Positions 1-64,000 of a stretch of 64,000 bases of DNA are shown here, one piece after another. The stretch covers positions 4,854 through 68,853 of the forward strand of contig JBFLYD010000009.1 of assembly GCA_040756905.1 (NCBI GenBank). Direction: 5' to 3'. Origin of the DNA: Acidobacteriota bacterium. Lineage in GTDB: Bacteria > Acidobacteriota > Aminicenantia > JBFLYD01. Made by a program: the position numbers and the translations under genes. The notes under the pieces are model-generated. The model had not been told where the DNA came from. It was given only the letters and a program-made list of their open reading frames with translations, and made no database searches. The number at the start of each line of letters is the position of its first letter. Positions within the stretch are counted from its first letter, which is position 1.

Positions 1-567
1 GTCAGCTGCATCTAAATCTAATCCAACGTAGAAAACTCTTGGTTCTGTTCCCATCTCGGGTTTTATAACATTAACCGGATTGGTGGAAATTGTTTGAGAT
101 ATTAAACTGTTTGGGTCGTTGATATCTCCAAAGATTCTTGCTCTTCCAATACAGGTTTCCACACAGGCAGGAACTAAGCCTACATCAACGCGATGGTGAC
201 AGAAAGTACACTTTTGAACGTATTTTTTTAGCGGGTTTACAAACCTTGCATCATATGGACATGAAGCAATACAATATTTACATCCTATGCATCTGTGCTG
301 ATCTATCATTACAATACCATCCTCTCGTTTCCATGTTGCCTTGACAGGACAGTTTGTAAGACATATAGGCTTTTCACAATTATTGCAGGATAACGGAAGA
401 AAAGAACGGGATACATGGGGAAATTTTCCCTTTTCTATTATTTTAACCCAGGATGCAAAAACTCCTACTGGAAAACTATTTTCAGCTTTACAGGCAACAG
501 AACATGTGTGACAACCGACACATTTTCTCAAATCTATAAGCATTGCATATCTTTTGTTATTTTTCAT
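1..567 (-). CDS. 4Fe-4S ferredoxin-type iron-sulfur subunit of a molybdopterin oxidoreductase (PsrB/HybA/NrfC-like). Partial: the C-terminus runs off the window start.
   Basis: Hand translation of the reverse strand gives MKNNKRYAMLIDLRKCVGCHTCSVACKAEN...CNNCEKPIC..CP...HRCIGCKYCIASCPYDARF...CTFCHHR...C. The four Cys clusters are typical of PsrB/HybA-type four-cluster Fe-S subunits. The start ATG overlaps the upstream gene's TGA (ATGA). The gene is missing from the ORF track because it runs off the edge. Confidence 0.7.
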   Translation of the reverse strand, partial: MKNNKRYAMLIDLRKCVGCHTCSVACKAENSFPVGVFASWVKIIEKGKFPHVSRSFLPLSCNNCEKPICLTNCPVKATWKREDGIVMIDQHRCIGCKYCIASCPYDARFVNPLKKYVQKCTFCHHRVDVGLVPACVETCIGRARIFGDINDPNSLISQTISTNPVNVIKPEMGTEPRVFYVGLDLDAAD

Positions 568-1433
568 TGCTTTCCGGATAAAGCTTCAAGATAAAATTCG
601 AATTCAGAAGACCAGAATGTTAGTTTAAGAAATACTCTCAAAATCACAAGCAATTGCATAATAAAGAAAGCAGACAAAATGGATAAAAATGTTGATGCCC
701 TGGAAATGGGGGATAAAAGATTATAGATAATGATAAAGATTGCGTTGATTAACCCAAGGGTAAAATAAAGATAAAAAGAAGAAAGGAGATTTTTAATTAA
801 AAATATCAATGTATCGAATAATTCTAATAAAATAATTTTCGAGTTATTGTAGACAATTTTTATTTTTGTCAGGTCGAATAAAAAATTGAGGAGAAAAAAT
901 GTTAGTAAGAATAGAATATCCATGCCAATTCTGAAGAAGAAAAATTGTTTCTCGTCCAATTTATAATTTTTTAAAATTAAATCAAAGAGCCATTTTCTTA
1001 TAAGAAAAAATGAGAATGCATAGAATGGAATTGAGATAAGAAAAACTTTAAAAAATCTCCAGAAATAATCATAACATCCTTCGAAAAAAGTTTTCAGGTT
1101 ATATCGTTCTTCTTCTCTAAGGAGAGTTTTTAAAATTCCGCCTGATAAAAATACATGGAATAATAGAAATACGATCCCAGAAATTATCAGGATATTTTTG
1201 TAGAGGGGAAAGAATTTTGGATAATTAAAGTTAAAGTCAATTAGAAATTCCATTGGAAAATCTCGAAGGAATAAATCGCTATAATGAGTTCTTGTTATAA
1301 GAGGTTTCATGATGTAATAAATTGGTGTGACTAAAAAAAGAGAAAACGAAAGATTAATTAAATAGAGCCAGAGTATAATTTTTTTTGACCTGAGACTCCT
1401 CTTAATTCCATAAAATATCGACCTGAAAATCAT
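564..1433 (-). CDS. Polytopic integral membrane protein, function unknown.
   Basis: 289-aa ORF that is very hydrophobic with multiple predicted TM segments. Its stop overlaps the Fe-S gene start by 4 nt, so it is co-operonic with SppA and the Fe-S subunit. It does not look NrfD-like. Confidence 0.5.
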   Translation of the reverse strand: MIFRSIFYGIKRSLRSKKIILWLYLINLSFSLFLVTPIYYIMKPLITRTHYSDLFLRDFPMEFLIDFNFNYPKFFPLYKNILIISGIVFLLFHVFLSGGILKTLLREEERYNLKTFFEGCYDYFWRFFKVFLISIPFYAFSFFLIRKWLFDLILKNYKLDEKQFFFFRIGMDILFLLTFFLLNFLFDLTKIKIVYNNSKIILLELFDTLIFLIKNLLSSFYLYFTLGLINAIFIIIYNLLSPISRASTFLSILSAFFIMQLLVILRVFLKLTFWSSEFEFYLEALSGKQ

Positions 1434-1436
1434 CGA

Positions 1437-3134
1437 TCAATTTATCGATATAATCCATGGCATTATCGCCAATGCTTTTGAATAAACATTCGATTTTAAA
1501 AATGGGATTGCAAAGAAATGTTTCAAATCTACATTGATTAGATGAGTCTCCCCCTCTGAAGAGTTGAAAATAAGCTGCCAGAGAGTTTTTCTTTTTGGAA
1601 AAAATTCAATAACTACCGATTCCTCTTTTGGGATCTTTGCTTTGGATTTTGCAATCTCAATGGCTTTCAAAACACCACCCACCTCATCTATCAATTTTAA
1701 TTTTTTTGCCTGTTCTCCTGTCCAGACTCTTCCCTTTCCAATTTTATCGATCTCATCTATTTTCATATTTCTTGATGTAGAGACCCTTTTCAGGAATGTT
1801 TCATAAATCCATTTCATTTCTTCGATTATTTTCCCTTTTTCTTCTGGTGAAAATTCCCTGTAATCAGAGAAAAGCTCTGCATATTTTCCTCTACTTATGA
1901 TTTCTTTTGTTATTCCTATTTTATCGTAGAATCCCTTCAGATTGAATTTCCCGTAGATAACCCCGATGGAACCGGTAAAAGACCAAGGCTGACTTATAAT
2001 GTAGTCAGAACCAAGCGATATCCAGTATCCTCCAGAGCCCGCTAAATCAGACATTGATACGATGAGAGGCTTTTTTTCTTTTAAAGTAAGCTCAGCCCTT
2101 AAAATTATATCAGAAGCAATGGCTGAGCCTCCTGGAGAGTCAATCCTTAATACTACTGCTTTTATGGATTTATCATCTTTTACCCTATTTAAAATCTTTG
2201 TCATAGTATCCGATCCAATAAGGGGGGCACCGAAAATAGAATCCTTTCCACTTTCTCCTATATCGATAGCACCAAGCCCATAAACAATTGCTATTTTCTT
2301 TTTTCCCGTTAGAGGAAATTTAACTTTTGAATATTTCTTTATATCAATGAAGTCAAACCCTTCTTTTTTTATTTCGTTCAGGATTTCATCCTCATAGGCT
2401 AATCTATCGATAAGTCCATTTTTTAATGTATCTTCAGGAAGATATGGTCCCTCCTCTATTATCTTTTTTATTTCTTTTAAGTCTTTTTTCCTTGAGTTAG
2501 ATATTTCCCTTAGGAATCTTTCATAATAATCATCTAAAAGAGAATTTGCCATTTCTCTATGGGCGTTGGTGAACTTATTTTCAGTAAAAGTATTGGATGC
2601 TGTTTTATAATCTCCTATGTGTTCGAGCTCTGCTTTTATTCCAAGCTTATCAAGAGTATTTTTGAAAAAGATGTATTCTGATGCGAATCCCTTTATCAGT
2701 AGCAATCCAGTGGGCAAAAGATTTACTTTTGAGCAAGAAGCTATAAAATATTCAAGATTTCCTCCTGTCTCGAGGAAAGTTACAATTTTTTTTCCAGAGC
2801 TTGAAAAATCTTCAAGATAATCTCTTATTTCCTGGGCTTTTGCCCATCCAATTCTTAAAGGATATATCTTTAGATAGATTCCTTTAATTTTTTTGTCATC
2901 CTTTGCTTTTTTTATGTTGACCAGTAAATCCTTTATTGTAAGAGGTTTTTCAAATATAGGAAATCCTCCATAATCGATTATTTCTTCAGGAATGTCACCG
3001 CCAATGCTTATAATAAGGTAGCTATCTTTTTTTACCGTTACCTCTTCCTTTAAGCCAATTATTATGAATGATGCGATTGTAGCAATTATTATGATAAAAA
3101 ATATCAAAAAAATTATTAAAATTGGTTTCCTCAT
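1437..3134 (-). CDS. sppA: Signal peptide peptidase SppA (protease IV, 67K type).
   Basis: 565 aa with an N-terminal TM segment and two ClpP/crotonase-like halves. Motifs include VLRIDSPGGSAIASD and SMSDLAGSGGYWISLGSDYIISQPWSFTGSIGV. Confidence 0.8.
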   Translation of the reverse strand: MRKPILIIFLIFFIIIIATIASFIIIGLKEEVTVKKDSYLIISIGGDIPEEIIDYGGFPIFEKPLTIKDLLVNIKKAKDDKKIKGIYLKIYPLRIGWAKAQEIRDYLEDFSSSGKKIVTFLETGGNLEYFIASCSKVNLLPTGLLLIKGFASEYIFFKNTLDKLGIKAELEHIGDYKTASNTFTENKFTNAHREMANSLLDDYYERFLREISNSRKKDLKEIKKIIEEGPYLPEDTLKNGLIDRLAYEDEILNEIKKEGFDFIDIKKYSKVKFPLTGKKKIAIVYGLGAIDIGESGKDSIFGAPLIGSDTMTKILNRVKDDKSIKAVVLRIDSPGGSAIASDIILRAELTLKEKKPLIVSMSDLAGSGGYWISLGSDYIISQPWSFTGSIGVIYGKFNLKGFYDKIGITKEIISRGKYAELFSDYREFSPEEKGKIIEEMKWIYETFLKRVSTSRNMKIDEIDKIGKGRVWTGEQAKKLKLIDEVGGVLKAIEIAKSKAKIPKEESVVIEFFPKRKTLWQLIFNSSEGETHLINVDLKHFFAIPFLKSNVYSKALAIMPWIISIN

Positions 3135-3396
3135 CCAATCCTCCTTTATAAAATATTTTTTAAAAGATAATTCACCAGCTTCCTCTTTTTTATTAGAGTT
3201 TTTAGCAATTAATTATTCTAATTTATTAATACGAATATTTCCATCAAAAGTTTTTCTTACTGACATGATTGAAAAGACTTAACTTCTTTTCTATTTGATT
3301 AATTTATTTATGCAATTAAGTTTATGATGTTAAAAATCAAAGCTGCATTATTTCATTTTCATTTGAGAAAACCCTCAAATAAGCCAGGCACAAGGG

Positions 3397-3514
3397 GGGT
3401 CAGATCTTCATTATTCATTATTTAAATATTTCATTAATCGGATTCAATGTATTTTCCAAAAAAATATGATAAAAAATAATAATTAATTTTAAACGAATAA
3501 TGAAGATCTGACCC
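3397..3514. repeat. 118-bp element bounded by a perfect 20-bp inverted repeat (gggtcagatcttcattattc / gaataatgaagatctgaccc) around a 78-bp AT-rich core.
   Basis: Arms read directly from the sequence at 3397-3416 and 3495-3514. Lies intergenic between sppA and ubiE. Confidence 0.5.
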
Positions 3515-3695
3515 TATAAACATTGGCCTCTTATGACCCTATAATAAACATAAACACCCAGATTGTCCTCTTATTTAAACCAGGGTTTTTGGTTTTCCCT
3601 TCCGGTTTAGAGAGACTGTTTTAATTTCTCCTGTTCGAATCTTTACTTGATTTATTGTAATTTGGTATCCTCTTAGTCTTTGTAAATTTAGAAAG

Positions 3696-4388
3696 ATGAG
3701 AAAGAAAAAAACTGATGAATTGTTTTCTCTAATTGCTGATAAGTATGACCTTTTAAACCATATCCTGAGTCTGAATGCTGATAGAAGGTGGAGAAAGAAA
3801 CTGGCAGAACTTTTAAGCTTTTCTAAATCTTACAAAATACTGGATGTTTGTGCAGGAACATGTGACTTAGCTATTACCCTTGCTAAAAAAGGTCCAAAAG
3901 CAAAGATTATAGGAATTGATATATCTGAAGATATGTTAAAAATAGGCTTGAGAAAGATAGACAACTTAAACCTTTGTCAAAATATAACCCTTCAGAGAAG
4001 TGATGCTTTTAATCTTCCTTTCAGAGATGAAACCTTTGATGCAGTGACCATTGGCTTTGGCTTGAGGAATTTTCTTGATGTAAAAAAAGGCATAGAAGAA
4101 ATGATACGAGTGCTAAAGAAAGGTGGCGTGCTTTTGATCCTTGAGCTCACACTTCCTGAACAAAGTTTTTTAGCAAAAGTTTATAAATTCTATCTTAAAA
4201 AGATTGTCCCATTAATAGGAGGTTTAATTTCTGGCTCAAAAGCTTCCTATGAATATCTTTCATCATCAATAATAGGTTTTTTCGATCGGGAAGAAATTAT
4301 TGAGTTATTAAAAGAAGAGAAATTAAAAAATATTTATTTAAAAAATTTAAGCTCTGGAATCGCCTGCATCCTTAAAGGCGAGAAATAA
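3696..4388 (+). CDS. ubiE: Demethylmenaquinone/ubiquinone C-methyltransferase (UbiE/MenG family, class I SAM methyltransferase).
   Basis: The N-terminal YDLLNHILSLNADRRWRKK signature is characteristic of UbiE/MenG. The SAM motif ILDVCAGTCDL follows, with a motif II/III region. Confidence 0.75.
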   Translation: MRKKKTDELFSLIADKYDLLNHILSLNADRRWRKKLAELLSFSKSYKILDVCAGTCDLAITLAKKGPKAKIIGIDISEDMLKIGLRKIDNLNLCQNITLQRSDAFNLPFRDETFDAVTIGFGLRNFLDVKKGIEEMIRVLKKGGVLLILELTLPEQSFLAKVYKFYLKKIVPLIGGLISGSKASYEYLSSSIIGFFDREEIIELLKEEKLKNIYLKNLSSGIACILKGEK

Positions 4389-4814
4389 ATTATTCATTTT
4401 ATTCAGTTTTGTATTTCTATTTTTTTATTTTTTCATCGTTTGCCTTACTTGTGACCCATTTTTACCTCACAAAAACATGATGCAATTTTCTTCTACATCT
4501 ATTAATTATTTTAAAAATATTTCTTTTCTGCTAAATTCCCTAAATTTATAGATATTGAGAAGGATTTTTCTATTCTTTTAAAAGCATATGAATATGCACA
4601 AAATTCCTATAATTTCTTATAAATTAAAGCTCAGATTATCAACAAAGTCTGTGGGTGCCTGAAAAATAAAGTTGTATTCAAAAATTATATTTTAGAGAGA
4701 ATATTGGAAAATGTTCTTCGCATTGCCAAATTCGGCGAAGAGAATTTTAATGATAGTGTTGCATCTAATAGCGTAAGATATTATCCCCGGCTTATTTTTA
4801 ATTCTTTAATTATA

Positions 4815-5369
4815 TCATCTCAACCTTTTTAATACCGCTTTTTGGATTACGGAAAATCTGTCTTTAGCCATAAAATCTTTGTATAAACTTTCTGTTAAGG
4901 AGCCTTCTGGATAATTGGTTTTCTCTTGTATAGCCATAAGCTCTGTCACGACAAGCAGGAATTCTACAGAAAATTCTCCCACTTTATCTAATTCTTTGAA
5001 TGGTTCGATATGCTCTGCTTTGAAAAACTGAAGGCTTGGTGGAAATGAATTTACAGGTTTTATTTGACTGAGCATTGCCAAGATATGGTCTTTAAGTTTC
5101 AAAGTTAATAAAGAACTATGAGCATGTTTGACATACATCTCTACAATTAAGTGAACATGAGCGGGGGTGCGTTCTCGTTTGTTTGGCTCTTGGAATTTTA
5201 CAATGAAATCGTAAGGGGATTCTGACTTTCTGCCAGGGTAAACTGCAATTTTAATATTTGTTTTTGTAGTATAAACGACTTCATCTTCTTGAAAGCGTCT
5301 AACTCTCCAAATTTTATAAGATGACTTTATGTAATAGTAAATTGCTACCAATAATTTAAATAATTTCAA
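4815..5369 (-). CDS. Hypothetical protein, last gene of the methyltransferase cassette; candidate nuclease.
   Basis: 184-aa ORF whose start overlaps the upstream stop by 4 nt. Possible PD-(D/E)xK-like pattern PYDFIV...HLIVEMYVKH. No firm family recognised. Confidence 0.4.
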   Translation of the reverse strand: MKLFKLLVAIYYYIKSSYKIWRVRRFQEDEVVYTTKTNIKIAVYPGRKSESPYDFIVKFQEPNKRERTPAHVHLIVEMYVKHAHSSLLTLKLKDHILAMLSQIKPVNSFPPSLQFFKAEHIEPFKELDKVGEFSVEFLLVVTELMAIQEKTNYPEGSLTESLYKDFMAKDRFSVIQKAVLKRLR

Positions 5370-5566
5370 TATTTTACCTCCTCTTGTACGGATGAGGGTG
5401 GACAGACCTCAATTTCTGCTCCACATTCATAACAAAACTCGACATTAAAAGTCATGCTACCAGGAATAGGGCACTCATCTAAGTCAATTCGAGATTTACA
5501 TACAGGGCATCTAATATACCATGTACCATTCTTCCTTTCTTTTGCCTTTGCTTTTCTTACTCTCAT
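5366..5566 (-). CDS. Small 4-Cys zinc-ribbon protein.
   Basis: 66 aa with CPVC...C...CYEC...C. Translationally coupled (4-nt overlaps) between the methyltransferase and the 184-aa ORF. Confidence 0.45.
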   Translation of the reverse strand: MRVRKAKAKERKNGTWYIRCPVCKSRIDLDECPIPGSMTFNVEFCYECGAEIEVCPPSSVQEEVKY

Positions 5567-7164
5567 TTTACCACCTCATAAATAAGTAGATATTGATGTG
5601 TTATTTTCAAATTATTATCTTTTTCTACTTCTTTGATTTCATTATCAGTTTTTTGTTCTTCTTGAGCTACAACTACAATTTCTTTTAACCATAAATTGTC
5701 AGAGACGATTAGATCTACTATTCTTTTGCCAAGAGGTTCAATAAATCCATCCATTCTTACATCCTGCGTTTGGACTACTAAAAATCCACCTTTGTTAACA
5801 TTAGGTAAGCTTTGTATCACGGTCTGTCTTATTTCTTCTAAATAGTGCTCAATGTTTGGCTTTAAAGGGTTATTGTTCAAAAATGTTGCTTTTATAAAAA
5901 GCAGGTCTATCTTCTTTTTCCCATCTTCTTTAGTAAAAGATGCCTGATTTTCAAAATTGACATTAAAATTTATAGTTGAGTATTTACCTCCAATTGAATA
6001 CCTATTAATTACATTTTTGTTTAAACGCTCTTCCAAATCTCTCTCAGGAAATAGCCATACCGTGGTAGTTTCAAGTTCATCTATTTTTTTCAAGGGTATT
6101 TTTTCAAATGCAGGAATAACACCTCCATAATCTAAGCTCTCTTCTCTTAAGGCTAAGGAGGGGGCAAGTGACTCGGGTTTTTCAAAAATTGGTAGATATT
6201 CGTGGGCCAAAAGGAGGAAATTATATTTTGTGCTTTTTTCATACCAAAATCCAGTAGTTTTACAATTATGCTGGCGTTTAATCACCAATTCCCTTATTTT
6301 AAACCCTGCTTCTAAAAAAACATTTATTGTTTGAAATCCTATGGGAATAACATGTTTATGTTTTCTGGTATCTCCGATAAGAATTGCGCATTTTCCGCTA
6401 GGTTTAAGGACACGGTAACTTTCACTTGCAACTTTTTTTATCTCCTTTAAAAAATCTTTAACACCAAGCTTTGATAAGTCACCTTCAACGCTAGAACTAT
6501 AATTAATGATTCCTGCATAAGGAGGGTGAGCACAAATAAGGTCAATACTATTATCTGATATATGAGAGAGAGACCTTGCATCACTTACTGAAACATCGGG
6601 TTCATAGATGGAGAAAGGAAATAGTGTTGTTGGAGGTGAAAATTTTAAATTTTCTAAGGTTAAACCTATACATGCTGGGTTGATGTCTCTAGCTATGCAT
6701 CTTCTACCAAGTAACTTCGCCTCTACTGCTGTAGTTCCACCTCCGACGAAATAATCCAAAACAATATCTCCAGGTTTTGAATATTTCAAGATTACATTCC
6801 TTGGTATGTACGGCGCCCAGTTTCCTCTATATCTTCCATCATGCGTTGCCCAATCTCCTCTTTGTTTAAAACTCCAAACAGTTGTAGTATCTTCTCTAAA
6901 ATTTTTAGGTTCCCAATATTTTATCTTCCTGAGTTTTGTGAGAACCGAAATATTGATTCCATATGCTTCGGTGATAATTTCTTCCAGTTGTCTGAAAGTA
7001 ATTCCAAACAATGTGCCAATTTCTGGATCTGGTATTCCTTTCTCTTTCGCCTTCAATACTGATTCCTTAAATTCTTTTTCACTATGTTGAGAACGTATAT
7101 GCTCCCCTAAATTTCCATAATGCGGCTTCTTGCATATAGGACATTCGCTTGTTAATTTTTGCAT
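5563..7164 (-). CDS. DNA methyltransferase of the N6-adenine/N4-cytosine family (PF01555-like) with an N-terminal zinc finger, an HTH region and a C-terminal degenerate methyltransferase-like module.
   Basis: The AdoMet motif VLDYFVGGGTTAVEAKLLGRRCIARDINP (FxGxG) is preceded by TTTVWSF...NWAPYIP. A catalytic-type IDLICAHPPYAG (xPPY) motif and VLKPSGKCAILIGD follow. The N-terminus carries a CPICKKPHYGNLGEHIRSQH C2H2-like finger. Confidence 0.75.
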   Translation of the reverse strand: MQKLTSECPICKKPHYGNLGEHIRSQHSEKEFKESVLKAKEKGIPDPEIGTLFGITFRQLEEIITEAYGINISVLTKLRKIKYWEPKNFREDTTTVWSFKQRGDWATHDGRYRGNWAPYIPRNVILKYSKPGDIVLDYFVGGGTTAVEAKLLGRRCIARDINPACIGLTLENLKFSPPTTLFPFSIYEPDVSVSDARSLSHISDNSIDLICAHPPYAGIINYSSSVEGDLSKLGVKDFLKEIKKVASESYRVLKPSGKCAILIGDTRKHKHVIPIGFQTINVFLEAGFKIRELVIKRQHNCKTTGFWYEKSTKYNFLLLAHEYLPIFEKPESLAPSLALREESLDYGGVIPAFEKIPLKKIDELETTTVWLFPERDLEERLNKNVINRYSIGGKYSTINFNVNFENQASFTKEDGKKKIDLLFIKATFLNNNPLKPNIEHYLEEIRQTVIQSLPNVNKGGFLVVQTQDVRMDGFIEPLGKRIVDLIVSDNLWLKEIVVVAQEEQKTDNEIKEVEKDNNLKITHQYLLIYEVVK

Positions 7165-7706
7165 TTTAATTATAAATATTGCGATTCTATTTAAATACTT
7201 TCATTGCTCGCTGTTTTACCCAATTTATTTATATTTAAACAATTTAGAATACATTTCTTTTTTATAAATATCCACATTAATTTTTTTACTAACTTTATCT
7301 CCCCATGCATCTTCTGCCATACCTTTTCTTTATTTTTATATAATTATTCCTGATTAAAAATCAATTTTTTCTCATTGTCGTTTTTTTAAATCTATTAGCT
7401 CTATCCTCTTTTCTTATACTAAACAGACTAATTAAAAATTAACTAGCCAGCACATTGTTTAAATCTATAGTATAATTACACTGAAGATTTATATTTTTGT
7501 TCTTATATAAATATAAAGCTCAGACATAAAATCATTGTTATAAATTTTACATAATTTTGTTGAAATTATGATAGATTGATACTAAACTCCTTAAAAAAAG
7601 AAAAAATAGTATTGAAGTGATTTTTCTATACTTTTTAAGTTCTTTTAAATTCCTTAAAATTCCTATGATTCCCTACAAATTAATCACACTCATTATGTAT
7701 ATGTCT

Positions 7707-7736
7707 TCGGGATAAAAGTAGTCCCGATATGTCGGG
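7707..7736 (-). terminator. Overlapping hairpins (tcggga-N9-tcccga and cccga-tatg-tcggg) downstream of the 7800-8315 gene; possible terminator.
   Basis: Stem-loops read directly from the sequence. On the minus strand there is only a weak U-rich segment (ACUUUUAU) after the stem. Confidence 0.3.
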
Positions 7737-7799
7737 ATTCGGGTAAATCTTCAATTTCTCTTTTATCCAATGTTAGCCACCGGCGAAATATTATTCCTA

Positions 7800-8315
7800 T
7801 CATGGCTTATTTGTTTCAATCAAAACCTTTCGATAAAGGTCATAAATAGCGTTAATTATAGGTTTCAATTCATATTTATCTCCTCTAAAAGTAAGCGCCC
7901 AAGTCGTATCTTCAAAATTACGAAGAAAATCCTCTGTATCTATTCCAGCTATCATGTTAGATAGACCAATATTTGAATCAACAAAATTATGTCTTTTAGA
8001 TGACATGATCCAAGTTTCTAATCTTTCATCAAAATGTTCAAAATGATTCCTAAAATTCCTTGGATGTATAGGAGAATTATCTTCGATACCTAAACTTTTT
8101 CTCAATTCTTCTCCCCTTTTTTGAGATTCTTTTTTTGATGGCCAAAAAATTTTAGATATATTACCAATAGCTACTAAGAAATTTTGTATCGCATACCAAA
8201 CTATATCGGAATTAATGTTTAATAATCCAGATTTTATTTCATCTATAGCAGTAATTGCAAATTTACATTGTCGCTCAATTTCTATCAGAAATATTTTTAA
8301 AACCATTTTTTCCAT
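7800..8315 (-). CDS. Hypothetical protein with a HEPN-like Rx4H motif (possible RNase, abortive-infection type).
   Basis: 171 aa. HPRNFRNHFEHFDERLE contains RNFRNH and RNHFEH, matching Rx4-6H. An isolated gene flanked by long AT-rich spacers. Confidence 0.4.
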   Translation of the reverse strand: MEKMVLKIFLIEIERQCKFAITAIDEIKSGLLNINSDIVWYAIQNFLVAIGNISKIFWPSKKESQKRGEELRKSLGIEDNSPIHPRNFRNHFEHFDERLETWIMSSKRHNFVDSNIGLSNMIAGIDTEDFLRNFEDTTWALTFRGDKYELKPIINAIYDLYRKVLIETNKP

Positions 8316-8422
8316 TTTAATTATTCCTTATTTTTCGCTATTGCATATCATGATCGGCATAAAAGAAGTTGGAAGAATTTGAGTGAGACTTTTGTGCCAT
8401 GCTAGATGCCGTTTCCGTTTAA

Positions 8423-9133
8423 CTAAAGAAGTTTTCCCAGATGCATTTCACTAGGATATTTAAATATTGGTTTAATTTTAAGTTCTAAAATAGGATGATC
8501 TGGACACGTAATTTCGATTATGCCCCCGGCACCTTGTGGCGTATCTATCTTCCCAAACGCTATGCCCTGACCATTTCCATCATAAAATTTTCCTTGGAAC
8601 TGAACGCGGTTGTCCTTAACTCTAATCTGTAAAACAATATCTCCTGTTTCATCCTTCACTTCTAAAGCATCCTTTGTAAAATTTCGATCAAATGCCTTTT
8701 CCTTTTTTATCTTCCATTCATTAGCTAGAAGTTCTGCAACCACCTCACCCTTTTTATTTCGGATTATGGTAGAAATCTTTAAATTCCCATTTTCTGTCCA
8801 GATAGTAAGACAATTATCTTCAAAGATTTTAAATAAAGGTGATCCCTCAGGGCCTCTATAGTCAAGAATTGCGCCTGAATCACCAAATTCAAATTGAGGG
8901 TATTGCTTTTCTTGCGGGTCTAATAAGATCGTTTTTGATTTATTTTCCAATTTGCCTGCATACTTTGAGATCTCTTTATCCATATATTCCTTTCTCTGAA
9001 TAACAAATTGAATAATTGCTCCTAAAATTATCAGGAATACCATAGCGATTGTGAGCCATGAAGGGATTACCCTCGGTTTAAGCCAGCCGATAATTGCAAT
9101 AATTGCCATGATTACTATTAATAAATATTTCAT
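8423..9133 (-). CDS. Membrane-anchored hypothetical protein.
   Basis: 236 aa with two N-terminal TM helices (LLIVIMAIIAIIGWL and LTIAMVFLIILGAIIQFVI) followed by a globular domain. No family recognised. Confidence 0.5.
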   Translation of the reverse strand: MKYLLIVIMAIIAIIGWLKPRVIPSWLTIAMVFLIILGAIIQFVIQRKEYMDKEISKYAGKLENKSKTILLDPQEKQYPQFEFGDSGAILDYRGPEGSPLFKIFEDNCLTIWTENGNLKISTIIRNKKGEVVAELLANEWKIKKEKAFDRNFTKDALEVKDETGDIVLQIRVKDNRVQFQGKFYDGNGQGIAFGKIDTPQGAGGIIEITCPDHPILELKIKPIFKYPSEMHLGKLL

Positions 9134-9641
9134 CTTGAACTCTTCATTTTTAGGAAATAGCTTTATCTGGGTTTATATTCGAAGTGGTTCAAACATTCCT
9201 CCATTTTTGTGTTATATCCGAATTACTTTGAACAAACATTATGTCTCTCCCTTTCAAGCTATCTTTTCTTTTTTATAATATATTATTCTTTGTTAAAAAA
9301 ATCAATTTTTTTTATCATTTTTTTCAATTTCTCAACTCCGCTCTAATATGTTAAATGTAAGTATCTCTGAGTAATTGACAAAGATTGGTGAGCTAAAAGT
9401 TTTTTTACACATCCTTAGAAATTAAATTTCCTAAAATACAGTGCGGCTTCAATATAACTTTGTATATAAGGAGAAATTTCATTTATATATTTTTGATTAC
9501 TTTGTTATTTTGGAGATGGTATTGTCCTTACATACTAAAAGACCTCCTATTATCCTCCTATTTAAACACGTTGTTTTGAAAATATTTTAAAACGACAATG
9601 ATAAAATAAGCATAATTTTACTTGGTTGAAAAAATATTAAG

Positions 9642-9714
9642 TGGAGCTGAGGGGATTTGAACCCCCGACCTCATGACTGCCAGTCATGCGCGCTCCCAGC
9701 TGCGCTACAGCCCC
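9642..9714 (-). tRNA. tRNA-Ala (anticodon GGC).
   Basis: The reverse complement GGGGCTGTAGCGCAGCTGGGAGCGCGCATGACTGGCAGTCATGAGGTCGGGGGTTCAAATCCCCTCAGCTCCA folds by hand into a cloverleaf. Acceptor 7 bp, D-arm GCGC/GCGC, anticodon stem CATGA/TCATG with loop CTGGCAG, T-arm GGGGG/CCCCT with TTCAAAT. The G3:U70 Ala identity pair is present. CCA is not encoded. Confidence 0.9.
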
Positions 9715-9725
9715 ATTTAATTTAT

Positions 9726-9731
9726 ATTATA
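9726..9731 (-). promoter_or_regulatory. Perfect TATAAT -10 hexamer about 12 nt upstream of the mature tRNA-Ala 5' end.
   Basis: attata on the plus strand is TATAAT on the minus strand. No convincing -35 at canonical spacing. Confidence 0.3.
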
Positions 9732-10031
9732 ATTTTTTTTATTTTTTGCAAATATATAATTCTTTCAAATTTTAATATGCAGCCCTTAAAAATTTGATAG
9801 GCATTAAATAATCCTTCCTTTATAAATGTAAAAGATGAATTTAGAAGATAATAATTGGGTGAAGCATTAAGATATCATTATCTGATGAGAAATCTGCCCT
9901 CTTAAAATTATCTATAAATTGAAAACTGGTGAAGAAGCCATCGTAAAATAGATTTTTGAAAAACTATTTTATGGAAAAATTGACATTTATAAGTTGAAAT
10001 GGATATTATTCAGTGAAAACTTTAAAGATAA

Positions 10032-10811
10032 ATGATTTATGAGTTTGAAGCTGAAATAATAGAGAAAAAAATCTGGTCAAATAAATATTGCTGCTTATCT
10101 TTAAAAATTCCTTTTGATAAAATCGAATTAAAACCAGGGCAATTTTTTATGGTAAAAGTGCAGGAGAATTTTCCTCTTTTAAGAAGACCTCTTGCAGTGA
10201 TGGATTTCGAAGAATCCTCCTTAAAGTTTTTTTTCCAGAGAGTTGGAATTGGAACTGAAATTTTATTTTTTAAAAAAGTAGGAGAAAGGGTTAGAATTCT
10301 CGGTCCATTTGGGAATGGGTTTTCTTATCCTGAAGAAAAGAAAAAGTCAGTTTTATTGATTGCAGGAGGAAGGGGCATATCTCCTATTTTCTATTTGGCT
10401 AAAAAGATGTATGAACATAGAATACCATTTGTGTTAATTTATGGCGGAAAAGCAAAGGAAGATATTCCCTTGATGGAGGAATTAGAAGAAAATAGCTTTA
10501 ATGTTGTCTATGTAACCGAGGACGGCTCCTTCGGGAAAAAAGGCATGGTAATAGATTTCATCGAAGAGATTGTTAAAAAGAAACAAATCTCCTCTATATA
10601 TTCATGTGGACCAGTAGAGATGCTCAAAAAGGTCTCTTATTTTTCTGAAAGAATTGACATAGAAAGCTTAATATCTCTTGAGATTATAATGGGGTGCGGG
10701 TTTGGAGCATGCTGGGGGTGTGCTGTAAGGATTAGAGAAAATGGAAAAGAGTGTTTTAAAAAAGCATGTGTTGATGGACCTGTGTTCAAATCAGAGGAGA
10801 TAGTATGGTAG
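10032..10811 (+). CDS. pyrK: Dihydroorotate dehydrogenase electron-transfer subunit PyrK (FAD/NAD-binding, 2Fe-2S).
   Basis: 259 aa with the C-terminal cluster motif CGFGACWGCAV...C. Overlaps pyrD by 7 nt. Confidence 0.85.
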   Translation: MIYEFEAEIIEKKIWSNKYCCLSLKIPFDKIELKPGQFFMVKVQENFPLLRRPLAVMDFEESSLKFFFQRVGIGTEILFFKKVGERVRILGPFGNGFSYPEEKKKSVLLIAGGRGISPIFYLAKKMYEHRIPFVLIYGGKAKEDIPLMEELEENSFNVVYVTEDGSFGKKGMVIDFIEEIVKKKQISSIYSCGPVEMLKKVSYFSERIDIESLISLEIIMGCGFGACWGCAVRIRENGKECFKKACVDGPVFKSEEIVW

Positions 10812-11728
10812 ATTTATCCGTAGATTTAAAATTTTTAAAGCTTAAAAATCCGATTTTAACTGCGAGTGGAACTTTTGGGTACGGAATCGAATTTTTACCT
10901 TTTTATGACCTCTCAATCCTTGGAGGAGTTATAGTCAAGGGGCTTTTTTTAAATGAAAAGAAAGGGAATCCTCCACCCCGGCTTTCTGAAACTCCCTCTG
11001 GACTTTTAAACTCGATAGGGCTTCAGGGGATTGGAGTCAAGAGATTTTATGAGGAAGTTTTTCCAGAATTAAAAAAATTTAACACAGAAATCCTGATAAA
11101 TGTCTGTGGTGATATTGATGAAGAGTATGCAGAAGTTGTGGATTTCTTTAAAAAAGAGGAAAGAATCTCAGGATTTGAATTGAACATATCATGTCCAAAT
11201 ATAAAAAAAGATGGGATGTGTCCTGCGATGGAACCAGATTGGACTTACAGGGTTGTAAAAATTGTAAGGGAGGTTACAGAAAAGCCAATCATTACAAAAT
11301 TATCACCCAATGCAGGGGATATAAAATCTGTTGCGATTTCCGCAGAGGAGGCTGGCTCTGATGGTATATCTCTTATCAACACAATCCTTGGGATGGCAGT
11401 TGATTGGAAAGAAAAAAAATCCAGGCTTGGCAGTTTATTTGGAGGTTTATCAGGCCCAGCGATTAAGCCAGTAGCTTTGAGGATGGTTTATCAGGTTATA
11501 AATGCAGTACAGATTCCTGTTATTGGTATAGGAGGAATCTTTTCCGGTGAGGATGTTATGGAGTTTTTATGTGTTGGAGCTAAAGCAGTTGAAATAGGAA
11601 CAGCAAACTTAGTAGATCCCTATGCCTGTAAGAGAATTATAGATGAGTTAAAGGAAATTTGTGAAAGAAATTCTGTAGAAAGAATAGAAAATTTCATCGG
11701 GAGTTTTAAAAGTGAAAGAATTGATTAA
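10805..11728 (+). CDS. pyrD: Dihydroorotate dehydrogenase catalytic subunit PyrD (class 1B).
   Basis: LKNPILTASGTFGYG, NISCPN and IGIGGI motifs in the TIM-barrel DHOD family layout. Confidence 0.9.
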   Translation: MVDLSVDLKFLKLKNPILTASGTFGYGIEFLPFYDLSILGGVIVKGLFLNEKKGNPPPRLSETPSGLLNSIGLQGIGVKRFYEEVFPELKKFNTEILINVCGDIDEEYAEVVDFFKKEERISGFELNISCPNIKKDGMCPAMEPDWTYRVVKIVREVTEKPIITKLSPNAGDIKSVAISAEEAGSDGISLINTILGMAVDWKEKKSRLGSLFGGLSGPAIKPVALRMVYQVINAVQIPVIGIGGIFSGEDVMEFLCVGAKAVEIGTANLVDPYACKRIIDELKEICERNSVERIENFIGSFKSERID

Positions 11729-12425
11729 AAGGGTAATCGTAGCTCTTGATGTTGAGAGAATTGAGAGAGCTTTAGAAATCGTTGATTTTCTTGAAGAAAT
11801 CGAAATTTTTAAGGTAGGTCCTGGATTATTCCTTTCCTCAAGAGGAAAAATTATTGAAAAGCTACAGAAAAAAAATAAGAAAATTTTTCTTGATTTGAAA
11901 TTTCATGACATACCAAACACAGTTTTTAATGCAGTAAAAGAAGCAACAAAAATGGGAGTTTCCATGATGACAGTTCATTCGCTCGGAGGAAAAGAAATGC
12001 TTATGAAAGCTTCAGAGGCAGCTCAGAATCAAGCTGAGATTTCAGGAATTCCCAGACCATTGATAATGGCAGTGACAATACTTACGAGCATGGAACAGAA
12101 AAACTTGAAAGAGATCGGAATAGAAAAAGATGTGGGGTCGATGGTTTTAAACCTTGCAAGGATTTCCAAAGAATCAGGTTCAGATGGAGTTATTTCATCA
12201 CCCCTGGAGATTGAAATTATAAAGAAAAATTTAGGAGATGATTTTTTAGTTGCCACCCCTGGGATAAGGATTGAGAAAGTTCCTCAAGATGACCAGAAAA
12301 GAGTTCTTTCTCCTCTTGAGGCAATAGAACTTGGTGCAGATTATATAATTATTGGTAGAACGATAATTGAAAAACCTGAAAAATCTTACAAAGATTTGCT
12401 GAAACTTTTTAATAAAACCTCTTAA
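11712..12425 (+). CDS. pyrF: Orotidine 5'-phosphate decarboxylase PyrF.
   Basis: VIVALDV...LDLKFHDIPNTV...PGI motifs. Overlaps pyrD. Confidence 0.85.
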   Translation: MKELIKRVIVALDVERIERALEIVDFLEEIEIFKVGPGLFLSSRGKIIEKLQKKNKKIFLDLKFHDIPNTVFNAVKEATKMGVSMMTVHSLGGKEMLMKASEAAQNQAEISGIPRPLIMAVTILTSMEQKNLKEIGIEKDVGSMVLNLARISKESGSDGVISSPLEIEIIKKNLGDDFLVATPGIRIEKVPQDDQKRVLSPLEAIELGADYIIIGRTIIEKPEKSYKDLLKLFNKTS

Positions 12426-13002
12426 CTGAGTAAAAAGAAGCGCCTATTGCTCCCACTACAATTCCTACAATTACAAAAACTACAATTGAAATTAGTATCA
12501 CAACAATTGTGTAACCAAGAGCTTTTTCTTTCGGAGTTTCCATAAGAGAAGGAATTCCTAAATATAGAAGATAAAGTCCATAAAGAGCTATAAGTAAACC
12601 AATGGGTGAAAGTTGAGGTATTATGTTAAAAATCCCTCCAATCCATGCGGGAGTGAATGAAAAAATTGCAATTTTCATTGCATTTAAACTATTCTGGATT
12701 GAGCTAAAACTTGGTGCCAGTAAGTTAATTATCGATCCGATTATGTAAACACCGATCAATCCTATTATGTAAGAGAAGATCATTATAAGAAAAGCTGAAC
12801 CTACAGGAACTCTGTATTTTAATCCCAGGAATGAATATCCGATCAATGAGGAACCTATAAAAGTTGCCACAGCCGGGATCGCAGCTAAAATAACCGCATA
12901 ACTTGTAAATAACTGTGATATAGTAATCTGCTCTTCTTTAATTTTTATCCATGTGTCTTTAGGCTTAAAAAGAACTTCCTGAACCCTATCTATCAAGTTC
13001 AT
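12409..13002 (-). CDS. Yip1-family integral membrane protein.
   Basis: 197 aa with five predicted TM helices after a 35-aa N-terminal cytoplasmic segment, in the bacterial Yip1/DUF1282-like layout. Confidence 0.55.
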   Translation of the reverse strand: MNLIDRVQEVLFKPKDTWIKIKEEQITISQLFTSYAVILAAIPAVATFIGSSLIGYSFLGLKYRVPVGSAFLIMIFSYIIGLIGVYIIGSIINLLAPSFSSIQNSLNAMKIAIFSFTPAWIGGIFNIIPQLSPIGLLIALYGLYLLYLGIPSLMETPKEKALGYTIVVILISIVVFVIVGIVVGAIGASFYSVKRFY

Positions 13003-13071
13003 TTTTACCTCCTAAAAAAGTTTTAAAGAGTATAAAAACATATTGCACTAATGTCAAGAAAAATTAAAAGC

Positions 13072-13107
13072 GATTTAGATGCTCGTCGATTTATCGCTCA
13101 AGGAACC
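13072..13107 (+). repeat. Fragment related to repeat family R1 (the internal segment tagatgctcgtcgatttatcgctca).
   Basis: 27-nt match with one mismatch to 44934-44960 inside the R1 copy at 44698-45013. Confidence 0.45.
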
Positions 13108-13118
13108 ATTGTCTCATT

Positions 13119-14027
13119 TTAAAAGACATAGGAGAGGGCAAAGCCTGTTTGGGCAAAGAACATCATCATATACATGTGTTTCCATGATATATGGTTTTCC
13201 TCGATGGCTAATTCTTCAGGTTTTTTAAGAATTAGATAATCTACATAAAATCCCCATAGGACAAGGGAAAACCCAAGAATAGTTAAAAGAAAAGGATTTC
13301 CTGTGAGTACCCTAAATTTTGCTCCGAGCGGGATTAAAAAGAAGGGAAGTATGAAGAAAGGCGATATCATCCATGCTGCCTTTTTAACGCCATATTTAAC
13401 TGGAAGAGTTATGCAGTTGTTTTTTTTATCCCCTTCGATATCAGCGAAGTCTTTTGTTGATGTTGCTCCTAACAAAAAAAGTCCAAATATAAGGCCTATG
13501 AACCAGGGTTCCACTCCAATTATCGATTTTACAGAGGACCAGCCAGCTACTTTAAGAAGGATTCCCCTCGGGAGAGCAATCGTTATGTTGGCTGGAATTC
13601 CCCATCTTTTTGTTCTGAATGGATAACCTGAATAAATATAAGTCATCGAAGCAGCAATTAAGACCAGGATAAAGCATTCTTTTCTGCCTTCAGGGGATAC
13701 GTACCATGCCATTATAAATGCAAGGATGTAAAGGAAAACTGAAAATACATAAGCTTCTTTTAATGATAGTCTTCCCGATGGGAGCGGTCTTTTTGGCTTG
13801 TTAATCCTGTCTATTTCTATATCAAAAATCTGATTCAACCCATTTGATGCTCCATTTAATATTGCTGCCATAAACGAGCCCAGAATTAAATAAAATAAAT
13901 AACTCCATTGAAAAGGAGTCTTAGGATAGGCTCCCCAGGAGCAAATTCCTCCAGAAAGAAAACCCAAAAATGGAGCTATTAAGGTAAAGGGTCTCATAAA
14001 CTCTAAGTAGAGTTTTATTTTTTTCAT
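13119..14027 (-). CDS. UbiA-family prenyltransferase (DGGGPS/chlorophyll-synthase-like).
   Basis: Two Asp-rich motifs, NQIFDIEIDRINKPKRPLPSG and DFADIEGDKK. About 8 TM segments. Confidence 0.8.
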   Translation of the reverse strand: MKKIKLYLEFMRPFTLIAPFLGFLSGGICSWGAYPKTPFQWSYLFYLILGSFMAAILNGASNGLNQIFDIEIDRINKPKRPLPSGRLSLKEAYVFSVFLYILAFIMAWYVSPEGRKECFILVLIAASMTYIYSGYPFRTKRWGIPANITIALPRGILLKVAGWSSVKSIIGVEPWFIGLIFGLFLLGATSTKDFADIEGDKKNNCITLPVKYGVKKAAWMISPFFILPFFLIPLGAKFRVLTGNPFLLTILGFSLVLWGFYVDYLILKKPEELAIEENHISWKHMYMMMFFAQTGFALSYVF

Positions 14028-15364
14028 TTGACAAGAGAGAAAATGAAAATTGAAATCAAACCACCAGAAAGTGTGTTTATAAAGTTTGTTATTTCATTTG
14101 AAATTATTCCCTTTACCTCAATGGTTGAGCTTATAATGTTTTCAAAAAAATTTGCTAAAAGACAGGATATAAGAACGATTAGAATTGAAATGCTATTGAT
14201 GAGTCCAATGTAAAAAGATACAAAAGAAATCAGTAAGGCAGAGAAAATTCCAAAGAGAGTCCCCTCCAATGAGAATCCTCCTGGTTCACCTGCCGTGACT
14301 TTTTTTAAACTTAAAATTGAATAGGTCTCTTTTCCAAATACTTTTCCGAGTTCAGATGATGCGGTATCAAAAGTCCCTGTGGCAAGAGATGATACAAATG
14401 CTATGGAAAACAGATCTTTTGAATAAGAAAATGCTAAATAACTGAAAAAAAGGGGAGCAAATCCCTTTCCGAAAACATTTTTGAAGGACCTTGCACCTTT
14501 TCTTTCTTCAGCTATGTGTAATTTTTCCTTTTTTTTAAGTCCTATCTTTGTTGATACTGTTCCGATAAGAAAAAATAAAAGGAGAATTAAAAACCCTGAA
14601 AAACCTAAAAATGTATAAATGCCAGTCCCAACAAAAATTCCAGATATAAAGCCGGAAATACTCACACCTCTGATTGCAATTCCTAAAATTGCGAAAATTA
14701 AATTAATGAATATCCCAGTTAAAAAATTAGAGATTAAAATGTCTTTCTTCAGAGAAAAAATAAAAGGGTCGGCTAAAAGCAGAACATACAGAAATATTCC
14801 AGATGAAATGGGTATCAGTAGGTTATCGTTAATTCTGATGGGAAGAGATTCAATGAATGAGGCAAAAATCGCCCCTAAAAAAGGAACAATGAACAAAGAA
14901 TAACTGTTTAAAACTCCTTCATATCTTGCTCCAACCCACCATATAAAAAAACTCATTCCAGCGAACCCGAATATAAAACAGATAATAGTTCCTAAATAGC
15001 TTTTCTCTTTATTCCAGGGGATTTTTTTCTTACCGAAGTGAATTCCAATTAAAGTGGCCATTCCATCCCCTAAAGCCATCATTGCCCATCCAGCTGCTGC
15101 TATGTGAAGATGATTTCTAAAAAGGATGATTAAGATAAACACCGAGAGAGGATAAAATATAATCCCTCCTATTCCTTTTAACTCTTCTTTTCTGAAAATT
15201 TTATCTTTTCCTATTTTTTTTAATATGGTGAGATTAAACCCTAAAGCGACCAGAGCAAGAAATGCTGCCTGATACCATTCCAGCCATCTTAGCAATAATG
15301 CGAAGCCTCCCATTGTTATGTGGATTATTTTTCTTAGATCTTCTGAAAATTTAGCGTTCATCAT
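14024..15364 (-). CDS. Fusion membrane protein with an N-terminal CTP-dependent polyprenol kinase-like domain (dolichol kinase/VTE5/CdsA superfamily) and a C-terminal DUF92 domain (TMEM19/VTE6-like).
   Basis: The N-terminal half has GDGMATLIGIHFGKKKIPWNKEKSYLGT, matching the GDxxAxxxGxxxGxxK signature. The C-terminal half has TGTFDTASSELGKVFGK, the DUF92 DTxxSExG signature. Overlaps UbiA by 4 nt. Confidence 0.6.
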   Translation of the reverse strand: MMNAKFSEDLRKIIHITMGGFALLLRWLEWYQAAFLALVALGFNLTILKKIGKDKIFRKEELKGIGGIIFYPLSVFILIILFRNHLHIAAAGWAMMALGDGMATLIGIHFGKKKIPWNKEKSYLGTIICFIFGFAGMSFFIWWVGARYEGVLNSYSLFIVPFLGAIFASFIESLPIRINDNLLIPISSGIFLYVLLLADPFIFSLKKDILISNFLTGIFINLIFAILGIAIRGVSISGFISGIFVGTGIYTFLGFSGFLILLLFFLIGTVSTKIGLKKKEKLHIAEERKGARSFKNVFGKGFAPLFFSYLAFSYSKDLFSIAFVSSLATGTFDTASSELGKVFGKETYSILSLKKVTAGEPGGFSLEGTLFGIFSALLISFVSFYIGLINSISILIVLISCLLANFFENIISSTIEVKGIISNEITNFINTLSGGLISIFIFSLVK

Positions 15365-16367
15365 TAAGTTTAATCACCTCGTCTTGAATCCATTCAATTG
15401 TATCTTTCAAGCCCTCTTCAAGCGATCTCCATTTATAGTCAAGCAATTTTTCAGCTTTTTCAGAAGAATAAGCCCAATTTTTTGTCAACAGTTTAACATC
15501 CCTGTGGATAAATTTTGGCTGTTTGTTTGTTATTTCTGAATAAAGATACTGAACGATACCAAAGGAATAGGCAATTGCTGGAGGAATTTTCAATTTAGGA
15601 GGTTTTATTCCTGTATATTTTTCTAATATTTCAAACACATTTTTATTTAACGTATTTTCTCCTCCCAGGATGAATTCTTCCCCAAATTTTTCCTTTTCCC
15701 ATGCTGAAATTATTCCCTCCACAACATCATCCACATAAACAAAGTTCCACAAATATTTGCCCTTTCCTATCATTCCAGGAAGATTTCCCTGTATATGGTC
15801 TAAAATCAGTTTTACGATAAAATTGCCGTCGGTAAGCTCTCCGGGTCCGTATATAATTCCAGGGAAAACAATGATTATTGGGTTTCCTTTTTTTTTATGT
15901 ATTTTTGAAATCTCATATCCCAGATATTTTGTTCTTTCATATTCGTTGAAAAATTTAACTCTTTCTTTGAAATCATCTTCATTGAAAATTTTATCTCCTG
16001 TTGGTCCGGATACGAAAAAAGTTGACACATAAAGGAACTTTAATTTTTTTTGTTCACAGATGTTCAATAAATTTTGCAATGCTTGGACATTTATTTCATA
16101 GTATTCCTTTTTGTTCTTTACCCAGCTCTTCACAAGAGCTGCGAGGTGTAATATCCCATCGATTCCATCGATTGTTTTATTTATTATTTCCCTATCCCGA
16201 ATATCTCCAAAAACAATTTCCAATTCTTCAGGAAAGTCTTTTATTTTTGTTATATCCCTAGCTACAATTCTTAATTTATATCCTTTTCTGTGTAAAGCAA
16301 AGCACAATCTTTTTCCTAAAAAACCAGTTCCTCCTGTGACGAGGAGTTTCACACTATAACTCGCCAC
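15351..16367 (-). CDS. NAD-dependent epimerase/dehydratase family protein (extended SDR).
   Basis: N-terminal LLVTGGTGFLGKRL, a YxxxK region and 338 aa overall. Confidence 0.7.
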   Translation of the reverse strand: MASYSVKLLVTGGTGFLGKRLCFALHRKGYKLRIVARDITKIKDFPEELEIVFGDIRDREIINKTIDGIDGILHLAALVKSWVKNKKEYYEINVQALQNLLNICEQKKLKFLYVSTFFVSGPTGDKIFNEDDFKERVKFFNEYERTKYLGYEISKIHKKKGNPIIIVFPGIIYGPGELTDGNFIVKLILDHIQGNLPGMIGKGKYLWNFVYVDDVVEGIISAWEKEKFGEEFILGGENTLNKNVFEILEKYTGIKPPKLKIPPAIAYSFGIVQYLYSEITNKQPKFIHRDVKLLTKNWAYSSEKAEKLLDYKWRSLEEGLKDTIEWIQDEVIKLNDER

Positions 16368-17293
16368 CAGTTGATTAAATCCAGTAATGTTTTTTCAATT
16401 GGAATTTCAGGTTTCCAGCCTGTATCTTTTCTCAATTTATTGAAATCCCCATGGAGAACAGGTATGTCATGCTTTCTCTTTTTCTTCGTGTCTTCTATTA
16501 TTCTTATTTTTTTATCTGTATAAGATAGGAGTATTTCAAGAATTTCTCTTATTCTGTAAGTTTTACCAGAGCATGTTTGGTAGATTTCTCCTCTTTTCCC
16601 TTTGGTGAGTATAAGATAGTAAGCTTTGATTACATCTCTAACATCAGAAAAATCTCTTTTAATTTCTAAATTTCCTGTTTTTATAACAGGAGGAGATAAT
16701 CCTTTCTCAATAAATATAATCTGTCTGGCAAGGTCAGAACAAACAAAATTTTCGCTCTGTCCAGGTCCTGTATAGTTAAATGATCTTACAAAATACACGT
16801 TGAGTCCTTCTCCATTAAGATAGAGTTTGCCAAGGAGTTCTTGGGCTGCTTTTGATGTGGCATATGGATTTACCGGATTTATCGGGAATTTTTCATTTAT
16901 GGGTTGTTTAACTTGTGGAACATTTCCATACATTTCTGCTGATCCAACAAGAAGAATCTTTGAATCAGGTGAAGTATGCTTGATTGCTTCGAGGAGGTTA
17001 AGGGTTCCAAAAAAATTGGTTTGAAAGGTTAACCTTTTATTCAGCCAGCTTTTACTTACATTTGATATGGCAGCAAAGTGGAATACAAGGTCTGGTTTTA
17101 AATCTTTAATAATTGCTTTTAAAGATTTAAATTTTCTGATATCAAGAACATAAATTCCCTTCTTGTCGGAGGGGAACTTTGGATCTGCAATTCCGAATAC
17201 ATCGATATATTTTTTTCTTAAAAATTCTTTTAAGTGGCCTCCAGCAAAGCCAGTAATCCCTGTGATAAGAGCTCTCAAATTCTTTCTCTCCAC
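16349..17293 (-). CDS. GDP-mannose 4,6-dehydratase/Rmd-like NDP-sugar dehydratase or reductase (extended SDR).
   Basis: ALITGITGFAGGHLKEFL, SKAAQELL and NYTGPGQSENFVCSDLARQI. A paralogue of the next gene. Confidence 0.7.
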   Translation of the reverse strand: MERKNLRALITGITGFAGGHLKEFLRKKYIDVFGIADPKFPSDKKGIYVLDIRKFKSLKAIIKDLKPDLVFHFAAISNVSKSWLNKRLTFQTNFFGTLNLLEAIKHTSPDSKILLVGSAEMYGNVPQVKQPINEKFPINPVNPYATSKAAQELLGKLYLNGEGLNVYFVRSFNYTGPGQSENFVCSDLARQIIFIEKGLSPPVIKTGNLEIKRDFSDVRDVIKAYYLILTKGKRGEIYQTCSGKTYRIREILEILLSYTDKKIRIIEDTKKKRKHDIPVLHGDFNKLRKDTGWKPEIPIEKTLLDLINWWRVIV

Positions 17294-18231
17294 CAGTTAA
17301 GCAGATCTTGAAGTGTCTGTTCAAATGGAATTTCTGGTTTCCATTTTGTTTTTTCTCTAAATTTTGTGCTATCCCCAATAAGAAGCATGACATCCGAAGG
17401 TCTTAATCTTTCCTCGTCCAGCTTAATTTCAATTTTTTTATTTGTGTATCTCAGAAGTATATTAAGCACCTCTTTTATTGAATAGGCCTTGCCAGAACTT
17501 ATGTTATAGACCTCTCCTTCATCTCCCTTTTCTAATGAAAGCCAGTAGGCTTTTACTGTGTCTCTTACATCAGTAAAATCTCTCCTTGCATCAAGATTTC
17601 CAGTGAATATTACAGGGTCTCTTTCTCCTCTTTCTATTTCAGCTATCTGTTTTGAAAAATTTGAAGTTACAAAAACTAAACCTCTACGAGGACCTGTGTG
17701 ATTGAATGCCCTGGTTCTTACTGTTCTTAACCTATAACTCTTAAAGTACTGATATGCGAGTAAATCCTGGGAAACTTTGCTAACTGCATAGGGACTCAGA
17801 GGTCTGAGAGGATTTGTTTCTTTTATCGGAATTTCTTCTTCATAAACTAATCCGTACTCTTCGCTGGAGCCTGCAATGTGAATTTTAGGATCCAATTTTA
17901 AATCTAAAATTGCTTCAAAGAGATTTATCTCGCCTATTACATTTATTGCGAATGTTTCTGCTGGTAATTTCCATGATGCTGGAACAAAGCTCTGGGCTGC
18001 TAAATGGAATATCCAGTCTGGTTTAACATTTTTCAGTACATGTTTAATGGAAGAGAGATCCTTCAAATCACCTTCAATTAGATTGATTTTATTTAAGATT
18101 CCCCTGATGTTATCTAAAGAACTCCTCCATCTTCCCAATCCCCATATTTCAACTCCAGGCTGATTGTTTAGCACATACTCTGCCAAATGACTTCCTACAA
18201 ACCCTGTGATGCCAGTAATTAGAATTCTCAT
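17275..18231 (-). CDS. GDP-mannose 4,6-dehydratase/Rmd-like NDP-sugar dehydratase or reductase (extended SDR).
   Basis: ILITGITGFVGSHLAEYVL, PYAVSKVSQDLL and FNHTGPRRGLVFVTSNFSKQIAEIE, resembling the Gmd/Rmd NHxxPRRG...FVTRKI signature. Confidence 0.7.
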   Translation of the reverse strand: MRILITGITGFVGSHLAEYVLNNQPGVEIWGLGRWRSSLDNIRGILNKINLIEGDLKDLSSIKHVLKNVKPDWIFHLAAQSFVPASWKLPAETFAINVIGEINLFEAILDLKLDPKIHIAGSSEEYGLVYEEEIPIKETNPLRPLSPYAVSKVSQDLLAYQYFKSYRLRTVRTRAFNHTGPRRGLVFVTSNFSKQIAEIERGERDPVIFTGNLDARRDFTDVRDTVKAYWLSLEKGDEGEVYNISSGKAYSIKEVLNILLRYTNKKIEIKLDEERLRPSDVMLLIGDSTKFREKTKWKPEIPFEQTLQDLLNWWRERI

Positions 18232-19271
18232 TTCACCTCCTCATAATAGCTTTTATAAAACTTCTTGAATTCATCAGACTCTTCTTTTATTTTTCTCCAC
18301 CAGGAAACGTTTTCTCTATACCACTTGATTGTCAGCTTTAATCCCTCATTTATAGAAATTTCAGGCTGCCAGCCCAATTTTTTTATCTTCTCCCATTTCA
18401 AAGAGTATCTTTTGTCGTGTCCTGGTCTGTCCTTTACGAATTTTATTAGAGAGTCAGGTTTATTGAGCAACTCTAAAATCTTATTTGCTATATAAACGTT
18501 TGGAAATTCCTGAGATGCAGCAATGTTATAAACTTCTCCTATTTCTCCTTTTTTTATTATAAGGTCTATCGCTCCACAGCAATCTGATACATACAGCCAA
18601 TCCCTTATGTTTTGTCCATCTCCGTAAAGCGGGAGCTCCCTGTCTTCTAAAGCATTGGTTATAAACAATGGAATTAGTTTTTCCGGGAATTGATGGGGGC
18701 CATAATTATTACATGGTCTTAAAATTATAACTGGAAGGTTAAAAGTTTTAAAGTAAGAATATGCCAACCTGTCACCTCCTGCCTTACTTGCTGAATAAGG
18801 AGATGAAGGCATTAAAGGGTCATCTTCGGAGAATGAACCATTTTCAATGCTTCCATACACTTCATCGGTTGATACATGGATGAATAATTTATCTTTAAAC
18901 TTTTTTAATTCATCCAGAAGGGTGAAAGTTCCAAGGACATCTGTAAGTATAAATTCTTCAGGGAAAAGTATCGATCTATCCACATGGGTTTCAGCAGCAA
19001 AATTTACTATGACATCAGATTCAGTCAATAATTTTCTTATTAATTCACGGTCTCTTATATCACCCTTGTAGAATTTGTATCTTTCATCGTTTTCAATTTC
19101 TTTCAGATTTTCTAAATTTCCTGCATAAGTTAATTTATCTATATTTAAAATCTTAATGTCAGGGTATTTTTTTAAAAGATGTTTTATAAAATTTGAGCCA
19201 ATGAATCCAGCTCCTCCTGTAATGAGAAATTTTTTACCCATCCTTTCTGCTCCAATCATATGGAATATCAT
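18228..19271 (-). CDS. rfbB: dTDP-glucose 4,6-dehydratase (RmlB).
   Basis: KFLITGGAGFIGSNFIKHLL, the STDEVYG region and PYSASKAGGD. Confidence 0.85.
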   Translation of the reverse strand: MIFHMIGAERMGKKFLITGGAGFIGSNFIKHLLKKYPDIKILNIDKLTYAGNLENLKEIENDERYKFYKGDIRDRELIRKLLTESDVIVNFAAETHVDRSILFPEEFILTDVLGTFTLLDELKKFKDKLFIHVSTDEVYGSIENGSFSEDDPLMPSSPYSASKAGGDRLAYSYFKTFNLPVIILRPCNNYGPHQFPEKLIPLFITNALEDRELPLYGDGQNIRDWLYVSDCCGAIDLIIKKGEIGEVYNIAASQEFPNVYIANKILELLNKPDSLIKFVKDRPGHDKRYSLKWEKIKKLGWQPEISINEGLKLTIKWYRENVSWWRKIKEESDEFKKFYKSYYEEVK

Positions 19272-19689
19272 TCTTATGGGGGTCTATCCTTATTTCATCA
19301 GGATTATCGTATTTGTAAGGCTCTGTGGGAATGTTCATTACAATTGCTTCCTCCTCTCCGATACATTTCCATCCATGGAAAACATTGGGTGGAATCTGAA
19401 CAAGTTGGGGGTTATAATTTCCAAGAAAAAACTCGTTTAATTCATTGAACGTGGGAGAGTTTTTTCTGCTGTCATAGAGAACCAGTTTTATCATTCCATA
19501 TAAACAAACAATGTTGTCGAACTGTTCTTCATGAAGATGCCATGCTTTTACAACTCCTGGATAAGTAGTTGATACATATACCTGCCCAAATTTTTTGAAT
19601 AATTTTTCATCACATCTGAGTATTTCCATAAGCCTTCCTCTCTCATCAGGGATTACCCTTAAATTCTTTATCTCAACTCCTTGTATCAT
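19234..19689 (-). CDS. rfbC: dTDP-4-dehydrorhamnose 3,5-epimerase-like cupin (RmlC family, short form).
   Basis: 151 aa with DERGRLMEI...KAWHLH...VPPNVFHGW, the cupin core of the RmlC family. Confidence 0.7.
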   Translation of the reverse strand: MIQGVEIKNLRVIPDERGRLMEILRCDEKLFKKFGQVYVSTTYPGVVKAWHLHEEQFDNIVCLYGMIKLVLYDSRKNSPTFNELNEFFLGNYNPQLVQIPPNVFHGWKCIGEEEAIVMNIPTEPYKYDNPDEIRIDPHKNDIPYDWSRKDG

Positions 19690-19697
19690 CTTCCCTC

Positions 19698-20762
19698 CTA
19701 TTTAATTCCGATTTCAGAATTTTCTCCGATCATAAATCTATATGCTTCTGGCTTTTTCAAATCTTTTTTTATTTTGGAAAATCTCCCGATGAGGCTTTCT
19801 TCAATTTTGCTCTTTATGCCATCGATTATACTTCCCTCCAAGACAATGCTATTTTCTATCTCGGTATCTTTTATGTATGAATTTTTTTCTATCGAGGTAA
19901 AAGGACCTATGTAGGAATTAATTATTTTGCATCTTTCACCGATTATTGCAGGACCCCTTATTACACTTTCTTTCAGTTCTACATCTTTTTCAATTTGCAC
20001 TCTTCCTTCTATTTTTGACTGATTTTCTATTTGAATTTCTATTTTACTTTCGATTGTCTCCAAAATAAGTCTGTTAGCTTCGAGTATATCCTCAAGTTTG
20101 CCCGTATCTTTCCACCATCCGCTAACAAGATGCGATTTTACGTTATACCCATTATCTATTAAATACTGAATTGCATCGGTAATTTCTAGTTCATTTCTCC
20201 ATGAAGGTTTTAGTGATTTAACAGCTTTGAAAATGTTTTCATCGAAAATATATACACCAACAAGGGCTAAATTTGATGGAGGAGTTTTAGGTTTTTCTAT
20301 AAGTCTTATGACTTTCTCTCCATCCAGCTCAGCCACTCCAAATTGTTCTGGATTAGGAACAGGACATAATAGTATGAGGGAATTTGGCTTTTCTTTTAAA
20401 AATTCTTCATAAAAAGATTTTATTCCACTCTTTAAAATGTTGTCCCCCAAATACATGATGAATGGCTCATTCTTTAAAAAACTCTCAGAAATCAATACAG
20501 CATGGGCAAGTCCCAATGGTTCTGGCTGATCAATGTATGTAACCTTAACATTCCATCTGGAACCATCTCCAAGAGCTTCGACTATATCCTTTTTTGTTTC
20601 TCCGACTATTATTCCGATTTCTTTTATTCCAACTTCTGAAAGAGCTTCCAAACCGTAGAAAAGAACAGGCTTGTTGGCAACTGGAACCAATTGTTTTGCC
20701 TGGCTGTAAGTTAAAGGTCTTAACCTTGTTCCCTTTCCCCCACTTAAAATCAATCCTTTCAT
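19698..20762 (-). CDS. rfbA: Glucose-1-phosphate thymidylyltransferase-like NDP-sugar pyrophosphorylase (RmlA, long form with a C-terminal left-handed beta-helix).
   Basis: MKGLILSGGKGTRLRPLT...AKQL nucleotidyltransferase motif. The C-terminal hexapeptide-repeat region gives 354 aa. Confidence 0.8.
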   Translation of the reverse strand: MKGLILSGGKGTRLRPLTYSQAKQLVPVANKPVLFYGLEALSEVGIKEIGIIVGETKKDIVEALGDGSRWNVKVTYIDQPEPLGLAHAVLISESFLKNEPFIMYLGDNILKSGIKSFYEEFLKEKPNSLILLCPVPNPEQFGVAELDGEKVIRLIEKPKTPPSNLALVGVYIFDENIFKAVKSLKPSWRNELEITDAIQYLIDNGYNVKSHLVSGWWKDTGKLEDILEANRLILETIESKIEIQIENQSKIEGRVQIEKDVELKESVIRGPAIIGERCKIINSYIGPFTSIEKNSYIKDTEIENSIVLEGSIIDGIKSKIEESLIGRFSKIKKDLKKPEAYRFMIGENSEIGIK

Positions 20763-22925
20763 TTAAAACCCCCTTCCACCGAGTAAATCCTGAGCTAAGC
20801 CCAGATTTGCTAATCCTATGTTAAACCTTATTTGGTGTTCTTTCCTGTTGATATATCTCGTCAAATCTATACGTAAATATTGAAATGAGAAATTGAGGCA
20901 CTGGTAATCAAAGCCGAATTTTATCGATGTGAACTGCCTTATTTTTAAGACAAAATCATAATCCACCTCACCGGTAAAATCAATTGGTGTATAGGGTATT
21001 TTTAAATGGGTGTAAATTCTCAGCTGGTTATAATATCTTTCAGATTTTGTTTCAGTTATTATATTGGAGATAGACCAGGAGATGTTCAAATCTGCATTCT
21101 TAGAAGGAGAATTAAACCCGACCCCAAGACTGACATCTTTAAATCTTCTGAGATAATCATAGTTTATTCTGAAATGGGCATTATAGTGTTGAGTTGGAGA
21201 GAATCTTAAATAAGAACCCCAGTTAGGTTTTAAGGGTTTTTTAGTTTTCATGTTTAAATATCTATATTGGTAAAGAGAAAACGAAAATATTTCGACGGGT
21301 GTCAATTGTTCTCCTCCGAGATTGCGCTTTGCCAAAATTCTATTTGTTAGCATGAACGATATTTGGTTTGGAATTGAATAATGAAAATAATACCAGTAAT
21401 ACCATGATTCACTGAAATCCACCTCTGGCACTCTATATATGATTTTTGACATCTCTTCGAACTGGAAAGTTTTATTATAAACAATTCTTGGTTCTATGAT
21501 GTGTTTAAATTTGGGCGAAAAGGAAAAATTCGGAGTGTTAAAGATTCTGTTGAAAATTGGCCCAACCACTTCAATACTAAATTGAGGCATTTTTATGTGG
21601 ATTGGATCATCGCTGAGTATCATCTTCCCTTTTTCTATTCTGTAACTTTTGAAATAAATTGAATTACTCATGTTAAACTCGGGAGAGACCGATAACCAGG
21701 GAAAAGGTGATAAGGGAAGGGAAAATGATGGATTAAAAATAAAACGATTTAAAAGCAGAGGTTGTCCACCAGGAATTTTTCTTTTTAACCTTCCGAATGA
21801 TGAATTTAAAGAGAAATAAAGGGGAAGAGAAAATACTCTTGATTTTGTTTTATAAAATTGAAACTCAGGTAATCTATAACCTGCGAAGGAATAATCCGAG
21901 CCTAAGAAAAAAGTTTCAGACCTGTCAGCTCTTAGATAAAAACTATAATTCTTATATGTTTTTGAAAGATAAAATATAGAGTTTAGAGTTCCTATTGTGA
22001 TGAGATTAAAATTGTTTTCAAAATTCTGAAGAAAATTAACTGTACTCTGGTAATTAACACTCGCTCTTGCATATATATCCCAGAATAATCTATGCCTTGC
22101 ATCTCCTATTATCAAATAATCACTCTGTCTGTTTAAGATCTGGTCTTTTTTGTAGAAAAAATTGTAGAGTTTAATGTTTCCGTAATTCCCATGGTTCAAA
22201 ACCCATCTTATCTCCGCTCCTTGTCCGTTCCCTTTCTTTGAATAGATATCGTAATTAAAAGTTATATCAGCGCTTCTCCCAAGGGCTAAGAAGAAAGATT
22301 GGTTTAGAATAGTTCCTTTAATGCTTGAATGTCCAATTTGAGGGATCAAGAATCCTGACTTGCGACCTTCTTTTGGGAGAGGATACCGGATATAGGGGAT
22401 GTAAAATACAGGAATTCCTTTTAACCAGAAAGTTGCATTCCACATATCCACATAATTTTCTCTTTTAATTTTTCCTCCAGAAGTGGAAATCTTCCATCGA
22501 GGGTTGGGTTGCAAACAGGAGGTGAAAGATGCCTTTTTAAACAGATAGACATCTTCATCTGTTTTTTTTGAATGCTTTGCTAAAAAGAAAAGACCTGGTT
22601 CAACGATGCCAAATGTATTCCACATTTCACCTCGTTCATTCTCCAGATTCATAACAATCTTTTCAGCTGAAATACTTTGATTTGTTAATTCTAAAACTAC
22701 ATTTCCTTCTGCTTTAAGGATAATATTTTTACTGTCGAACTCAATTCGGTCTGCAAAAATTTTTACATCTCTGAAAGCAATTTCCACATCTCCCCAGGCG
22801 ATATAGGTATCTTTTATTCTTTCATGGTTTTTCGCAATTATTTTTGGGAATTCGCTCACTGGAAATTCTTCCTGAGAGAAAAGGTTAAATGAAATCAATA
22901 AGATGAGAAAAATTTTATATTTCAT
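20763..22925 (-). CDS. lptD: LPS-assembly outer-membrane protein LptD (OstA family).
   Basis: Signal peptide, an N-terminal OstA-like beta-jellyroll (FADRIEFDSKNIILKAEGNVVL) and a large C-terminal beta-barrel region. 720 aa. Confidence 0.7.
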   Translation of the reverse strand: MKYKIFLILLISFNLFSQEEFPVSEFPKIIAKNHERIKDTYIAWGDVEIAFRDVKIFADRIEFDSKNIILKAEGNVVLELTNQSISAEKIVMNLENERGEMWNTFGIVEPGLFFLAKHSKKTDEDVYLFKKASFTSCLQPNPRWKISTSGGKIKRENYVDMWNATFWLKGIPVFYIPYIRYPLPKEGRKSGFLIPQIGHSSIKGTILNQSFFLALGRSADITFNYDIYSKKGNGQGAEIRWVLNHGNYGNIKLYNFFYKKDQILNRQSDYLIIGDARHRLFWDIYARASVNYQSTVNFLQNFENNFNLITIGTLNSIFYLSKTYKNYSFYLRADRSETFFLGSDYSFAGYRLPEFQFYKTKSRVFSLPLYFSLNSSFGRLKRKIPGGQPLLLNRFIFNPSFSLPLSPFPWLSVSPEFNMSNSIYFKSYRIEKGKMILSDDPIHIKMPQFSIEVVGPIFNRIFNTPNFSFSPKFKHIIEPRIVYNKTFQFEEMSKIIYRVPEVDFSESWYYWYYFHYSIPNQISFMLTNRILAKRNLGGEQLTPVEIFSFSLYQYRYLNMKTKKPLKPNWGSYLRFSPTQHYNAHFRINYDYLRRFKDVSLGVGFNSPSKNADLNISWSISNIITETKSERYYNQLRIYTHLKIPYTPIDFTGEVDYDFVLKIRQFTSIKFGFDYQCLNFSFQYLRIDLTRYINRKEHQIRFNIGLANLGLAQDLLGGRGF

Positions 22926-23000
22926 ACTTTAGAAAATCTAACACAAAAAATTTAGGTTATCAAGGAATCAGACTCTTTTCCTCTCTTTTTCTATCTAATT

Positions 23001-23061
23001 CTATGAGCAGAAAGGGTGGCGAGAAACCGAAGGTTCCTGAAAACCGTCACGAATGCGGAGC
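23001..23061 (-). repeat. Right-end fragment of repeat family R1 in inverted orientation.
   Basis: The reverse complement gctccgcattcgtgacggttttc[aggaaccttcggtt]tctcgccaccctttctgctca matches 41745-41797 and 42826-42867. Confidence 0.6.
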
Positions 23062-23070
23062 CCTATTTTG

Positions 23071-23829
23071 TTAAATACGTGATCTATCTTTTAATTCTGA
23101 AATTGTTATAGATCCATTTATTGTTGATAACTTTATAGGGATTCCTCCATCACCTAATGTAGCCCTCAGTTTTCTTGAATGGAAATAAAAGTCTTTCAAG
23201 GTTATTGAGAGATCTGATGAGATTTTTCCATTTATTGTATTTACTTCCAATTCGCCATCTATATTTAATGGGATGGATAAATCTATGCTTCCATTGACAG
23301 TATTAATATCTACATAATTTTTTATATAATTTAGAGATGCATCAATCGAACCATTTACAGTATTTGCTTTAAGGCTTCCACCGCAGTTTACAATCGATAT
23401 TCTTCCATTAACAGTGGCTGTTTCTATATCACCCTGGAGATTTTCTAAATGAATTTCCCCATTTACATTTTTTATACTCTTTAGGTCAAATTTTTGTGGA
23501 ACTTTTACTGAATAATCAACCCATGCTCTATCTCCATCTAAGAATAAAAATTTTTTTCTATATTCGGTTTTAATCTTTAGCAAATCTCCATCCACTTCCA
23601 TCACAACTTCTACTCTTTCAAGAGCTTCATGGTTCCATTTTGTTTTTTTTACAGCTAAGACTTCAATTTTATTTTTTTCCCAGGATTGGATAGAAATTTC
23701 TCCATTGACATTACTTAGCCTCATCCTGCTTATCTCAGGATAGTCAAAGGATTTTTTTATCTCCTGTTTAACTTCTGGATAAACAAAAAGGGGAAATATA
23801 GAAAATATTAAAATAAAAACCTTTCTCAT
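23071..23829 (-). CDS. Secreted DUF4097-like (putative adhesin, beta-helical repeat) protein.
   Basis: Signal peptide and repeated VNG(E/S)I..., TVNGSIDLS and TINGKISS beta-strand repeats. Confidence 0.55.
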   Translation of the reverse strand: MRKVFILIFSIFPLFVYPEVKQEIKKSFDYPEISRMRLSNVNGEISIQSWEKNKIEVLAVKKTKWNHEALERVEVVMEVDGDLLKIKTEYRKKFLFLDGDRAWVDYSVKVPQKFDLKSIKNVNGEIHLENLQGDIETATVNGRISIVNCGGSLKANTVNGSIDASLNYIKNYVDINTVNGSIDLSIPLNIDGELEVNTINGKISSDLSITLKDFYFHSRKLRATLGDGGIPIKLSTINGSITISELKDRSRI

Positions 23830-23889
23830 TTATTCCTCCTTAATTGTTAACGAAAATTTTTTTTTAAATGTTCCAAAAAAGAGCCTTAT

Positions 23890-24531
23890 TCAGAGGTAAA
23901 TTTCAAAATTAACTTTTACAGTATGCCAGCATGCTATATTTCTTTCTATTTCCTTTTTCCATTTCCATAAAATTTTCTTTTCAATTTTTTTAAAAGATAA
24001 TATTTCATCTCTTCTGACATCAAGACAATTTTTACCTTCAATTAGATGATCGGAATAATTTATTGAGGGTTTGATAAATTCATATCCATAGAATTGAATA
24101 GGAGGAATGGATTTGATCTGAGGAATCCGAGCTCCCGATTTTGAAAGAAAGCATATTTTAAAAATAAAAAAGAGTTTTTCATCCCTGGGTAGAATTATCC
24201 CCTCTTCAATTAATGGTGTTATTTCCTCTGAGACATCATTGATTTTTTCCCCTTTTTTTTGAGTAACTTTCCATGAAATTAATCTTTCTCCCATTTTACT
24301 ATTTTCTTCTTTGTGCCCCACCAATGAAAAATCTCCATTATCCTTTACCATCCATCCATTCCAGATCATATGGAGATAGTAATTTCCTGATTCAACAATA
24401 GAATTTTCATAGATTTTCCATTCTCCTTTGCATTCCATTTCTAAAGTCAAGTTCCATGTTGGTTCGTCTTTAACCTGTCCTGAGATAATAAAAAATTTTA
24501 AAAAAAGTATTAATAGAAGATTATCAAGCAT
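23890..24531 (-). CDS. Hypothetical secreted protein.
   Basis: 213-aa ORF with an N-terminal hydrophobic leader. No family recognised. Confidence 0.45.
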   Translation of the reverse strand: MLDNLLLILFLKFFIISGQVKDEPTWNLTLEMECKGEWKIYENSIVESGNYYLHMIWNGWMVKDNGDFSLVGHKEENSKMGERLISWKVTQKKGEKINDVSEEITPLIEEGIILPRDEKLFFIFKICFLSKSGARIPQIKSIPPIQFYGYEFIKPSINYSDHLIEGKNCLDVRRDEILSFKKIEKKILWKWKKEIERNIACWHTVKVNFEIYL

Positions 24532-24532
24532 C

Positions 24533-25633
24533 TTATTCCATAATCTGTATGAATATTTCCACAGTTTTAGGACAGAATTGAATTCTTGAATATTCTTTAA
24601 GAATATTTAGGGCAACTTTTTTTGAAAATGCCTTTCTATAAGGTCTATCTGTAGTAAGAGCATCAAAGGTATCAGCAACTGAAATTATTCTTGCCAGAAC
24701 TGGAATTTCTTCTTCTTTTAATCCTGATGGATATCCACTCCCATTATACCATTCATGGTGATGTTTTATTCCAATTACTGCATCTTCCAATCCTTTTATT
24801 TTTTCTAATATTTCAGCTCCGAATTGGGAATGTTTTTTTATAAACTCAAATTCTCCTTTGGTAAGCTTTCCTTTTTTTGTAAGAATTCTATCAGGGATAC
24901 CAATTTTCCCCACATCATGGAGGATTGATGCAATTCTTAAATTTTCATTTTCTTTTTTGGATAAATTCATTTTTTCAGAAATTTTAAGGGAATAATCAAG
25001 AACACGTTTTGTGTGTCCTCCAGTATACGGATCTCTCTTTTCTATAGCTGTTGCCAGAGCGAAAGAAGTTTGGATGAAGATATCTTTAATTTTTTGGTAA
25101 AGCCTTGCATTTTCAAGGGCTATTGAAATAGGTGAAGCTAAACCCATTATCTTTTCTTCATCGGAATGGGTAAAATTTTCACCACCTTTTTTATTAAGCA
25201 GTTGAAGAACTCCTATTAATTTTTCCTTAGCTATAAGGGGGACTGTGAGGATTGACTTCGTTATGAAATGGGATTCTCTGTCAAAATATTTATTCCATCT
25301 AAGATCTTTCTTTACATCCTCAACTATAAGAGGTTTTTTTGTGGAAGCAACCCATCCTGCTATTCCCTGTCCCATTTTTAACCTTTTTTTCTTGATTTTT
25401 TCTGCTTTTTCTCCTCTGACCATTCTAAAAAATAATTCATTTTCTTCCTCATCCAGTTCCCATATAGAGCTTGTCTCTGCATTCAGGGTTTTCTCTGCTA
25501 TCTCCATTGCTTTTTCAAGAACATCTTCAATTTCCAGCGATTTACCAAGAAGTTGAGCTGCGTTCAATAGATTTTTTAGTACTCTGTTTTCTTTTTCTAA
25601 TATCTTAAAAGAATTTTCCATTTCTCTAATCAT
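24533..25633 (-). CDS. GAF domain plus HD-GYP domain protein (putative c-di-GMP phosphodiesterase).
   Basis: HDVGKIGIPDRIL and HHEWYNGSGYP (HD...GYP) in the C-terminal half. The N-terminal GAF-like region is predicted from its position only; it is roughly 150 aa long. Confidence 0.8.
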   Translation of the reverse strand: MIREMENSFKILEKENRVLKNLLNAAQLLGKSLEIEDVLEKAMEIAEKTLNAETSSIWELDEEENELFFRMVRGEKAEKIKKKRLKMGQGIAGWVASTKKPLIVEDVKKDLRWNKYFDRESHFITKSILTVPLIAKEKLIGVLQLLNKKGGENFTHSDEEKIMGLASPISIALENARLYQKIKDIFIQTSFALATAIEKRDPYTGGHTKRVLDYSLKISEKMNLSKKENENLRIASILHDVGKIGIPDRILTKKGKLTKGEFEFIKKHSQFGAEILEKIKGLEDAVIGIKHHHEWYNGSGYPSGLKEEEIPVLARIISVADTFDALTTDRPYRKAFSKKVALNILKEYSRIQFCPKTVEIFIQIME

Positions 25634-26271
25634 TTAAAATACTCGTCAGCTTCTCTATCAAGAAGAACCATTTTTTCCTCTAATTCTTTTCTCAGTTCTT
25701 CTATTTGGGAGTCATTCAAATTATCTGGAACTTTAAATCTCTCTCCATAAAAAATTGCACATTTGTTAAAGGGTGAAAATATCAAATGTTTATCCCATCC
25801 CTTTAAGATTTTTTTTATTTTGCAGGAAAATGTTAATGGAATAATCGAAGAGCCTGTTTGCTTTGCTAAGTAAAGGGCTCCTGGTTTAAGTTTCCTCCCT
25901 GGACCTCGTGGGCCATCTGGAATTATAGCAATGATATTTTGAAATACTTTATCTTTCATCGCTTTAAAAGCTTCAATTCCCCCTCTTGAACTCGATCCTC
26001 TTATAGGAATATATCCAAATCTTTTTAAAACCACTGCAGCCAGATCTCCATCTTTACTGAGGCTAACAAGAGGCATTATGCTTTGTTTTCTGTGGACATA
26101 AATAGGAAGGATTATCCTTCCATGCCATAACAAAAGAATAACTTTTTCTCCACTTCTTTTTAAGTTTTCAAAATTCTCTCTTCTCACAAATTTTATTTTT
26201 GAAGTTTTTGAGATAAAAATAATGATAAAAAAAATCAACTCTTTCAGAATGAAAAGAAACAATTTCCTCAT
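25630..26271 (-). CDS. DUF374/lysophospholipid-acyltransferase-like protein.
   Basis: 213 aa with an N-terminal TM. LLWHGRIILP...SLSKDGDLAA...RGSSSRGG resembles the DUF374 family. Low certainty. Confidence 0.45.
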   Translation of the reverse strand: MRKLFLFILKELIFFIIIFISKTSKIKFVRRENFENLKRSGEKVILLLWHGRIILPIYVHRKQSIMPLVSLSKDGDLAAVVLKRFGYIPIRGSSSRGGIEAFKAMKDKVFQNIIAIIPDGPRGPGRKLKPGALYLAKQTGSSIIPLTFSCKIKKILKGWDKHLIFSPFNKCAIFYGERFKVPDNLNDSQIEELRKELEEKMVLLDREADEYFK

Positions 26272-26315
26272 TAATATAAATTTTCTATGATTTCCCCTTT
26301 TATTGTCAATTAATT

Positions 26316-26741
26316 CTAATCAGTAATTTTTATTCTTCCTGTAATAGCAAGGGTTATTTTTATCTGACCTGCTTTGTTGCTGAGAATTATGGTGCACATA
26401 CTGGTAATTTTTGCATCAGGATGGAAGACAGGGTTGTTGTTGGATTTTATGCTTACATTCTCTGTATGGTAAATTCTTCCATCGATTTCCCAGGTCTTTT
26501 TCTCGTTTATATATTTTTCAAGATAGTATGAATTATGTTGAAAGTTTATTCTGTATTTTGTCCCTGAAAAAATTGCCTTGCATTTTGCCAGGTTTAAGCT
26601 CATGGAGATTTGAGAAGAAGTAAACTTTAGCTGTTTTAAAGGAATCCAGGTTGAATAAACAGGAACTACTATAATAAGAGTTAACATAAAAATAGAAAGA
26701 GTAATGATTATTTCCAGAAGGTTGAAGCCCCTTTCTTTCAT
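26316..26741 (-). CDS. Prepilin-type N-terminal cleavage/methylation domain protein (pseudopilin).
   Basis: MKERGFNLLEIIITLSIFML: G|F-x-L-x-E class III signal followed by a hydrophobic helix. Confidence 0.6.
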   Translation of the reverse strand: MKERGFNLLEIIITLSIFMLTLIIVVPVYSTWIPLKQLKFTSSQISMSLNLAKCKAIFSGTKYRINFQHNSYYLEKYINEKKTWEIDGRIYHTENVSIKSNNNPVFHPDAKITSMCTIILSNKAGQIKITLAITGRIKITD

Positions 26742-28213
26742 ATTTGCGAATTCCTCCAGTATAAAAATTGAAAAGAAGATAAATATAACAATCTTTTTGG
26801 ACTTATTGGGAAGAATTTTGGATAATTCCTTGTTAAATCATAGGGAAAAATTTCAATTTTAAATGGAGAATTTATTTCATGCCCCTGAATGCTACCAATT
26901 AATTTGGTTTCATTTTCAAAAATGATTTTTTCAGATATTAAATTTGCATCTACAGTGGTCTTTCCTTTTTCATTCTCTATTTTTATAATACCCTCTTTCT
27001 TTTCGAAGTTAAAAAAGTCCCTTCCTGACACAAATATCCCCAGGATACCCTTACTCTTATCATAGAAAGGAAAATCCTTTTCCCATCTTAATCCTTTTCC
27101 CGTTATGTCGGATTTTATTGTAATTTTGTCAGAGGCAGCTATTGTAATATTTGAGTCCTGAGTTAAAGATTCTATTGGCTCGTCTTGATAAAAAACAGGA
27201 ATTCCTTGGGGATTTATGGTACCTCCACCCAGAGCATTTACTTTTCCATTAATTATGATTATTTCTTCAGGCACTCCATTTAATTCTGCCCTGGTTGCGG
27301 GTTCAGAAAAGATTGTTTTATTTTCCTTTTTACTGTATTTTAAAACCCAGATTTTATCTTTTTGAAAAAATCCTATTACCTGGAATGACTCGTCAATGGC
27401 AAGAATTATCGAATCAAGATCCCCTTCGCAGAATATTCCTCCCATTCCATCCTGATTTTCAATCAGATAAACTCCTTCCTCTGGAGGAGCATCTATTTCT
27501 TCCATTCCCAGGATCTTTCTTATCGTTCTATAATCTATGGATTCGGGAGAATTAATTTTTTTTATTTTAAGACAATTAAGGAGTTGAAAAGATGCATCTT
27601 CTGGTATAAATTTTTCTTCAAAATAAAATTTTTCTGTAAGAATTTTTTGAGGAGCTCTTATTGAAATGTTTTCATAATTTTGATGCAGATTTTTTGTGTC
27701 TTTTAAAGTAGAAAATGGAAGAAAGGAAAGAGGAATTTTTCCATCGAAAAGAATGAAAAAGCCTTTTGTCTCCCATTGAGCATTAAAGGAGAGATTCTTC
27801 CAGGATGATTTCGAGATCGATTTAAATTCGATTGTATATTGATTGAAAATCTCATTCCTTTCTTTATTTTTTGTTTTTAACTCTTGTGAACAATCCCACC
27901 TTCCCTCTCTCCATGCCTGGGAATTATGGTTTGGAAACTTTTCTCCTAAAATGCCCTCCAACAATATTACAGGATCATCGATCTCCGCTTGGTCATTTAG
28001 TTCATGGAGATTGATCTTTTCCAGATTTTGTATAAATTTATCCAGTGTATACTTCATTCCTGCTTCAGAAAGGAAATTTAAGATTGTTGAAGATTTTTTG
28101 AGAGAGGTGGCTTTAAACAATAAAAAAGAAGAGAATAGAGAGATTAAAATAATTGATGAAAAAAATAGAATGAATAATAAAATTAATATGTTTATCGATC
28201 CTCTTTCTCTCAT
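26738..28213 (-). CDS. Large membrane-anchored protein in the pseudopilin operon (GspK-like position).
   Basis: 491 aa with an N-terminal TM (ILILLFILFFSSIILISLF) and no cleavage motif. The gene overlaps both neighbouring pseudopilin genes. Confidence 0.45.
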   Translation of the reverse strand: MRERGSINILILLFILFFSSIILISLFSSFLLFKATSLKKSSTILNFLSEAGMKYTLDKFIQNLEKINLHELNDQAEIDDPVILLEGILGEKFPNHNSQAWREGRWDCSQELKTKNKERNEIFNQYTIEFKSISKSSWKNLSFNAQWETKGFFILFDGKIPLSFLPFSTLKDTKNLHQNYENISIRAPQKILTEKFYFEEKFIPEDASFQLLNCLKIKKINSPESIDYRTIRKILGMEEIDAPPEEGVYLIENQDGMGGIFCEGDLDSIILAIDESFQVIGFFQKDKIWVLKYSKKENKTIFSEPATRAELNGVPEEIIIINGKVNALGGGTINPQGIPVFYQDEPIESLTQDSNITIAASDKITIKSDITGKGLRWEKDFPFYDKSKGILGIFVSGRDFFNFEKKEGIIKIENEKGKTTVDANLISEKIIFENETKLIGSIQGHEINSPFKIEIFPYDLTRNYPKFFPISPKRLLYLSSFQFLYWRNSQI

Positions 28214-28905
28214 TAATATCTTTCCTTTGAAAGAAAAAGATTTTTTGCGAAGTAAGTAAATTTTAATGATTCTGAAGGATTGATAGTTATTTTTACACTT
28301 AACAATTTAAAATCTTCATTGAACTCAAAAATAGCCTCTTCAATGTTTTCTATAAGTGGTTGGAAATATCCACCATTTTCCGAATATTTCAAAACTTTCT
28401 GATCTTGATAAAATTTGTAATCTATCGTTTCAATGAGAAATATCTCCGCTGTGCTTTTTAAGTAAGTATTTTTCAAATTATCGTATAATATTAAAAAATT
28501 TTTTCCTTTTGATTTTATTTTATTTATTTCTCTATTGAGAAAATCATATATTAATATTTCTCTATTTTCTTTAAAAAATGATGAATCCTCCACGTAGATT
28601 ATGTTCTGACCTGAGAGAATTTCTCTGGAAGGAAAAGTAGAATATTCAGCAAATTTTATTTTTAATGATTTTTTTTCTACGGAGAGAGAACCATCGGAAT
28701 ATCTTAAATTCATTCCAGCCTTTGATACATCAAGTTTTATTTTTTCGAGGGAGAGAAATAAAGAAGAATTTTTTTCTTCATTCTTTTTTATCAAACTTAG
28801 ATTTTTTATGGAAAAATTAATGAAAGTTGAAAAAAGATAGAAAATGAAAATTGAGATTGAAAATGAGACTAAAAGCTCTAAGAGACTAAAACCTTTCTGT
28901 TTCAT
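28213..28905 (-). CDS. Prepilin-type N-terminal domain protein (minor pseudopilin).
   Basis: MKQKGFSLLELLVSFSISIFIF. Confidence 0.55.
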   Translation of the reverse strand: MKQKGFSLLELLVSFSISIFIFYLFSTFINFSIKNLSLIKKNEEKNSSLFLSLEKIKLDVSKAGMNLRYSDGSLSVEKKSLKIKFAEYSTFPSREILSGQNIIYVEDSSFFKENREILIYDFLNREINKIKSKGKNFLILYDNLKNTYLKSTAEIFLIETIDYKFYQDQKVLKYSENGGYFQPLIENIEEAIFEFNEDFKLLSVKITINPSESLKFTYFAKNLFLSKERY

Positions 28906-29310
28906 TTAGAATCCTATATTTTTTGAGATATATTTCATCAATAAAACTTTTCTTTCTTCTGATTTTTCTGGAAATGCCTCAACTTCTATCATTATTAGAT
29001 TTTCATCCAATTGTTTGATTTTTATCCTATTGATGATGGGACATTTAAATGAAAATATACTTAATTTTTCGATTTCTTCTGATTTTTCAAGTATGGGAGA
29101 GCCTATCTGTATTTCTTCAATTTTATTTCTTGCGCATTCTAAAAGAAAAAGATTTTCTTTTGAATTTTTTTCGATTAATTTGTTATGAGCAATTGTTCTT
29201 AAAAAAACGAGAAAACAGATGATAAATAAAGAAAATACCATAAGAGTTTCAATTAAACTAAATCCTTTCTTATTTCCCATCATATTTTTTAAAAGCAAAG
29301 AAGATGCCAT
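28906..29310 (-). CDS. Prepilin-type N-terminal domain protein (minor pseudopilin).
   Basis: KKGFSLIETLMVFSLFIICFLVFL. Confidence 0.6.
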   Translation of the reverse strand: MASSLLLKNMMGNKKGFSLIETLMVFSLFIICFLVFLRTIAHNKLIEKNSKENLFLLECARNKIEEIQIGSPILEKSEEIEKLSIFSFKCPIINRIKIKQLDENLIMIEVEAFPEKSEERKVLLMKYISKNIGF

Positions 29311-29383
29311 TTTGTAATTTGCTGATATATAAGTATTTATTAAATTAAGGTTAGAATTTTAAGTTAACTTTTGTTAACCTAGG

Positions 29384-29427
29384 GTCGTGTCACTTAGTCT
29401 CCTTTTGTTGCTCTTTTGTGACACGAC
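29384..29427 (-). terminator. Perfect 10-bp inverted repeat (gtcgtgtcac / gtgacacgac) with a 24-nt loop between convergent ends of adjacent minus-strand genes; possible terminator or regulatory hairpin.
   Basis: Read directly from the sequence. No clear U-tract follows. Confidence 0.3.
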
Positions 29428-29436
29428 ACTTGATTA

Positions 29437-29982
29437 TTATCTTATCCATCCCGGAAGTGCCCCAGCTTTTCTCGCCTTTTCCGGGAGTTCATCGAGTTCT
29501 TTTTTTGCTTTCGCTAAATCATCCTTTGCTTTTTCCAATTTTTCTGTTGTTTCCTGAATTCTGAATTGAACCTGTTCTCTCTGGTAAGGGTCGTCCAAAG
29601 CATAGAAATCCATCCAGAGGCTGTTCAACTTTGTTTGGAGTAAATCTGCATATTCTTGAGCTTTTCGATATTTTTCTTCAAGCTCTTTTTTCAGGTTTCT
29701 CCAGTAAGCTTCATCCTTTTTTTCCGATTGATTTTCTTGAGATTCTTTTGTTTCTTCTTTTATTCCATAAATTTCTAAATTCTGATAGATATTTTGAATT
29801 ATATTGATTTCCCTTTTTGATTCTCTCTTTAAAATTTCATTCGTGATTATTCTGGCTTTTTCTTTGACTTTCTCCCTTCGCTCTTTTTCATTTTTTGCCA
29901 CATCAACAATGCTTTGAGAAAAGAGGAGAGCTGGGGCTATAAAGCCAAAAAATATCCTTAAAGAAAAATTCTTAAATTTCAT
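29437..29982 (-). CDS. Secreted coiled-coil protein, function unknown.
   Basis: Signal peptide followed by K/E-rich heptad-like sequence. 181 aa. Confidence 0.5.
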   Translation of the reverse strand: MKFKNFSLRIFFGFIAPALLFSQSIVDVAKNEKERREKVKEKARIITNEILKRESKREINIIQNIYQNLEIYGIKEETKESQENQSEKKDEAYWRNLKKELEEKYRKAQEYADLLQTKLNSLWMDFYALDDPYQREQVQFRIQETTEKLEKAKDDLAKAKKELDELPEKARKAGALPGWIR

Positions 29983-30012
29983 TCAAAAGAATTATCCAAA
30001 AAATATTTTATC

Positions 30013-30255
30013 CTATTTAATATTCAGGAGTTCATCGAGTTTTTTTCTGTCAAATCCTATTATTGGCTGGCTATTAACAACAATAACGGGAACCCCCGTC
30101 TGGTTCGTCATTCTTATCATCTCCATTGCTCCATTTCTATCCCGGCTCACATCAACTTCTGTGAAAGAAATGTTATTTTTCTTAAGATAATCCTTGGCCG
30201 CTGTACAAAAAGGGCATGTTGGAGTTGTGTATATCTTTACATTCTTTTCACCCAT
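30013..30255 (-). CDS. Glutaredoxin-like protein.
   Basis: 80 aa with YTTPTCPFCTAAKDYL, a CPFC thioredoxin-fold active site. Confidence 0.75.
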   Translation of the reverse strand: MGEKNVKIYTTPTCPFCTAAKDYLKKNNISFTEVDVSRDRNGAMEMIRMTNQTGVPVIVVNSQPIIGFDRKKLDELLNIK

Positions 30256-30315
30256 TTCTTCTCCTCTTATTATTTTACATTTTTATCTGGGATTTTCAAA
30301 TAGATTATTGTTATT

Positions 30316-32187
30316 TCATGGCGATAATTTATAAAGGGCTAAGAAATCTGAAATTGCCTTTTCCTTTATTTCTTCTAAAAGATCTATTCTTTCTTTATTT
30401 TCATTCGTTGATTTTAGAAATAAGATTTCATGATTAAGATAATAAATAGCCTCCTGAAATGCTGAATGATAATTTTCTCCTCTTAAATGGTCTAAAAAAG
30501 TCGATGAAACATTTCGAAGTTCAGGTTTGACAGAAGGATTCAGAAGAGAATGTAAATATTCACTCTTTGGTATTTCGTAGGCTACAATTTTATGGGTAAA
30601 TTCTGGAAATCCATCTGTTTCAAAACCCCACAAGATTCTTATCCTGTCAAAGAGGTTATTGTTTTTTATCCTTTCAAAAGCCTCAGTCCCTGGATATGGG
30701 ATAAGGAACGGGCTATTCGGGAGAATGAAAAAAGTCTCTTTAAATCTCAGTTTCATTTTCAGGATGAAGTGAAATTCTTGAAGGAATTCCCCCCAATCCG
30801 ATTCCATGTCTGAAAGTATCCAGTAATGATAATTAAGGATTTTTTTTCTATCGAGATGATTAAGAAGCCCTTCGATAATTTTTTGATTTCTTATGGATTT
30901 ATTAAGTCTTTTTGCCCGACTTTCAATAAACACATCTGTTCCAATCCACAAAAGAGGATTTTCTTTAAAATATAATTTTTTATCTGAAAGAATTTCAATC
31001 AGTTTTTTATCTGGTTCATGTCTTCTTATTAATGAGCTGATTGAAGTCTGGATCCCCCAGAGAGAAAACCCTCTTTTTTTTATTTCTTCTATAACATTTA
31101 GGAAATGGTCTAAATTCAAAAGGATGTCATCATCGTTAATGTTAACTGTGAATGCCTGAGGGTTTACTATATTCATTTTTTTTAGTCTTTCTAAAAAATT
31201 GTCGATCCATCTTCCAACTTTTTCTGTAGTAATTGGCTTAAATTTTTTTCCATGGACATGGCTGCAGAAAATGCAGCTTCTCGGGCATCCTCTTGAAGTA
31301 TTGAGCTCAAGCCCATAATTTAAAAGTTCCTCTGGGATTTCCTCCACAGATATATCAACATTTTTCAGGTTTGGTTTGTTTATTTCGGAGAATGAGGATG
31401 AGATTAAGAGGTTTTCATTCCTGTAGAGATAACCCTTTAAATTTAAAAGATTTGATGCATTCTCCTCAGGATAGTCTAAAAATGATAGAACCTCAGGAAA
31501 TGCTTCCTCTGCTTCTCCTCTTATGATTAAATTTGCTTCTTGAAGATGGGAAGACACTGCTAAGGGAGAAAGAGTTGCCATAGGTCCTCCAACAGCGATT
31601 TTATTTTTAAATCTTCTCTTTAAATGGGAAATTGCTTTTGAGACAGGAAAAAAAAGGTCATCGTAAAGAGGAAAACCTATCCAGTCAAAATTATTGAGTG
31701 TATCCTCTTCGATTGAAAATCTGGGATAGGGTTCGTATAAAATCTCTGAAAGAGTGATTTTTACATTGTGCCCTTTTTTGTTCAGAGAATCTGCTAAAAA
31801 AAGAAGTCCAGGAGGAGCACTCATCGACCTCCATCTAAAATCAGTTTTTAGATAAGGAAAAATTAATAGGATGTTTTTGTTTGTCTTAATTGGACTGTTA
31901 GTTTTAAAAATATCATTTTCAATTTTTTCTGTTTTTATAGAAAGTTCATTAACAAATTGAGTTAATTTGTTTAGAGGTAATCTGGCACGCTCAAGAGGGA
32001 TTTTTAATCTTATAAATTTTTGAGATGAAATTACTTCTGGAGAATCCTTTTCACATATAATGATATTCCCATGGACAGGAAGATTTTCTTTGAATATGTT
32101 GTTTAAAGCTAAAAGTATCCTTAATGGAATACAATGGTGAACTCTGATTTTTTCCCATTTTATAATCCATTTTCCATGGAATGCCAT
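30316..32187 (-). CDS. B12-binding domain radical SAM protein.
   Basis: Radical SAM cluster motif TSRGCPRSCIFCSH (CxxxCxxC) and an upstream B12-binding-like region (ILLIFPY...SAPPGLLFLADSL). 623 aa. Confidence 0.7.
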   Translation of the reverse strand: MAFHGKWIIKWEKIRVHHCIPLRILLALNNIFKENLPVHGNIIICEKDSPEVISSQKFIRLKIPLERARLPLNKLTQFVNELSIKTEKIENDIFKTNSPIKTNKNILLIFPYLKTDFRWRSMSAPPGLLFLADSLNKKGHNVKITLSEILYEPYPRFSIEEDTLNNFDWIGFPLYDDLFFPVSKAISHLKRRFKNKIAVGGPMATLSPLAVSSHLQEANLIIRGEAEEAFPEVLSFLDYPEENASNLLNLKGYLYRNENLLISSSFSEINKPNLKNVDISVEEIPEELLNYGLELNTSRGCPRSCIFCSHVHGKKFKPITTEKVGRWIDNFLERLKKMNIVNPQAFTVNINDDDILLNLDHFLNVIEEIKKRGFSLWGIQTSISSLIRRHEPDKKLIEILSDKKLYFKENPLLWIGTDVFIESRAKRLNKSIRNQKIIEGLLNHLDRKKILNYHYWILSDMESDWGEFLQEFHFILKMKLRFKETFFILPNSPFLIPYPGTEAFERIKNNNLFDRIRILWGFETDGFPEFTHKIVAYEIPKSEYLHSLLNPSVKPELRNVSSTFLDHLRGENYHSAFQEAIYYLNHEILFLKSTNENKERIDLLEEIKEKAISDFLALYKLSP

Positions 32188-33236
32188 TAATTTTTAATGA
32201 TGTATTCAATAATAGCATCTGTCATTTCTTCTGTTCCAACGAAATTCTCTGGGTTTATATCTTTTGTTACCTTTTTACCCTCTTTCAATACTGATAAAAC
32301 AGCATTTTCAATTTTTTTTGATGCTTCAATTTCACCTAAATATTCCAGCATCATCGATGATGCCAAAATCATTGCACATGGGTTTGCGATATTTTTCCCG
32401 GCTATGTCAGGAGCACTTCCATGGGCTGTCTCAAAAATAGCAATTTCATATCCAATGTTAGCTCCAGGTGCAAAACCCAGGCCTCCGATCAGGCCAGCAG
32501 CTAAATCAGAGAGAATATCTCCGAAAAGATTTGTGGTAACTATGACATCAAATTGATTCGGGTTCAAAACCATCTGCATACACATGTTGTCAATAATTTT
32601 ATCTTCGCATTCGATTTCTGGGTAGTCTTTGCAAATGTTTTTAGCTATCTCGAGGAAAAGTCCGCTTGTAAATTTAAGTATGTTTGCCTTATGGACAATC
32701 GTTACTTTTTTTCTTTGTTTTTTTCTTGCGTAATCATAAGCAGCTTTTATGATTCTTTCTGAGCCTGTTCTTGTTACAATTCCAATTGTTTCTGCAGCGC
32801 TTCGAGCTGCATCGATGTAATGTTCAACTCCACTGTAAAACTCTTCTGTATTCTCCCGGAATATGACAAGGTCAACATTTTCATACCTGCTTTTTACTCC
32901 CTGAAATGATTTAACAGGCCTCAAATTAATAAAGAGGTCAAGTTCTTTTCTTAAAGCTACATTGGCGCTTCTAAACCCTGAACCAACCGGAGTTGTAAGA
33001 GGTCCTTTCAGAGCTACTTTGTTTCTTTTAATGGATTCAAGTGTTTCTTCTGGTAATGGGTCTTTATGTCTTTCTATTCCTTGAATTCCTGCTTCAACTA
33101 CTTCCCAGTCTATCTTAACACCAGTGGCTTCAATAACTCTCTTTGCTGCATCGGTTATACTCGGTCCGATGCCATCTCCCGGGATTAAAGTAACAATAGT
33201 CATCTTCTCTCCTTTTTCAAATTTTATAGCTTCCAA
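32187..33236 (-). CDS. Isocitrate/homoisocitrate/3-isopropylmalate dehydrogenase family enzyme (NAD-dependent beta-decarboxylating dehydrogenase).
   Basis: IPGDGIGPSI, NLFGDILSDLAAGLIGGLGFAPGANIG and the HGSAPDIAGK signature motifs. Confidence 0.8.
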   Translation of the reverse strand: MEAIKFEKGEKMTIVTLIPGDGIGPSITDAAKRVIEATGVKIDWEVVEAGIQGIERHKDPLPEETLESIKRNKVALKGPLTTPVGSGFRSANVALRKELDLFINLRPVKSFQGVKSRYENVDLVIFRENTEEFYSGVEHYIDAARSAAETIGIVTRTGSERIIKAAYDYARKKQRKKVTIVHKANILKFTSGLFLEIAKNICKDYPEIECEDKIIDNMCMQMVLNPNQFDVIVTTNLFGDILSDLAAGLIGGLGFAPGANIGYEIAIFETAHGSAPDIAGKNIANPCAMILASSMMLEYLGEIEASKKIENAVLSVLKEGKKVTKDINPENFVGTEEMTDAIIEYIIKN

Positions 33237-33329
33237 ATGTATTTATCAATTATTTAGGATTGGTTGACCATCTATTATTTTTATGTTAATGGACTATTTA
33301 GAGGAAAATTAAAGAGAAAAAAATAGAAA

Positions 33330-34982
33330 ATGGATAAAAATTTCAATTCAGAGAAGAGAAAATCCTTAAATTTTCTTTTAAATAAAAAATACAAACATAA
33401 AATTGTAATAATTCTTTCAATCCTTTGCTTTCTTTATTTTTGCCCTGGAATTATCTACTCAGAAGAGAAGAAAACCCTTCCACCAAAATACAAAAAATGG
33501 CTCGATGAGGAAGTAGTTTACATTATAACACCAAAGGAGAGGGAGATATTTTTAAAACTTGAATCTGATGAAATGAGGGATAAATTTATTGAGGAGTTCT
33601 GGAGACAGAGAGACCCAACATCTGGAACTCCAAAGAATGAATTTAAAGAGGAACATTACAGAAGAATAGATTATGCAAATAAATGGTTTGGAAGGCACGC
33701 CTCAAGACCTGGATGGATGACTGACCAGGGAAGAATATATATAATATTGGGAGAACCAATTGAGAGGAAAAGGTTCGATGCAGAACAAGAGGTTTATCCG
33801 TGCGAGTTATGGTTTTACTCTGGAGATGTAAGACTTGGTCTTGAACCTTTCTTTTATATACTTTTTTATAGAAGATTTGGAGCAGGAGAATATAAACTTT
33901 ACAGCCCAACGGTCGATGGAAGAGAAAGATTGATTAAAGATGAAATCTTGTTAACAGAACCGGTTCTAACAAAGTTAAAACGCGATTTCGATCCCTTACA
34001 TAAAATAGATTATGACCTCTATTTAGCATCACTATCTCTTATACCACAACCAGGAGGAAAGATAAAAAGTCCTATGGAATCGGATAAATTGCTAGCAAAC
34101 ATTCCACTTTATCCTCATAAGCTCATAAAAGATGAATATGTAGATGAATTCTTAAAGACTGAAGGAAAGGTGGAGGTAGATTACTCAGTAAATTTAATCT
34201 CAGGAACACTTCAAACAGAAATGATAGAAGATGAAAAAGGAAACTATTTTCTCCACTACTCATTTTCCCCAAAATCCCTCTCTTTAATCTCCTATGAGGA
34301 TAAATACTCCGCCCACTGGAGAGTAAACGGAACAATTAAAACTCAGGATGGAAAAACAACATACCAGATAGATGAAGAATCTTCAATTGAGCTTACAAAA
34401 AAAGACATAAAAATAGCAAGAACACATCCTTTCTCCTATGAAAGTTTTCTGCCCCTTTCTCCGGGAAAATATATACTGAATATTCTCTTTCAGAACACAG
34501 TCTCAAAAGAATTTGTTCCCTTTGAAAGGGTAATCCTCATAGAGGATAAAGAAGAAAGAATAAACAACTTGGTATTAGGATATGATATAAAAAAAGATAC
34601 TGAAAAGGATGTAAAAAAACCATTTAAAATAGATAATCAGAGAATCTATCCTTCAATTGAAAATTTATTTTCAGAGAAAGATAAACTCATCATATTCACC
34701 CAGCTAAGGAAAAAAGAAGGATATGAGGAGAACTTGAAATTAGTGCTTAAGATAAACAAATCTGATGAGGCTTTATGGAGAAAAGATTTAGAGATCTGGG
34801 ATACTCCTTCTCTTTTAAATGTATTTGAATCGCTCTCTCTTGAGAAATTCTCTCCTGGAAAATACACAATAATTGTAACTTTTTTTAAAAAAGAAAAGGT
34901 AATTGATTCAAAGGAGGAGGAGTTTTCAATACAGAAAGAAAGAGTTCCCAGACAGTGGATAATTTCAAAAATCTGGAAATAA
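33330..34982 (+). CDS. GWxTD domain-containing protein.
   Basis: N-terminal TM/signal, then WRQRDP...RPGWMTDQGRIYIILGEP containing the GWxTD motif. 550 aa. Confidence 0.65.
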   Translation: MDKNFNSEKRKSLNFLLNKKYKHKIVIILSILCFLYFCPGIIYSEEKKTLPPKYKKWLDEEVVYIITPKEREIFLKLESDEMRDKFIEEFWRQRDPTSGTPKNEFKEEHYRRIDYANKWFGRHASRPGWMTDQGRIYIILGEPIERKRFDAEQEVYPCELWFYSGDVRLGLEPFFYILFYRRFGAGEYKLYSPTVDGRERLIKDEILLTEPVLTKLKRDFDPLHKIDYDLYLASLSLIPQPGGKIKSPMESDKLLANIPLYPHKLIKDEYVDEFLKTEGKVEVDYSVNLISGTLQTEMIEDEKGNYFLHYSFSPKSLSLISYEDKYSAHWRVNGTIKTQDGKTTYQIDEESSIELTKKDIKIARTHPFSYESFLPLSPGKYILNILFQNTVSKEFVPFERVILIEDKEERINNLVLGYDIKKDTEKDVKKPFKIDNQRIYPSIENLFSEKDKLIIFTQLRKKEGYEENLKLVLKINKSDEALWRKDLEIWDTPSLLNVFESLSLEKFSPGKYTIIVTFFKKEKVIDSKEEEFSIQKERVPRQWIISKIWK

Positions 34983-35057
34983 ATTCTTAAATTTTCTTTA
35001 AATGTGTGATACTATTTTATTGCGTTATGAAATGACAGAGGAACAAGACAAAACAAA

Positions 35058-35453
35058 TTATTTTTTGTGAACGGAGACATAAACTTTTCTTGTGCGTGGA
35101 CCATCGAATTCGCAAAGAAAAATTCCCTGCCATGTTCCAAGCGCCAGCTTGCCATCTTTGACCAAAATAATTTCAGATTGACCTAGAATGCTTGCTTTTA
35201 TATGGGCTGGAGAATTTCCTTCTCCATGGCTGTATGGAGCATTGTCAGGAACAATTTTTCTAAGACCATAGAGAATATCCCTTACAACATCAGGGTCAGC
35301 ATTTTCATTTATCGTAATCCCTGCAGTTGTATGAGGTATAAATACTATACAGAGTCCTTCCTTAACCTCATCTTCTGAAATTGCTTTCTGGACAAGAGGA
35401 GTTATATCCACAAACTCTTCTTTTGCCCTTGTTTTGACTTCAAGTATTTTCAT
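35058..35453 (-). CDS. YjbQ-family protein (UPF0047; secondary thiamine-phosphate synthase-like).
   Basis: 131 aa with CIVFIPHTTAGITINENADPDV...HIKASILGQS, typical of YjbQ. Confidence 0.8.
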   Translation of the reverse strand: MKILEVKTRAKEEFVDITPLVQKAISEDEVKEGLCIVFIPHTTAGITINENADPDVVRDILYGLRKIVPDNAPYSHGEGNSPAHIKASILGQSEIILVKDGKLALGTWQGIFLCEFDGPRTRKVYVSVHKK

Positions 35454-35587
35454 CTGTCAATAATTTTAATTTTTTTCACTTCATTAATAAATTATATCTC
35501 CTGAAATACAATTAAGTACCCTTTGATAAAAAAATTTTATATGAATATTTCTAAAAAATGAAGTTTTAATTAATATTTTTATGTTTA

Positions 35588-35616
35588 TTGACATCAATTT
35601 TTTGCTTTGATAAAGA
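35588..35616 (+). promoter_or_regulatory. Candidate sigma70-type promoter for the aldehyde dehydrogenase gene.
   Basis: TTGACA, 17 nt spacer, TAAAGA. A GGAGGAGGA RBS sits before the ATG at 35653. Confidence 0.3.
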
Positions 35617-35652
35617 CTAAATATGTAATCTCCCTTTAGAGGAGGAGGATAA

Positions 35653-37017
35653 ATGATCCTGCAATCTATTAATCCTGCTAATGGAAAATTAATTGCTACC
35701 TTTGAGGAACATTCTTTAGATGAGATAAGAGAAAGTACAGGAAAGACCTGGGAGGCATTTCTTCTATGGAAAGAAACATCTTTCAGGGAGCGAAGCAATT
35801 TAATGAAAAAAGTTGCGTATCAATTAAGAACACATGGGGAGCATTATGGAAGAATTATAACCGAGGAGATGGGTAAACCCATTATCCAGTCCATTGCTGA
35901 GGTAGAAAAATGCGCCTGGGTGTGTGAGTACTATGCAGAGAATGCAGAAAGATTTTTAAAGGATGAACTGATAGAAACTGATGCGAGCAAGAGTTACGTT
36001 TGTTTTGAACCCCTGGGTGTTATTCTTGCTATAATGCCATGGAATTTCCCTTTCTGGCAGGTATTCAGGTTCGCAGCGCCGGCATTGATGGCTGGCAATG
36101 TGGCCCTTTTAAAGCATTCTTCTAACGTCCCGCGTTGTTCTTTAGCCATAGAAGAAGTATTCCAGAAAGCTGGCTTTCCACCCCATCTCTTTACAACTTT
36201 GTTGATAAGTTCAGAGAAGGTAGGAGATGTCATAAAGGATGATAAGATCAAAGCAGTAACTCTTACTGGCAGTGAAGATGCTGGAAGTAAGGTAGCAGAA
36301 ATAGCAGGCAGGGAGATTAAGAAAACTGTTCTGGAATTAGGGGGAAGCGATCCGTTCATAATCCTTCATGATGCAGATGTTAATGTTTGTGCCAGTGTAG
36401 GGACTCAGGCCAGAACGACCAATACAGGACAGAGTTGCATCGCTGCCAAGAGATTTATTGTAGTTGAAGAACAGGCCAAAGAGTTTGAAAGACTACTTAC
36501 CGAGAATATTGAAAAGTTAAAGGTTGGTGACCCTCTGGATAAAAATACTCAGATTGGACCCCTTGCCCGGAAAGACCTGCTACTGGAGTTAGATAAACAA
36601 GTCCAGGATTCCATAGCTCAAGGAGCAAAACTCCTGACCGGAGGAAAAAGGTTGGATAGACCTGGATTCTATTATGCTCCTACAGTTCTGACAGATGTAA
36701 GGGAAGGTATGCCGGTTTATAGAGAGGAAACCTTCGGTCCAGTTGCGGCTGTTATCAAGGTAAGGGATGAAGAGGAAGCTATCAGGATAGCTAACGCCAC
36801 ACGGTTTGGCCTGGGAGCCAGTCTATGGACAAAAGACTTGAAAAAGGCTGAAGAGTTAGCAAGGAAGATTGATTCAGGAATGGTTTTTATTAATGCTATG
36901 GTAAAATCAGACCCACGCCTGCCCTTTGGTGGAGTTAAGAAATCAGGCTATGGCCGGGAATTGTCCCATTATGGGATTAAAGAATTTGTAAACATTAAGT
37001 CAGTATGGATTGCTTAA
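35653..37017 (+). CDS. NAD(P)-dependent succinate-semialdehyde dehydrogenase (Sad/YneI-type aldehyde dehydrogenase).
   Basis: 454 aa collinear with E. coli YneI as recalled: MPWNFPFWQV, VLELGGSDPFI, catalytic Cys in QSCIAAKRF, and EETFGPVAAV. Also NTGQSC and GGVKKSGYGRELS. Confidence 0.85.
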   Translation: MILQSINPANGKLIATFEEHSLDEIRESTGKTWEAFLLWKETSFRERSNLMKKVAYQLRTHGEHYGRIITEEMGKPIIQSIAEVEKCAWVCEYYAENAERFLKDELIETDASKSYVCFEPLGVILAIMPWNFPFWQVFRFAAPALMAGNVALLKHSSNVPRCSLAIEEVFQKAGFPPHLFTTLLISSEKVGDVIKDDKIKAVTLTGSEDAGSKVAEIAGREIKKTVLELGGSDPFIILHDADVNVCASVGTQARTTNTGQSCIAAKRFIVVEEQAKEFERLLTENIEKLKVGDPLDKNTQIGPLARKDLLLELDKQVQDSIAQGAKLLTGGKRLDRPGFYYAPTVLTDVREGMPVYREETFGPVAAVIKVRDEEEAIRIANATRFGLGASLWTKDLKKAEELARKIDSGMVFINAMVKSDPRLPFGGVKKSGYGRELSHYGIKEFVNIKSVWIA

Positions 37018-37043
37018 CCTTTATACCTTATCGTCAACTTTTT

Positions 37044-37092
37044 TGACAATGAGCCGATGATTCCTTGACAATGAATTTTATCAGGTTATATC
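37044..37092 (+). promoter_or_regulatory. Candidate promoter with duplicated TTGACAATGA boxes upstream of the amidohydrolase operon.
   Basis: ttgacaatga at 37044 and at 37065, then a 16-nt spacer and TATATC. RBS AAGGAGGGGG before the ATG at 37146. Confidence 0.35.
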
Positions 37093-37145
37093 ATTATTTT
37101 TTTTCATACTTTATATTTAATGCAAAATCTTAAGAAGGAGGGGGT

Positions 37146-38897
37146 ATGAAGATTCCTTCATATATAAAAATGTTAGTTCTTTTGTGTATTTGTTTTTTTA
37201 TTTTAGTTAATGGCTATTCAGCCCGAGCAGACGAGGTAATAGCTATTAAAGGTGGAAAAATTTTTACTGTGACAAAAGGAATATTAGAAGATGGAACTGT
37301 AATTTTGAAGAATGGGTTGATTGAAGCTGTTGGAAAGGACATTCCTATCCCTGCTGGAGCCAAAATAATAGAAGCAAAAGATTTATACGTATATCCAGGA
37401 TTGATTGATTCCCATTCCACAATTGGAATCTCAGAGATAAAACCAAAGGCAGAAGAGGTTCCACCTTCTGGTCAGCCAATTGAAGAGAGAGAAAAAATAG
37501 AACCTTTGAATGCAGATAAGTTTGTAATTGACAGTTTGAACCCAAAAGCTCCGAACATATCAACAGCAAGAAATTTAGGTATTACAACAACGTTGTCAGC
37601 ATTAGCCCAGGGAGTTTTCACGGGTCAGAGCGCGATAATAAATTTAGCTGGAGAAACTCCTGGAGAAATGCTTCTAAAATCTCCTGCAGGTATTAATCTT
37701 GAATTTAACATGTTAAGAGGGGCGTACCCTTCAACATTGATGGGTGTTTTAGCTTTTATCAGACAGACTTTTATTGATGCTGATTATTATCAGAAAGAAT
37801 GGGAGTATTACAACAAATACAAAAAAGGGATAAGAAGACCTGTTTATAACAAACCTCTTGAGTCTCTTCAATCAGCTTTAAACAGAAAAATGCCAATAAT
37901 TTTTTCAGTAAACAAAGAAAATGACATAAAAAGATCTATCAAAATTGCGAAGGAATTCAATTTAAACTATCTATTGAGCGGAGTTACAGAGGGGTGGAGA
38001 GTTTTAGATTTATTAAAGAAAGAGAAAAGACCTGTATTGTTAAGCCTTAATTTTCCAGAACCAAAAGATACAACTGGATACAGTTTTCTTTTGAAGGTTG
38101 ACCTTCCGATTGAAAAAGAGGAAAAGCCAAAAGAAGAAAAAAAGCCTTCCATAAAGAAAGAGGCAAAGGAGGAGAAAAAAGAAGAGGAGAAGAAAGAAGA
38201 CGAGGAAATTTGGAAGCTTATTTATGGAAATGCAGCTTCCCTTCACAAAGCAGGGATTAAGTTCGCCTTTACTGGATATGGGTTAAAACAGTACGGAGAT
38301 ATCATGAAGAATGTGTCAAAGGCAATCGAGAATGGATTGCCTGCGGAAGAAGCTCTTAAAGCATTTACAATTTATCCAGCTGAGATATTCGGAATCTCTG
38401 ACCAGGTTGGAAGCATTGAAAAAGGGAAGATAGCAAACATAGTGGTTACAAAGGGAGAGTTGTTTCAAAAAGATACAACTTTAAAATATTTATTTATCGA
38501 TGGAAAAGAGATTGAAGTTAAAGAAGCCGTGAAAAAAGAGGGAATCAAGCCACCCACGGTTGATGTAACAGGAACATGGAATGTTTCAATAATGTCCCCA
38601 GGGGGTGAGATGTCTGCTACGATGACTCTTACTCAATCAGGGTCTGATGTATCAGGAGAGTTTAAAAGTCAGATGGGAATAACACAGATAAGTAATGGAG
38701 TTGTGAGCGGAAATGAAATCAGTTTTTCAATACTTATTCCAACGACTGACCCACCGATGGAAGTTTTTTTCTCTGGAAAAGTAGAGGGAAATTCTATAAC
38801 TGGGACGATAGACCTTGGACCAATGGGCACTGCAGAATGGAAAGCAACCCGTCCAGGCAATTTAAATTTACTTTTTGAAAGTGCTGGAAATAATTAA
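37146..38897 (+). CDS. Secreted amidohydrolase-family protein with an internal K/E-rich insertion and an extra C-terminal domain.
   Basis: Signal peptide, then IKGGKIFTVTKG...ILKNGLIEAVGKD...PGLIDSHS (metal-binding HxH region). [32 protein letters not shown] insertion. The C-terminal roughly 130 aa are not present in the two paralogues. Confidence 0.7.
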   Translation: MKIPSYIKMLVLLCICFFILVNGYSARADEVIAIKGGKIFTVTKGILEDGTVILKNGLIEAVGKDIPIPAGAKIIEAKDLYVYPGLIDSHSTIGISEIKPKAEEVPPSGQPIEEREKIEPLNADKFVIDSLNPKAPNISTARNLGITTTLSALAQGVFTGQSAIINLAGETPGEMLLKSPAGINLEFNMLRGAYPSTLMGVLAFIRQTFIDADYYQKEWEYYNKYKKGIRRPVYNKPLESLQSALNRKMPIIFSVNKENDIKRSIKIAKEFNLNYLLSGVTEGWRVLDLLKKEKRPVLLSLNFPEPKDTTGYSFLLKVDLPIEKEEKPKEEKKPSIKKEAKEEKKEEEKKEDEEIWKLIYGNAASLHKAGIKFAFTGYGLKQYGDIMKNVSKAIENGLPAEEALKAFTIYPAEIFGISDQVGSIEKGKIANIVVTKGELFQKDTTLKYLFIDGKEIEVKEAVKKEGIKPPTVDVTGTWNVSIMSPGGEMSATMTLTQSGSDVSGEFKSQMGITQISNGVVSGNEISFSILIPTTDPPMEVFFSGKVEGNSITGTIDLGPMGTAEWKATRPGNLNLLFESAGNN

Positions 38898-38905
38898 AAG
38901 GAGAG

Positions 38906-40237
38906 ATGAAAATGGGAAAAAATAAATCAAAATATATTTTATTTATTGTATTTATTTTATTTTCATTTTTTTGGGTAAGAGCAGAAGAAAAATCAGCCGG
39001 TGATAACCTTTTTATTTCTAAGGGGACTATTCTTACGATTACAAAGGGAAAGATTGAAGGTGGTTCTATTTTGATAAAGAATGGAAAAATCTTTGCAGTT
39101 GGTAAAGATTTAAAGCCACCTGAGGGAATTAAAATTATCGATGCAACAGGTAAGTATGTAATGCCAGGCATAATCGATTCCCATTCTCACATGGCAATCG
39201 ACAGAGGAATAAATGAATCAACTTCTCAGGTAACTCCCCAGGTAAACATTCAGGATGTGATAAAACATGATGACATTGCGATATACAGAGCACTGGCAGG
39301 AGGAACCACCTGCGTTCAACCTCTTCATGGAAGTGCAAATGTAATTGGAGGACATAATGCTGTTATAAAACTAAAATGGGGGAAGCCGCCTGAAGAACTT
39401 TTAGTTAAAGATTCAATGCAGGGAATAAAATTTGCCCTCGGAGAAAATCCAAAGAAGTCTAATTTTCCTATGCCCAGAGGCCCTGAATTTCCCAATACAA
39501 GAATGGGGATAGAATTTGTTATAAGAGATTCTTTCAATCATGCTTTAGAGTACATGAAAAAATGGGATGAATACCAGAAGAAAAAGTCATCTTTAAAGAA
39601 GGGAGAAATTCCACCCCTTCCCCCAAAAAGAGATTTAAAATTAGAAGCACTGGCTGATATATTAAAAAGAAACCTTGGGATCGTTTGCCATGGATACAGA
39701 GCTGATGAACTTTTGATGATGCTTAAAACTGCAGATGAGTATGGAGCAAAGGTTGTCTCTTTTGAACATTGTCTTGAAGGATACAAAGTTGCCGATGAGA
39801 TTGCAAAACATGGAACAGTTGCCTCGATATTTGCTGATAACTGGGCTTATAAAATCGAAGCTTTTGATGCAATTCCCTTCAATGCAGCCATTCTTACAGA
39901 AAGAGGAGTTGCTGTAACAGTTAATTCAGATTCAGATGAAAGAGTGAGGAGACTCTATCAGGATGCGGCAAAAACCATGAAGTATGGAGGATTAAGTGAA
40001 GAAGAGGCTCTCAAAACAATTACAATAAATCCTGCAAAGATGCTCGGAATTGACCACAGATGTGGAAGTATTGAGGTTGGGAAAGATGGAGATTTGGCTA
40101 TTTTTAATGGACATCCCTTGAGCGTCTATTCAAAAGTTTTGATGACGATAATTGAGGGAGAGGTTTATTTTGACATAGAAAAAGCTATAACCGCTGAAAA
40201 AGCCCTTGCGATGGCTAAAGAAAAAGAGAAAAAGTGA
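38906..40237 (+). CDS. Secreted amidohydrolase-family protein (paralogue).
   Basis: KGTILTITKGKIEGGSILIKNGKIFAVGKDL...PGIIDSHSHMAIDRG. 443 aa. Confidence 0.75.
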   Translation: MKMGKNKSKYILFIVFILFSFFWVRAEEKSAGDNLFISKGTILTITKGKIEGGSILIKNGKIFAVGKDLKPPEGIKIIDATGKYVMPGIIDSHSHMAIDRGINESTSQVTPQVNIQDVIKHDDIAIYRALAGGTTCVQPLHGSANVIGGHNAVIKLKWGKPPEELLVKDSMQGIKFALGENPKKSNFPMPRGPEFPNTRMGIEFVIRDSFNHALEYMKKWDEYQKKKSSLKKGEIPPLPPKRDLKLEALADILKRNLGIVCHGYRADELLMMLKTADEYGAKVVSFEHCLEGYKVADEIAKHGTVASIFADNWAYKIEAFDAIPFNAAILTERGVAVTVNSDSDERVRRLYQDAAKTMKYGGLSEEEALKTITINPAKMLGIDHRCGSIEVGKDGDLAIFNGHPLSVYSKVLMTIIEGEVYFDIEKAITAEKALAMAKEKEKK

Positions 40238-41559
40238 GGTGGAAGATGAAAGGAAAAATTTCTATTAAATTCATTGGATTATTATGCTTTCTTTTAATAC
40301 TGATAAATTATGTTTATTCGGAAGGCAATAAGGGATATGCGATTGTAAATGCATATATTTTCCCGGTGACATCGGCTCCGATTGAAAATGGTATATTGCT
40401 TATTAAAGACGACAAAATTGAAGCAATAGGAAAGGATTTGGAAGTTCCAGAAGGGTATGAAATAATAAATGCAAAAGGTCTATATGTTTATCCAGGGCTA
40501 ATTGATTCCTCCTCTTTTCTCGGTCTTTCTGAAATAGGTTCTGTTCGAGCAACAGTTGATACCTTTGAAATTGGAAATTTTAAGCCCCATATAAAAGCTG
40601 AGGTTGCGATAAATCCCCATAGTGAGTTAATTCCAGTTACAAGGGTTAATGGAATTGCAACTGTTCTTGTTTCTCCGAGAGGAGGCACGATAGCAGGACA
40701 GAGCGCTCTTGTAAACTTAATAGGCTGGACTCCTGAAGAGATGGTGTTGAAATCTCCAGCTGCCATTCACATTTCATATCCAAGAGTTATTGAGAGAAGG
40801 AGATTCGGAGCTCCAGGAGAAAAGCCCCAGGACGAAGCAGTGGCTCAAAAGCAATTGAAAGAATTGAAAGAATTTCTGGATAGAACAAAAAGATACATTG
40901 AAATCTGGGAAGCATACAATAAGGATAAAAAAGGCTCAATTCCTGAAAAAGACTTGATCCTGGAAGCTATGGCTCCTGCGTTAAAAGGAGAAATTCCTGT
41001 TGTAATTTCTGCAGATAAAGTAAAGGAGATAAAAGGAGCAATAGAACTTGCTGATGGATATAAAATGAAGCTCATTCTGAGTGGGGCATCTGAAGGCTGG
41101 AAGTGTGCAAAATTTATAGGAGAAAAAGGTGTTCCGGTGATACTCAGCTCTCTATTTTCTCTTCCGGGAGAAAAGGAACCTTATGATGCAATATACGCCA
41201 ATGCATCAATTCTTAATAAAGCAGGGGTAAAGGTAGTATTTTCCACTGAAAGCGCAAGCGATGTAAGAAATCTTCCCTATCAGGCTGGAACTGCCTCTGC
41301 CTATGGGCTTCCAAAAGAAGAAGCCCTGAAGGGCATAACGATATATCCTGCTGAAATTTTCGGGGTTCAGGATAAAATTGGGAGCTTGGAGAAAGGGAAA
41401 ATAGCCAACATAATTTTGACAGATGGAGACCCTCTGGAGATGAGAACACAAACAAAACATCTTTTTATAAAAGGGCAGAAACTTCCTCTTACAAGCAAGC
41501 ATATCGAACTGTATGAGAAATTCAGAAAAAGACCTTCCATAAAGTTTTTTAGCCGATAA
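40234..41559 (+). CDS. Secreted amidohydrolase-family protein (paralogue).
   Basis: AYIFPVTSAPIENGILLIKDDKIEAIGKDL...PGLIDSSS. 441 aa. Overlaps the previous gene by 4 nt. Confidence 0.7.
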   Translation: MRWKMKGKISIKFIGLLCFLLILINYVYSEGNKGYAIVNAYIFPVTSAPIENGILLIKDDKIEAIGKDLEVPEGYEIINAKGLYVYPGLIDSSSFLGLSEIGSVRATVDTFEIGNFKPHIKAEVAINPHSELIPVTRVNGIATVLVSPRGGTIAGQSALVNLIGWTPEEMVLKSPAAIHISYPRVIERRRFGAPGEKPQDEAVAQKQLKELKEFLDRTKRYIEIWEAYNKDKKGSIPEKDLILEAMAPALKGEIPVVISADKVKEIKGAIELADGYKMKLILSGASEGWKCAKFIGEKGVPVILSSLFSLPGEKEPYDAIYANASILNKAGVKVVFSTESASDVRNLPYQAGTASAYGLPKEEALKGITIYPAEIFGVQDKIGSLEKGKIANIILTDGDPLEMRTQTKHLFIKGQKLPLTSKHIELYEKFRKRPSIKFFSR

Positions 41560-41797
41560 AAAATTTGAGCAGCAAGAGTGACTTCGAAAACACGCTGTAT
41601 TTTCCCCAGTCCCGCACTAACTTATTATTACCTAAGTTAAGGAATTCATAATATCTCTACTCCCATCACTTAATTTTTTTGGAATAAATACAGTTAGTGC
41701 GGGAGCATTCATGCTTCGCTCTTCTCCTGAGTAAACTCAGGAGAAACCATGCCCGCTCCACATTCGTGACGGTTTTCTCGCCACCCTTGCTGCTCAG
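41560..41797 (+). mobile_element. Repeat family R1, full copy (about 238 bp), MITE-like, with roughly 25-bp imperfect terminal inverted repeats (GCAGCAAGRGTGACTTCGAAAAC ... GTTTTCTCGCCACCCTTGCTGC) and internal palindromes.
   Basis: Left end aaaaatttgagcagcaagagtgacttcgaaaacac and right end cgtgacggttttctcgccacccttgctgctca. Internal cccgcactaact/agttagtgcggg and ctcctgagtaaactcaggag palindromes. Copies and fragments at 44698-45013, 42826-42867, 23001-23061 and 13072-13107. Confidence 0.6.
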
Positions 41798-41899
41798 TAA
41801 AATTAGAGTAATTTCTGGTATATAATGAAATAATTGATTCCATTTTTTTATCATAAAATAAAATTGACGGAGGGAAGATAACACAGGTAAAATTGCAGG

Positions 41900-42817
41900 A
41901 TGGGAGAATGGCTGAGAGGAGATTTATTAGCTGAAGAAATTAAGGCAGAAATTCAGAGAGGATTAGAATCCTATAAGGAAAAAATCAAAAGGCCTCCTTA
42001 TTTAGTTGGAATTTTAATAGGTGAGAACCCCTCATCAAAAATTTATCTTAACATAAAAAAAAGGGAATGCGAGAAAATTGGAATCAAGTCAGAGATTGTA
42101 AAATTTTCTGAAGATGAAACAAGGGAAAATATATTAAATAAAATCAATGAATTGAATGATAATAGAGCGATAGATGGAATTCTGGTTCAGCTTCCAATCC
42201 CTTCTCATCTTGATACCCTTGAAATAATAAGTGCTTTAAGCCCTGATAAAGATGTGGATGGTTTTCACCCTGATAATGTTAGTAGAATATTCTATGCAAA
42301 GCCAGGGTTCAGACCTTGCACTCCTTTTGGAATTTTAGAGCTATTGAAAAGAAACAACATAAAGATAGAAGGAAAGAGGGCAGTTATAATAGGAAGGAGC
42401 TTTATCGTTGGAAAACCTTTAGGGTTGATGTTACTAAATGAGAACGCCACTTTGACTTTCTGCCATTCAAAGACAGAGAACTTAAAAGATGTGACAAGTT
42501 CTGCTGATATATTAATTGTGGCAATCGGGAAACCATGCTTTGTCAGAAAAGATTTTGTTAAACAGGGTGCTGTTGTTGTAGATGTCGGAATTAATCAGAT
42601 AACAGATTTGGCTGAGTTTAAAAGAATTTGTGGAGATAATGAGAAAAAAGAAGTTCAGATTAAAGAAAAAGGCAGCACTCTTGTTGGAGATGTTCACCCT
42701 GAGGTGATAGAAAAAGCTTCATTCCTTACCCCTGTTCCAGGAGGAGTTGGACCTTTAACAGTTGCAATGCTTTTAAAAAATACCTGGGAATCCTTTAGAA
42801 AAAGAGAAAATTTATAA
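41900..42817 (+). CDS. folD: Bifunctional methylenetetrahydrofolate dehydrogenase/methenyl-THF cyclohydrolase FolD.
   Basis: N-terminal YLVGILIGENPSSKIY, GILVQLPIP and PVPGGVGPLTVAMLL. Confidence 0.85.
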   Translation: MGEWLRGDLLAEEIKAEIQRGLESYKEKIKRPPYLVGILIGENPSSKIYLNIKKRECEKIGIKSEIVKFSEDETRENILNKINELNDNRAIDGILVQLPIPSHLDTLEIISALSPDKDVDGFHPDNVSRIFYAKPGFRPCTPFGILELLKRNNIKIEGKRAVIIGRSFIVGKPLGLMLLNENATLTFCHSKTENLKDVTSSADILIVAIGKPCFVRKDFVKQGAVVVDVGINQITDLAEFKRICGDNEKKEVQIKEKGSTLVGDVHPEVIEKASFLTPVPGGVGPLTVAMLLKNTWESFRKRENL

Positions 42818-42825
42818 ATTCTGAA

Positions 42826-42867
42826 GTGGCGGTTCTCAGGAACCTTCGGTTTCTCCGCCACCCTTCC
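42826..42867 (+). repeat. Repeat family R1 right-end fragment (hairpin gtggcgg-N22-ccgccac) immediately after the folD stop.
   Basis: gtggcggttctcaggaaccttcggtttctccgccacccttcc matches 23001-23061 (reverse complement) and the R1 right ends. Confidence 0.55.
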
Positions 42868-42878
42868 TTCTCACCTAA

Positions 42879-43028
42879 TACAAACGCAATAAATAATTTG
42901 TAGGGCAACCCTTCAGAGCCTGCCCCAAACCTTGCCCTGAACTTGTTTCATGGGTTGATTCGGGGGTTGCTTAATGCAAGGTTAAAGCCTTGCCCTACAT
43001 GTCAATTTATTTAATTCGTTTGTATTAA
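42879..43028 (+). mobile_element. Repeat family R2, longest copy (about 150 bp), MITE-like, with roughly 30-bp terminal inverted repeats (TACAAACGCAATAAATAATTTGTAGGGCAA ... TTGCCCTACATGTCAATTTATTTAATTCGTTTGTA).
   Basis: Shorter copies at 59447-59533 and 58652-58724 share the tgtagggcaa...ttgccctacatg palindromic core. Confidence 0.6.
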
Positions 43029-43054
43029 TAATTGTAGGAGAAAAGAGAGGGCAT

Positions 43055-43912
43055 TTAGATTCTCGGATTGGCGTAGCAATAAATACATGCATTCGGGCAT
43101 GGTTGAGTATAGCTACCTATGTCTATTGAAACAGTACAACCGCATTCTTTTCTTTGAGATGGGTCTTTTTTCGTAATAGCCTGTTTTTTTTCAGGGTGGA
43201 TTTTGCTAAGAAAATTTCCATCGATGCAGGAAGATTTTTTTATAAAAGAGATTTTTTCCAAAAATGGTTGGGAACAGGAGAAAATATTAATATTGTATTT
43301 ATATACTGTTTCCTCAATTTCATAGATGTCCTTTAACTTTTCTTCTTCAGGAGGATCTACATAATCTAAATTTAATTTTTTAGCTCTTTTGATACACTTT
43401 GGATAATATTGAACAAAACTCAGTCTTATATCTTTTATTCCAAATTTTGAAATTTCAGATATAATTTTTTCAAAATAAGTAAGATTGCTTTTTACTCCTC
43501 CATCTTCTCTCCAGTAAATTATCGGGTCGAACCTTATAGATATTCTTTCAGGAAGCTGAGAAATTTCTACCAATCTATCAATCTGGGCTAAAGCTTCACA
43601 CAAAGGAATAACTCCAGGTTCAATTCTGGTGCCTCCAAGACCAGTAATTGTAAAAAGAAAATACAGTTGGGCATATTCTTTTAATAAATCTAATAAGTTA
43701 TGCCTATTTTCGATAAGATTTTTAAAATTTTTGCTCCAGAGAACTATTGTATGGGTATTCGAGGGATTTAGATCTACAACATAAGAGTATTTGTAGGGTC
43801 CTATTACAATCGCTTTTCTATTTTTTAATGAATTTACTAACCAATCAGGGAAATGAGCAATTAAATCAGTTCTTCTTGAAGCGCTTATAATTCTATGTTC
43901 CTTGACTTTCAT
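43055..43912 (-). CDS. DUF1848-like protein.
   Basis: 285 aa. N-terminal IISASRRTDLIAHFPDWL and a C-terminal Cys cluster (CPNACIYC) resemble the DUF1848 family. Low certainty. Confidence 0.5.
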   Translation of the reverse strand: MKVKEHRIISASRRTDLIAHFPDWLVNSLKNRKAIVIGPYKYSYVVDLNPSNTHTIVLWSKNFKNLIENRHNLLDLLKEYAQLYFLFTITGLGGTRIEPGVIPLCEALAQIDRLVEISQLPERISIRFDPIIYWREDGGVKSNLTYFEKIISEISKFGIKDIRLSFVQYYPKCIKRAKKLNLDYVDPPEEEKLKDIYEIEETVYKYNINIFSCSQPFLEKISFIKKSSCIDGNFLSKIHPEKKQAITKKDPSQRKECGCTVSIDIGSYTQPCPNACIYCYANPRI

Positions 43913-43956
43913 TCTACTTCTTCTTATGATTTTAGATTATAAAGTAAAGGTTTTCA

Positions 43957-44691
43957 ATGTCAAAGCTTAATGCAAAAAATTTAGTTAAGAATTTTTCTGG
44001 CAGAAGGGTTGTCAACAATGTAAGCTTAGAGATAAATTCAGGTGAGGTTGTAGGGTTTTTAGGAAGAAACGGAGCAGGTAAAACAACTGTATTTCAAATT
44101 ATTGTCGGGCTGATAAAGCCCGATTTTGGGAAGATTTATGTGGATGAAGAAGATTATACTTATCTTCCATCGAGTTTGAGAGCAAGAAAGGGATTGGTTT
44201 ATCTTCCCCAGGAACATTCTGTTTTTTTAAAAGCAACAGTGGAAGAAAATCTTGAAATGATATTTCAAACAGTTAAACTTTCTTACATATCAAAGATTGA
44301 GAAGAAAAAAAATCTGATAAGAGATTTTAATTTAGGAGATATTTTACAACAGCCTGCTTTTACTCTTTCTGGTGGGGAAAAGAGAAGACTTGAGACAGCA
44401 AGAGCATTAATATTGAACCCTGTTTTTCTCTTTCTTGATGAGCCATTTTCAGGTATAGATCCCCTTACAGTTACAGAGATCCAGAAAATTATTCTTTTTC
44501 TAAAGGAGAAAGGAATAGGGGTGATTATTTCTGACCATAACGTGAGAGATACATTTGAAGTTACTGATAGAGCTTATATTATTCATGAGGGAGAGGTTGT
44601 AGTTTCAGGAATGCCTGAAGAACTATCCAAGAATAAAGAAGCAAAGAAAATATTTCTCGGCGAAAATTTCAAACTCGGCCAGGAAATATAA
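43957..44691 (+). CDS. lptB: LPS export ABC transporter ATP-binding protein LptB-like.
   Basis: Walker A GRNGAGKTT, LSGGEKRRLETARAL signature and Walker B LFLDEPFSGIDP. 244 aa. The RARKGLVYLPQE region is typical of LptB. Confidence 0.7.
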   Translation: MSKLNAKNLVKNFSGRRVVNNVSLEINSGEVVGFLGRNGAGKTTVFQIIVGLIKPDFGKIYVDEEDYTYLPSSLRARKGLVYLPQEHSVFLKATVEENLEMIFQTVKLSYISKIEKKKNLIRDFNLGDILQQPAFTLSGGEKRRLETARALILNPVFLFLDEPFSGIDPLTVTEIQKIILFLKEKGIGVIISDHNVRDTFEVTDRAYIIHEGEVVVSGMPEELSKNKEAKKIFLGENFKLGQEI

Positions 44692-44697
44692 ATCGTT

Positions 44698-45013
44698 TAA
44701 AAATTTGGGCAGCAAGGGTGACTTCGAAAACACTTATTAAGAAGGCAACCATCCCCTTCGCTCAGGATCTCCTCGCATCAAAATCTAAGCTCGTTCGCTC
44801 AAATAATCTCCTATCCCTTAGAGTCTTATCTTCTCTCATCTTTTAAATCCTCTCTCGCTCCCGTTCATTTCATCATTTCTCTTCCATTGATCTAAAATAT
44901 AGGAGATTATTCTCACTCACTTCGCAGATTTTTAGATGCTCGTCGATATATCGCTCAGAAGATGGTTGCCTTCTTTTTTTAATTAAGTTTTCTTCGCCAC
45001 CCTTGCTGCCCAT
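44698..45013 (+). mobile_element. Repeat family R1, second full copy (about 316 bp), inserted immediately after the lptB stop codon.
   Basis: Left end aaaaatttgggcagcaagggtgacttcgaaaacac and right end ttttcttcgccacccttgctgccca. Internal 13-bp perfect inverted repeat gaaggcaaccatc (44748) / gatggttgccttc (44961). Confidence 0.6.
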
Positions 45014-45041
45014 AATTATACTTGGTTAATCTTTTCTAATG

Positions 45042-45758
45042 CTAACTGTATATTTTGAAGGAAAGAATTGTTGTGATACTCAAAATTGCCAGTCTTAAAA
45101 GAAAAATTATCCCGAGAATTATCAGGGATTTTTTAAGAGAAAATTTCGTAAATTTAGAAACCCCAAAAGAGAGCACTATATATGACCATATTGTAAAAAA
45201 ATCTATAAAGGTTAAAACATGATAGATGGGGTCTTTGTATGTAAGTGCTGGGAAAAAAATCGAAATTCCTGTTGAAACAGTGAGATAAGTTTTCTTTAGC
45301 ATGACGAGAGCAGATTTAACCCCGCTTCCTAAAAAGTAGTCTATATAACTGGAATAAAGAGTAGCACACCAGAATTCTTTAAAACTTCCCTCACCTCCAA
45401 GCATCTTAATTATTATCGTTAATGTACCTGTGAAGATTAGAAATGGAAATATTAAAGCTATAAGTGAATTTATCAGAGTTTGAATGATTCTACTTTTCTC
45501 TCCTGGATTTGCTATCTTTTCCAGCTGTTCCTCAGTAATTCTTTGCGATAGTTTTGTGCTACTTTTTATCATTTCTACCCTGTCTTTAACCTGGATGGGA
45601 AAGGTGATGTAAGCAAAAATAATTGAAGTAATCAAGATTACTATAAATGGTTCATACCAGGGTGATTTTTCATGAAGTCTCTGCATTGTTTTTACAGGTT
45701 CAAAAAAAATTCCCATAAATCGAGAGAATCCATTGTTCATTCTTTTTTTTCTCCTCAA
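45042..45758 (-). CDS. Yip1-like polytopic membrane protein, last gene of the HlyD-ABC operon.
   Basis: 238 aa with six predicted TM helices after a roughly 38-aa N-terminal region. Confidence 0.5.
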   Translation of the reverse strand: MRRKKRMNNGFSRFMGIFFEPVKTMQRLHEKSPWYEPFIVILITSIIFAYITFPIQVKDRVEMIKSSTKLSQRITEEQLEKIANPGEKSRIIQTLINSLIALIFPFLIFTGTLTIIIKMLGGEGSFKEFWCATLYSSYIDYFLGSGVKSALVMLKKTYLTVSTGISIFFPALTYKDPIYHVLTFIDFFTIWSYIVLSFGVSKFTKFSLKKSLIILGIIFLLRLAILSITTILSFKIYS

Positions 45759-45763
45759 TATAT

Positions 45764-46456
45764 TTAAATTTGATTGAGAACTTCTTTTTCTATTTTTCCG
45801 TCTCTTATATATACGATTCTTTGGGCCTCAGAGGCAACATAATTTTCATGGGTGACTACAATGATTGTGTTCCCAATCTGGTGAAGCTTTTTGAATACTT
45901 TCAGTATTTCTTGACCCGAAACTGAATCTAAATTTCCTGTTGGTTCATCAGCCAGGATGATAGACGGATTGTTAACGAGTGCCCTTGCTATTGCTACTTT
46001 TTGTCTCTGTCCTCCTGAGAGTTCTGAAGGTCTGTGATTTTTTCTATCAAGTAAATCAACCATTTTTAATGCGTTGATGACTTTTTCCGTTCTTTCTTTT
46101 TTTGGTGTTCCATTGTAGATAAGAGGCAATTCTACATTATGAAATGCGTTTGCATTTGGAAGAAGATTAAAAACCTGAAATACAAATCCAATTTCTTTAT
46201 TTCTTATTAATGCAAGTTCTTCCTCATTTAATGAGCTTACTAACTTTCCATTCAGGTAATATTCACCTTTTGTTGGTCTGTCGAGACATCCAAGAATGTT
46301 CATAAGAGTTGATTTACCAGAACCAGAAGGTCCAATAACTGCTATGTATTCATTTCTTTTGATATTTAAGGAAATTCCCCTTAAAGCCTGGACCTCTTCT
46401 TTTCCGATTTTATAAATCTTCCATATGTTCTCTGTGGTTATTAAATGATCATTCAT
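45764..46456 (-). CDS. ABC transporter ATP-binding protein (MacB/LolD/FtsE-type ATPase).
   Basis: Walker [25 protein letters not shown] and Walker [12 protein letters not shown]. 230 aa. Confidence 0.85.
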
Positions 46457-46469
46457 ACCTGATAATTCT

Positions 46470-47645
46470 TTATTTTTTCTTGATTTTTACTCTATCTCCA
46501 TCTTTCAATTCTCTTAAAGATTTATAAGGTCCCACAACTATTGTATCTCCTTCTCTAAGCCCGGATAAAATCTCAACTCTCATTTCTCCCATTACACCCC
46601 TTTCTGCTTTCTGGAAAAAAACTTGAGAATCTTTAATAACAAAAATGCCTTCCTCCTCTTTTTTTTCTTCTTTTTTTTCTCTTACCACAACAGAGGATAT
46701 AGGGATCGTCAGCACTCCATTTCTAATGGCAGTGATTATATCAACCGATGAGGAGAGGCCGGGTTTTAATTGTTCGGGAGGATTTTTTAAAGTTATAACT
46801 ACCTTGAAATCTTTTGCCTCTTTTGTGGAAGTGCCCAATCCTTTCTCGATTGCAGAGCTTCCAATTTCTGTGACAAATCCCCTTAATTTTTTATCCGGCA
46901 AAGCATCAACTGTGATTTCGGTCTCATGACCTGCTCTTATTCCAACTATATCAGTTTCATCAACTTCAACTTCAACCTCCATTTCTGAAAGGTCTGCTAT
47001 TGTTAAAAGAACTGTTCCTGGGTTGTTCATGGTTCCTATAACTGCCACTTCTCCCTCTTCTACTTTGAGACTTGTTACCACACCGTTCAAAGGAGATTTG
47101 ATTATCGTTTTTTCAAAATTATCTTTTGAGCTTTTAAGGGAAGCCCTTGCCTGTTCAATTTTATATTTTAAGCTTTTTACCTGGGCAAGGTTCATTTCAT
47201 ACTGAGCTTTTGCATTTTCTAATTGTTCATCTGAGATAAGTTTTTCTTTGTGAAGTTGAGTGTACCTTTCAAAGGTATTTTTAGTTTTTTCCAGATTAAT
47301 CATTGTCTGGCGAAGGTCTTCTTCAAAGGAAAGAATGAGAGCTTTGTCCCGTTCAACATTTGCCTCGTACTGAGTTGAGTCGAGTTTCATCAGAATAGAA
47401 TTTTCACTTACCTTCTCTCCCTCTTTTACGTAGATTTTTTCAATCCTCCCTGGAATATGGGCAGAAATGTTAACATATTTTTTAGGTTTGATGGTTCCAG
47501 AAGCAGATACTTTTGAGATAAGGTTACTCTTTGTTACTTTCTCTGTTTCCACCTCAATAGGAGGTTTTCCCCGCCTAATGTTTAATAAAATTATGACAGA
47601 TATAACGACCATTACTACTGCAATGATTATTGTTTTCTTCTTCAT
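46470..47645 (-). CDS. HlyD/MacA-family periplasmic adaptor (membrane fusion protein).
   Basis: N-terminal TM, a coiled-coil hairpin region ([12 protein letters not shown]...[14 protein letters not shown]), then beta-barrel/lipoyl-like segments. 391 aa. Confidence 0.8.
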
Positions 47646-47714
47646 TTCTTTTCTCCGTTATCTTTCACTAAGATTATACGATATAATGTATTAAAAGTTT
47701 AAGATTATTTATTT

Positions 47715-47741
47715 TTGACAAAATTTTAGATAGAATATAAA
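47715..47741 (+). promoter_or_regulatory. Candidate promoter for the DUF465 gene.
   Basis: TTGACA, a spacer of 15-16 nt, then TATAAA. GGGGGT RBS before the ATG at 47822. Confidence 0.3.
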
Positions 47742-47821
47742 ATTCGATAAGTGAAAGAAATCTTAAACTTAGACAAGAGAAACAGGAAATTTCAAAATCA
47801 ATTGATAAATAAGGGGGTAAA

Positions 47822-48049
47822 ATGAAAGAAGAAGAAATTAAGAAGGTTCTTTTGAGTGAAAATGAAGAATTTAAAAAGCTGTATGACTCTCATCAAAAAT
47901 ATGAGAAAGAATTACAAGAATTATCATCAAAAAAATTTTTAACCGATGATGAGAGATTAGAGATTAAAAGGATTAAAAAAGAAAAATTGATCTTAAAAGA
48001 TAAAATGCAGTTGATTATGGAGCAATATCAAACATCGCTTAAAAAATAA
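47822..48049 (+). CDS. DUF465 (YdcH-like) small protein.
   Basis: 75 aa with EEFKKLYDSHQKYEKELQEL...LTDDERLEIKRIKKEKLILKD, typical of DUF465. Confidence 0.6.
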   Translation: MKEEEIKKVLLSENEEFKKLYDSHQKYEKELQELSSKKFLTDDERLEIKRIKKEKLILKDKMQLIMEQYQTSLKK

Positions 48050-48058
48050 GAATAAAAA

Positions 48059-48682
48059 ATGGCAAAAGAAGGCATCTTTATCATCATAATTCTAATGCTA
48101 ATTGCGTCTATATTTATTTTGATTTTCAACAAATTAACTATTTTAATAATTTTTATTCTCATTGCAGCTTTTGTCGGGTTTTTCTTCAGAGATCCAGAAA
48201 GAATTCCTTTTTTAGAAAAAGGTGTGATACTTTCTCCTGCAGATGGAAAAATGATAAAGGTTGAAAAAATAAATGACAATTCTTTTGCAAATGAAAATTC
48301 TATTAAAATAAGCATATTTTTATCTTTGTATGATGTTCATGTAAACAGGTCTCCTGTAGAAGGAATAGTGGAAAAAATAGTCTATAAAAAAGGAAAGTTT
48401 TTTCCAGCGTATAAGGGTAATGCCTCAGATTTAAATGAACAGAATGTTATACATATAAAGGGTGAAAAAGAGAGGATAATTCTGAAACAGATTGCAGGAA
48501 TATTAGCAAGAAGAATAAAGTGTTATTTAAAGGAAAATCAGAAAGTTTTACCAGGGGAGAGAATAGGTCTTATCATGTTCGGATCAAGGGTGGAACTTTT
48601 CCTTCCTGCGAGTGTCAACCTGCTTGTAAAAGAGGGGGATAAAGTTAAAGGAGGAAAGACAATAATAGGGAGATTTGAATGA
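48059..48682 (+). CDS. psd: Phosphatidylserine decarboxylase proenzyme (short archaeal-type Psd).
   Basis: N-terminal TM, then RSPVEGIV and LIMFGSRVELFLP, the self-cleavage GS(T/R) region. Confidence 0.8.
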   Translation: MAKEGIFIIIILMLIASIFILIFNKLTILIIFILIAAFVGFFFRDPERIPFLEKGVILSPADGKMIKVEKINDNSFANENSIKISIFLSLYDVHVNRSPVEGIVEKIVYKKGKFFPAYKGNASDLNEQNVIHIKGEKERIILKQIAGILARRIKCYLKENQKVLPGERIGLIMFGSRVELFLPASVNLLVKEGDKVKGGKTIIGRFE

Positions 48683-49461
48683 TAAGAAAACGCATCAGAA
48701 GAAAAAGAACAAAACTAAGAAAAAGAATTGAAGGACTCCATCTTATTCCTGCAGTACTTACAATTGCCAATTTATTTTTTGGCTTTCTCGCAATAAAAAA
48801 TGTCATTTCTGAAAAATTTAAAATAGCTGCTCTAATGATTATTATTTCATGGATTCTGGATATACTCGATGGAAGAATTGCGAGGATTACAAAATCCGCA
48901 TCACACTTTGGAATTCAGATTGATTCTCTTGCAGATGCAATTTCCTTTGGCATAGCTCCTTCTTTACTGATTTATTACTGGGCTTTGAAAAACTTTTATC
49001 ATATTGGATGGGTGTTTGGATTTATATATTTAATGGCAGGAGTTTTGAGACTTGCAAGGTTTAATATAACTGCAGTTCCAGGAGAGGAGAAGAAGTATTT
49101 TATCGGATTACCAATCCCTGCCGCAGCAGTCTCAATTGCTGGCTTTGTTCTGTATAACAACAAAGTTGTGGAAGACAAACTGATTTTAATTCTACTAACA
49201 ATTTACATTCTATTTATTTCTTTGTTGATGATAAGCAATCTGAAATATACAAGCTATGAAAAATTGAATTTTAAGATTACAAAAAATTTCTGGATATTTT
49301 TGGTCTTGGCTATGTTTTTTGGGGTGTTTTATTTTTACTCTCAAATATCTGTTCTTTTAATCATTGTGCCATATATTTTTTATGCTCCATTTTTGTTGCT
49401 TCGGAAAAAGATGTTGACATTAATTAAAAAGAGAGAAAGAGAAGTTCTCGATGCCCAATAG
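48679..49461 (+). CDS. pssA: CDP-diacylglycerol--serine O-phosphatidyltransferase (PssA, CDP-alcohol phosphatidyltransferase family).
   Basis: DILDGRIARITKSASHFGIQIDSLADAISFG, matching DxxDGxxAR...GxxxDxxxD. Multi-TM. Confidence 0.8.
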   Translation: MIRKRIRRKRTKLRKRIEGLHLIPAVLTIANLFFGFLAIKNVISEKFKIAALMIIISWILDILDGRIARITKSASHFGIQIDSLADAISFGIAPSLLIYYWALKNFYHIGWVFGFIYLMAGVLRLARFNITAVPGEEKKYFIGLPIPAAAVSIAGFVLYNNKVVEDKLILILLTIYILFISLLMISNLKYTSYEKLNFKITKNFWIFLVLAMFFGVFYFYSQISVLLIIVPYIFYAPFLLLRKKMLTLIKKREREVLDAQ

Positions 49462-50464
49462 AAATTACAATTTAGCCATCCTTGGAGCAAATTCGTTTAG
49501 AGGCAAAGAGATTAAGAATCTGATAGAAAAGGCGGCTTTTCCATTGCGAAATATTGAATTTTTTGATTTCTCAGTAAAAGAGGAATGGAGCTTGTTAACA
49601 GAATTCAAAAATGAGGCAAAAATTGTAAGATATCCAGATGAAAATTATTTAGAGGATATCGATCTAATTTTTTTAGTCTCGGATACAGAATTCAATAAAG
49701 AATGGGGCAAGAAGGCAAAAAAAAAGAAAATTTTCGCAATCGACCTTGAATTTACCTTTAATGAAGAAGAGAACATTCCTTTAATAGTTGATGGAGTTAA
49801 CGAAGAACTATTGAAATTTGATGATTATATAGTTGCTAATCCCCATCCTATTGCTATTATTCTAAGCCTGGTTTTTAATTTTTTTGAAAAAAATTTTAAG
49901 ATAAAAAAAGCAATATCCATTTTTTATCAACCAGTATCAGAGTATCAGGATGAAGGAATAAAAGAATTTATTTCTCAAACGGTGGGAGTCTTAAACCTTA
50001 CTCAAATTCCTAAATCGATCTTTAAAGAACAGGTCGCCTTCAACATTATATCTCAGGTAGGGAAAGTTTCAGAGGATGGTATCACAGATCTCGAAAAAAA
50101 GATAATAAAAGAGACTGAAAGAATTTTGAGAAGAAGCGAGTTCTTTTCTCTTTCAATCATTCAAGTTCCAGTTTTTCATTCTTATTCTTCAATGATTTAT
50201 GTTGAATTTCCAGAAGAGATCCCATTTGAAGAAATTGAAAACCGGATGAAAAAAGTTCCCTTTTTTAAAATATTTCCATTAAAATCCGATCCTCCCACTC
50301 CTGTATCAGCATCAGGAGAAGATCGTATCTTTATCAAACTGAAGAAGGACCCTAATTTTCCTAATTGTTATTGGATATGGCTTGTTGCTGATAATTTAAG
50401 AAGAGGATGCACCTTAAATGCAATTCAAATTGCAAAAAATTTGTTGAATAGATTTCTTGTATGA
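49451..50464 (+). CDS. Asd/ArgC-like semialdehyde dehydrogenase-fold protein; the catalytic Cys and the GxxGxxG motif appear to be absent.
   Basis: Collinear with aspartate-semialdehyde dehydrogenase as recalled. ILGANSFRG occupies the Rossmann position, IVANPHPIAIILSLV replaces ANPNCSTI, and QVPVFHSYSSMIYVEF resembles RVPVFxGHSEAVxVEF. Confidence 0.5.
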   Translation: MPNRNYNLAILGANSFRGKEIKNLIEKAAFPLRNIEFFDFSVKEEWSLLTEFKNEAKIVRYPDENYLEDIDLIFLVSDTEFNKEWGKKAKKKKIFAIDLEFTFNEEENIPLIVDGVNEELLKFDDYIVANPHPIAIILSLVFNFFEKNFKIKKAISIFYQPVSEYQDEGIKEFISQTVGVLNLTQIPKSIFKEQVAFNIISQVGKVSEDGITDLEKKIIKETERILRRSEFFSLSIIQVPVFHSYSSMIYVEFPEEIPFEEIENRMKKVPFFKIFPLKSDPPTPVSASGEDRIFIKLKKDPNFPNCYWIWLVADNLRRGCTLNAIQIAKNLLNRFLV

Positions 50465-52266
50465 ATGATTATATAAAATTATTTTCCCTTATAAGCAAAA
50501 ACTGGAAAAAGATCGGTATCGCAATTTTTTCAATGGCGATGGTTGCTTTTTTTACAGCTACATTTACCCTCCTCATTCAACCAATCATGGATCATCTCTT
50601 TTTAAAAGGTTCAAAGGAAGCCCCTGTTGCATTTATTCCAAGAGATTTATTTTTGAAAATATTCCACATTCAAGAAACTCAACTTGAAGGTCTTCTACCA
50701 TTCCTTTTAGTTATGGTTTTTCTTGGAAAAGGATTTTTTACATTTTTATCCTCGTACAAAATGACTTCAATAGGCTTGACTGTTGTAAAATCCCTTAGAG
50801 ATAAACTTTATTCTCATCTCATAGATCAACCGATAAATTTTTTTATCAATAGGCCCACAGGAGAATTAATATCAAGGGTTACCAATGATATTGATAGAAT
50901 TCAGACAGCTCTTTCTGAAACTCTTGGAGATCTAATAAGAGAATCTTTTACTTTGATAGGTCTTCTATTTGTAATATTTTATCAGGACTGGAAATTAGCT
51001 TTCATATCATTACTTTTAATTCCAATGGCATCGATTCCCATAATCGGATTCGGTAAGAAGCTTAAGAGAAAAGGGCTTCTCGGTCAGAAAAAGATGGCTG
51101 ATATTTCAAATATTATTTTTGAAACTGTTAAAGGAAACAGAATAGTCAAAGCTTTTAACATGGAGAAGTTTGAAAAGAAAAAGTTTTTAAAATTAACAGA
51201 TGATCATTTCAAAGTTCATCTGAAAATGTCTCGAATTAGCTCATTTAACTCACCTTTCATGGAGTTTTTAGGAGCCTTCGTTGCTGCGTTTATTCTTTGG
51301 GTGGGAACGAGGAAGATAGTATCAGGAGCTGTAACCCCTGGACAATTTACTTCTTTTCTCACGGCGATGTTTTTAATGTATGCTCCAGTAAAAAGGTTAA
51401 GCAAGGTTAATTTTAATATTCAACAAGCTCTTGTTGGATTGGAAAGAATAGAAGAAATTATGAAAGAGCAACCCGAAGTTAAAGAAAGGGGTGGATTATT
51501 AACTCTTCCAAGAGTTAAAGGTTTACTGGAGTTTAGAAATGTAAGCTTTTCATATAGCGATAAAAATTTTGTTCTGAAAGATGTGAGTTTTAAAGCTGAA
51601 CCTGGTGAGTTAGTAGCAATTGTTGGATTGAGTGGAGCAGGTAAAACAACTTTGATAAACCTCATTCCGAGATTTTATGAAATGAACTTGGGTGAGATAA
51701 CGATTGATAATTATGATATAAGAAGTATTACTCTAAGTTCTTTAAGAGCTCAGATTGGGTTGGTTACCCAGGATATAATTCTTTTTAACGATACAGTTAA
51801 GAACAATATTGTCTATGGATTAGAGAACATATCCGAAGTAAAGATTGTTGAATCCGCAAAAGCAGCGATGGCTCATGATTTTATAATGAATCTTTCAGAT
51901 GGATATGAAACTGTGATAGGCGAGGGTGGCCAGATTCTTTCCCTTGGACAAAGACAGAGAATAGCAATTGCAAGGGCGATATTAAAAGACCCTCCAATTC
52001 TTATCCTTGATGAAGCCACATCCCAGCTTGATTCTGAATCTGAGAGAGCTATCCAGATGGCCCTTGAAAATTTAATGAAGAATCGAACAACCATTGTTAT
52101 AGCTCATAGACTTTCCACGATTAGGAAAGCTGACAAGATATTGGTAATAGATAAAGGAACTATCGTTGAGCAAGGCACTCATGAAAGTTTATTGAAAAAG
52201 AGGGGAATATATGCCCATCTTTATGTCCTGCAATTTCCTGAATTACTCAACGAGCAACAGGCATGA
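50461..52266 (+). CDS. msbA: Lipid A/lipid export ABC transporter, fused permease-ATPase (MsbA-like).
   Basis: Six-TM N-terminal domain. Walker A GLSGAGKTT, LSLGQRQRIAIARAIL, Walker B ILILDEATSQLD and the H-loop IAHRLST. Confidence 0.85.
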   Translation: MNDYIKLFSLISKNWKKIGIAIFSMAMVAFFTATFTLLIQPIMDHLFLKGSKEAPVAFIPRDLFLKIFHIQETQLEGLLPFLLVMVFLGKGFFTFLSSYKMTSIGLTVVKSLRDKLYSHLIDQPINFFINRPTGELISRVTNDIDRIQTALSETLGDLIRESFTLIGLLFVIFYQDWKLAFISLLLIPMASIPIIGFGKKLKRKGLLGQKKMADISNIIFETVKGNRIVKAFNMEKFEKKKFLKLTDDHFKVHLKMSRISSFNSPFMEFLGAFVAAFILWVGTRKIVSGAVTPGQFTSFLTAMFLMYAPVKRLSKVNFNIQQALVGLERIEEIMKEQPEVKERGGLLTLPRVKGLLEFRNVSFSYSDKNFVLKDVSFKAEPGELVAIVGLSGAGKTTLINLIPRFYEMNLGEITIDNYDIRSITLSSLRAQIGLVTQDIILFNDTVKNNIVYGLENISEVKIVESAKAAMAHDFIMNLSDGYETVIGEGGQILSLGQRQRIAIARAILKDPPILILDEATSQLDSESERAIQMALENLMKNRTTIVIAHRLSTIRKADKILVIDKGTIVEQGTHESLLKKRGIYAHLYVLQFPELLNEQQA

Positions 52267-53117
52267 TAAACAGTATGACAGGTTATGCTCAAAAGAGGTT
52301 TTTTTATCCTGGTCTCGACTTTTTTATTTCGTTGAAATCAGAAAATCATAGATATTTTGAATGGGAGTTTAGATCCAATCCTCAAATTGTTGAACTTGAA
52401 AAGAGAATTTTAAAAATAGTAAAAAAGGAGATTTTTAGAGGAAAGATATATATAAATTTTGAAATAAATTTTTTAAATTCAGATAGATGGAAAATTAATT
52501 TTAACGCATTTCTTTTTGATAAAATTTTGAATCACTATCCATTGCTGAAAAATGAGGTCATCAAGTTCCCAGAGATATTTTCTCTTAAGCTAAATGAGTC
52601 AGCTATATCTAATGAAGACTGGAGAAAATTCGAGAAAGGATTCAGAGAAGTCCTGAATATGATCCTCAAGGAAAGAAAAAAGGAGGGGAAGTTTATCGAA
52701 AAAAATTTGAAAGCCTCCATAGGGAAAATTGAATTTTCTTTAAACAATATAGAAAAAAATGTCTCATGGCATTCAGAAGAAGTAAAAAGAAATCTCAGTT
52801 CAAAGATAGAAAAAATGCTTGATCGATCACCCGAAGATAAAGGTAGATTTTTTGAGGAAATTGCGTATTTATCCCAGAGAATGGATATTTCTGAAGAAAT
52901 AACAAGGATAAAATCGCATGTAAATGCTTTAAGAAAAATTATCGAAATAAAAAACAAAATTTCTAAGGGTAAAAACATGGATTTTCTGGTTCAGGAGATT
53001 CTAAGAGAAGTAAACACAATAAATTCAAAGACTGAAAATATTAAGATAATAAGGGAAGGATTGAAGATAAAGGCAGAGGTTGATAAAATTAGAGAACAGG
53101 CAAGGAATGTAGAATGA
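52263..53117 (+). CDS. yicC: YicC-family protein.
   Basis: N-terminal MINSMTGYAQ (the MTGFG-like start). 284 aa with a C-terminal DUF1732-like coiled region. Confidence 0.7.
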   Translation: MINSMTGYAQKRFFYPGLDFFISLKSENHRYFEWEFRSNPQIVELEKRILKIVKKEIFRGKIYINFEINFLNSDRWKINFNAFLFDKILNHYPLLKNEVIKFPEIFSLKLNESAISNEDWRKFEKGFREVLNMILKERKKEGKFIEKNLKASIGKIEFSLNNIEKNVSWHSEEVKRNLSSKIEKMLDRSPEDKGRFFEEIAYLSQRMDISEEITRIKSHVNALRKIIEIKNKISKGKNMDFLVQEILREVNTINSKTENIKIIREGLKIKAEVDKIREQARNVE

Positions 53118-53725
53118 AAGGTTCGATTGTATTTGTAATTACAGGACCATCTGGTTCAGGAAAGTCCACCCTTGTTAAACTATTACTGAATTCTATCCCG
53201 GATATTTATTTTACAGTTTCTCATACCACCAGAGAATCTCGGCCGAATGAATTGAATGGAACCGATTATTATTTTGTTTCAGAAGAAAAATTTAAAAAAA
53301 TGATAAATCAGGAAAAATTTCTGGAATGGGCTATAGTTCATGGAAATTATTATGGCACCTCTCATTCAGAGATAAACAGGGGTATTAAAAAAGGGATTGA
53401 CCTCCTGTTAGATCTTGATATACAGGGTGCTATGAATATAAGGAAGAAACTCAAGAATTGTGTATTTATATTTGTAGTTCCACCTTCAATCAATGAGATA
53501 AAAAAAAGGATTATTTTAAGGGGTACTGAAGATGAATCAGAGATTGGAAAAAGATTAAAGAATGCAAAGAATGAGATTAAAAAATGGAAATCATTTGAAT
53601 ACATTGTAATTAATGATAGCCTTAAAAGAGCGGTTTATGAACTCCAATCAATAATAAATGCGGAAAGGGCAAAAAGATTTAGAAGGGAAGAAAAAATAAA
53701 AGAGCTATTCTTAAATTTTTATTAA
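53114..53725 (+). CDS. gmk: Guanylate kinase.
   Basis: [29 protein letters not shown](L)NGTDYYFVS and WAIVHGNYYGTS. Confidence 0.9.
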   Translation: MKGSIVFVITGPSGSGKSTLVKLLLNSIPDIYFTVSHTTRESRPNELNGTDYYFVSEEKFKKMINQEKFLEWAIVHGNYYGTSHSEINRGIKKGIDLLLDLDIQGAMNIRKKLKNCVFIFVVPPSINEIKKRIILRGTEDESEIGKRLKNAKNEIKKWKSFEYIVINDSLKRAVYELQSIINAERAKRFRREEKIKELFLNFY

Positions 53726-53728
53726 AAA

Positions 53729-54907
53729 ATGAAGATTGCATTAGGAGTTTGTTCATCAATCAGTGCTTATAAATCTGTGGAGATAATGCGGGAATTTCAA
53801 AAAAAGAATGTCGAAGTAGAGGTTATAATGACAAAGAATGCTACTAAGCTGATTTCGCCCCTTACCTTTCAGGTTCTCTCCAGAAAAAAAGTCTATGTGG
53901 AACAGTTTGATGAAATAGAAACAGAAGTAGCCCACATAAAACTTTCTAAGGAAATTTCCCTTTTGGTGGTTGCTCCTGCCACTGCTAACATTATTTCAAA
54001 ATTTGCTTCTGGAATAGCAGATGATTTTTTAAGCACACTATTCATTTCAGTTAAATGCCCTGTTCTTATAGCTCCAGCCATGCATTCAGAGATGTATAAT
54101 AACCCTATAATACAGCAGAATATGGAGAAGCTGAAATTGATGGGTGTTCATTTTGTAGAGCCATCATTTGGATATCTTGCCTCTGGAGATGAAGGCATTG
54201 GAAGGCTGGCTGATCCTCATTGTATAGTTGATAAGGCCATGGAAATTTTAAACATCAAGCAATCTTTAAAAGGAAAGAAAATAATGGTGACTGCAGGACC
54301 AACTCAGGAAAGTATAGACCCTGTGAGGATAATCACTAATAGGTCTTCTGGAAAAATGGGGATTTTTCTTGCTGAAGAGGCAGAAAAAAGGGGTGCTGCA
54401 GTAAAGTTAATATTGGGTCCTACATTGCAAAAGGCCAACATAAGAGGTGAATTGATAAATGTGGAAACAACATTAGATATGGAAAAAGAATGTCTCAAAC
54501 ATTGGAATGAAACTGATATAGGAATAATGGCAGCCGCACCTTCTGATTATAGACCAACTGAATATTTTAGAGATAAGATAAAAAAGGAGAATGAAAAAAT
54601 AAGTTTAGAGTTCCTACGAAATCCGGATATATTAAAACAGATGGGCGAGAAAAAGGGTGATAAAATTCTCATTGGATTTGCTGCAGAATCAGAAAATAAA
54701 ATAAATAATGCAAAGAAGAAATTGATGGAAAAAAATTTGGATTTTATAGTTTTAAACGATATTACTAAAAAGGGGATAGGGTTTGGGTCTGATTTTAATG
54801 AGATATCGATAATCCATAGAAATGGAAGAATATTAAAATCCGGAAGGAAAACTAAAAGAGAAATTGCATCACTTATAATCGATGAAATAGAAAAAATCAT
54901 AAAATAA
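53729..54907 (+). CDS. coaBC: Bifunctional phosphopantothenoylcysteine decarboxylase/phosphopantothenate--cysteine ligase CoaBC.
   Basis: N-terminal flavoprotein region (IALGVCSSISAYKSVEIMR...PAMHSEMY) and a C-terminal ligase region (KIMVTAGPTQE...NRSSGKMG). 392 aa. Confidence 0.9.
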   Translation: MKIALGVCSSISAYKSVEIMREFQKKNVEVEVIMTKNATKLISPLTFQVLSRKKVYVEQFDEIETEVAHIKLSKEISLLVVAPATANIISKFASGIADDFLSTLFISVKCPVLIAPAMHSEMYNNPIIQQNMEKLKLMGVHFVEPSFGYLASGDEGIGRLADPHCIVDKAMEILNIKQSLKGKKIMVTAGPTQESIDPVRIITNRSSGKMGIFLAEEAEKRGAAVKLILGPTLQKANIRGELINVETTLDMEKECLKHWNETDIGIMAAAPSDYRPTEYFRDKIKKENEKISLEFLRNPDILKQMGEKKGDKILIGFAAESENKINNAKKKLMEKNLDFIVLNDITKKGIGFGSDFNEISIIHRNGRILKSGRKTKREIASLIIDEIEKIIK

Positions 54908-54927
54908 TTCTTTTCCCATTCTTCAAA

Positions 54928-55572
54928 ATGAAAAAAGAGATTTTAAACTGGCTTAAATTTTTTCAGGAAATTGATGTGGAAAATTTAAATTTAAAAAAAA
55001 ATCTAAAGAAGGAAAAACTATGGGAGTTGGAAAAAGATGTTTTGAATTGCAAAGCATGCCCTCTTCATGAAGTAAAAATTAACTATGTTTTTGGTGAAGG
55101 AAATCCTGGTGCAGAAATTTTATTTGTTGGAGAAGCTCCTGGTGAAGATGAAGATATACAGGGAAGACCTTTTGTGGGAGAGGCTGGAAAACTATTAACG
55201 AAGATAATAGAAGGGATGAAATTCAACAGAGATGATGTTTACATTGCAAATGTTCTCAAATGCAGACCACCGAATAATAGAAATCCAAAAGCTCCAGAGA
55301 TTGAACAATGTAAAAAATATTTAATAAAGCAGATAGAGATTATAAATCCAAAAGTTATCATAGCTTTGGGAAAAATAGCGTCGAGTACACTTTCGGGAGA
55401 AAACATTTCAATTTTATCAAGAAGGGGGGAAATACTCTATTTTAAAAACATTCCATTGATTCCTACCTTTCATCCTGCATTCATTCTAAGAAATAGACAT
55501 CAGGAGAAAATGCTCAAAAAACTTGTTTGGAAAGATATAAAAACAGCTTTGAAAATAATCAACAGGGTCTAA
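54928..55572 (+). CDS. Uracil-DNA glycosylase, family 4 (Fe-S containing).
   Basis: CKACPLHE, GEGNPGAEILFVGEAPGEDEDIQGRPFVGEAGKLL and ANVLKCRPPNNRNP. Confidence 0.85.
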   Translation: MKKEILNWLKFFQEIDVENLNLKKNLKKEKLWELEKDVLNCKACPLHEVKINYVFGEGNPGAEILFVGEAPGEDEDIQGRPFVGEAGKLLTKIIEGMKFNRDDVYIANVLKCRPPNNRNPKAPEIEQCKKYLIKQIEIINPKVIIALGKIASSTLSGENISILSRRGEILYFKNIPLIPTFHPAFILRNRHQEKMLKKLVWKDIKTALKIINRV

Positions 55573-57465
55573 ATGAATAATCAACTCGTTGAAGTTGCCC
55601 TTCCTTTACCAATAATAAATAATTTCATATATAAAGTGCCTGAAGATTTAAGGGATAAAGTTTCAACAGGAAAAAGGGTGAGGGTTTCTTTTAAGAACAG
55701 GCATTATACAGGATTCATAGTGAATTCCTCACCAGAACAGACCATCTCAGGAGAAATAAAAGAAGTGGAAGAAATCATAGATGATGAGGTATTGATAACA
55801 GAGGATGTTTTTCTTATGTGTAAAAAAGTTTCAGAGTATTTTTTTTGCAGCTTAGGAGAATTGTTATCTTCGATACCTTTGTCTAATAGAAAGGCAGAGT
55901 TTAAAGACCTTTCCAGATCAGAAAATCTCGAACTTAAAAGAATTCCAGATATTTTAATAGAATTTCTTAAGGAAAAAAAACCTTTATTAATAAAGGGGTC
56001 TCGGGATGAAAGAATAAATATGTATATAGCCCTTGCAATTAATGAAGTAGAAAAAGGGAAAAATGTCTTGATCCTATTTCCTGAGGTTTCTGATCTTGAA
56101 TACTTTGAAGAAATAATTAGACCTCAAAGACTCAAGACTTCATTTATTTCCGGAAAATTAAGCAAGAGGAAAAAAGAAATTGAATGGGTTGAGATAAAAA
56201 ATGGAATGAGAACCATTATTTCAGGAACATTTCCTGTTCTTTTTTATTCTATCCCAAATTTATCTCTGATAATAATCGATGGAGAAGAGGGTCTTTCTTA
56301 CATAAAACAGAACAGTCCAAAATATAATATAAAAGAAGTTGCTTTTATTAAAGCTCAGCTTATGAACTCCTCAATTATCCTCGGCTCTGATTCACCTTCT
56401 GTGGAATCCATTTTTAAAGTAAAAAGAAAAGATTTTTCTTTCTACGAGCTTGACAATGACAGAAAGAAATCTTTAAGGGTCAAATTTTTGAGGTCTAAAA
56501 AAGTAATATCTGATGAATTAAAAAACGAAATAGATAAAAATCTTAAGCAAAAAAATAAGATGATTTTTTTTGTTAACAGGAAGGGCTTGGGAAGTTTTTT
56601 GGTCTGCAATAATTGTGGTTTCATAAAGAATTGTAAAAATTGTAATATTCCCCTTCGTTTTCATCAGGAGAATTTATTAATATGTCATTTTTGTGGATAT
56701 TCAGAAAATGTGGAGAGATTATGTCCTGGATGTAAATCAAAATTGAGAGCAGTTGGATGGTTTGGAACTGAGAGGGTCTACCATGAATTGAAATCAATTT
56801 ATCCGGAAAAGAAAATAGAAATTTTAGACCTCGAAAGATGTAGAAGTAAGAAAGCTCAGAACAAGATATGGCAAGAATTTCTTTACAATAATACAGAGAT
56901 AATGATTGGAACTCAATTAATTTTAAGTTATAAGCATTTTGATAGGATTAGAATTCCTCTATTAGTGCTCCTGAATCCTGAATCAAGTCTATCTTTTCCA
57001 GATTATAGGTTTTCAGAAAATACTTTTCATATAATTGATAAATTACTTCTTTCAGTTGAAGATGAAGGAAAGGTAATAGTCCAGAGCAGTGGACATCTTC
57101 ATTACAGTATAATTTCTCCTCTTTCATTCAACAATGATTTATTTTATAAAGAAGAGTTATTATATAGAGAAATTATGCAGTATCCTCCCTTTTTCTCAAT
57201 TGTCAAATTATTAATTCCAGGAAGGAAAAGGAGAAGTATTGGCACAAAAGCCAGAAAAATATTGGAAACAATAAAAATACATGAAAATGGGTTTAAAGTT
57301 TATGGTCCAAATTTCGCTCCGATTTCCAAATTAAAAGGATTATGGAGGGTTCAGCTGATTTTAAAAGGAGATATAACTGAGATAAGGAAATTTCTCAGAG
57401 AGAACATCGATGTATTCTTAAAGGAAAAAATCAACATCGAGATAAATCCTCTCTCCACTCTCTGA
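55573..57465 (+). CDS. priA: Primosomal protein N' (PriA) homologue with degenerate ATPase/helicase motifs.
   Basis: Collinear with PriA. N-terminal 3' DNA-binding-like region and an intact Cys-rich zinc motif (CNNCGFIKNCKNCNIP...CHFCGY...CPGCKS). Walker A GVTGSGKT is replaced by IKGSRDER, DEEH by DGEE, SAT by SDS, and QxxGRAGR by QSSGHLH. Confidence 0.7.
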   Translation: MNNQLVEVALPLPIINNFIYKVPEDLRDKVSTGKRVRVSFKNRHYTGFIVNSSPEQTISGEIKEVEEIIDDEVLITEDVFLMCKKVSEYFFCSLGELLSSIPLSNRKAEFKDLSRSENLELKRIPDILIEFLKEKKPLLIKGSRDERINMYIALAINEVEKGKNVLILFPEVSDLEYFEEIIRPQRLKTSFISGKLSKRKKEIEWVEIKNGMRTIISGTFPVLFYSIPNLSLIIIDGEEGLSYIKQNSPKYNIKEVAFIKAQLMNSSIILGSDSPSVESIFKVKRKDFSFYELDNDRKKSLRVKFLRSKKVISDELKNEIDKNLKQKNKMIFFVNRKGLGSFLVCNNCGFIKNCKNCNIPLRFHQENLLICHFCGYSENVERLCPGCKSKLRAVGWFGTERVYHELKSIYPEKKIEILDLERCRSKKAQNKIWQEFLYNNTEIMIGTQLILSYKHFDRIRIPLLVLLNPESSLSFPDYRFSENTFHIIDKLLLSVEDEGKVIVQSSGHLHYSIISPLSFNNDLFYKEELLYREIMQYPPFFSIVKLLIPGRKRRSIGTKARKILETIKIHENGFKVYGPNFAPISKLKGLWRVQLILKGDITEIRKFLRENIDVFLKEKINIEINPLSTL

Positions 57466-57494
57466 TACACTTTTTTCAGATAAAATTTTTAAAT

Positions 57495-58565
57495 TTAGGT
57501 TTTAGATAATTTTATTTGTATTTCCTCTGATATTTTTTTCCATACCTCTAAATCTACGGATAAGAAAGCTTCAATAATTTTAGGGTCAAATTGAGTTCCG
57601 GAGTTTTTCTTAATTTCCTCTCTGGCATATTCAAAAGAGTAAGCCTTTCTGTAGGGCCTATCCGAAGTTAATGCATCTAAAGCATCGGCTACAGCAAAAA
57701 TTCTCGCCCCTAAGGGAATTTCATCGTTTTTCTTTCCATAAGGATACCCTGTTCCATCATAATTTTCATGATGGTAAAGAACTATGATCGAAGCGGGTTG
57801 AAGGAATTTAACTTTCCTCATCATGTTATAACCAATCTCTGAGTGTGTTTTCATTGTTTCCCATTCTTCCGGGGATAACTTCTCTGGCTTTCTGAGGATA
57901 TAATCTGGAATCGCAATCTTACCAATGTCGTGCAATAAAGCTGCTCTTCGAAGAGTGATAAGTTCATCTTTATCTTCAATACCATAAGATTCAGCTATTT
58001 TTATTGCATATTCAGTTACTCTATTGGAATGACCATGGGTCTCAGTATCTCTGAAATCAAGAGCAAGTATCAAGGAATTTAAAGTTTCATTGTATGTCTC
58101 GTTTAGTTCCTCTAACGCTTTTTTTAATTCATTTGTTCTCTCCTCAACCATCTCCTCCAGATGTTTCTGGTATCTTAGATTCTCCAGAACAAGCCTTCTT
58201 TTTTCAAGACCTCTTTTTACATTTATTACAACTTCTGAGAGTTTAAATGGTTTTATCACGTAATCATAAGCACCAAGAGTCATTGCATCTATAGCAATGT
58301 TGATATCTTTAAGAGCTGACATCATAATAATTCCCATGTGAGGGTCAATCTCCTTTAGCTCTTTGAGCAGTTCAAGGCCGCTTTTGCCTGGCATTCTTAT
58401 ATCAGTAATTAGTAAAGAAAAATTATTTTCTCCCTTAAAAATTTTTAGAGCCTCTTCAGCATTAGATGCTGTAACACATTCATAACCTTGGCCTTCAAGA
58501 AATTCTAAAAGTAACTCTCTTATTGTTTCTTCATCATCAACTATCAAGATTTTTTCTTTCTCCAT
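57495..58565 (-). CDS. Response-regulator receiver plus HD-GYP domain protein (RpfG-like c-di-GMP phosphodiesterase).
   Basis: Receiver ILIVDDEETIRELL...D(54-like)IRMPGKSGLEL. HD-GYP HDIGKIAIPD...HHENYDGTGYP. Confidence 0.85.
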   Translation of the reverse strand: MEKEKILIVDDEETIRELLLEFLEGQGYECVTASNAEEALKIFKGENNFSLLITDIRMPGKSGLELLKELKEIDPHMGIIMMSALKDINIAIDAMTLGAYDYVIKPFKLSEVVINVKRGLEKRRLVLENLRYQKHLEEMVEERTNELKKALEELNETYNETLNSLILALDFRDTETHGHSNRVTEYAIKIAESYGIEDKDELITLRRAALLHDIGKIAIPDYILRKPEKLSPEEWETMKTHSEIGYNMMRKVKFLQPASIIVLYHHENYDGTGYPYGKKNDEIPLGARIFAVADALDALTSDRPYRKAYSFEYAREEIKKNSGTQFDPKIIEAFLSVDLEVWKKISEEIQIKLSKT

Positions 58566-58651
58566 AGGACAGATATTATATTTATTTTATTTTTATTTGT
58601 AAATTAATATGATTATCATTAGTGTTTATTATACTTATACCAATAATTAAT

Positions 58652-58724
58652 ATGTAGGGCAAGCCTTTAGGCTTGCTTATTTTGCAGGGCTAAAGCCCTG
58701 CCCTACATGAGTTTATTTATTGCC
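58652..58724 (+). repeat. Repeat family R2, short copy (about 73 bp).
   Basis: atgtagggcaagcctttaggcttgc...gcagggctaaagccctgccctacatga, a nested palindrome. Confidence 0.55.
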
Positions 58725-58756
58725 ATTAGTATAATAAAAAAGATAAACGTTATAAT

Positions 58757-59440
58757 TCAATTGGTTAATATATTCAAAATTTCAAAAGGGGTGTTAAAAA
58801 GATAATCAGGGTTTGCTTCCATTAATTTTTTCTTGCTCATAGTTCCCCATAAGGCTCCTCCTGTCACGACTCCTGCTAATCTTCCTGATGTAATGTCTAA
58901 AAAAGAATCTCCAACATGAAGCACATTTGAGGGAGAAATTTGAAGTTCTTTACATAATTTCAAAACTCCCTCAGGGCTTGGTTTTGGATTTTTTAAATCT
59001 TCACTTGAAACAAGAGAATCTATGTGTTCAGCTAATCCCTTCTCTTTGATTAAAAATAAGGAAAGCTCCCTTCCCCTTCCTGTAAATATTCCAATTTTCT
59101 TGTTTCTCCTCTTTATTTCAATGATTGTATCTGGGAATCCATCATATAAGTTTATTTCATCCAATCTATCCATAAACATTTTGAGATATTCATTGAAGCA
59201 TTTTTCTAAATCATCTTTTCTTACAAAATCTGAAAATATTTTCTTCTCAGAAGGTCCGAGGAGAAGATATATTTCATCGGGAGTGAAATCCCGCTTTCCC
59301 CATTTCTTTAAAACTTTTATAAAGGCATCTATCGTCACAGGGTAAGAATCAATTATGGTTCCATCGAGGTCAAATATAATTCCTTCAAATTTCATAGAGA
59401 AATATTTATTAAATATATAGTGCTCCTCATATAAAAACAA
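58757..59440 (-). CDS. HAD-superfamily hydrolase (subfamily IA, phosphatase-like).
   Basis: Motif I IIFDLDGTIIDS, motif II-like FTGRGRE, and a VGDS...D C-terminal motif. Confidence 0.75.
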   Translation of the reverse strand: MFLYEEHYIFNKYFSMKFEGIIFDLDGTIIDSYPVTIDAFIKVLKKWGKRDFTPDEIYLLLGPSEKKIFSDFVRKDDLEKCFNEYLKMFMDRLDEINLYDGFPDTIIEIKRRNKKIGIFTGRGRELSLFLIKEKGLAEHIDSLVSSEDLKNPKPSPEGVLKLCKELQISPSNVLHVGDSFLDITSGRLAGVVTGGALWGTMSKKKLMEANPDYLFNTPFEILNILTN

Positions 59441-59446
59441 TAAATA

Positions 59447-59533
59447 ATTTGTAGGGCAACCCTTTAGGGTTGCTTAATGCAAGGCTAAAGCCATGCCCTA
59501 CATGTCAACTTATTTAATTCGTTTGTATTAAAT
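59447..59533 (+). repeat. Repeat family R2, short copy (about 87 bp).
   Basis: acaataaataatttgtagggcaaccctttagggttgcttaatgcaaggctaaagccatgccctacatgtcaacttatttaattcgtttgtatta matches R2 at 42879-43028 with the central segment deleted. Confidence 0.6.
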
Positions 59534-59536
59534 AAT

Positions 59537-60376
59537 TTAATATCCAAATCCGAACAATATAACTCCTATGAGGAGTCCTATAATTATATTAAAAAATTTA
59601 ATATAAAAGAAATCTTTTATTGAATACGATAACATCGGAAGCATGCCATGACCATCCTGCGCAAAAGCACTTACAAAGAGAACTGAGAAAGGTATCATTC
59701 CCTTTGAGAACATCATAACAAATATTAAATGGGGTCCAGATTCAGGTAGTATTGCAAGAGCTGCAGCAAATAGAAATACAAGTAATAGATTATTTTTTAC
59801 AAATGTCTCAAGATTCCAGAATTTCATAAGAAACTCAATCGACAGAAGAGTTAAGAATGTCCAGATAAATAATTTCCACAGATGCTTTTTTAACAGATGG
59901 TCCCAAACGTGGACTTTTAGATAATGAGAAAAAGAAAAATCCTCAGCATGATATTCTTGAAGAACACATTCAGTGCAGGGCTTTATCTTAAATAGGGGGT
60001 AGATATAATCTATGAGAATTCCAAAGATAATCCCAGAAATAAATAAAAGTAGAAATAAAAAAAGAGCTTTTTTGGGAAATAATGAAATCATTACAAATGC
60101 TTCATCTCCTGATGAGGCAATCATTCCTCCAGTAATCGCTCCAAAACTTATAAGTCTGTGTATATAAAGGGAAACATTCGTAAATCCACCAAAACATCCA
60201 GGTATAGTTCCCAGAAAAGAGGCTGTAACATATTGCATGTATTTTTTATTTTTTAAAAATTCATCAAGCTTTCCTTTCGTAAACACTGAAACAACATCTA
60301 TGGTAATCATCGTCAATAAAACCAGGAATGTGATCTCCAGTGTTTCTTTAATTACTTCAGGGAAAAGTTCACTCAT
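59537..60376 (-). CDS. Polytopic membrane protein, function unknown (possible small-molecule transporter).
   Basis: 279 aa with eight predicted TM helices; the roughly 40-aa central loop carries a CxxC pair (CTEC). Confidence 0.5.
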   Translation of the reverse strand: MSELFPEVIKETLEITFLVLLTMITIDVVSVFTKGKLDEFLKNKKYMQYVTASFLGTIPGCFGGFTNVSLYIHRLISFGAITGGMIASSGDEAFVMISLFPKKALFLFLLLFISGIIFGILIDYIYPLFKIKPCTECVLQEYHAEDFSFSHYLKVHVWDHLLKKHLWKLFIWTFLTLLSIEFLMKFWNLETFVKNNLLLVFLFAAALAILPESGPHLIFVMMFSKGMIPFSVLFVSAFAQDGHGMLPMLSYSIKDFFYIKFFNIIIGLLIGVILFGFGY

Positions 60377-61347
60377 CTCCCTGACCTCACATAATTTGCA
60401 ATCGTCTCATGGGTTGCAAACCATACATTTTGAAAAGAGATTATATACTGAATAAGTTTCTCAAGCATTAAAATCCTTGACCTGTGTCCGATTATTTGAG
60501 GATGCATGGTTAGAACAAAAGTGATTCCTTCATCATATGCCTTTGCAAATTCTCCTTTCCAAATTGAAAGAACATCATCAGGGGTAGAATGGGGTCTTAT
60601 AGGGGAGAATCTGTCCATTCCAAAATAGGGATAATCATCCAGAATCCATTCAACAGGAATCTCTACTATTCCAGAAGACTTCCCTTCATAAAGAATCTCA
60701 TAGGGCTTGTCATCAGCCATTAAACTGCTGTCATAGATCAATCCCAATTCCATTATTATTTTAAGTGTTGATGGGCTGAAATCCCATGAAGGAGTTCTTA
60801 TACCAGAAGGAGCTTTTCCAGTTATTTCCTTCAAGGTTTCATAAGCTTTTTTCATCACTTCTCTTTCATCTTCCTCGGATAGTAAGGAATTTCTTTCATG
60901 AATCCATCCATGCATTCCAATCTCATGCCTTTTTTTATTCATTATAGCTTTTATTTCCGTCGGATGTAGTTTTGCACTTATGGCAGGTATAAAAAAAGAT
61001 ACAGGAATTCCGTATTTATCCAAGAGATTAAGAATTCGATAAATCCCTGTTCTTGCTCCATATTCTCCCTGGGAAAGAAGAGAGGGAGAGGTTCTATTAT
61101 CCCTTAAAGCTATTGTTTCAGTGTCAAAATCAAAAGATAATGCCACAGCTACTTTAGCTCCATTCGGCCAGTATTTCGGGTTTAAATCCTTGCCGGCTCT
61201 TACTTTGTTGACTATATTCTGAACTTTATCGAATGGAAATTTCCATGGAATTTCCTCCTGTTGAGCTGAAACTTTAATAAAAGCAAAGAAGATTATAAAA
61301 ATAATACTCAGAATTAAGAGAAAATTTTTTAAAGTTAAATATTTCAT
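60373..61347 (-). CDS. Secreted polysaccharide deacetylase (NodB-homology domain).
   Basis: Signal peptide. VALSFDFDTET...FFIPA...HEIGMHGWIHE (the TFDDG-like and H-x-H motif regions of PF01522). Confidence 0.8.
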   Translation of the reverse strand: MKYLTLKNFLLILSIIFIIFFAFIKVSAQQEEIPWKFPFDKVQNIVNKVRAGKDLNPKYWPNGAKVAVALSFDFDTETIALRDNRTSPSLLSQGEYGARTGIYRILNLLDKYGIPVSFFIPAISAKLHPTEIKAIMNKKRHEIGMHGWIHERNSLLSEEDEREVMKKAYETLKEITGKAPSGIRTPSWDFSPSTLKIIMELGLIYDSSLMADDKPYEILYEGKSSGIVEIPVEWILDDYPYFGMDRFSPIRPHSTPDDVLSIWKGEFAKAYDEGITFVLTMHPQIIGHRSRILMLEKLIQYIISFQNVWFATHETIANYVRSGR

Positions 61348-61556
61348 TTATTCCTCCAGATTAATTAGATTTTAAGATTGGATTTTATATAAGATTTGTA
61401 AACGATGCAACAAATGGTTGGTTTTTATATTTTTCAAAAAGATTTAGTTTAATTTTGATGAGAAAAATTAGATAAAATTATTTTTATATATTGTATAATT
61501 TTTAAAGTTTAATTAAATTATCCAATATATGGAATTAATAGCAATGCGAGGAAAGG

Positions 61557-62906
61557 ATGATTAGAAAAGTTAAAAATAAAATAATTTTTACAAGTGCTTT
61601 GATATTCATAGTAAGTATTTGTATTTTAGTTTTAGTCGCATTTGCAAGCAAGAATATAAAAAACGTGGTTGTTTCAGAGAAACAAAAAAGAGTAAAACCT
61701 GGAGTGGAAGTTTTTCTTGAGAACAATTTAGCTCTTGTTAAAGGTAAAAAAGTGGGGTTGATAACAAATCCAACTGGAGTGGATAGTAATTTACAAAGTA
61801 TAATTGAGCTTTTTTACAATAACCCAGAAATTAATCTTGTGGCTTTGTATGGCCCTGAGCACGGAGTAAGAGGAAATGCCCAGGCTGGAGAATATGTTCC
61901 TTTTTACATGGATGAAAAATATAAACTCCCTGTATTCAGCCTTTACGGACAATCCATGAAACCTGAGCCAGGAATGCTAAAAAATATAGATGAATACATG
62001 CGCTCGTTCGATACCACAAAGACAGGGAAGATTCCTGAAAGTTCAATGGTTAAAAGAATAGATGTGATGATTTTTGACATTCAGGATGTAGGTACGAGAG
62101 TTTATACATACATTGCAACGATGGCTTATTGCATGCAGGCCTGCGCTGAAAATGGGATTGATTTTATAGTTTTAGATAGACCAAATCCTATAAATGGGTT
62201 AAATATTGAAGGCCCAATACTGGAGTATCCAGAATTTAGTTCTTTTGTGGGTCTTTATCCGATACCTGTAAGACATGGAATGACTGTCGGAGAATTGGCA
62301 AAATTTTTCAACGATAAATTTTTTGAAAAAAAGGTAAATTTAACGGTTATTCCAATGAAAGGATGGAGAAGGGAGATGTGGTATGATGATACATCTCTTC
62401 CCTGGGTGATTCCATCCCCAAACATGCCCACACTTGATACAGCAACTGTCTACCCTGGTCAGGTTTTCTTGGAAGGTACAAACATATCTGAAGGTAGAGG
62501 AACAACAAAGCCCTTTGAAATTTTTGGTGCTCCATGGATTGATGGATATGAGCTAATTAAAAAACTCAATGAGCTAAATCTTTCAGGAATAAAGTTCAGG
62601 GAAGCTTGGTTTAAACCTACATTTTCAAAGTATCAAGGAGAATTATGCGGAGGAGCACAGATATATGTAACTGACAGAAATCAATATAAACCGTTTGAAT
62701 CCACACTTTACATAATAAAAACAATAATGGATATGTATCCGAATAATTTCAGATTCCATAAGGACTACTTTGATAAAATAATGGGAAACCCAAAGATAGG
62801 AGAAGCTCTTGAAAAAGGTATTGATGTAAAAGAGATGATAAAAAGTTATAAAAAAGATTTAGATAATTTTTATAAGCTGAGGGAATCTTATTTACTGTAT
62901 GAATGA
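61557..62906 (+). CDS. DUF1343 domain protein (NamZ/YbbC-like exo-beta-N-acetylmuramidase family).
   Basis: N-terminal TM, then GLITNPTGVDSNLQSIIELF...LVALYGPEHGVRG, typical of DUF1343. Confidence 0.7.
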   Translation: MIRKVKNKIIFTSALIFIVSICILVLVAFASKNIKNVVVSEKQKRVKPGVEVFLENNLALVKGKKVGLITNPTGVDSNLQSIIELFYNNPEINLVALYGPEHGVRGNAQAGEYVPFYMDEKYKLPVFSLYGQSMKPEPGMLKNIDEYMRSFDTTKTGKIPESSMVKRIDVMIFDIQDVGTRVYTYIATMAYCMQACAENGIDFIVLDRPNPINGLNIEGPILEYPEFSSFVGLYPIPVRHGMTVGELAKFFNDKFFEKKVNLTVIPMKGWRREMWYDDTSLPWVIPSPNMPTLDTATVYPGQVFLEGTNISEGRGTTKPFEIFGAPWIDGYELIKKLNELNLSGIKFREAWFKPTFSKYQGELCGGAQIYVTDRNQYKPFESTLYIIKTIMDMYPNNFRFHKDYFDKIMGNPKIGEALEKGIDVKEMIKSYKKDLDNFYKLRESYLLYE

Positions 62907-63071
62907 GGTGAAAAATTGTTAAAAAATAAATCCATAAGATTTAGCTTTATAACTTTTCTTATTTTTTTATCGATTTTAGTGGGTTATTTCATGAATATCT
63001 TCCCAGCCAATCAACTTTTTCTAAATCCTATTATCTTGTCAAAATTTTATTTTAAGAGGAGTTTTAGGGAT

Positions 63072-64000
63072 ATGGCACTAACGTCTTCAAAAGGGAAGGA
63101 GAGCTATATTTTAAAATTGCTTAGAATAAAACCTTCAGAACAATCTTTAGACTATGTTAAAAATAAAAAGGAATTTCATCTCCATAACCTCATTACAGAA
63201 CAGAGGCATCCTAAAACCTGGAGTTTAAGCTTTAGGATAAAATCCGATACCTCAGCTGGGCTGGAAATGCTTTTCTCTGTGGATAAAGATATATCTGCGA
63301 AGATCCTTGAGCTTTCTGAAAACAGTGAGAAAATTGAGCAAGCAGTTGAAGCTGTAGAAAAAGCAATTATTGAAAAAAGAAAAATATATATTTATGGATG
63401 TGGAGCAACAGGAAGGTTAGCCAAGCAAATGGAGAGTACTTTCTGGAGGCCATTCTGGAGAAAACTTAAATCAAGCCCTCTATGGGAAAAAATAAAAATT
63501 CATTTGGCTGAGGGTGTTGAAGAGCAGCTTATAGGTGAGATGACAGGGGGGGACAGGGCATTGATTAGCTCTTTAGAGGGATTTGAAGATTTACAATTGA
63601 TAGGATATCTTCAGTTAAAAGACAGGGGTATTGAGAAAGGAGATGTTGTTTTCTGTGTAACAGAAGGAGGGGAAACTTCCTCTGTGATAGGTACAATACT
63701 TGCTGCCCTCAATCAGTATGGAAAATTGGATAAAGAGAAAATAGAAGTTGCGAGAAAAAATCTTTATTTTATTTACAATAACCCTGATGAAGTTTTGATT
63801 CCTTTTGAAAGAAGCAGGGCTGTGATTGAAAATCCGGCCATAACAAAGATAAATTTAGCTACAGGACATCAGGCAATTACCGGCTCCACCCGAATGCAGG
63901 CAACTACCATCGAGACTTTTGTAATGGGTATTATACTGGAAGAGGCTATCTATCTCGTATTACAAAGATTTCTGACTGAATCAGAGATGTTTCAGCTCGG
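63072..64000 (+). CDS. murQ: N-acetylmuramic acid 6-phosphate etherase MurQ (SIS domain). Partial: the 3' end runs off the window.
   Basis: AGGAG RBS 10 nt upstream of the ATG at 63072 (an in-frame alternative ATG lies at 62991). LITEQRHPKTWSL, ATGHQAITGSTRMQATT (the GSTRMK SIS motif) and IYIYGCGATGRLA. Not in the ORF track because no stop falls within the window. Confidence 0.8.
   Translation, partial: MALTSSKGKESYILKLLRIKPSEQSLDYVKNKKEFHLHNLITEQRHPKTWSLSFRIKSDTSAGLEMLFSVDKDISAKILELSENSEKIEQAVEAVEKAIIEKRKIYIYGCGATGRLAKQMESTFWRPFWRKLKSSPLWEKIKIHLAEGVEEQLIGEMTGGDRALISSLEGFEDLQLIGYLQLKDRGIEKGDVVFCVTEGGETSSVIGTILAALNQYGKLDKEKIEVARKNLYFIYNNPDEVLIPFERSRAVIENPAITKINLATGHQAITGSTRMQATTIETFVMGIILEEAIYLVLQRFLTESEMFQL

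Follow-up and report, generated by a model that had tools for sequence, protein, structure and literature searches.

Does the stretch between ubiE and a tRNA-Ala gene in this 64-kb window, by which we mean the whole stretch of DNA that was analysed, encode one undescribed defence system, as the original prediction proposed, or a set of genes acquired separately? ubiE (Pfam Ubie_methyltran, 5.5e-61) ends at 4388, the tRNA-Ala(GGC) gene lies at 9641–9714 on the minus strand (ARAGORN; Rfam tRNA, 66.7 bits), and a reading frame starting at 10032 in the ORF list had been labelled as a putative pyrK. The distance from ubiE to the tRNA is 5.25 kb, rather than the 4.7 kb first given for the accessory interval. 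Within it, all on the minus strand and at the positions first read, are ORFs of 184 aa (R184, 4815–5369), 66 aa (Zn66, 5366–5566), 533 aa (MT533, 5563–7164), 171 aa (H171, 7800–8315) and 236 aa (M236, 8423–9133). The MT533/Zn66 and Zn66/R184 junctions both overlap by 4 nt.

The units had also been described as separated by long AT-rich spacers of 400–640 bp, which holds for three unusually long spacers but not for the H171–M236 gap, which is merely 107 bp. Spacer 1 (4389–4814, 426 bp, AT-rich) runs from the ubiE stop to the R184 stop, spacer 2 (7165–7799, 635 bp, GC 0.24) lies between MT533 and H171, and spacer 3 (9134–9640, 507 bp) runs from the M236 start to the 3' end of the tRNA. GC in the long gaps is 0.24–0.28, the third gap in the gap table (9134–10031) extending past the tRNA. 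Intergenic gaps in the window have a median length of 8 bp; only eight reach 300 bp or more, and four of these fall within 3.1–10 kb. Two pairs of repeats connect the spacers. Repeat A' in spacer 2 (7228–7561) is similar to repeat A in spacer 3 (9172–9506), with a score of 43 vs. 18.4 ± 2.4 in shuffles (z = 10) and a core (7320–7391 vs. 9260–9328) of 77% identity (E 3e-8). Repeat B in spacer 1 (about 4503–4627) is similar to B' in spacer 2 (7552–7683), with a Smith-Waterman score of 37 vs. 17.9 ± 2.6 in dinucleotide shuffles (z = 7.3) and a blastn core of 74% identity over 80 nt (E 4e-6). No further comparable copies of either repeat were found in the 64-kb window. Spacer 2 also carries a terminator-like hairpin (7722–7737, minus strand) downstream of the H171 gene.

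The stretch is foreign in composition. The window has 12 CTAG sites, and seven of them are inside these 5.25 kb (8% of the length), vs. 0.45 expected at the host rate (Poisson P = 5e-7), and all three units, the methyltransferase operon, H171 and M236, have homologues in unrelated phyla, among differing housekeeping neighbours. Because of the CTAG clustering, the overlong spacers and these varied neighbourhoods, we regard the stretch as accessory, as had been suggested. In GC and GC3, the five genes differ little from the genes that flank them. This closeness would suit a plain housekeeping locus of conserved hypothetical genes passed down vertically, the least credible of the explanations weighed here in view of the CTAG clustering, of R184 copies that are 60–90% identical across more than 25 phyla, Archaea among them, in a different context each time, and of an H171 family found also on plasmids and viral contigs.

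The tRNA-Ala gene is intact and its 3' end points toward the islet, which, with the foreign composition, would fit a classical integrase-mediated genomic island inserted at that end. However, no integrase, recombinase or transposase ORF of at least 50 aa is present in 4389–9640, the 3' part of the tRNA is not repeated anywhere in 3000–10500, and the existing repeats run from spacer to spacer and are not derived from the tRNA. Integration directed by the tRNA, as first supposed, is thus unlikely, and the gene is a boundary marker of the islet.

Are the five genes nevertheless parts of one new multi-component defence system? They share a strand and lie close together, and the ~330-bp homologous segment common to spacers 2 and 3 stands upstream of both MT533 and M236. 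Homologous loci argue otherwise. In 67 loci with the methyltransferase/R184 pair, no H171 or M236 homologue was found within 6 kb, and the loci fetched for the H171 or M236 families contained neither the pair nor the other family. DNA homology with other genomes breaks off at the borders of each unit; within the window, 107–635 bp separate the units, and the terminator-like hairpin follows the H171 gene. The single-system idea is largely refuted by these data and is now very improbable. The three units are independent of one another, and in other genomes each behaves as a mobile gene or operon in its own right. Our main reading, to which we assign a probability of about 0.6, is that 4389–9640 is a small mosaic in which three accessory units were acquired independently: a Type II-like restriction-modification operon, an AbiV-like HEPN-motif protein and a membrane-anchored protein. 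Any of the three may have a defence phenotype.

For MT533, sequence comparison makes a strong case for the DNA methyltransferase (MTase) originally predicted. The protein matches PADLOC MTase_II PDLC03376 (3.5e-98, residues 79–329) and Pfam N6_N4_Mtase (3e-27), and its relatives in the PDB are TTHA0409, MboIIA, CcrM and RsrI; its substrate would be DNA. Residues 1–78 read as a putative C2H2-like zinc finger and a probable HTH. The predicted active domain (residues 79–331) has motif I (FVGGG, 139–143) before motif IV (HPPY, 213–216), and residues 332–533 are a degenerate duplicate of this domain (BLASTP E 3e-8) with both motifs missing. Canonical motif IV is (D/N/S)PPY, and the departure from it counts against the assignment; HPPY is invariant among all partner methyltransferases examined. 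MT533 would be an amino-methyltransferase in which a single active domain is fused to its own dead copy, and because of this fusion we propose that it would work as a built-in pseudo-dimer, methylating host DNA at the target site.

The MTase and R184 genes form a widespread, horizontally mobile two-gene module. R184 has 486 homologues, and 174 cluster representatives match it at E ≤ 1e-3; its gene occurs in 67 species genomes, which span more than 25 phyla of Bacteria and Archaea. At every locus with upstream sequence in these genomes, an intact R184 gene adjoins a homologue of the HPPY methyltransferase, usually with an overlap or a few nucleotides between them; R184 was found alone as nine decayed gene fragments. 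The MTase and R184 of the cassette first proposed are thus closely linked and conserved as a pair, which is what a restriction-modification operon should show, and we read unit 1 (4815–7164) as probably a Type II operon of this kind, in which R184, downstream and translationally coupled, would attack DNA without the methyl mark. A restriction partner would, for that reason, never be kept intact without its MTase and would tend to decay first. Three loci (L042, L052 and L057) retain an intact MTase with a frameshifted R184 gene; the reverse is seen at only one (L025), whose genes also exist in intact form on another contig (L001). This pattern suggests that R184 is the toxic partner. At six loci, a single replacement takes out the C-terminal part of the MTase and the N-terminus of R184 together, and the insert in five of the six matches or closely resembles an Mrr/NucS_C-type or PLD+DpnI_C-type nuclease. 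Nucleases of these types are kinds that cut methylated DNA.

R184 belongs to an uncharacterised, very conserved family in which G46, D54, H71, (E/D)77, K81 and E149, the last within QEKTNYP, are conserved throughout. A conserved acidic/lysine set recalls the possible PD-(D/E)xK-like signature noted earlier, but profile and fold searches found no nuclease fold, leaving the nuclease claim neither proven nor refuted. R184 had no match in Pfam, PADLOC (including its restriction-enzyme models), NCBIfam, PHROGs or a PDB profile search, and its hhalign probability against a bona fide PD-(D/E)xK domain was below 1%. A statistically insignificant hhalign alignment sets D54/E77 opposite the D/E of a NucS_C/Mrr-type domain. 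The structural model is weak (one of five models above pLDDT 50); D54 falls at the beginning of a predicted β-strand, and around E77 and K81 the model shows a helix, at low confidence (pLDDT 57). Among distant homologues there are fusions with a Dam-class methyltransferase and with a TIR domain. A second R184 copy, a paralogue, is present in some cassettes (hhalign probability 92%, E 6e-7) and would fit a two-subunit enzyme; this paralogue weakly matches NucS_N, a DNA-binding domain of the PH-like type (E 0.003). From the linkage, the pattern of decay and the domain fusions, we take R184 to be probably a restriction enzyme, from a family not yet characterised, that would act as a nuclease.

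In all 22 intact pairs, R184 is closer than the MTase to the window's copy (median identity 75% vs. 58%). Usually it is the restriction enzyme that diverges faster of the two, so this conservation counts against the restriction-enzyme reading. It would better suit an MTase that is effectively orphan or regulatory, with R184 not a nuclease but a regulator or a conserved DNA-binding accessory, for example a subunit that recognises the target or reads methylation. The lack of a detectable nuclease family or fold and the NucS_N match of the paralogue point the same way, and the TIR and Dam methyltransferase fusions would fit a domain for sensing or recognition as well. However, MT533 already has a putative N-terminal DNA-binding region and a second (dead) domain, frameshifts that strike R184 first and replacements that always remove both genes are easier to understand if R184 is harmful without methylation, and the polar set of D54, H71, (E/D)77, K81 and E149 looks catalytic and not purely structural. 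We take an accessory role for R184 to be a serious but distinctly less probable explanation than the restriction-modification operon.

Zn66 is an optional component of this module. Its start and stop codons overlap its neighbours, and it is translationally coupled between MT533 and R184. The zinc ribbon recognised at the outset agrees with its Cys-rich sequence and with Pfam zinc-ribbon matches, though these are weak (best 6e-4). Among the other species genomes, a single one, a Chloroflexota MAG, has a homologue (71% identity; contig JACAEN010000016, loci L006 and L018), and the position is empty of a gene in most cassettes. As an add-on of this kind, Zn66 is possibly a regulator.

The second unit, H171, is a candidate AbiV-like HEPN RNase. 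It has 371 homologues, and the Rx4H motif that first drew attention to it is real: R89-N-H-F-E-H94, encoded at 8034–8051 of the window, is invariant in 35 homologues, the invariant residues being R86, R89, E93, H94 and D96. The HEPN fold was not confirmed despite a good AlphaFold2 model (pLDDT 85.4), a helical bundle with the motif in a low-confidence loop before helix 96–105. No HEPN profile matched any of 35 family members or six distant relatives, and H171 itself matched neither the HEPN/AbiV models of Pfam, NCBIfam and PADLOC nor solved HEPN structures. One relative (P0211) bears the UniRef name 'AbiV family'. Homologues are solo genes on plasmids and three viral contigs and also occur beside toxin-antitoxin or Abi genes, and similarity to other genomes at the DNA level is lost within about 45 nt of either end of the ORF. 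AbiV requires an RNA partner encoded upstream; no such RNA was found for H171, the 107 nt upstream folding no better than shuffled sequence. H171 is a solitary gene product that would probably be a metal-independent RNase acting in abortive infection through R89 and H94.

M236, the third unit, is a solitary accessory gene. Two N-terminal hydrophobic (transmembrane) helices, followed by a soluble C-terminal domain of ~175 aa, can be read from its sequence, in agreement with the membrane anchor proposed before. None of its 81 homologues has an informative name, and the family searches gave no match. Homologues elsewhere adjoin TIR, restriction-modification or BrnT/BrnA genes, and M236 appears to be a membrane-anchored protein that travels with defence genes.

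How do these units compare with known systems? [quoted passage not shown] H171 differs in its missing HEPN/AbiV matches in Pfam, NCBIfam and PADLOC, in matching no solved HEPN structure, and in lacking a conserved or structured RNA upstream that would correspond to abiV2. It resembles AbiV in size (171 aa), in a motif that begins RNH, has almost the same location in the chain (89–94) and likewise lies in a flexible, poorly ordered segment, in a helical-bundle core with a β-hairpin, and in a single-gene, mobile distribution. With PD-(D/E)xK endonucleases, R184 shares the set D54 ... (E/D)77-x3-K81, but its spacing is ExxxK instead of ExK, its E77/K81 segment is helical in the low-confidence model, and no profile or structural match was obtained.

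Unit 1 resembles Type II restriction-modification operons with β/γ-type N6A/N4C methyltransferases (TTHA0409, M.MboIIA, CcrM, M.RsrI) in that MT533 is of the N6_N4_Mtase lineage, in having a small, translationally coupled downstream partner gene that is lost first when the family decays, and in being a compact, horizontally mobile two-gene unit. It differs from them in the HPPY motif IV of every unit 1 MTase in place of (D/N/S)PPY, in the dead internal duplicate of MT533, and in an R184 that matches no known restriction-enzyme family and is better conserved than its MTase; motif I also precedes motif IV in MT533, whereas the Pfam N6_N4_Mtase model has the reverse order. Restriction-modification insertions 'with long target duplication', flanked by direct repeats, have been reported (PMC2853133), and direct repeats also flank unit 1. 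The dam-replacing gene (drg) of Neisseria (PMC516771, PMC4269198) offers a further comparison, since in other genomes the centre of the MTase/R184 cassette is replaced by nuclease genes, one with a DpnI_C 'Dam-replacing' domain, so that one allele encodes a methyltransferase and the other a nuclease of the methyl-directed type. Unlike drg, this swap is found at related loci and not in the window, has its arms inside the MTase and R184 genes themselves, and extends across several phyla.

The islet between ubiE and tRNA-Ala occupies positions 4389-9640 of the window (locus tags AB1410_00925 to AB1410_00945 in the source MAG) and carries five minus-strand ORFs, which we treat as three units. Unit 1 comprises a 533-aa methyltransferase (MT533, 5563-7164), a 66-aa zinc ribbon (5366-5566) and a 184-aa protein (4815-5369), tightly overlapped by 4 nt at each of the two junctions. 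Unit 2 encodes a 171-aa protein (7800-8315) and Unit 3 a 236-aa protein (8423-9133). The original prediction had described these ORFs and their overlaps correctly, as it had the flanks: ubiE (Pfam, 5.5e-61) ends at 4388, and a tRNA-Ala(GGC) gene lies on the minus strand at 9641-9714, its 3' end pointing into the islet. The interval between ubiE and the tRNA measures 5.25 kb rather than about 4.7 kb. Long AT-rich spacers between the units were also predicted, and three are present (426, 635 and 507 bp, with a GC content of about 0.24-0.28 and against a median intergenic gap of 8 bp in the window), but the 171-aa and 236-aa genes lie only 107 bp apart. The tRNA was the sole Rfam match in 3000-10500, and the reading frame first taken for pyrK starts at 10032. 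On the other side, a 23-nt inverted repeat (3397-3419 and 3492-3514, 96% complementary, 72 nt between the arms) sits between an sppA-like gene and ubiE, which are divergent and 561 bp apart.

Over its residues 79-329, MT533 aligns with the full length of the PADLOC Type II methyltransferase model (MTase_II, 3.5e-98). It also matches Pfam N6_N4_Mtase (3e-27), and its solved relatives are TTHA0409, M.MboIIA, CcrM and M.RsrI. Like the methyltransferase of a type II restriction-modification (R-M) system, it has a SAM-binding motif I (FVGGG, 139-143), followed by a catalytic motif IV (213-216). The latter reads HPPY, with a non-canonical first residue, and is invariant in all ~50 partner methyltransferases examined. 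Nothing relevant on methyltransferases with an HPPY motif came out of a literature search (one apparent match was a typo for R.HpyAXII), and an exact look-up of the window methyltransferase sequence returned no record. Residues 332-533 (window positions 5563-6171) duplicate the catalytic domain in degenerate form (BLASTP E 3e-8), with neither motif I nor motif IV. With this C-terminal half, MT533 looks, from its sequence, like a fused pseudo-dimer. Short-form methyltransferases, including most archaeal ones, do not have the duplicate half.

The 184-aa protein has 486 close homologues, with 72-86% identity among the 120 matches listed. Their annotated sources are Acidobacteriota (the source MAG), Nitrospirota, Chloroflexota, Dehalococcoidia and an Archaeoglobaceae archaeon. 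When one genome per species was scanned, 67 had the gene, and these represent more than 25 bacterial and archaeal lineages at phylum level. No member of the family was found on IMG/VR viral contigs or on plasmids. Pairing was assessed by tblastn of the window proteins on all loci (67 species loci in the scan). An intact long methyltransferase is directly followed by an intact 184-aa gene at 22 loci, while a short single-domain methyltransferase accompanies a short-form 184-aa protein in six clean pairs, with near-variants of the short-form pairing at three further loci. Archaeal hosts in the scan belong mostly to the short-form group. Since the genes flanking this methyltransferase/184-aa cassette are different in each genome and the pair is nonetheless kept, Unit 1 is a horizontally mobile two-gene module.

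What lies between the paired genes varies, and in most cassettes there is no gene at all. The 66-aa zinc ribbon is found there in the window and in one Chloroflexota MAG. Other cassettes have an intervening ORF of 176-192 aa (L003:7469-7999, L014:2585-3127, L012:4873-5442 and L033:1957-2535, among many others). This ORF and the 184-aa protein are distant paralogues (hhalign probability 92%, E 6e-7) with the D, H, D/E, K and QE-x-NYP positions in common. This paralogue also gave a weak NucS_N match (E 0.003). Three loci have two ORFs between the pair; the further ORF is 186-190 aa long at L012 and L033 and shorter, 136 aa, at L042, and the L012 copy gave a weak SwaI-like match (E 0.03). In the Archaeoglobaceae locus (L001:4569-4961, L002:1-314) a 130-aa ORF is located just upstream of the methyltransferase; its weak precomputed match to GIY_YIG_3 was not reproduced by our own Pfam scan.

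The 184-aa protein itself matched nothing in Pfam, PADLOC, NCBIfam or PHROGs, and a PDB search with a profile of 69 diverse members found no solved relative (best E 0.1, to a ribosomal protein). No profile or sequence match connected it with the PD-(D/E)xK superfamily. When aligned by hhalign with a bona fide NucS_C/Mrr-type domain, the probability was 0.9%; this non-significant alignment places D54 and E77 opposite the catalytic D and E of that domain. Conservation across the 69 members is almost complete at G46, D54, H71, K81 and E149, and an acidic residue (E or D) occupies position 77. A PD-(D/E)xK enzyme would have an α-β-β-β-α-β core carrying D ... (D/E)xK. AlphaFold2 gave a weak model (pLDDT 72.8 for the best, below 50 for the other four) with a helix at 2-25, strands at 30-34, 40-45 and 55-60, and helices thereafter. 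In it, D54 lies ahead of strand 3, and the segment with E77 and K81, at a pLDDT of 57, is modelled as a helix with ExxxK spacing. These results speak neither for nor against a PD-(D/E)xK nuclease, a possible signature of which the original prediction had noted.

Our preferred reading, to which we give a probability of roughly 0.55-0.6, is that the 184-aa protein is the restriction (or toxic) partner of the methyltransferase. Several observations argue for it indirectly. The 184-aa gene is strictly linked to a single clade of methyltransferases and is translationally coupled; at three loci it is frameshifted beside an intact methyltransferase; some of its distant homologues are fusions with a Dam-class methyltransferase and with a TIR domain; and six loci have lost parts of both genes in a single replacement. 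The reverse decay, with the 184-aa gene intact and the methyltransferase not, was seen at only one locus, whose genes are also present in intact form on a second contig. Ten of the distant homologues have empty cluster names, save "DNA adenine methylase" for the fusion protein. A type II R-M system is expected to have an adjacent, co-inherited endonuclease gene; the 184-aa gene is both adjacent and co-inherited, and its product gave no restriction-enzyme or nuclease profile or fold match. The main argument for another role is an inverted pattern of conservation: the 184-aa protein is nearer to the window copy than the methyltransferase is in 22 of 22 intact pairs (median 75% vs. 58%). Such a pattern would suit a non-nuclease accessory or reader protein, a role that we consider less likely.

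At six loci a single replacement takes out the C-terminal part of the methyltransferase together with the N-terminal 53-59 residues of the 184-aa protein; the loci with replacement cassettes span several phyla. In the L050 cassette (L050:4179-6387) the insert encodes a NucS_C/Mrr-like nuclease, identified by family match, and homologues of this nuclease are found in the inserts at L043, L046 and L076; nuclease inserts of this type come with a zinc ribbon. A PLD+DpnI_C nuclease is encoded at L054 (L054:3474-5750), and a 258-277-aa ORF with a zinc ribbon at L049 and L061. L050 and L054 belong to different phyla and have different inserts, yet their junctions are the same: the left one falls just after HPPYANIIHY..EG and the right one just before KRERTPAHVH, leaving as intact ORFs a 225-aa N-terminal methyltransferase and a 135-aa C-terminal part of the 184-aa protein. 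Because the junction stretches are the most conserved stretches of both genes, they fit homologous-recombination arms, and the middle of the cassette looks to have been exchanged by allelic replacement via these arms. Possibly the replacement cassettes represent a gene-level conflict between methylation-protective and methylation-targeting systems.

A more far-reaching version of the restriction-partner reading can be built on these data, although we consider it unlikely. The 184-aa "QEKTNYP" family would then constitute a structurally novel class of restriction effector, a nuclease or base-excising enzyme without a known fold, acting as a homodimer or as a heterodimer with the paralogue. Its partner would be a self-contained pseudo-dimeric methyltransferase with the HPPY motif. 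That the sequence varies so unusually little over Bacteria and Archaea would stem from close co-adaptation with the methyltransferase, and this constancy would make the cassette a fixed landing pad for methyl-directed nuclease genes, which would replace it by homologous recombination.

As for the recognition site, an indirect hint comes from GATC, counted in the flanks of L011-L077 and in the window outside 4389-9640. No 4-mer palindrome is more depleted around intact cassettes (276 observed vs. 779 expected, a ratio of 0.35). The observed/expected ratio is 0.22 in short-form cassette flanks and 0.43 in the window, compared with 0.65 in 12 unrelated control loci, a small and taxonomically different set, so that the comparison is confounded by taxonomy. 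One of the replacement genes has a DpnI_C domain, which binds G-m6A-TC. Taken with the depletion and the Dam-class fusion of a distant homologue, this makes a site containing GATC a reasonable guess; with controls so few and so different in taxonomy, we do not claim it.

The 171-aa protein of Unit 2 has 371 homologues. The Rx4H motif noted in the original prediction, R89-N-H-F-E-H94, is real: R89 and H94 are invariant in 35 of 35 aligned homologues (53-81% identical to the window protein), as are R86, F92, E93, F95 and D96. A conserved Rx4-6H motif, as in HEPN/AbiV proteins, is thus present. The predicted structure, a confidently modelled helical bundle (pLDDT 85.4), has long helices at 3-32, 36-57 and 62-75, then the motif in a poorly ordered loop, followed by a helix at 96-105, a small β-sheet and a helix at 150-168. 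A HEPN domain would be a four-helix up-down bundle in which the motif opens the last core helix. No HEPN match was obtained for the window protein in Pfam, NCBIfam or PADLOC, for the 35 members in Pfam at E up to 1, or for six distant plasmid and viral relatives in Pfam at E up to 5. Neither a PDB profile search nor Foldseek against solved structures (best E 1.8) gave a HEPN signal. Lactococcal AbiV has an upstream antitoxin RNA, abiV2; unlike it, the 171-aa gene has no such RNA, as there are only 107 nt upstream, their fold is no better than that of shuffles (z = 0.7), and a check for an AbiV2- or ToxI-like RNA found no tandem repeats. DNA conservation with other genomes stops ~30 nt upstream of the gene. 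Elsewhere the gene is solitary, either between housekeeping genes or beside toxin-antitoxin, AbiJ or transposase genes. Distant relatives (26-47% identity) occur on three IMG/VR viral contigs (L081, L082 and L083) and on 13 plasmids (H1-H13), including ones from Rubrobacter, Alteromonas and Bacillus cereus; 12 of the plasmid relatives are annotated "hypothetical protein" and the thirteenth record is unannotated. The Alteromonas relative has an LA2681-family HEPN gene and a WYL-domain gene nearby. That the 171-aa protein is a HEPN-type RNase acting in abortive infection is a tentative assignment, to which we give slightly less than even odds.

Unit 3 encodes a 236-aa protein that begins with two hydrophobic helices and has a soluble domain of ~175 aa. 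It matched no family in the libraries searched, PHROGs included, and none of its 81 homologues has an informative name. Its association with defence genes comes from the two other contexts examined, one beside TIR_2, Eco57I/BsuBI-PstI restriction-modification genes and an ORC/Cdc6-like gene, and the other beside BrnT/BrnA.

Could the five genes form one system? The three units never occur together in other loci, and we therefore rejected a single five-gene system. That the stretch is foreign or accessory, also proposed originally, is borne out by CTAG. This palindrome is nearly absent from the host sequence (five sites in the 58.7 kb outside the islet, observed/expected 0.08), whereas the 5.25-kb islet lacks this depletion, with seven sites (6398, 6491, 6689, 7443, 8402, 8451 and 8725; P = 5e-7). 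GC and GC3 of the islet are host-like. The host's shortage of CTAG may point to a restriction system specific for CTAG, or to biased repair, somewhere in the genome. Integration directed by the tRNA gene, which the original proposal had also raised, was rejected for want of an integrase or a tRNA-derived repeat: 4389-9640 has no integrase or recombinase ORF of at least 50 aa, the five islet proteins gave no recombinase matches, and the tRNA 3' segment has no direct repeat in 3000-10500. Overall, the earlier interpretation is partly supported. Searches for a relative in which to compare presence or absence of the islet yielded none that was usable: the pyrK gene had no relative in 185,579 species genomes, the exact tRNA-Ala sequence had no match in metagenome contigs, and pyrD had one match in metagenomes, 49% identical, on a 3.5-kb contig.

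At the DNA level, homology to other genomes extends no more than ~50 nt beyond the ORFs of each unit, and we rejected the notion that the spacers travel with the cassettes since it stops at the ORF borders. The spacers do resemble each other. Segment A' (7228-7561) is similar to A (9172-9506) in direct orientation (z = 10 vs. dinucleotide shuffles), with a core that is 77% identical (E 3e-8), and B' (7552-7683) is similar to B (4503-4627), again in direct orientation (z = 7.3 vs. dinucleotide shuffles). No other comparable copy of A or B was found in the 64-kb window. Along the plus strand, B precedes the R-M operon, which is followed first by A' and B' and next by the genes of Units 2 and 3, A and tRNA-Ala. 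The arrangement fits two successive insertions, each duplicating part of one original intergenic sequence. Restriction-modification units are described to insert with "long target duplication", with repeats of 46 to >400 bp (PMC2853133). Duplicated promoter and terminator regions could produce the same pattern. As spacer identity is only 60-77%, we offer insertion with long target duplication as a hypothesis. In a separate promoter/terminator scan, sites were at chance level (32 promoter-like sites vs. 29.4 ± 5.9 expected), with the exception of a hairpin after the 171-aa gene.

We count as new elements the exceptionally conserved, uncharacterised 184-aa family, the HPPY methyltransferase with its apparent pseudo-dimeric form, and the replacement cassettes in related loci. 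If the 184-aa protein is a restriction component, it defines a restriction-enzyme family missed by the defence-annotation models that we ran; PADLOC-DB, Pfam and NCBIfam do not detect it, so carriers in more than 25 phyla would be scored as having an orphan methyltransferase only. The extreme conservation, HPPY motif and dead duplicate domain make Unit 1 attractive for biochemical work and for enzyme discovery, thermophilic sources included.

Units 2 and 3 are the usual gathering of small solitary defence-type genes at one spot and are unremarkable. Taken together, the three units belong to a familiar kind of locus, the small defence-type islet. The 171-aa protein would work like a solitary HEPN Abi gene, with the motif as the sole feature in common. 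Unit 1 resembles a Type II R-M operon in its methyltransferase and its gene linkage, the endonuclease part being putative, and the replacement of this cassette in related loci recalls the Neisseria dam-replacing gene (PMC516771, PMC4269198).

Follow-up and report, generated by a model that had tools for sequence, protein, structure and literature searches.

A methyltransferase partner protein of unmatched predicted fold as a candidate GATC-directed restriction endonuclease

The protein folds known among restriction enzymes are, to our knowledge, few. The closest described counterparts of the locus considered here are systems of the DpnII/MboI type, which target GATC, protect it by adenine methylation, and encode two separate methylases (DpnM- and DpnA-like) in addition to the nuclease. 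The half-pipe glycosylases R.PabI and R.CcoLI form a further point of comparison; the PabI family recognises GTAC, not GATC. In the PvuII and BamHI systems, a small co-transcribed ORF, placed between the other genes or preceding the restriction gene, encodes a helix-turn-helix controller (the C-protein). Chloroviruses, finally, carry the GATC system CviAI (M.CviAI A581R with A579L), which is virus-encoded and used against host DNA (PMC7248222), the virus's own GATC sites being methylated.

The window, by which we mean the whole 64-kb stretch of Acidobacteriota DNA that was analysed, carries three ORFs of interest, all on the minus strand: a 533-aa DNA methyltransferase (5563..7164; PF01555 and PADLOC MTase_II), a 66-aa zinc-ribbon protein (5366..5566; sub-threshold zinc-ribbon Pfam matches) and a 184-aa protein, P184 (4815..5369), which its context and the GATC statistics mark as a putative GATC-specific restriction endonuclease. 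In the reading that we consider likely, the P184 family consists of GATC-directed, methylation-sensitive restriction endonucleases, and the window holds a Type II module of two genes, to which the zinc ribbon is an optional addition; the type of system is classical, whereas the nuclease family appears to be new. For the window pair we infer GATC specificity, a nuclease chemistry and a dimeric state: the 533-aa enzyme would methylate GATC in the host DNA, probably at adenine N6, and P184, probably a homodimeric endonuclease, would attack incoming DNA at unmethylated GATC. The likeness to DpnII/MboI-type systems thus lies in the inferred target and in the protection by adenine methylation.

The three genes are joined by overlapping codons. 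As read from the minus strand, the methyltransferase stop and the zinc-ribbon start share ATGA (5563..5566), preceded by a GAGGTGG Shine-Dalgarno motif (5571-5577), and the zinc-ribbon stop and the P184 start share TTGA (5366..5369), with a GGAGGT Shine-Dalgarno motif (5376..5381) 6 nt upstream of the start. The translational coupling of all three genes proposed in a preliminary description of the locus is thus real, as are both 4-nt overlaps, but the second is not of the ATGA type assumed there; since the zinc-ribbon stop overlaps it as TTGA, the start codon of P184 is TTG rather than ATG, which is further supported by the conservation of residues 2-26 in homologues. The overlapping codons would set the order of expression as methylase, zinc ribbon, P184, and because the TTG start is weak, the toxic partner is expected later and in smaller amounts than the protective methylase. 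Such methylase-first expression is plausible here, as in the PvuII and BamHI systems, which likewise place a co-transcribed small ORF between the other genes or ahead of the restriction gene; in contrast to their helix-turn-helix controller, however, the product here is a zinc ribbon, and most modules dispense with it.

The catalytic core of the methyltransferase (aa 79-329; 6178..6930, minus strand; PF01555, PADLOC and blastp) matches PF01555 in permuted order (E 3e-27; 96.3 bits against a cut-off of 26.7) and the PADLOC model MTase_II PDLC03376 over the whole profile (E 3.5e-98). Motif I (DYFVGGGTT) lies N-terminal of motif IV (AHPPY); the score above the gathering threshold, the AdoMet FxGxG motif and a motif IV reading HPPY place the protein among the N6_N4 methyltransferases. 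Residues 1-75 contain a C2H2-like zinc finger at the N-terminus and an HTH-like region. At the C-terminal end, a pseudo-methyltransferase domain (aa ~363-529; 5578..6078, minus strand) is a degenerate internal duplicate of the core, 24% identical to it (blastp, E 4e-8) and devoid of the FxGxG and PPY motifs; it also matches a methylase from a gut locus (blastp, E 8e-9), and homologues of the methyltransferase show a second PF01555 match as well. Where DpnII/MboI-type systems have two separate methylases, the window has one fused, pseudo-dimeric enzyme. The second methylase of metagenomic DpnII-type GATC loci shares 54-57% identity with its core (E 1e-102 to 1e-105). Judged by sequence, the product of the 533-aa enzyme is probably G(m6A)TC.

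A scan of species-representative genomes for P184 homologues yields 80 loci, in Nitrospirota, WOR-3, Chloroflexota, Thermotogota, Planctomycetota and many other bacterial phyla, and among the archaea in Archaeoglobaceae, Thermoplasmata, Hadarchaeota, Micrarchaeota and Methanosarcinales. By tblastn, the P184 homologue has a window-methylase homologue as its neighbour in 62 of the 80, and clustering adds two more; 15 of the remainder lie at contig edges, leaving 65 assessable loci, 64 of them paired. The single exception (L051) has both genes disrupted. The arrangement is therefore not due to chance, and the conserved unit is the pair of methyltransferase and P184, not the triplet. The methylase most often lies upstream on the same strand (53 tandem loci), occasionally in divergent orientation (4), downstream on the same strand (4) or in convergent orientation (1), and beyond the pair, clustering finds no flanking gene that is shared between loci. 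The pair is thus inherited as a unit in variable orientation amid unrelated flanks, a methyltransferase with catalytic motifs adjoining the candidate nuclease, which is the pattern of a Type II system. Distant P184 relatives adjoin a short methylase that corresponds to the core alone. Partners can also be exchanged, distant family members being paired with another class of methylase: in the isolate Persephonella sp. IF05-L8 such a member ends 2 nt before a D12 Dam-like methylase, with housekeeping genes on either side, and another is fused to a Dam enzyme. In one locus (L148) a methylase and a P184-family gene sit by themselves between ruvC and ruvA.

Usually no gene separates the methylase from P184. 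In nine loci, however, the intervening gene encodes mid176, a P184 paralogue of 176-192 aa (hhalign probability 96%, E 3e-9) that retains D, H, (D/E), K and QE..NYP and is sometimes followed by another protein of ~186-190 aa. In all 24 full-length pairs compared, P184 is more conserved than the methylase (mean identity 74% versus 57%); this is unusual for a restriction enzyme and to that extent weakens the GATC-nuclease reading.

The zinc ribbon carries the cysteine pairs C20xxC23 and C45xxC48 (CPVC...CYEC), plus C32 and C55, and has only sub-threshold matches in Pfam, the best being LysW-like (E 6e-4). It is found in 13 protein clusters, compared to at least 486 for close homologues of P184, and although it always directly follows a long methylase, it is missing from most modules, occurring among the species-representative loci only in the window and in L013. 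It can also precede something else: in L172 and L175-L177 it is followed, in place of P184, by an unrelated 402-410-aa protein that has no sequence match in Pfam or the PDB. This distribution does not support the view, as it was put, that the zinc ribbon belongs integrally to the system, and the co-inheritance of the triplet is confined to a few loci (L013 and L178-L181, besides the window). No helix-turn-helix controller gene is conserved with the system either, the small ORF being this zinc ribbon of 13 clusters. It is best described as an optional insert, with a possibly regulatory role.

P184 itself has no match in Pfam, NCBIfam or PADLOC at E-values up to 1, and no meaningful one in PHROGs at E-values up to 0.1. 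Among the 120 close relatives listed, identity to P184 is 73-86%, length is ~185 aa, and every source name reads 'hypothetical protein'. An exhaustive profile search extends the family to 224 representatives at 50% identity, and one distant subfamily alone comprises 1437 clusters; members are ~150-200 residues long and unannotated. P184 has no match in the plasmid and phage collections of GenBank, nor does an alignment of its close homologues find any in IMG/VR. Pfam (2025 copy), NCBIfam 20, PADLOC 2.0 and the PDB (to April 2026) contain no entry for the family, and in the literature on GATC systems, GATC-free phages, the co-occurring DUF7004 and novel folds, where R.MjaIII is identified as MJ0600 (PMC2615612), we found no description of it; within these sources it thus appears undescribed as a nuclease family.

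The structure of P184 is predicted with pLDDT 75 from close homologues only, and with pLDDT 94.2 and pTM 0.87 from a diverse alignment. The model shows a three-stranded sheet (residues 30-34, 40-45 and 55-60) packed on seven helices (2-26, 71-84, 86-102, 118-129, 135-152, 158-165 and 171-183). Fold searches with it find no neighbour among the solved structures in the PDB, so that the search for a nuclease fold proposed in the preliminary description has produced a confident model but no match to a nuclease-like fold or any other. A sequence search of the PDB returns only CFAP141 (E 0.038), which is spurious. The resemblance to PD-(D/E)xK nucleases that had been read into the segments YDFIV (residues 53-57) and LIVEMYVKH (74-82) is not supported by the model: the superfamily core (alpha-beta-beta-beta-alpha-beta, whose second and third strands bear D...(D/E)xK) is absent, E77 and K81 lie on the alpha-helix 71-84, and neither the fold searches nor the superfamily profiles in Pfam, NCBIfam, PADLOC and PHROGs give a match. 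Nor is P184 unusually small for a restriction enzyme, as had been thought, since R.CcoLI is a 193-residue chain in the PDB.

The enzymes of known systems offer no closer model. Although genes neighbouring P184 relatives match the DpnII (PF04556, E 1e-110) and MutH/Sau3AI (PF02976, E 3e-6) profiles, P184 matches neither, and it differs from DpnII in sequence and fold and by being ~100 residues shorter. Against the half-pipe enzymes (2dvy, 7cfa) its structural scores are not significant; no motifs are shared, and P184 is mostly helical, with three strands only. That P184 hits GATC by a non-hydrolytic chemistry, as an R.PabI-like glycosylase, or acts only with a second subunit such as mid176, is something we regard as quite improbable. 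The lack of any known nuclease fold or family weighs against the GATC-nuclease reading as such.

What the family does conserve are G46, D54, H71, K81, L127, L144 and E149, all near-invariant, and the motifs RTPxHxHxx(V)(D/E)xxxK and QEKTNYP. The polar residues among the former, D54, H71, K81 and E149, support the GATC-nuclease reading, as they are kept even in the paralogous mid176. One family member is fused to a D12 Dam methylase and one to a TIR domain; the TIR fusion would also fit a sensor or a DNA-binding role and thus counts against a nuclease. DUF7004, which co-occurs with the family in some loci, is not a relative (hhalign probability 1%).

The distant subfamily, ~27% identical to P184, was sampled in 58 metagenome loci. 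Here too a methylase lies within three genes in almost every case (55 of 58), being D12 Dam-like, of the beta class of N6_N4 enzymes, or of the permuted type seen in the window. In as many as 37 of the 58 loci, however, a nuclease can be recognised as well, belonging to DpnII (PF04556) or PDDEXK_11 or resembling MutH; the genes typically run Dam-like methylase, P184-family member, DpnII, permuted methylase, so that relatives of P184 are physically embedded in operons of the DpnII/MboI type. In gut loci with a nuclease of their own, the P184 relative would either be a further restriction enzyme that duplicates the specificity of the first, or play an accessory part.

These co-resident GATC-type nucleases are the strongest argument for a different reading, namely that P184 is a non-catalytic accessory, a DNA binder or regulator that senses GATC or its methylation state in the manner of a controller protein. 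The position typical of the gut loci, just upstream of the DpnII-family nuclease, is the usual one for a controller gene, and the lack of a nuclease fold, the TIR fusion and a locus in which a broken methylase is tolerated (L019, below) all fit. We nonetheless consider it unlikely. In some 60 two-gene modules and in the Persephonella isolate, the family member is the sole nuclease candidate, yet the hosts are strongly depleted in GATC, and such modules leave a regulator no restriction gene to regulate; L148, too, contains a methylase and the family member alone; the residues that are invariant across the family are D, H, K and E, not a basic DNA-binding patch; and a harmless binder would not account for the lack of GATC in every phage carrier, as described below.

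Avoidance of the recognition site in exposed genomes is characteristic of Type II systems, and its occurrence in the hosts supports the restriction-endonuclease reading. Relative to expectation under a second-order Markov model, the window contains 106 GATC sites for 240 expected (O/E 0.44), only CTAG being lower. In the flanks of 59 module loci, with the module itself excluded, GATC is the most depleted 4-bp palindrome (681 of 1828 expected, O/E 0.37), beyond CTAG (0.43), GGCC (0.46) and the others (0.64-0.98), and it is among the three lowest in 38 of these loci. For comparison, the flanks of loci with bona fide DpnII-type nucleases show an O/E of 0.53 (296 of 560), and the flanks of the Persephonella locus 0.05 (2 of 39). 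One locus (L087) shows no depletion, with a ratio of 0.96.

The distant subfamily extends into phages, with 148 relatives in IMG/VR, on contigs of up to 309 kb; the conserved D, H, D, K and E are retained in these proteins. The 55 non-identical phage loci that carry a family member (431 kb) contain a single GATC site where ~1280 are expected, the other 4-bp palindromes ranging from 0.22 to 1.03. A methylase lies within two genes in only 8 of these 55 loci; carriers without a nearby methylase have 1 site for 1064 expected, those with an adjacent one 0 for 216. As a control, 80 loci of one phage group were fetched via their sigma-factor gene (at least 71% identity). The 18 carriers among them have 1 site for 754 expected, which falls in L293, where the copy of the gene is a 76-aa fragment; the 62 non-carriers have 594 for 2669, distributed such that 28 loci have none and 34 have 3-43 each. 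This site in the fragment-bearing locus aside, 18 of 18 carriers are free of GATC, compared to 28 of 62 non-carriers (Fisher p = 1.3e-4, for loci that are not phylogenetically independent). Carriage of a family member thus implies a GATC-free phage genome, but the converse fails; since 28 phages are free of GATC without the gene in the fetched locus, avoidance in this group also has another cause.

Within this phage group, the gene lies in a hypervariable slot flanked by an SbcC-like gene and by a conserved ~175-aa gene. Elsewhere the same slot holds methylase-plus-small-ORF pairs or large methylase-containing proteins, and members of the group that are rich in GATC usually have a beta-class methylase there. 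As in the chlorovirus CviAI system, with which we compare them by description, a virus would thus carry a GATC-directed activity, in this case in a hot spot for restriction-modification cargo; in contrast to the chloroviruses, which methylate their own GATC sites, most phage carriers of P184 homologues lack a methylase and have rid themselves of GATC. The phage data would also be explained by a methyl-dependent, DpnI-like activity, but in cells the tight linkage of the family to GATC methylases is incompatible with this.

The 28 GATC-free non-carriers, together with the undepleted L087, could be taken to mean that the link to GATC is coincidental, the module having some other specificity and the depletion stemming from unrelated GATC systems common in hosts and phages. 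This is very hard to reconcile with the remaining observations, and we consider it the least probable of the alternatives: the methylase core is close kin to methylases embedded in loci with DpnII (PF04556), distant family members adjoin D12 Dam-like methylases, the depletion in the flanks of the 59 module loci exceeds even that of CTAG, and the near-total absence from phage genomes holds across carriers from several unrelated phage neighbourhoods.

The module in the window has the marks of a mobile unit. It is bracketed by an imperfect direct repeat of ~125 nt, whose left copy (4503..4627, plus strand) has a 65-nt core of 74% identity and whose right copy (7552..7683, plus strand; found by local alignment) lies upstream of the methyltransferase. 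The local alignment score of 37 compares to 17.7 +/- 2.5 for shuffles (maximum 29) and to 15.0 +/- 2.2 for 95 controls from the real window (maximum 23). Long target duplications, which these repeats resemble, have been reported for mobile restriction-modification units. The tRNA-Ala gene at 9641-9714 was considered as an integration site and discarded; no repeat of the tRNA end is found, and the module has its own flanking repeat. Taken together, the mobile pair, the depletion of GATC in hosts, and phage copies that occur without a methylase only in GATC-free DNA make P184 very probably the restriction partner of the methyltransferase, as had been conjectured.

Disruptions of the module bear on the same question. 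In at least eight loci, a cassette replaces the 3' part of the methylase gene together with the first ~55 codons of P184, and this joint removal supports the GATC-nuclease reading. Two kinds of cassette protein occur: one has 325 aa and a C-terminus that is NucS_C/Mrr_cat-like, the other 258 aa and a weak N-terminal winged-helix (Forkhead) match. Behind the cassette protein there follows a CxC zinc ribbon of ~60 aa, without evident sequence similarity to the zinc ribbon in the window. Each truncated copy of P184 is closest to a different full-length protein, and the insertions are thus independent and recurrent. For this reason, too, the low dN/dS of 0.08 in the truncated copies, which are not monophyletic, predates the truncation and does not mark them as a new module with a function of its own. 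For winged-helix nuclease fusions, Type IV activity that depends on Gm6ATC has been demonstrated (PMC11037411); if the cassettes are of this type, a GATC methylase would be incompatible with them and would have to go, and a viable insertion would also have to remove the cognate nuclease.

Two loci weaken the GATC-nuclease reading in that they pair a broken methylase with a retained P184: in L019 a nonsense codon replaces the conserved Trp105 of the methylase while its P184 is unchanged at all 54 invariant positions, and L031 has a frameshifted methylase next to a P184 with the single change I56K. Either could reflect an assembly error or rescue by another methylase. A decay asymmetry, with the nuclease lost more often than the methylase, is too weak to be of use (P184 broken in 4 loci, the methylase in 2).

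There is a broader picture, to which we assign an even chance: that P184 represents an unrecognised catalytic fold of GATC restriction enzymes, distinct from the PD-(D/E)xK, HNH, GIY-YIG, PLD and half-pipe folds and with thousands of members among bacteria and archaea, and that phages purge all GATC from their genomes and use the enzyme on its own, without a methylase, against the DNA of hosts or rival phages. If true, a new fold for a very common specificity would mean a new catalytic solution and possibly a reagent, and some two thousand clusters of 'hypothetical proteins', missed by defence finders such as PADLOC, would gain a function. The prediction of total site absence from gene carriage would provide a cheap, sequence-only test for toxic site-specific enzymes. 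The data also point to an arms race over GATC, with phages that bear methylases, phages that are free of GATC and armed with the enzyme, and cassettes that repeatedly knock out both genes of the module; one cassette appears to encode a winged-helix nuclease fusion, a type with demonstrated dependence on methylated GATC.

Across the 24 loci in which both genes are full length, P184 (the 184-aa putative GATC-specific restriction endonuclease) is on average 74% identical to its window counterpart, against 57% for the methylase (533 aa in the window), and P184 is the more conserved partner in every one of these pairs; the usual pattern in restriction-modification pairs is the opposite. In the locus L019, a nonsense codon takes the place of the methylase's conserved Trp105 (about 4679), while the adjacent P184 gene (6001-6528) is intact and all its invariant positions are unchanged. 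Either the assembly is wrong here, or a second methylase rescues the loss, or the case speaks against lethality.

The methylase of the window bears a C2H2-like zinc finger and an HTH-like region at its N-terminus (6940-7164), and at its C-terminus a degenerate duplicate of the catalytic domain (5578-6078), which perhaps makes it a built-in pseudo-dimer; in its short relatives, only the core is present.

The operon of methylase, zinc ribbon and P184 is flanked by two imperfect direct repeats, each about 125 nt long (4503-4627 and 7552-7683), whose alignment score far exceeds those of both shuffled and real-sequence controls. They resemble the long target duplication that a mobile unit of about 3 kb would leave on inserting. 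Outside them, between the module and a tRNA-Ala (9641-9714), lie two ORFs on the minus strand, of 171 aa (7800-8315) and 236 aa (8423-9133), for which family searches gave no match and which are not conserved beside the module at other loci; the former has an RNHFEH motif (Rx4H, HEPN-like), the latter a hydrophobic, membrane-like segment at the N-terminus. A 23-nt inverted repeat (3397-3419 and 3492-3514; 96% complementary, with a 72-nt spacer) sits in an AT-rich region upstream of ubiE, and AGATCT is present in both its arms, giving one GATC per arm.

P184-like genes also occur in the phage group (loci gathered via a sigma-factor gene of at least 71% identity), on contigs of up to 326 kb, in a hypervariable hot spot between an SbcC-like gene and a conserved gene of about 175 aa (L262-L341, about 3000-5000 in locus coordinates). 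The hot spot contains a P184-like gene, large methylase-containing proteins, or pairs of a methylase and a small ORF; in members of this group, GATC is wholly absent, or else a β-class methylase is usually present.

In nine loci (L001, 7469-7999; also L007, L009, L010, L015, L016, L026, L030 and L040), a P184 paralogue of 176-192 aa, mid176 (hhalign probability 96%), stands between methylase and P184, sometimes followed by one more unknown protein of about 186-190 aa; at the conserved positions, mid176 retains D, H, (D/E), K and QE..NYP, and it may be a second enzyme or one half of a heterodimer. In L172 (4219-5451), L175 (4215-5423), L176 and L177, the same long methylase and a window-type zinc ribbon are followed not by P184 but by an unrelated protein of 402-410 aa, which found no match in Pfam and PDB sequence searches and may be an alternative effector; one MAG holds both L175 and the methylase-mid176-P184 locus L001. 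The family further includes two fusions, of an N-terminal P184-like domain to a C-terminal TIR domain (P0160; L171, 4408-5574), and of a D12 Dam-like methylase to a C-terminal P184-like domain (P0230).

Recurrently and independently, cassettes substitute for the 3' half of the methylase gene together with the 5' end of the P184 gene (L041, L044, L048, L049, L051, L054, L061, L063, L081 and L083). In one form the cassette codes for a protein of 325 aa whose C-terminus is NucS_C/Mrr_cat-like, in another for one of 258 aa that has a weak match to winged-helix domains; behind either comes a CxC zinc ribbon some 60 aa long. In L054 and L061, a 288-aa or 196-aa protein precedes an ORF of about 100 aa (cluster c21), which replaces the CxC zinc ribbon. 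The cassette proteins may be Type IV enzymes that depend on methyl-GATC and supplant the GATC system.

Follow-up and report, generated by a model that had tools for sequence, protein, structure and literature searches.

A permuted DNA amino-methyltransferase with a degenerate second module and a conserved partner gene: a candidate mobile GATC restriction-modification cassette

The locus described here lies in a stretch of 64,000 nucleotides of Acidobacteriota DNA (the window) and holds a methyltransferase gene, a small zinc-ribbon gene and a partner gene (Table 1). The methyltransferase has an exact match at NCBI (100% identity), a protein named 'DNA methyltransferase' in an Acidobacteriota MAG, and its stop codon overlaps the start of the zinc-ribbon gene as ATGA. 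The zinc-ribbon protein gave generic zinc-ribbon matches in Pfam, all of them below threshold; a copy with 71% identity occupies the same position in a Chloroflexota contig (L005, L017), and the gene is missing from most other loci of the methyltransferase-partner pair. An earlier note on this DNA had dealt with the methyltransferase and overlooked the obligate partner gene downstream, which is the more unusual component.

Table 1. Features of the locus, with nucleotide positions in the window and residue numbers of the encoded proteins.
Feature	Position	Strand	Description and basis
Methyltransferase gene	5563..7164	(-)	533 aa, 61 kDa, ATG start; ORF list
C2H2-type zinc finger	7084..7143	(-)	Residues 8-27, CPIC-x10-H-x4-H; sequence and model
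Helix-turn-helix (HTH) region	6940..7080	(-)	Residues 29-75; model helices and homologue conservation
Active catalytic module	6160..6927	(-)	Residues 80-335, order X-I-II-III then IV-VIII; PF01555, 2zig and PADLOC matches, collinear with single-module L038 and L004
Motif I, AdoMet binding	6730..6750	(-)	Residues 139-145, FVGGGTT
Motif IV, catalytic	6517..6528	(-)	Residues 213-216, HPPY
Conserved loop 1	6805..6867	(-)	Residues 100-120, KQRGDWATHDGRYRGNWAPYI; candidate target-recognition element
Conserved loop 2	6214..6273	(-)	Residues 298-317, QHNCKTTGFWYEKSTKYNFL; second candidate DNA-contact loop
Degenerate second methyltransferase module	5566..6117	(-)	Residues 350-533
KATF in place of HPPY	5881-5892	(-)	Residues 425-428
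Optional zinc-ribbon gene	5366..5566	(-)	66 aa, four cysteines; overlaps both neighbours
Obligate partner gene	4815..5369	(-)	184 aa, pI 9.5, of an unannotated family; candidate restriction or GATC-reading component

All peptides on which the earlier note relied were found in the translated protein: CPICKKPHYGNLGEHIRSQH at residues 8-27, TTTVW at 93-97, FVGGGTT at 139-145 and HPPY at 213-216; TTTVW recurs at 366-370, and GGFLVVQTQD lies in the C-terminal portion of the chain. The 533-residue protein matched PF01555 with 96.3 bits (gathering cut-off 26.7), and the C-terminal, FxGxG-bearing half of the profile (positions 129-214) aligned to residues 82-164. The same rearrangement was seen against the beta-class structure 2zig, of which residues 226-276 (FxGxG half) aligned to residues 122-172 of the query and residues 24-101 (PPY half) to residues 191-267. 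A Type II methyltransferase model from PADLOC (PDLC03376, REBASE-derived, 249 positions) matched residues 79-329 collinearly with 326 bits. HPPY was unchanged across 120 homologues, and motif I, at least nearly as constant, had the consensus LDYFvGgGTTA. Judged from its sequence, the protein is a DNA amino-methyltransferase with a permuted active module.

Motif I precedes motif IV by about 70 residues, with no inserted TRD. The order of the beta class in the classification of Malone et al., in which an IV-VIII block is followed by a TRD and an X-I-III block, was not found; here the FxGxG half (residues 82-164) comes before the PPY half (residues 191-267). The order fits the gamma class (e.g., M.TaqI, with NPPY), but the profiles matched were of the PF01555/beta type and not PF02384, and where a gamma-class enzyme would have its C-terminal TRD there is a degenerate methyltransferase copy. 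Of the two canonical arrangements with a normal TRD and no duplication, gamma and alpha, that the earlier note had named as refuting it, the gamma one was checked by profiles and was not found. The protein instead has the motif arrangement of class (topology) E, which goes back to Samokhina and Alexeevski (bioRxiv 10.1101/2023.12.13.571470) and is represented by M1.BcnI and M4.BstF5I. In this class motif I comes before motif IV, the two are separated by fewer than 100 residues, and no TRD is inserted; here too the SAM motif comes first, at less than this distance, and the PF01555 matches are permuted without a TRD insertion. For classes B, D and E the same source gives (D/S/H)-P-P-(Y/F) as the catalytic tetrapeptide, and a single-module relative of 244 residues from a cultured Fusobacterium also has FIGGGT and HPPY. 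The reversal of motif order relative to the beta class, which the earlier note had pointed out, is thus borne out by the PF01555 and 2zig alignments, but it is the order of class E and not a new one, and HPPY, taken there as atypical, is an accepted catalytic motif; both features were already described. Nor is the architecture peculiar to this protein: the best 120 database matches were full-length at 57-73% identity, giving more than 100 full-length homologues from many phyla.

The N-terminal zinc finger and HTH that had been proposed both took shape in the AlphaFold model of the methyltransferase (pLDDT 80.7, pTM 0.82). The finger, for which a Pfam search gave no match, was modelled in the beta-beta-alpha shape at residues 6-26 (pLDDT 70-93), and the HTH as three helices at residues 29-41, 46-53 and 57-68. 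The CCHH residues are kept in 91 of the 120 homologues; the other 29 are without the finger and retain the HTH, which is conserved in all 120. A role of the HTH in DNA binding or in autoregulation is suggested. A search for an HTH operator upstream of the gene gave no 8-mer common to more than three of 14 loci; a subset of these upstream regions shares a short non-palindromic element.

Two loops of the active module are rich in invariant residues. Loop 1 carries R102, G103, W105, T107, H108, R113, N115, W116, P118, Y119 and I120, was modelled with low confidence (pLDDT <50 at 101-103 and 113-118) and is deleted from the C-terminal copy, i.e., it may be a target-recognition element. Loop 2 carries Q298, H299, C301, T304, G305, W307, S311 and N315, was likewise modelled with low confidence (pLDDT <50 at 299-317) and has a variable counterpart in the dead copy; it is a second candidate for DNA contact.

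When profiles built from the 120 homologues were compared by hhalign, residues 80-335 aligned to residues 350-533 with a probability of 96.7% and an E-value of 4.6e-10, over 174 of the 184 columns of the C-terminal module and at a pairwise identity of about 24%. The paired blocks are TTTVWSF with TTTVWLF, NVILKYS with NVINRYS, IDLICAHPPY with IDLLFIKATF, KPSGKCAILIGDTRK with NKGGFLVVQTQDVRM, and AHEYLPIFEKP with THQYLLIYEVVK. Consistent with this, an unrelated single-module enzyme of 228 residues (L004) matched both modules, with E-values of 1e-36 and 0.002. The second copy has lost the motif I region (beta1 to beta2) and lacks about 60 residues; FxGxG is absent from it, KATF replaces HPPY, and the model has a reduced sheet with one strand where beta1-3 would stand. 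The chain therefore contains two homologous domains of the methyltransferase fold, one of them without cofactor and catalytic motifs, as in a pseudodimer, and the internal tandem duplication proposed in the earlier note is upheld by the hhalign and L004 matches. The dead copy is still conserved across the family of 120 homologues. Its retention for DNA recognition, as the earlier note suggested, has become less likely, because the charge of the dead copy is unconstrained across the family (pI 4.6-9.7) while the active module is basic throughout (median net charge +9). An acidic dead copy serving as a DNA mimic or docking surface was also considered and set aside, the pI of 5.4 being a property of this sequence that is not conserved.

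The methyltransferase gene lies directly upstream of the partner gene on the same strand, usually overlapping it, in every locus with enough sequence, which covers about 20 species of many phyla and includes one archaeon. The pair occurs as a two-gene cassette between housekeeping genes (L005, L039 and L127) and in R-M islands beside an integrase (L002-L004). As expected of a Type II R-M system, the partner is an adjacent co-transferred gene. In five disrupted loci the 3' part of the methyltransferase gene and the 5' part of the partner gene, D54 included, have been lost together, and one of these loci has in their place a nuclease of the 6mA-GATC-dependent kind that combines PLD with DpnI_C. 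The 225-residue 'methyltransferases' of L028, L029 and L031 do not represent a separate architecture; they are truncated at about residue 231 by cargo insertion. A UbiE/MenG-like neighbour, present in the window and in L002-L004 and remarked upon in PMC11037411, was rejected as a recurring element, the two genes being unrelated and without further occurrences.

The partner protein is 73-90% identical across phyla, and its predicted fold is confident and has no solved relative. Its conserved residues are acidic, histidine and lysine: D54, H71, E/D77, K81 and E149. Profile and fold searches gave no significant match to a nuclease family or fold; the PD-(D/E)XK core (alpha-beta-beta-beta-alpha-beta, with D...(D/E)xK on strands) was not present, and neither an HTH nor another of the known DNA-reader domains turned up in the protein. 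Distant relatives of the partner sit in cassettes with Dam, a DpnA-like methyltransferase and DpnII, others adjoin MutH-like nucleases, and fusions occur, one to a Dam methyltransferase and another to TIR. The relatives pair with beta-class DPPY as well as permuted HPPY methyltransferases, and at some loci a paralogue of the partner stands in tandem. The public names of the distant relatives were uninformative, the only functional one being 'DNA adenine methylase' for the Dam fusion; searching plasmids, phages and viral contigs for the partner yielded nothing useful, and neither did a locus search with a diverse partner alignment. BLAST aligned partner residues 19-167 weakly to residues 82-239 of the methyltransferase (E about 0.01); descent of the partner from a third degenerate methyltransferase copy was rejected at a profile-profile probability below 3% for both modules. 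We regard the partner as a candidate restriction component, which may be a nuclease.

The earlier note held that the specificity of the methyltransferase could not be guessed. This was too pessimistic, as gene context and oligonucleotide statistics point to GATC. In the window, GATC has an observed/expected ratio (O/E) of 0.44 (z about -10.7). Pooled over 13 other hosts, the ratio is 0.30, the lowest among the sixteen 4-mer palindromes, and it is 0.62 or lower in each of the 13; in the comparison with controls, the figure for hosts of the pair is 0.28. Among 42 control loci, chosen without phylogenetic matching to the hosts, the median was 0.94 and a single locus reached 0.62 or lower (Mann-Whitney p = 1.7e-8); L009, the host of a distant relative, showed no depletion (O/E 0.99). 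Every flanking context of GATC was depleted in the 13 pooled hosts (O/E 0.15-0.47), and in the window itself the CGATC-containing contexts were less depleted than others. CGATCG was rejected as the avoided word in place of GATC: the depletion is not context-specific, and CGATCG is no more depleted than the rest. Further GATC systems carried by these hosts could, however, be the source of such depletion.

Gene context gives a similar picture. The closest single-module relative of the methyltransferase (55% identity, HPPY) belongs to a Fusobacterium cassette of Dam, DpnII, Mrr and the methyltransferase itself, and the partner-family contexts that hold a recognisable methyltransferase or nuclease are all of the GATC type (Dam, DpnA-like, DpnII or MutH-like). 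Dam, DpnII and MutH-type genes were confined to loci that hold a distant relative of the partner or the Fusobacterium relative of the methyltransferase; in the window, none of the five ORFs between 4815 and 9133, from the partner (4815-5369) to an ORF of 236 aa (8423-9133), matched Dam-type (PF02086), DpnII (PF04556) or MutH-type families. Class E enzymes have diverse specificities, for example CCSGG for BcnI, so that 55% identity to the Fusobacterium enzyme is no proof of the same site; the class E relative in L004 is linked to BsaWI. REBASE predicts CGATCG for an amino-methyltransferase found beside a PLD-wH nuclease and hypothetical proteins (PMC11037411). That methyltransferase may or may not belong to the present family, and its gene arrangement is like that of L031.

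The best explanation, to which we give about an even chance of being correct, is that the minus-strand segment 4815-7164 is a horizontally mobile Type II-like R-M cassette, most likely directed at GATC, in which a covalent pseudo-dimer methyltransferase is accompanied by a restriction component. The cassette would comprise two core genes and the optional zinc-ribbon gene. Base flipping and methyl transfer would take place in the basic N-terminal module, the flexible invariant loops at residues 100-120 and 298-317 would probably read the target site, and the universal HTH, joined by the zinc finger in three quarters of the members, would contribute DNA binding or autoregulation. By analogy, the dead copy would most likely be a built-in, non-catalytic dimer partner of the active module, because its relatives of beta-class fold are believed to be functional solely in dimeric form, with a division of labour. 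The dimer requirement and active/eroded pairs are treated in PMC7544214, and RsmC, a tandem duplicate with one dead copy, is a precedent for a pseudodimer (PMC1934991). The target would be GATC and the product probably N6-methyladenine. The partner would be a nuclease of a fold without a solved relative, cutting unmethylated GATC by means of D54, H71, E/D77, K81 and E149; it may instead be accessory, because its relatives often co-occur with DpnII or a MutH-like enzyme. A more far-reaching proposal, which we put forward tentatively and consider somewhat unlikely, is that the partner is the first of a new structural family, one of restriction modules aimed at GATC, as a new-fold nuclease or a reader of unmethylated GATC that has been combined with Dam, DpnA-like and class E methyltransferases, DpnII, MutH-like enzymes and TIR; the dead copy of the subfamily in the window would then be kept as a scaffold that makes the active enzyme complete and to which the partner perhaps docks.

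The alternative that survives best makes the partner an accessory factor of GATC systems (a methylation-state reader, a timing regulator, or an activator or adaptor of a nuclease) and the methyltransferase solitary (orphan). We judge it unlikely, but much in the partner family agrees with it: relatives occur in cassettes that already hold DpnII or MutH-like nucleases, they pair with both DPPY and HPPY methyltransferases, the fusion to TIR resembles a sensor-effector design, and no nuclease-like fold or motif was detected. What argues for a restriction component instead is that selfish R-M pairs typically take the form of overlapping two-gene cassettes spread over several phyla, as here, and that the depletion of GATC in the hosts implies pressure from cleavage and not from methylation alone. 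Moreover, the invariant D, H, E and K suit catalysis better than reading, no known reader domain was found in the partner, and methyltransferase and partner were inactivated jointly in the disrupted loci.

A further possibility is an R-M pair whose site is other than plain GATC, e.g., CGATCG, another GATC-containing sequence or an unrelated one, the depletion then coming from other GATC systems that are common in the anaerobic or thermophilic lineages concerned. The depletion of every flanking context across the 13 pooled hosts makes this quite improbable in our judgement, as do the exclusively GATC-type enzymes recognised in partner-family contexts and the placement of the nearest methyltransferase relative in a Dam/DpnII cassette. 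These observations are set against the several specificities of class E relatives, the CGATCG prediction for an arrangement like L031 (PMC11037411), the milder depletion of CGATC contexts in the window and the use of control loci that were not lineage-matched.

We think it very improbable that the protein is an m2G-type RNA methyltransferase akin to Trm11, TrmN or RsmC, activated by the zinc-ribbon protein in the manner of Trm112. In structural comparison the top sequential matches were indeed Trm11-Trm112 and TrmN (Foldseek E about 1e-10), but Foldseek aligns sequentially, which puts permuted beta-class DNA enzymes at a disadvantage against collinear folds, and the similarity is one of general fold. 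Weak matches to TIGR01177 (39.9 bits, cut-off 316.55) and UPF0020 (17.9 bits, cut-off 22.3) are far exceeded by those to PF01555 and the Type II DNA methyltransferase model. RsmC is likewise a tandem duplicate with a dead copy, and a zinc-ribbon gene does lie downstream in the window; however, no THUMP or other RNA-binding domain was found, relatives adjoin restriction enzymes, and a patchy, horizontally transferred spread is unsuited to a housekeeping RNA enzyme. The zinc ribbon itself was rejected as a Trm112-like activator, having no match to the Trm112 family and being missing from most loci. Least probable of all is that the C-terminal region is an ordinary TRD or an unrelated domain and the duplication an alignment artefact. 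For this speak the low inter-module identity and some 60 lost residues; against it stand the near full-length profile alignment with its conserved blocks in register, the independent match of L004 to both halves, a separate PF01555 stretch that Pfam finds in the C-terminal part of homologues, and a helix-strand order that is alike in both halves of the model.

If confirmed, the preferred reading of the locus as a GATC-directed R-M cassette would provide a prokaryotic DNA methyltransferase in which an active and a dead copy are covalently joined, and with it a simple single-chain model for the division of labour that is proposed for dimeric beta-type enzymes and seen in METTL3-METTL14. From the partner there would come a restriction or GATC-sensing family without a solved structural relative, useful for enzyme discovery and of biological interest because many uncultured bacterial and archaeal lineages, anaerobic and thermophilic, have it in common. 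The association of the cassette with strong GATC avoidance suggests a testable, sequence-only route to the specificity of unannotated metagenomic R-M genes.

Among known systems, the class E enzymes M1.BcnI and M4.BstF5I, compared here by their description, have in common with this protein the beta/alpha-type profiles, motif I before motif IV and the absence of a TRD. They are described as compact, whereas here a zinc finger and HTH precede the module and a degenerate copy follows it. The enzyme of Fusobacterium vincentii SB055 (NZ_CP084075.1 660134-660859; L038 4995-5729) is 55% identical over residues 82-329 and shares the FxGGGT-then-HPPY order and both conserved loops with the methyltransferase of the window; unlike it, the SB055 enzyme (244 aa) has no zinc finger, HTH or dead copy, and a classical DpnII lies beside it with no gene of the partner family. 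With the beta class (M.RsrI, M1.MboII, TTHA0409, CcrM and the Mod subunit of EcoP15I) the protein shares the Pfam family, the motifs and probably the two-domain (dimeric) unit, but motif I here comes before motif IV without a TRD between the halves, and by analogy an intramolecular active/dead pair would replace the dimer.

In METTL3-METTL14, the ciliate MTA1-MTA9 and E. coli RsmC, a catalytic domain is paired with an eroded homologue, as here; METTL3 needs its N-terminal zinc fingers, and RsmC holds both copies in one chain. These enzymes, however, act on RNA or eukaryotic DNA and outside R-M cassettes, and the dead copy of RsmC is N-terminal where that of the present protein is C-terminal, so that the likeness is a functional analogy and not a shared ancestry of the duplication. 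DpnII/MboI-type cassettes (Dam-type M1, DpnA-type M2 and DpnII) are the setting in which members of the partner family and the nearest relative of the methyltransferase occur, and the hosts of the present pair avoid GATC; in contrast to these cassettes, the partner is here the only core gene that is not a methyltransferase.

The open reading frame (ORF) described in the earlier note encodes, on the minus strand, a methyltransferase of 533 residues, and all the peptides quoted from it were found in the sequence at the positions given. Two ORFs follow this gene, overlapping it and each other; they encode a four-cysteine zinc ribbon and a 184 aa protein, the partner, which is the most interesting element of the system and lies outside the gene that the note had considered. 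In four unrelated genomes the ORF after the methyltransferase gene shares 81–90% identity with the partner, which is thus better conserved than the methyltransferase. Its homologues form 486 clusters, with no functional name among the best 120, and 174 representatives at the 50% clustering level. In a survey of one genome per species the partner was present in 27 species, from Nitrospirota, WOR-3, Dehalococcoidia, Thermotoga, Caldatribacterium, KSB1, Omnitrophota, Patescibacteria, Archaeoglobaceae and others. The long methyltransferase lies directly upstream of the partner, on the same strand, in all loci with upstream sequence. The methyltransferase is obligately linked to this unannotated protein, and its family is widespread and horizontally transferred.

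Apart from the window, the zinc ribbon was seen in just a single Chloroflexota contig, sampled twice (L005 and L017; L-numbers denote contig loci from other genomes or metagenomes carrying methyltransferase or partner relatives), where it is 71% identical to the window copy and occupies the same slot; most other loci are without it. In some loci the slot holds a partner paralogue of ~180 aa (hhalign 89%, E 2e-6). In six loci this paralogue has EDF, SHKD and QE..NYPEG motifs in common with the partner, a hint that systems with the paralogue may use the partner as part of a heterodimer. L012 and L026 have an additional ORF of ~190 aa, with no family match.

Coordinates of the cassette, its surroundings and related features in other loci
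Feature	Location	Strand	Remark
Methyltransferase, 533 aa	window 5563-7164	(-)
Zinc ribbon, 66 aa, four-cysteine	window 5366-5566	(-)	start/stop codons overlap neighbours
Partner, 184 aa	window 4815-5369	(-)	ORF
ORF, 171 aa	window 7800-8315	(-)	between cassette and tRNA-Ala(GGC)
ORF, 236 aa	window 8423-9133	(-)	between cassette and tRNA-Ala(GGC)
tRNA-Ala(GGC) gene	window 9641-9714	(-)
Short element ~GTTRGGCRAAACGRCGGG	window about 7204-7223	(-)	upstream of methyltransferase start
Partner paralogue	L012 4873-5442; L014 2585-3127; L015 1736-2278		between methyltransferase and partner
Partner paralogue	L019/L020 5463-5993; L026 5049-5435		between methyltransferase and partner
Disrupted cassette examples	L029 4179-6387; L031 3474-5750
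TIR fusion (protein P0277)	L123 4001-5167		partner-family domain and TIR domain
Methyltransferase in two ORFs	L021 508-2071		Archaeoglobaceae MAG

The two ORFs between this cassette and the tRNA gene gave no significant match in Pfam, NCBIfam, PADLOC or PHROGs, and the 635 bp separating the methyltransferase from the 171 aa ORF are very AT-rich. Cassette and ORFs could form a small island beside the tRNA gene, but their GC content is no different from that of the surroundings. In one organism (L002–L004, contigs up to 1.67 Mb) the cassette lies within a variable defence island with an integrase, which, depending on the contig, holds AlwI, BsaWI and MjaI-type restriction genes, an EcoRI-type methylase, a GmrSD/HNH protein and an AAA_13 ATPase.

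The contigs of distant partner relatives were inspected for gene order. The order is Dam, PF01555 methyltransferase, partner and DpnII in L006–8; partner, HTH-Dam, PF01555 methyltransferase and DpnII in L041–42; PF01555 methyltransferase, MutH/BcnI-like nuclease and partner in L009; and a 218 aa ORF without known family, partner and Dam in L040. In L124–126 Dam and a DpnA-like methyltransferase face a MutH-like gene and a partner fusion, while L039 (with an HPPY enzyme) and L127 carry two-gene cassettes of methyltransferase and partner amid housekeeping genes. One partner fusion is with Dam and one with TIR, and the single-module enzyme closest to the methyltransferase itself sits in a cassette with Dam, DpnII and Mrr. 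The partner family is tied to GATC-type restriction-modification genes. No methyltransferase was visible within 4 kb of the TIR fusion.

Since these neighbourhoods all point to GATC, oligonucleotide usage was examined. The window holds 106 GATC sites against 240 expected (O/E 0.44, z about −10.7), and among the palindromes only CTAG, which heads the depletion ranking in the controls too, is more strongly depleted. For 13 other cassette hosts, pooled, 158 sites were observed against 524 expected (O/E 0.30); here GATC is the most depleted of the sixteen 4-mer palindromes, at 0.62 or less in each host. Controls came from 80 metagenomic loci centred on genes related to the aldehyde dehydrogenase gene of the window; the 42 that were 6 kb or longer were used, and their GATC O/E had a median of 0.94 (range 0.61 to 1.09). 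Hosts differed significantly from these controls, which are not lineage-matched (Mann-Whitney p = 1.7e-8). The depletion is found in every flanking context, which rules out a CGATCG effect as its cause. Most hosts of distant partner relatives are GATC-depleted as well; the 6.9 kb contig with the TIR fusion has 0 GATC against 21.9 expected, and L009 is not depleted. Cassette hosts strongly avoid GATC. Avoidance of palindromes under restriction is established, and adenine methylation by itself is not known to wear a site away; the shortage of GATC thus suggests that the site is under pressure from cleavage, as judged against controls that are not lineage-matched. In the 64 kb window GTAC (O/E 0.49) and GGCC (O/E 0.62) are under-represented too, which suggests further restriction pressures in the lineage.

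GATC is thus a moderately probable target of the methyltransferase, and m6A, with less assurance, the modified base. That the partner is the restriction nuclease is a tentative reading, just short of an even chance; its main rival is a partner that serves as a non-nuclease accessory factor or reader. In five genomes (L027–L031) a single replacement has removed the 3′ part of the methyltransferase gene and the 5′ part of the partner gene together. The left breakpoint is at methyltransferase residue ~231, just past HPPY, or ~309, and the right one at partner residue ~54–57, the same for all three cargo nucleases: a NucS_C/Mrr-like protein (325 aa), a protein PD-(D/E)xK-like by eye (258 aa) and a PLDc_2+DpnI_C protein (288 aa). 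After the nuclease comes a distinct zinc ribbon of 61–69 aa in L027–L030 and a 101 aa ORF in L031. As an anecdote, the joint loss fits a partner that would do harm once the methyltransferase is gone. Nucleases of the PLD plus winged-helix type have been proposed to be restriction enzymes that require 6mA in GATC (PMC11037411), and an incoming Gm6ATC-dependent nuclease would, again anecdotally, also select for losing a GATC adenine methyltransferase. In that paper, Aba4572I adjoins an amino-methyltransferase (predicted specificity CGATCG) and hypothetical proteins, and CbaI adjoins a hypothetical protein and a dimethyl-menaquinone methyltransferase; both gene settings look like that of L031, and they may represent additional cassettes disrupted in this way.

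A Pfam search of the methyltransferase matched PF01555 (N6_N4_Mtase) at 96.3 bits in three stretches, the best placing profile positions 129–214 (the C-terminal half, with FxGxG) on residues 82–164. Among solved structures, the beta-class TTHA0409 (2zig) aligned in two pieces of swapped order, its residues 24–101 (PPY half) with methyltransferase residues 191–267 and its residues 226–276 (FxGxG half) with 122–172. These alignments show that the reversed order of motifs noticed earlier is real. Across an alignment of 120 homologues HPPY is invariant, FVGGGTT almost so, and both TTTVW blocks are conserved. Vilkaitis and colleagues reportedly described a circular permutation in the BcnI methyltransferases in 2002, the year in which Bujnicki is reported to have discussed other permuted classes. 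In a topology-based classification of prokaryotic DNA methyltransferases (a preprint of 2023–2025, bioRxiv 10.1101/2023.12.13.571470), class E, which includes M1.BcnI and M4.BstF5I, is found by beta/alpha-type profiles and has the SAM motif before the catalytic motif, less than 100 residues apart, with no inserted target-recognition domain; (D/S/H)-P-P-(Y/F) is the catalytic motif for classes B, D and E. The N-terminal module (residues 80–335) fits class E, with a motif spacing of ~70 residues. A REBASE-derived PADLOC model of 249 positions covers residues 79–329 end to end (326 bits), and a 244 aa enzyme of the cultured Fusobacterium vincentii has 55% identity over residues 82–329, with FIGGGT then HPPY. 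Because of these precedents, the motif order and HPPY, which had been noted as atypical, are already known; for the finger-HTH-live-dead architecture our literature search found no paper. By its sequence the protein is a class E-type DNA amino-methyltransferase; an RNA methyltransferase is unlikely, as TIGR01177 reaches only 39.9 bits where its cut-off is 316, and structural matches to Trm11 reflect collinearity of the fold.

In this architecture one chain joins the live module to its dead duplicate, with a zinc finger and HTH at the N-terminus. The best 120 matches are full-length (roughly 480–590 aa, 57–73% identity), the named sources being Acidobacteriota, Chloroflexota, CPR3 and Armatimonadota, and in its complete form the architecture is common in metagenomes. 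The sole archaeal copy (L021) is split into ORFs of 264 and 254 aa at residue ~275–280, inside the live module, probably a frameshift or pseudogene; its partner is longer, at 228 aa. The N-terminal finger and HTH proposed earlier are borne out by an AlphaFold model (pLDDT 80.7, pTM 0.82), in which C8, C11, H22 and H27 lie on a beta-beta-alpha unit and residues 29–68, after it, form a bundle of three helices. CCHH is kept in 91/120 homologues, the remaining 29 having the HTH without the finger; a Pfam search gave no family for either. By analogy with methyltransferases with N-terminal regulatory regions, such as M.SsoII, for which a regulatory role is reported, the HTH may be autoregulatory; no universally conserved operator was found upstream of the gene. 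The short element in the table is common to a subset only (20–50 nt upstream in L001, L003, L014, L019 and L020, with a possible small hairpin in L003) and could be a regulatory site or remnant.

The family alignment was cut into residues 80–335 and 350–533 and compared profile against profile. The two modules matched with a probability of 96.7% (E 4.6e-10) over 174/184 C-module columns, every conserved block being in register. The C-module has lost motif I through strand beta2 and has KATF (residues 425–428) in place of HPPY. L004 encodes an unrelated single-module enzyme of 228 aa that matches both modules, and in the AlphaFold model the order of helices and strands is common to both halves, the second having one strand where the first has its first three. 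A tandem duplication with one degenerate copy, as the earlier note had proposed, agrees with all of these results; from the profile comparison, motif loss and model, the C-module is a homologous copy that is catalytically dead, rather than a target-recognition domain. The further suggestion that it was kept for DNA recognition fared less well. The live module is basic throughout the family (median net charge +9), whereas the charge of the dead copy is unconstrained (pI 4.6 to 9.7), which argues against the dead copy as the main DNA-binding surface. Loops 100–120 and 298–317 of the live module, sequence-invariant and of low model confidence, have counterparts in the dead copy that are deleted or variable, and are candidate site-recognition elements.

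Beta-class enzymes are probably active only as dimers with divided labour, and MTA1-MTA9 and METTL3-METTL14 pair an active subunit with one whose motif IV is eroded, METTL3 also requiring its N-terminal zinc fingers (PMC7544214). RsmC is a single-chain tandem duplicate, termed ‘pseudodimeric’ by its authors, whose copies have taken on complementary roles and need one another to fold (PMC1934991). On these precedents the dead copy here most likely serves to complete the working unit, and a role as pseudo-dimer partner is fairly probable, like that of the eroded subunit in METTL3-METTL14 and MTA1-MTA9 and of the duplicate in RsmC.
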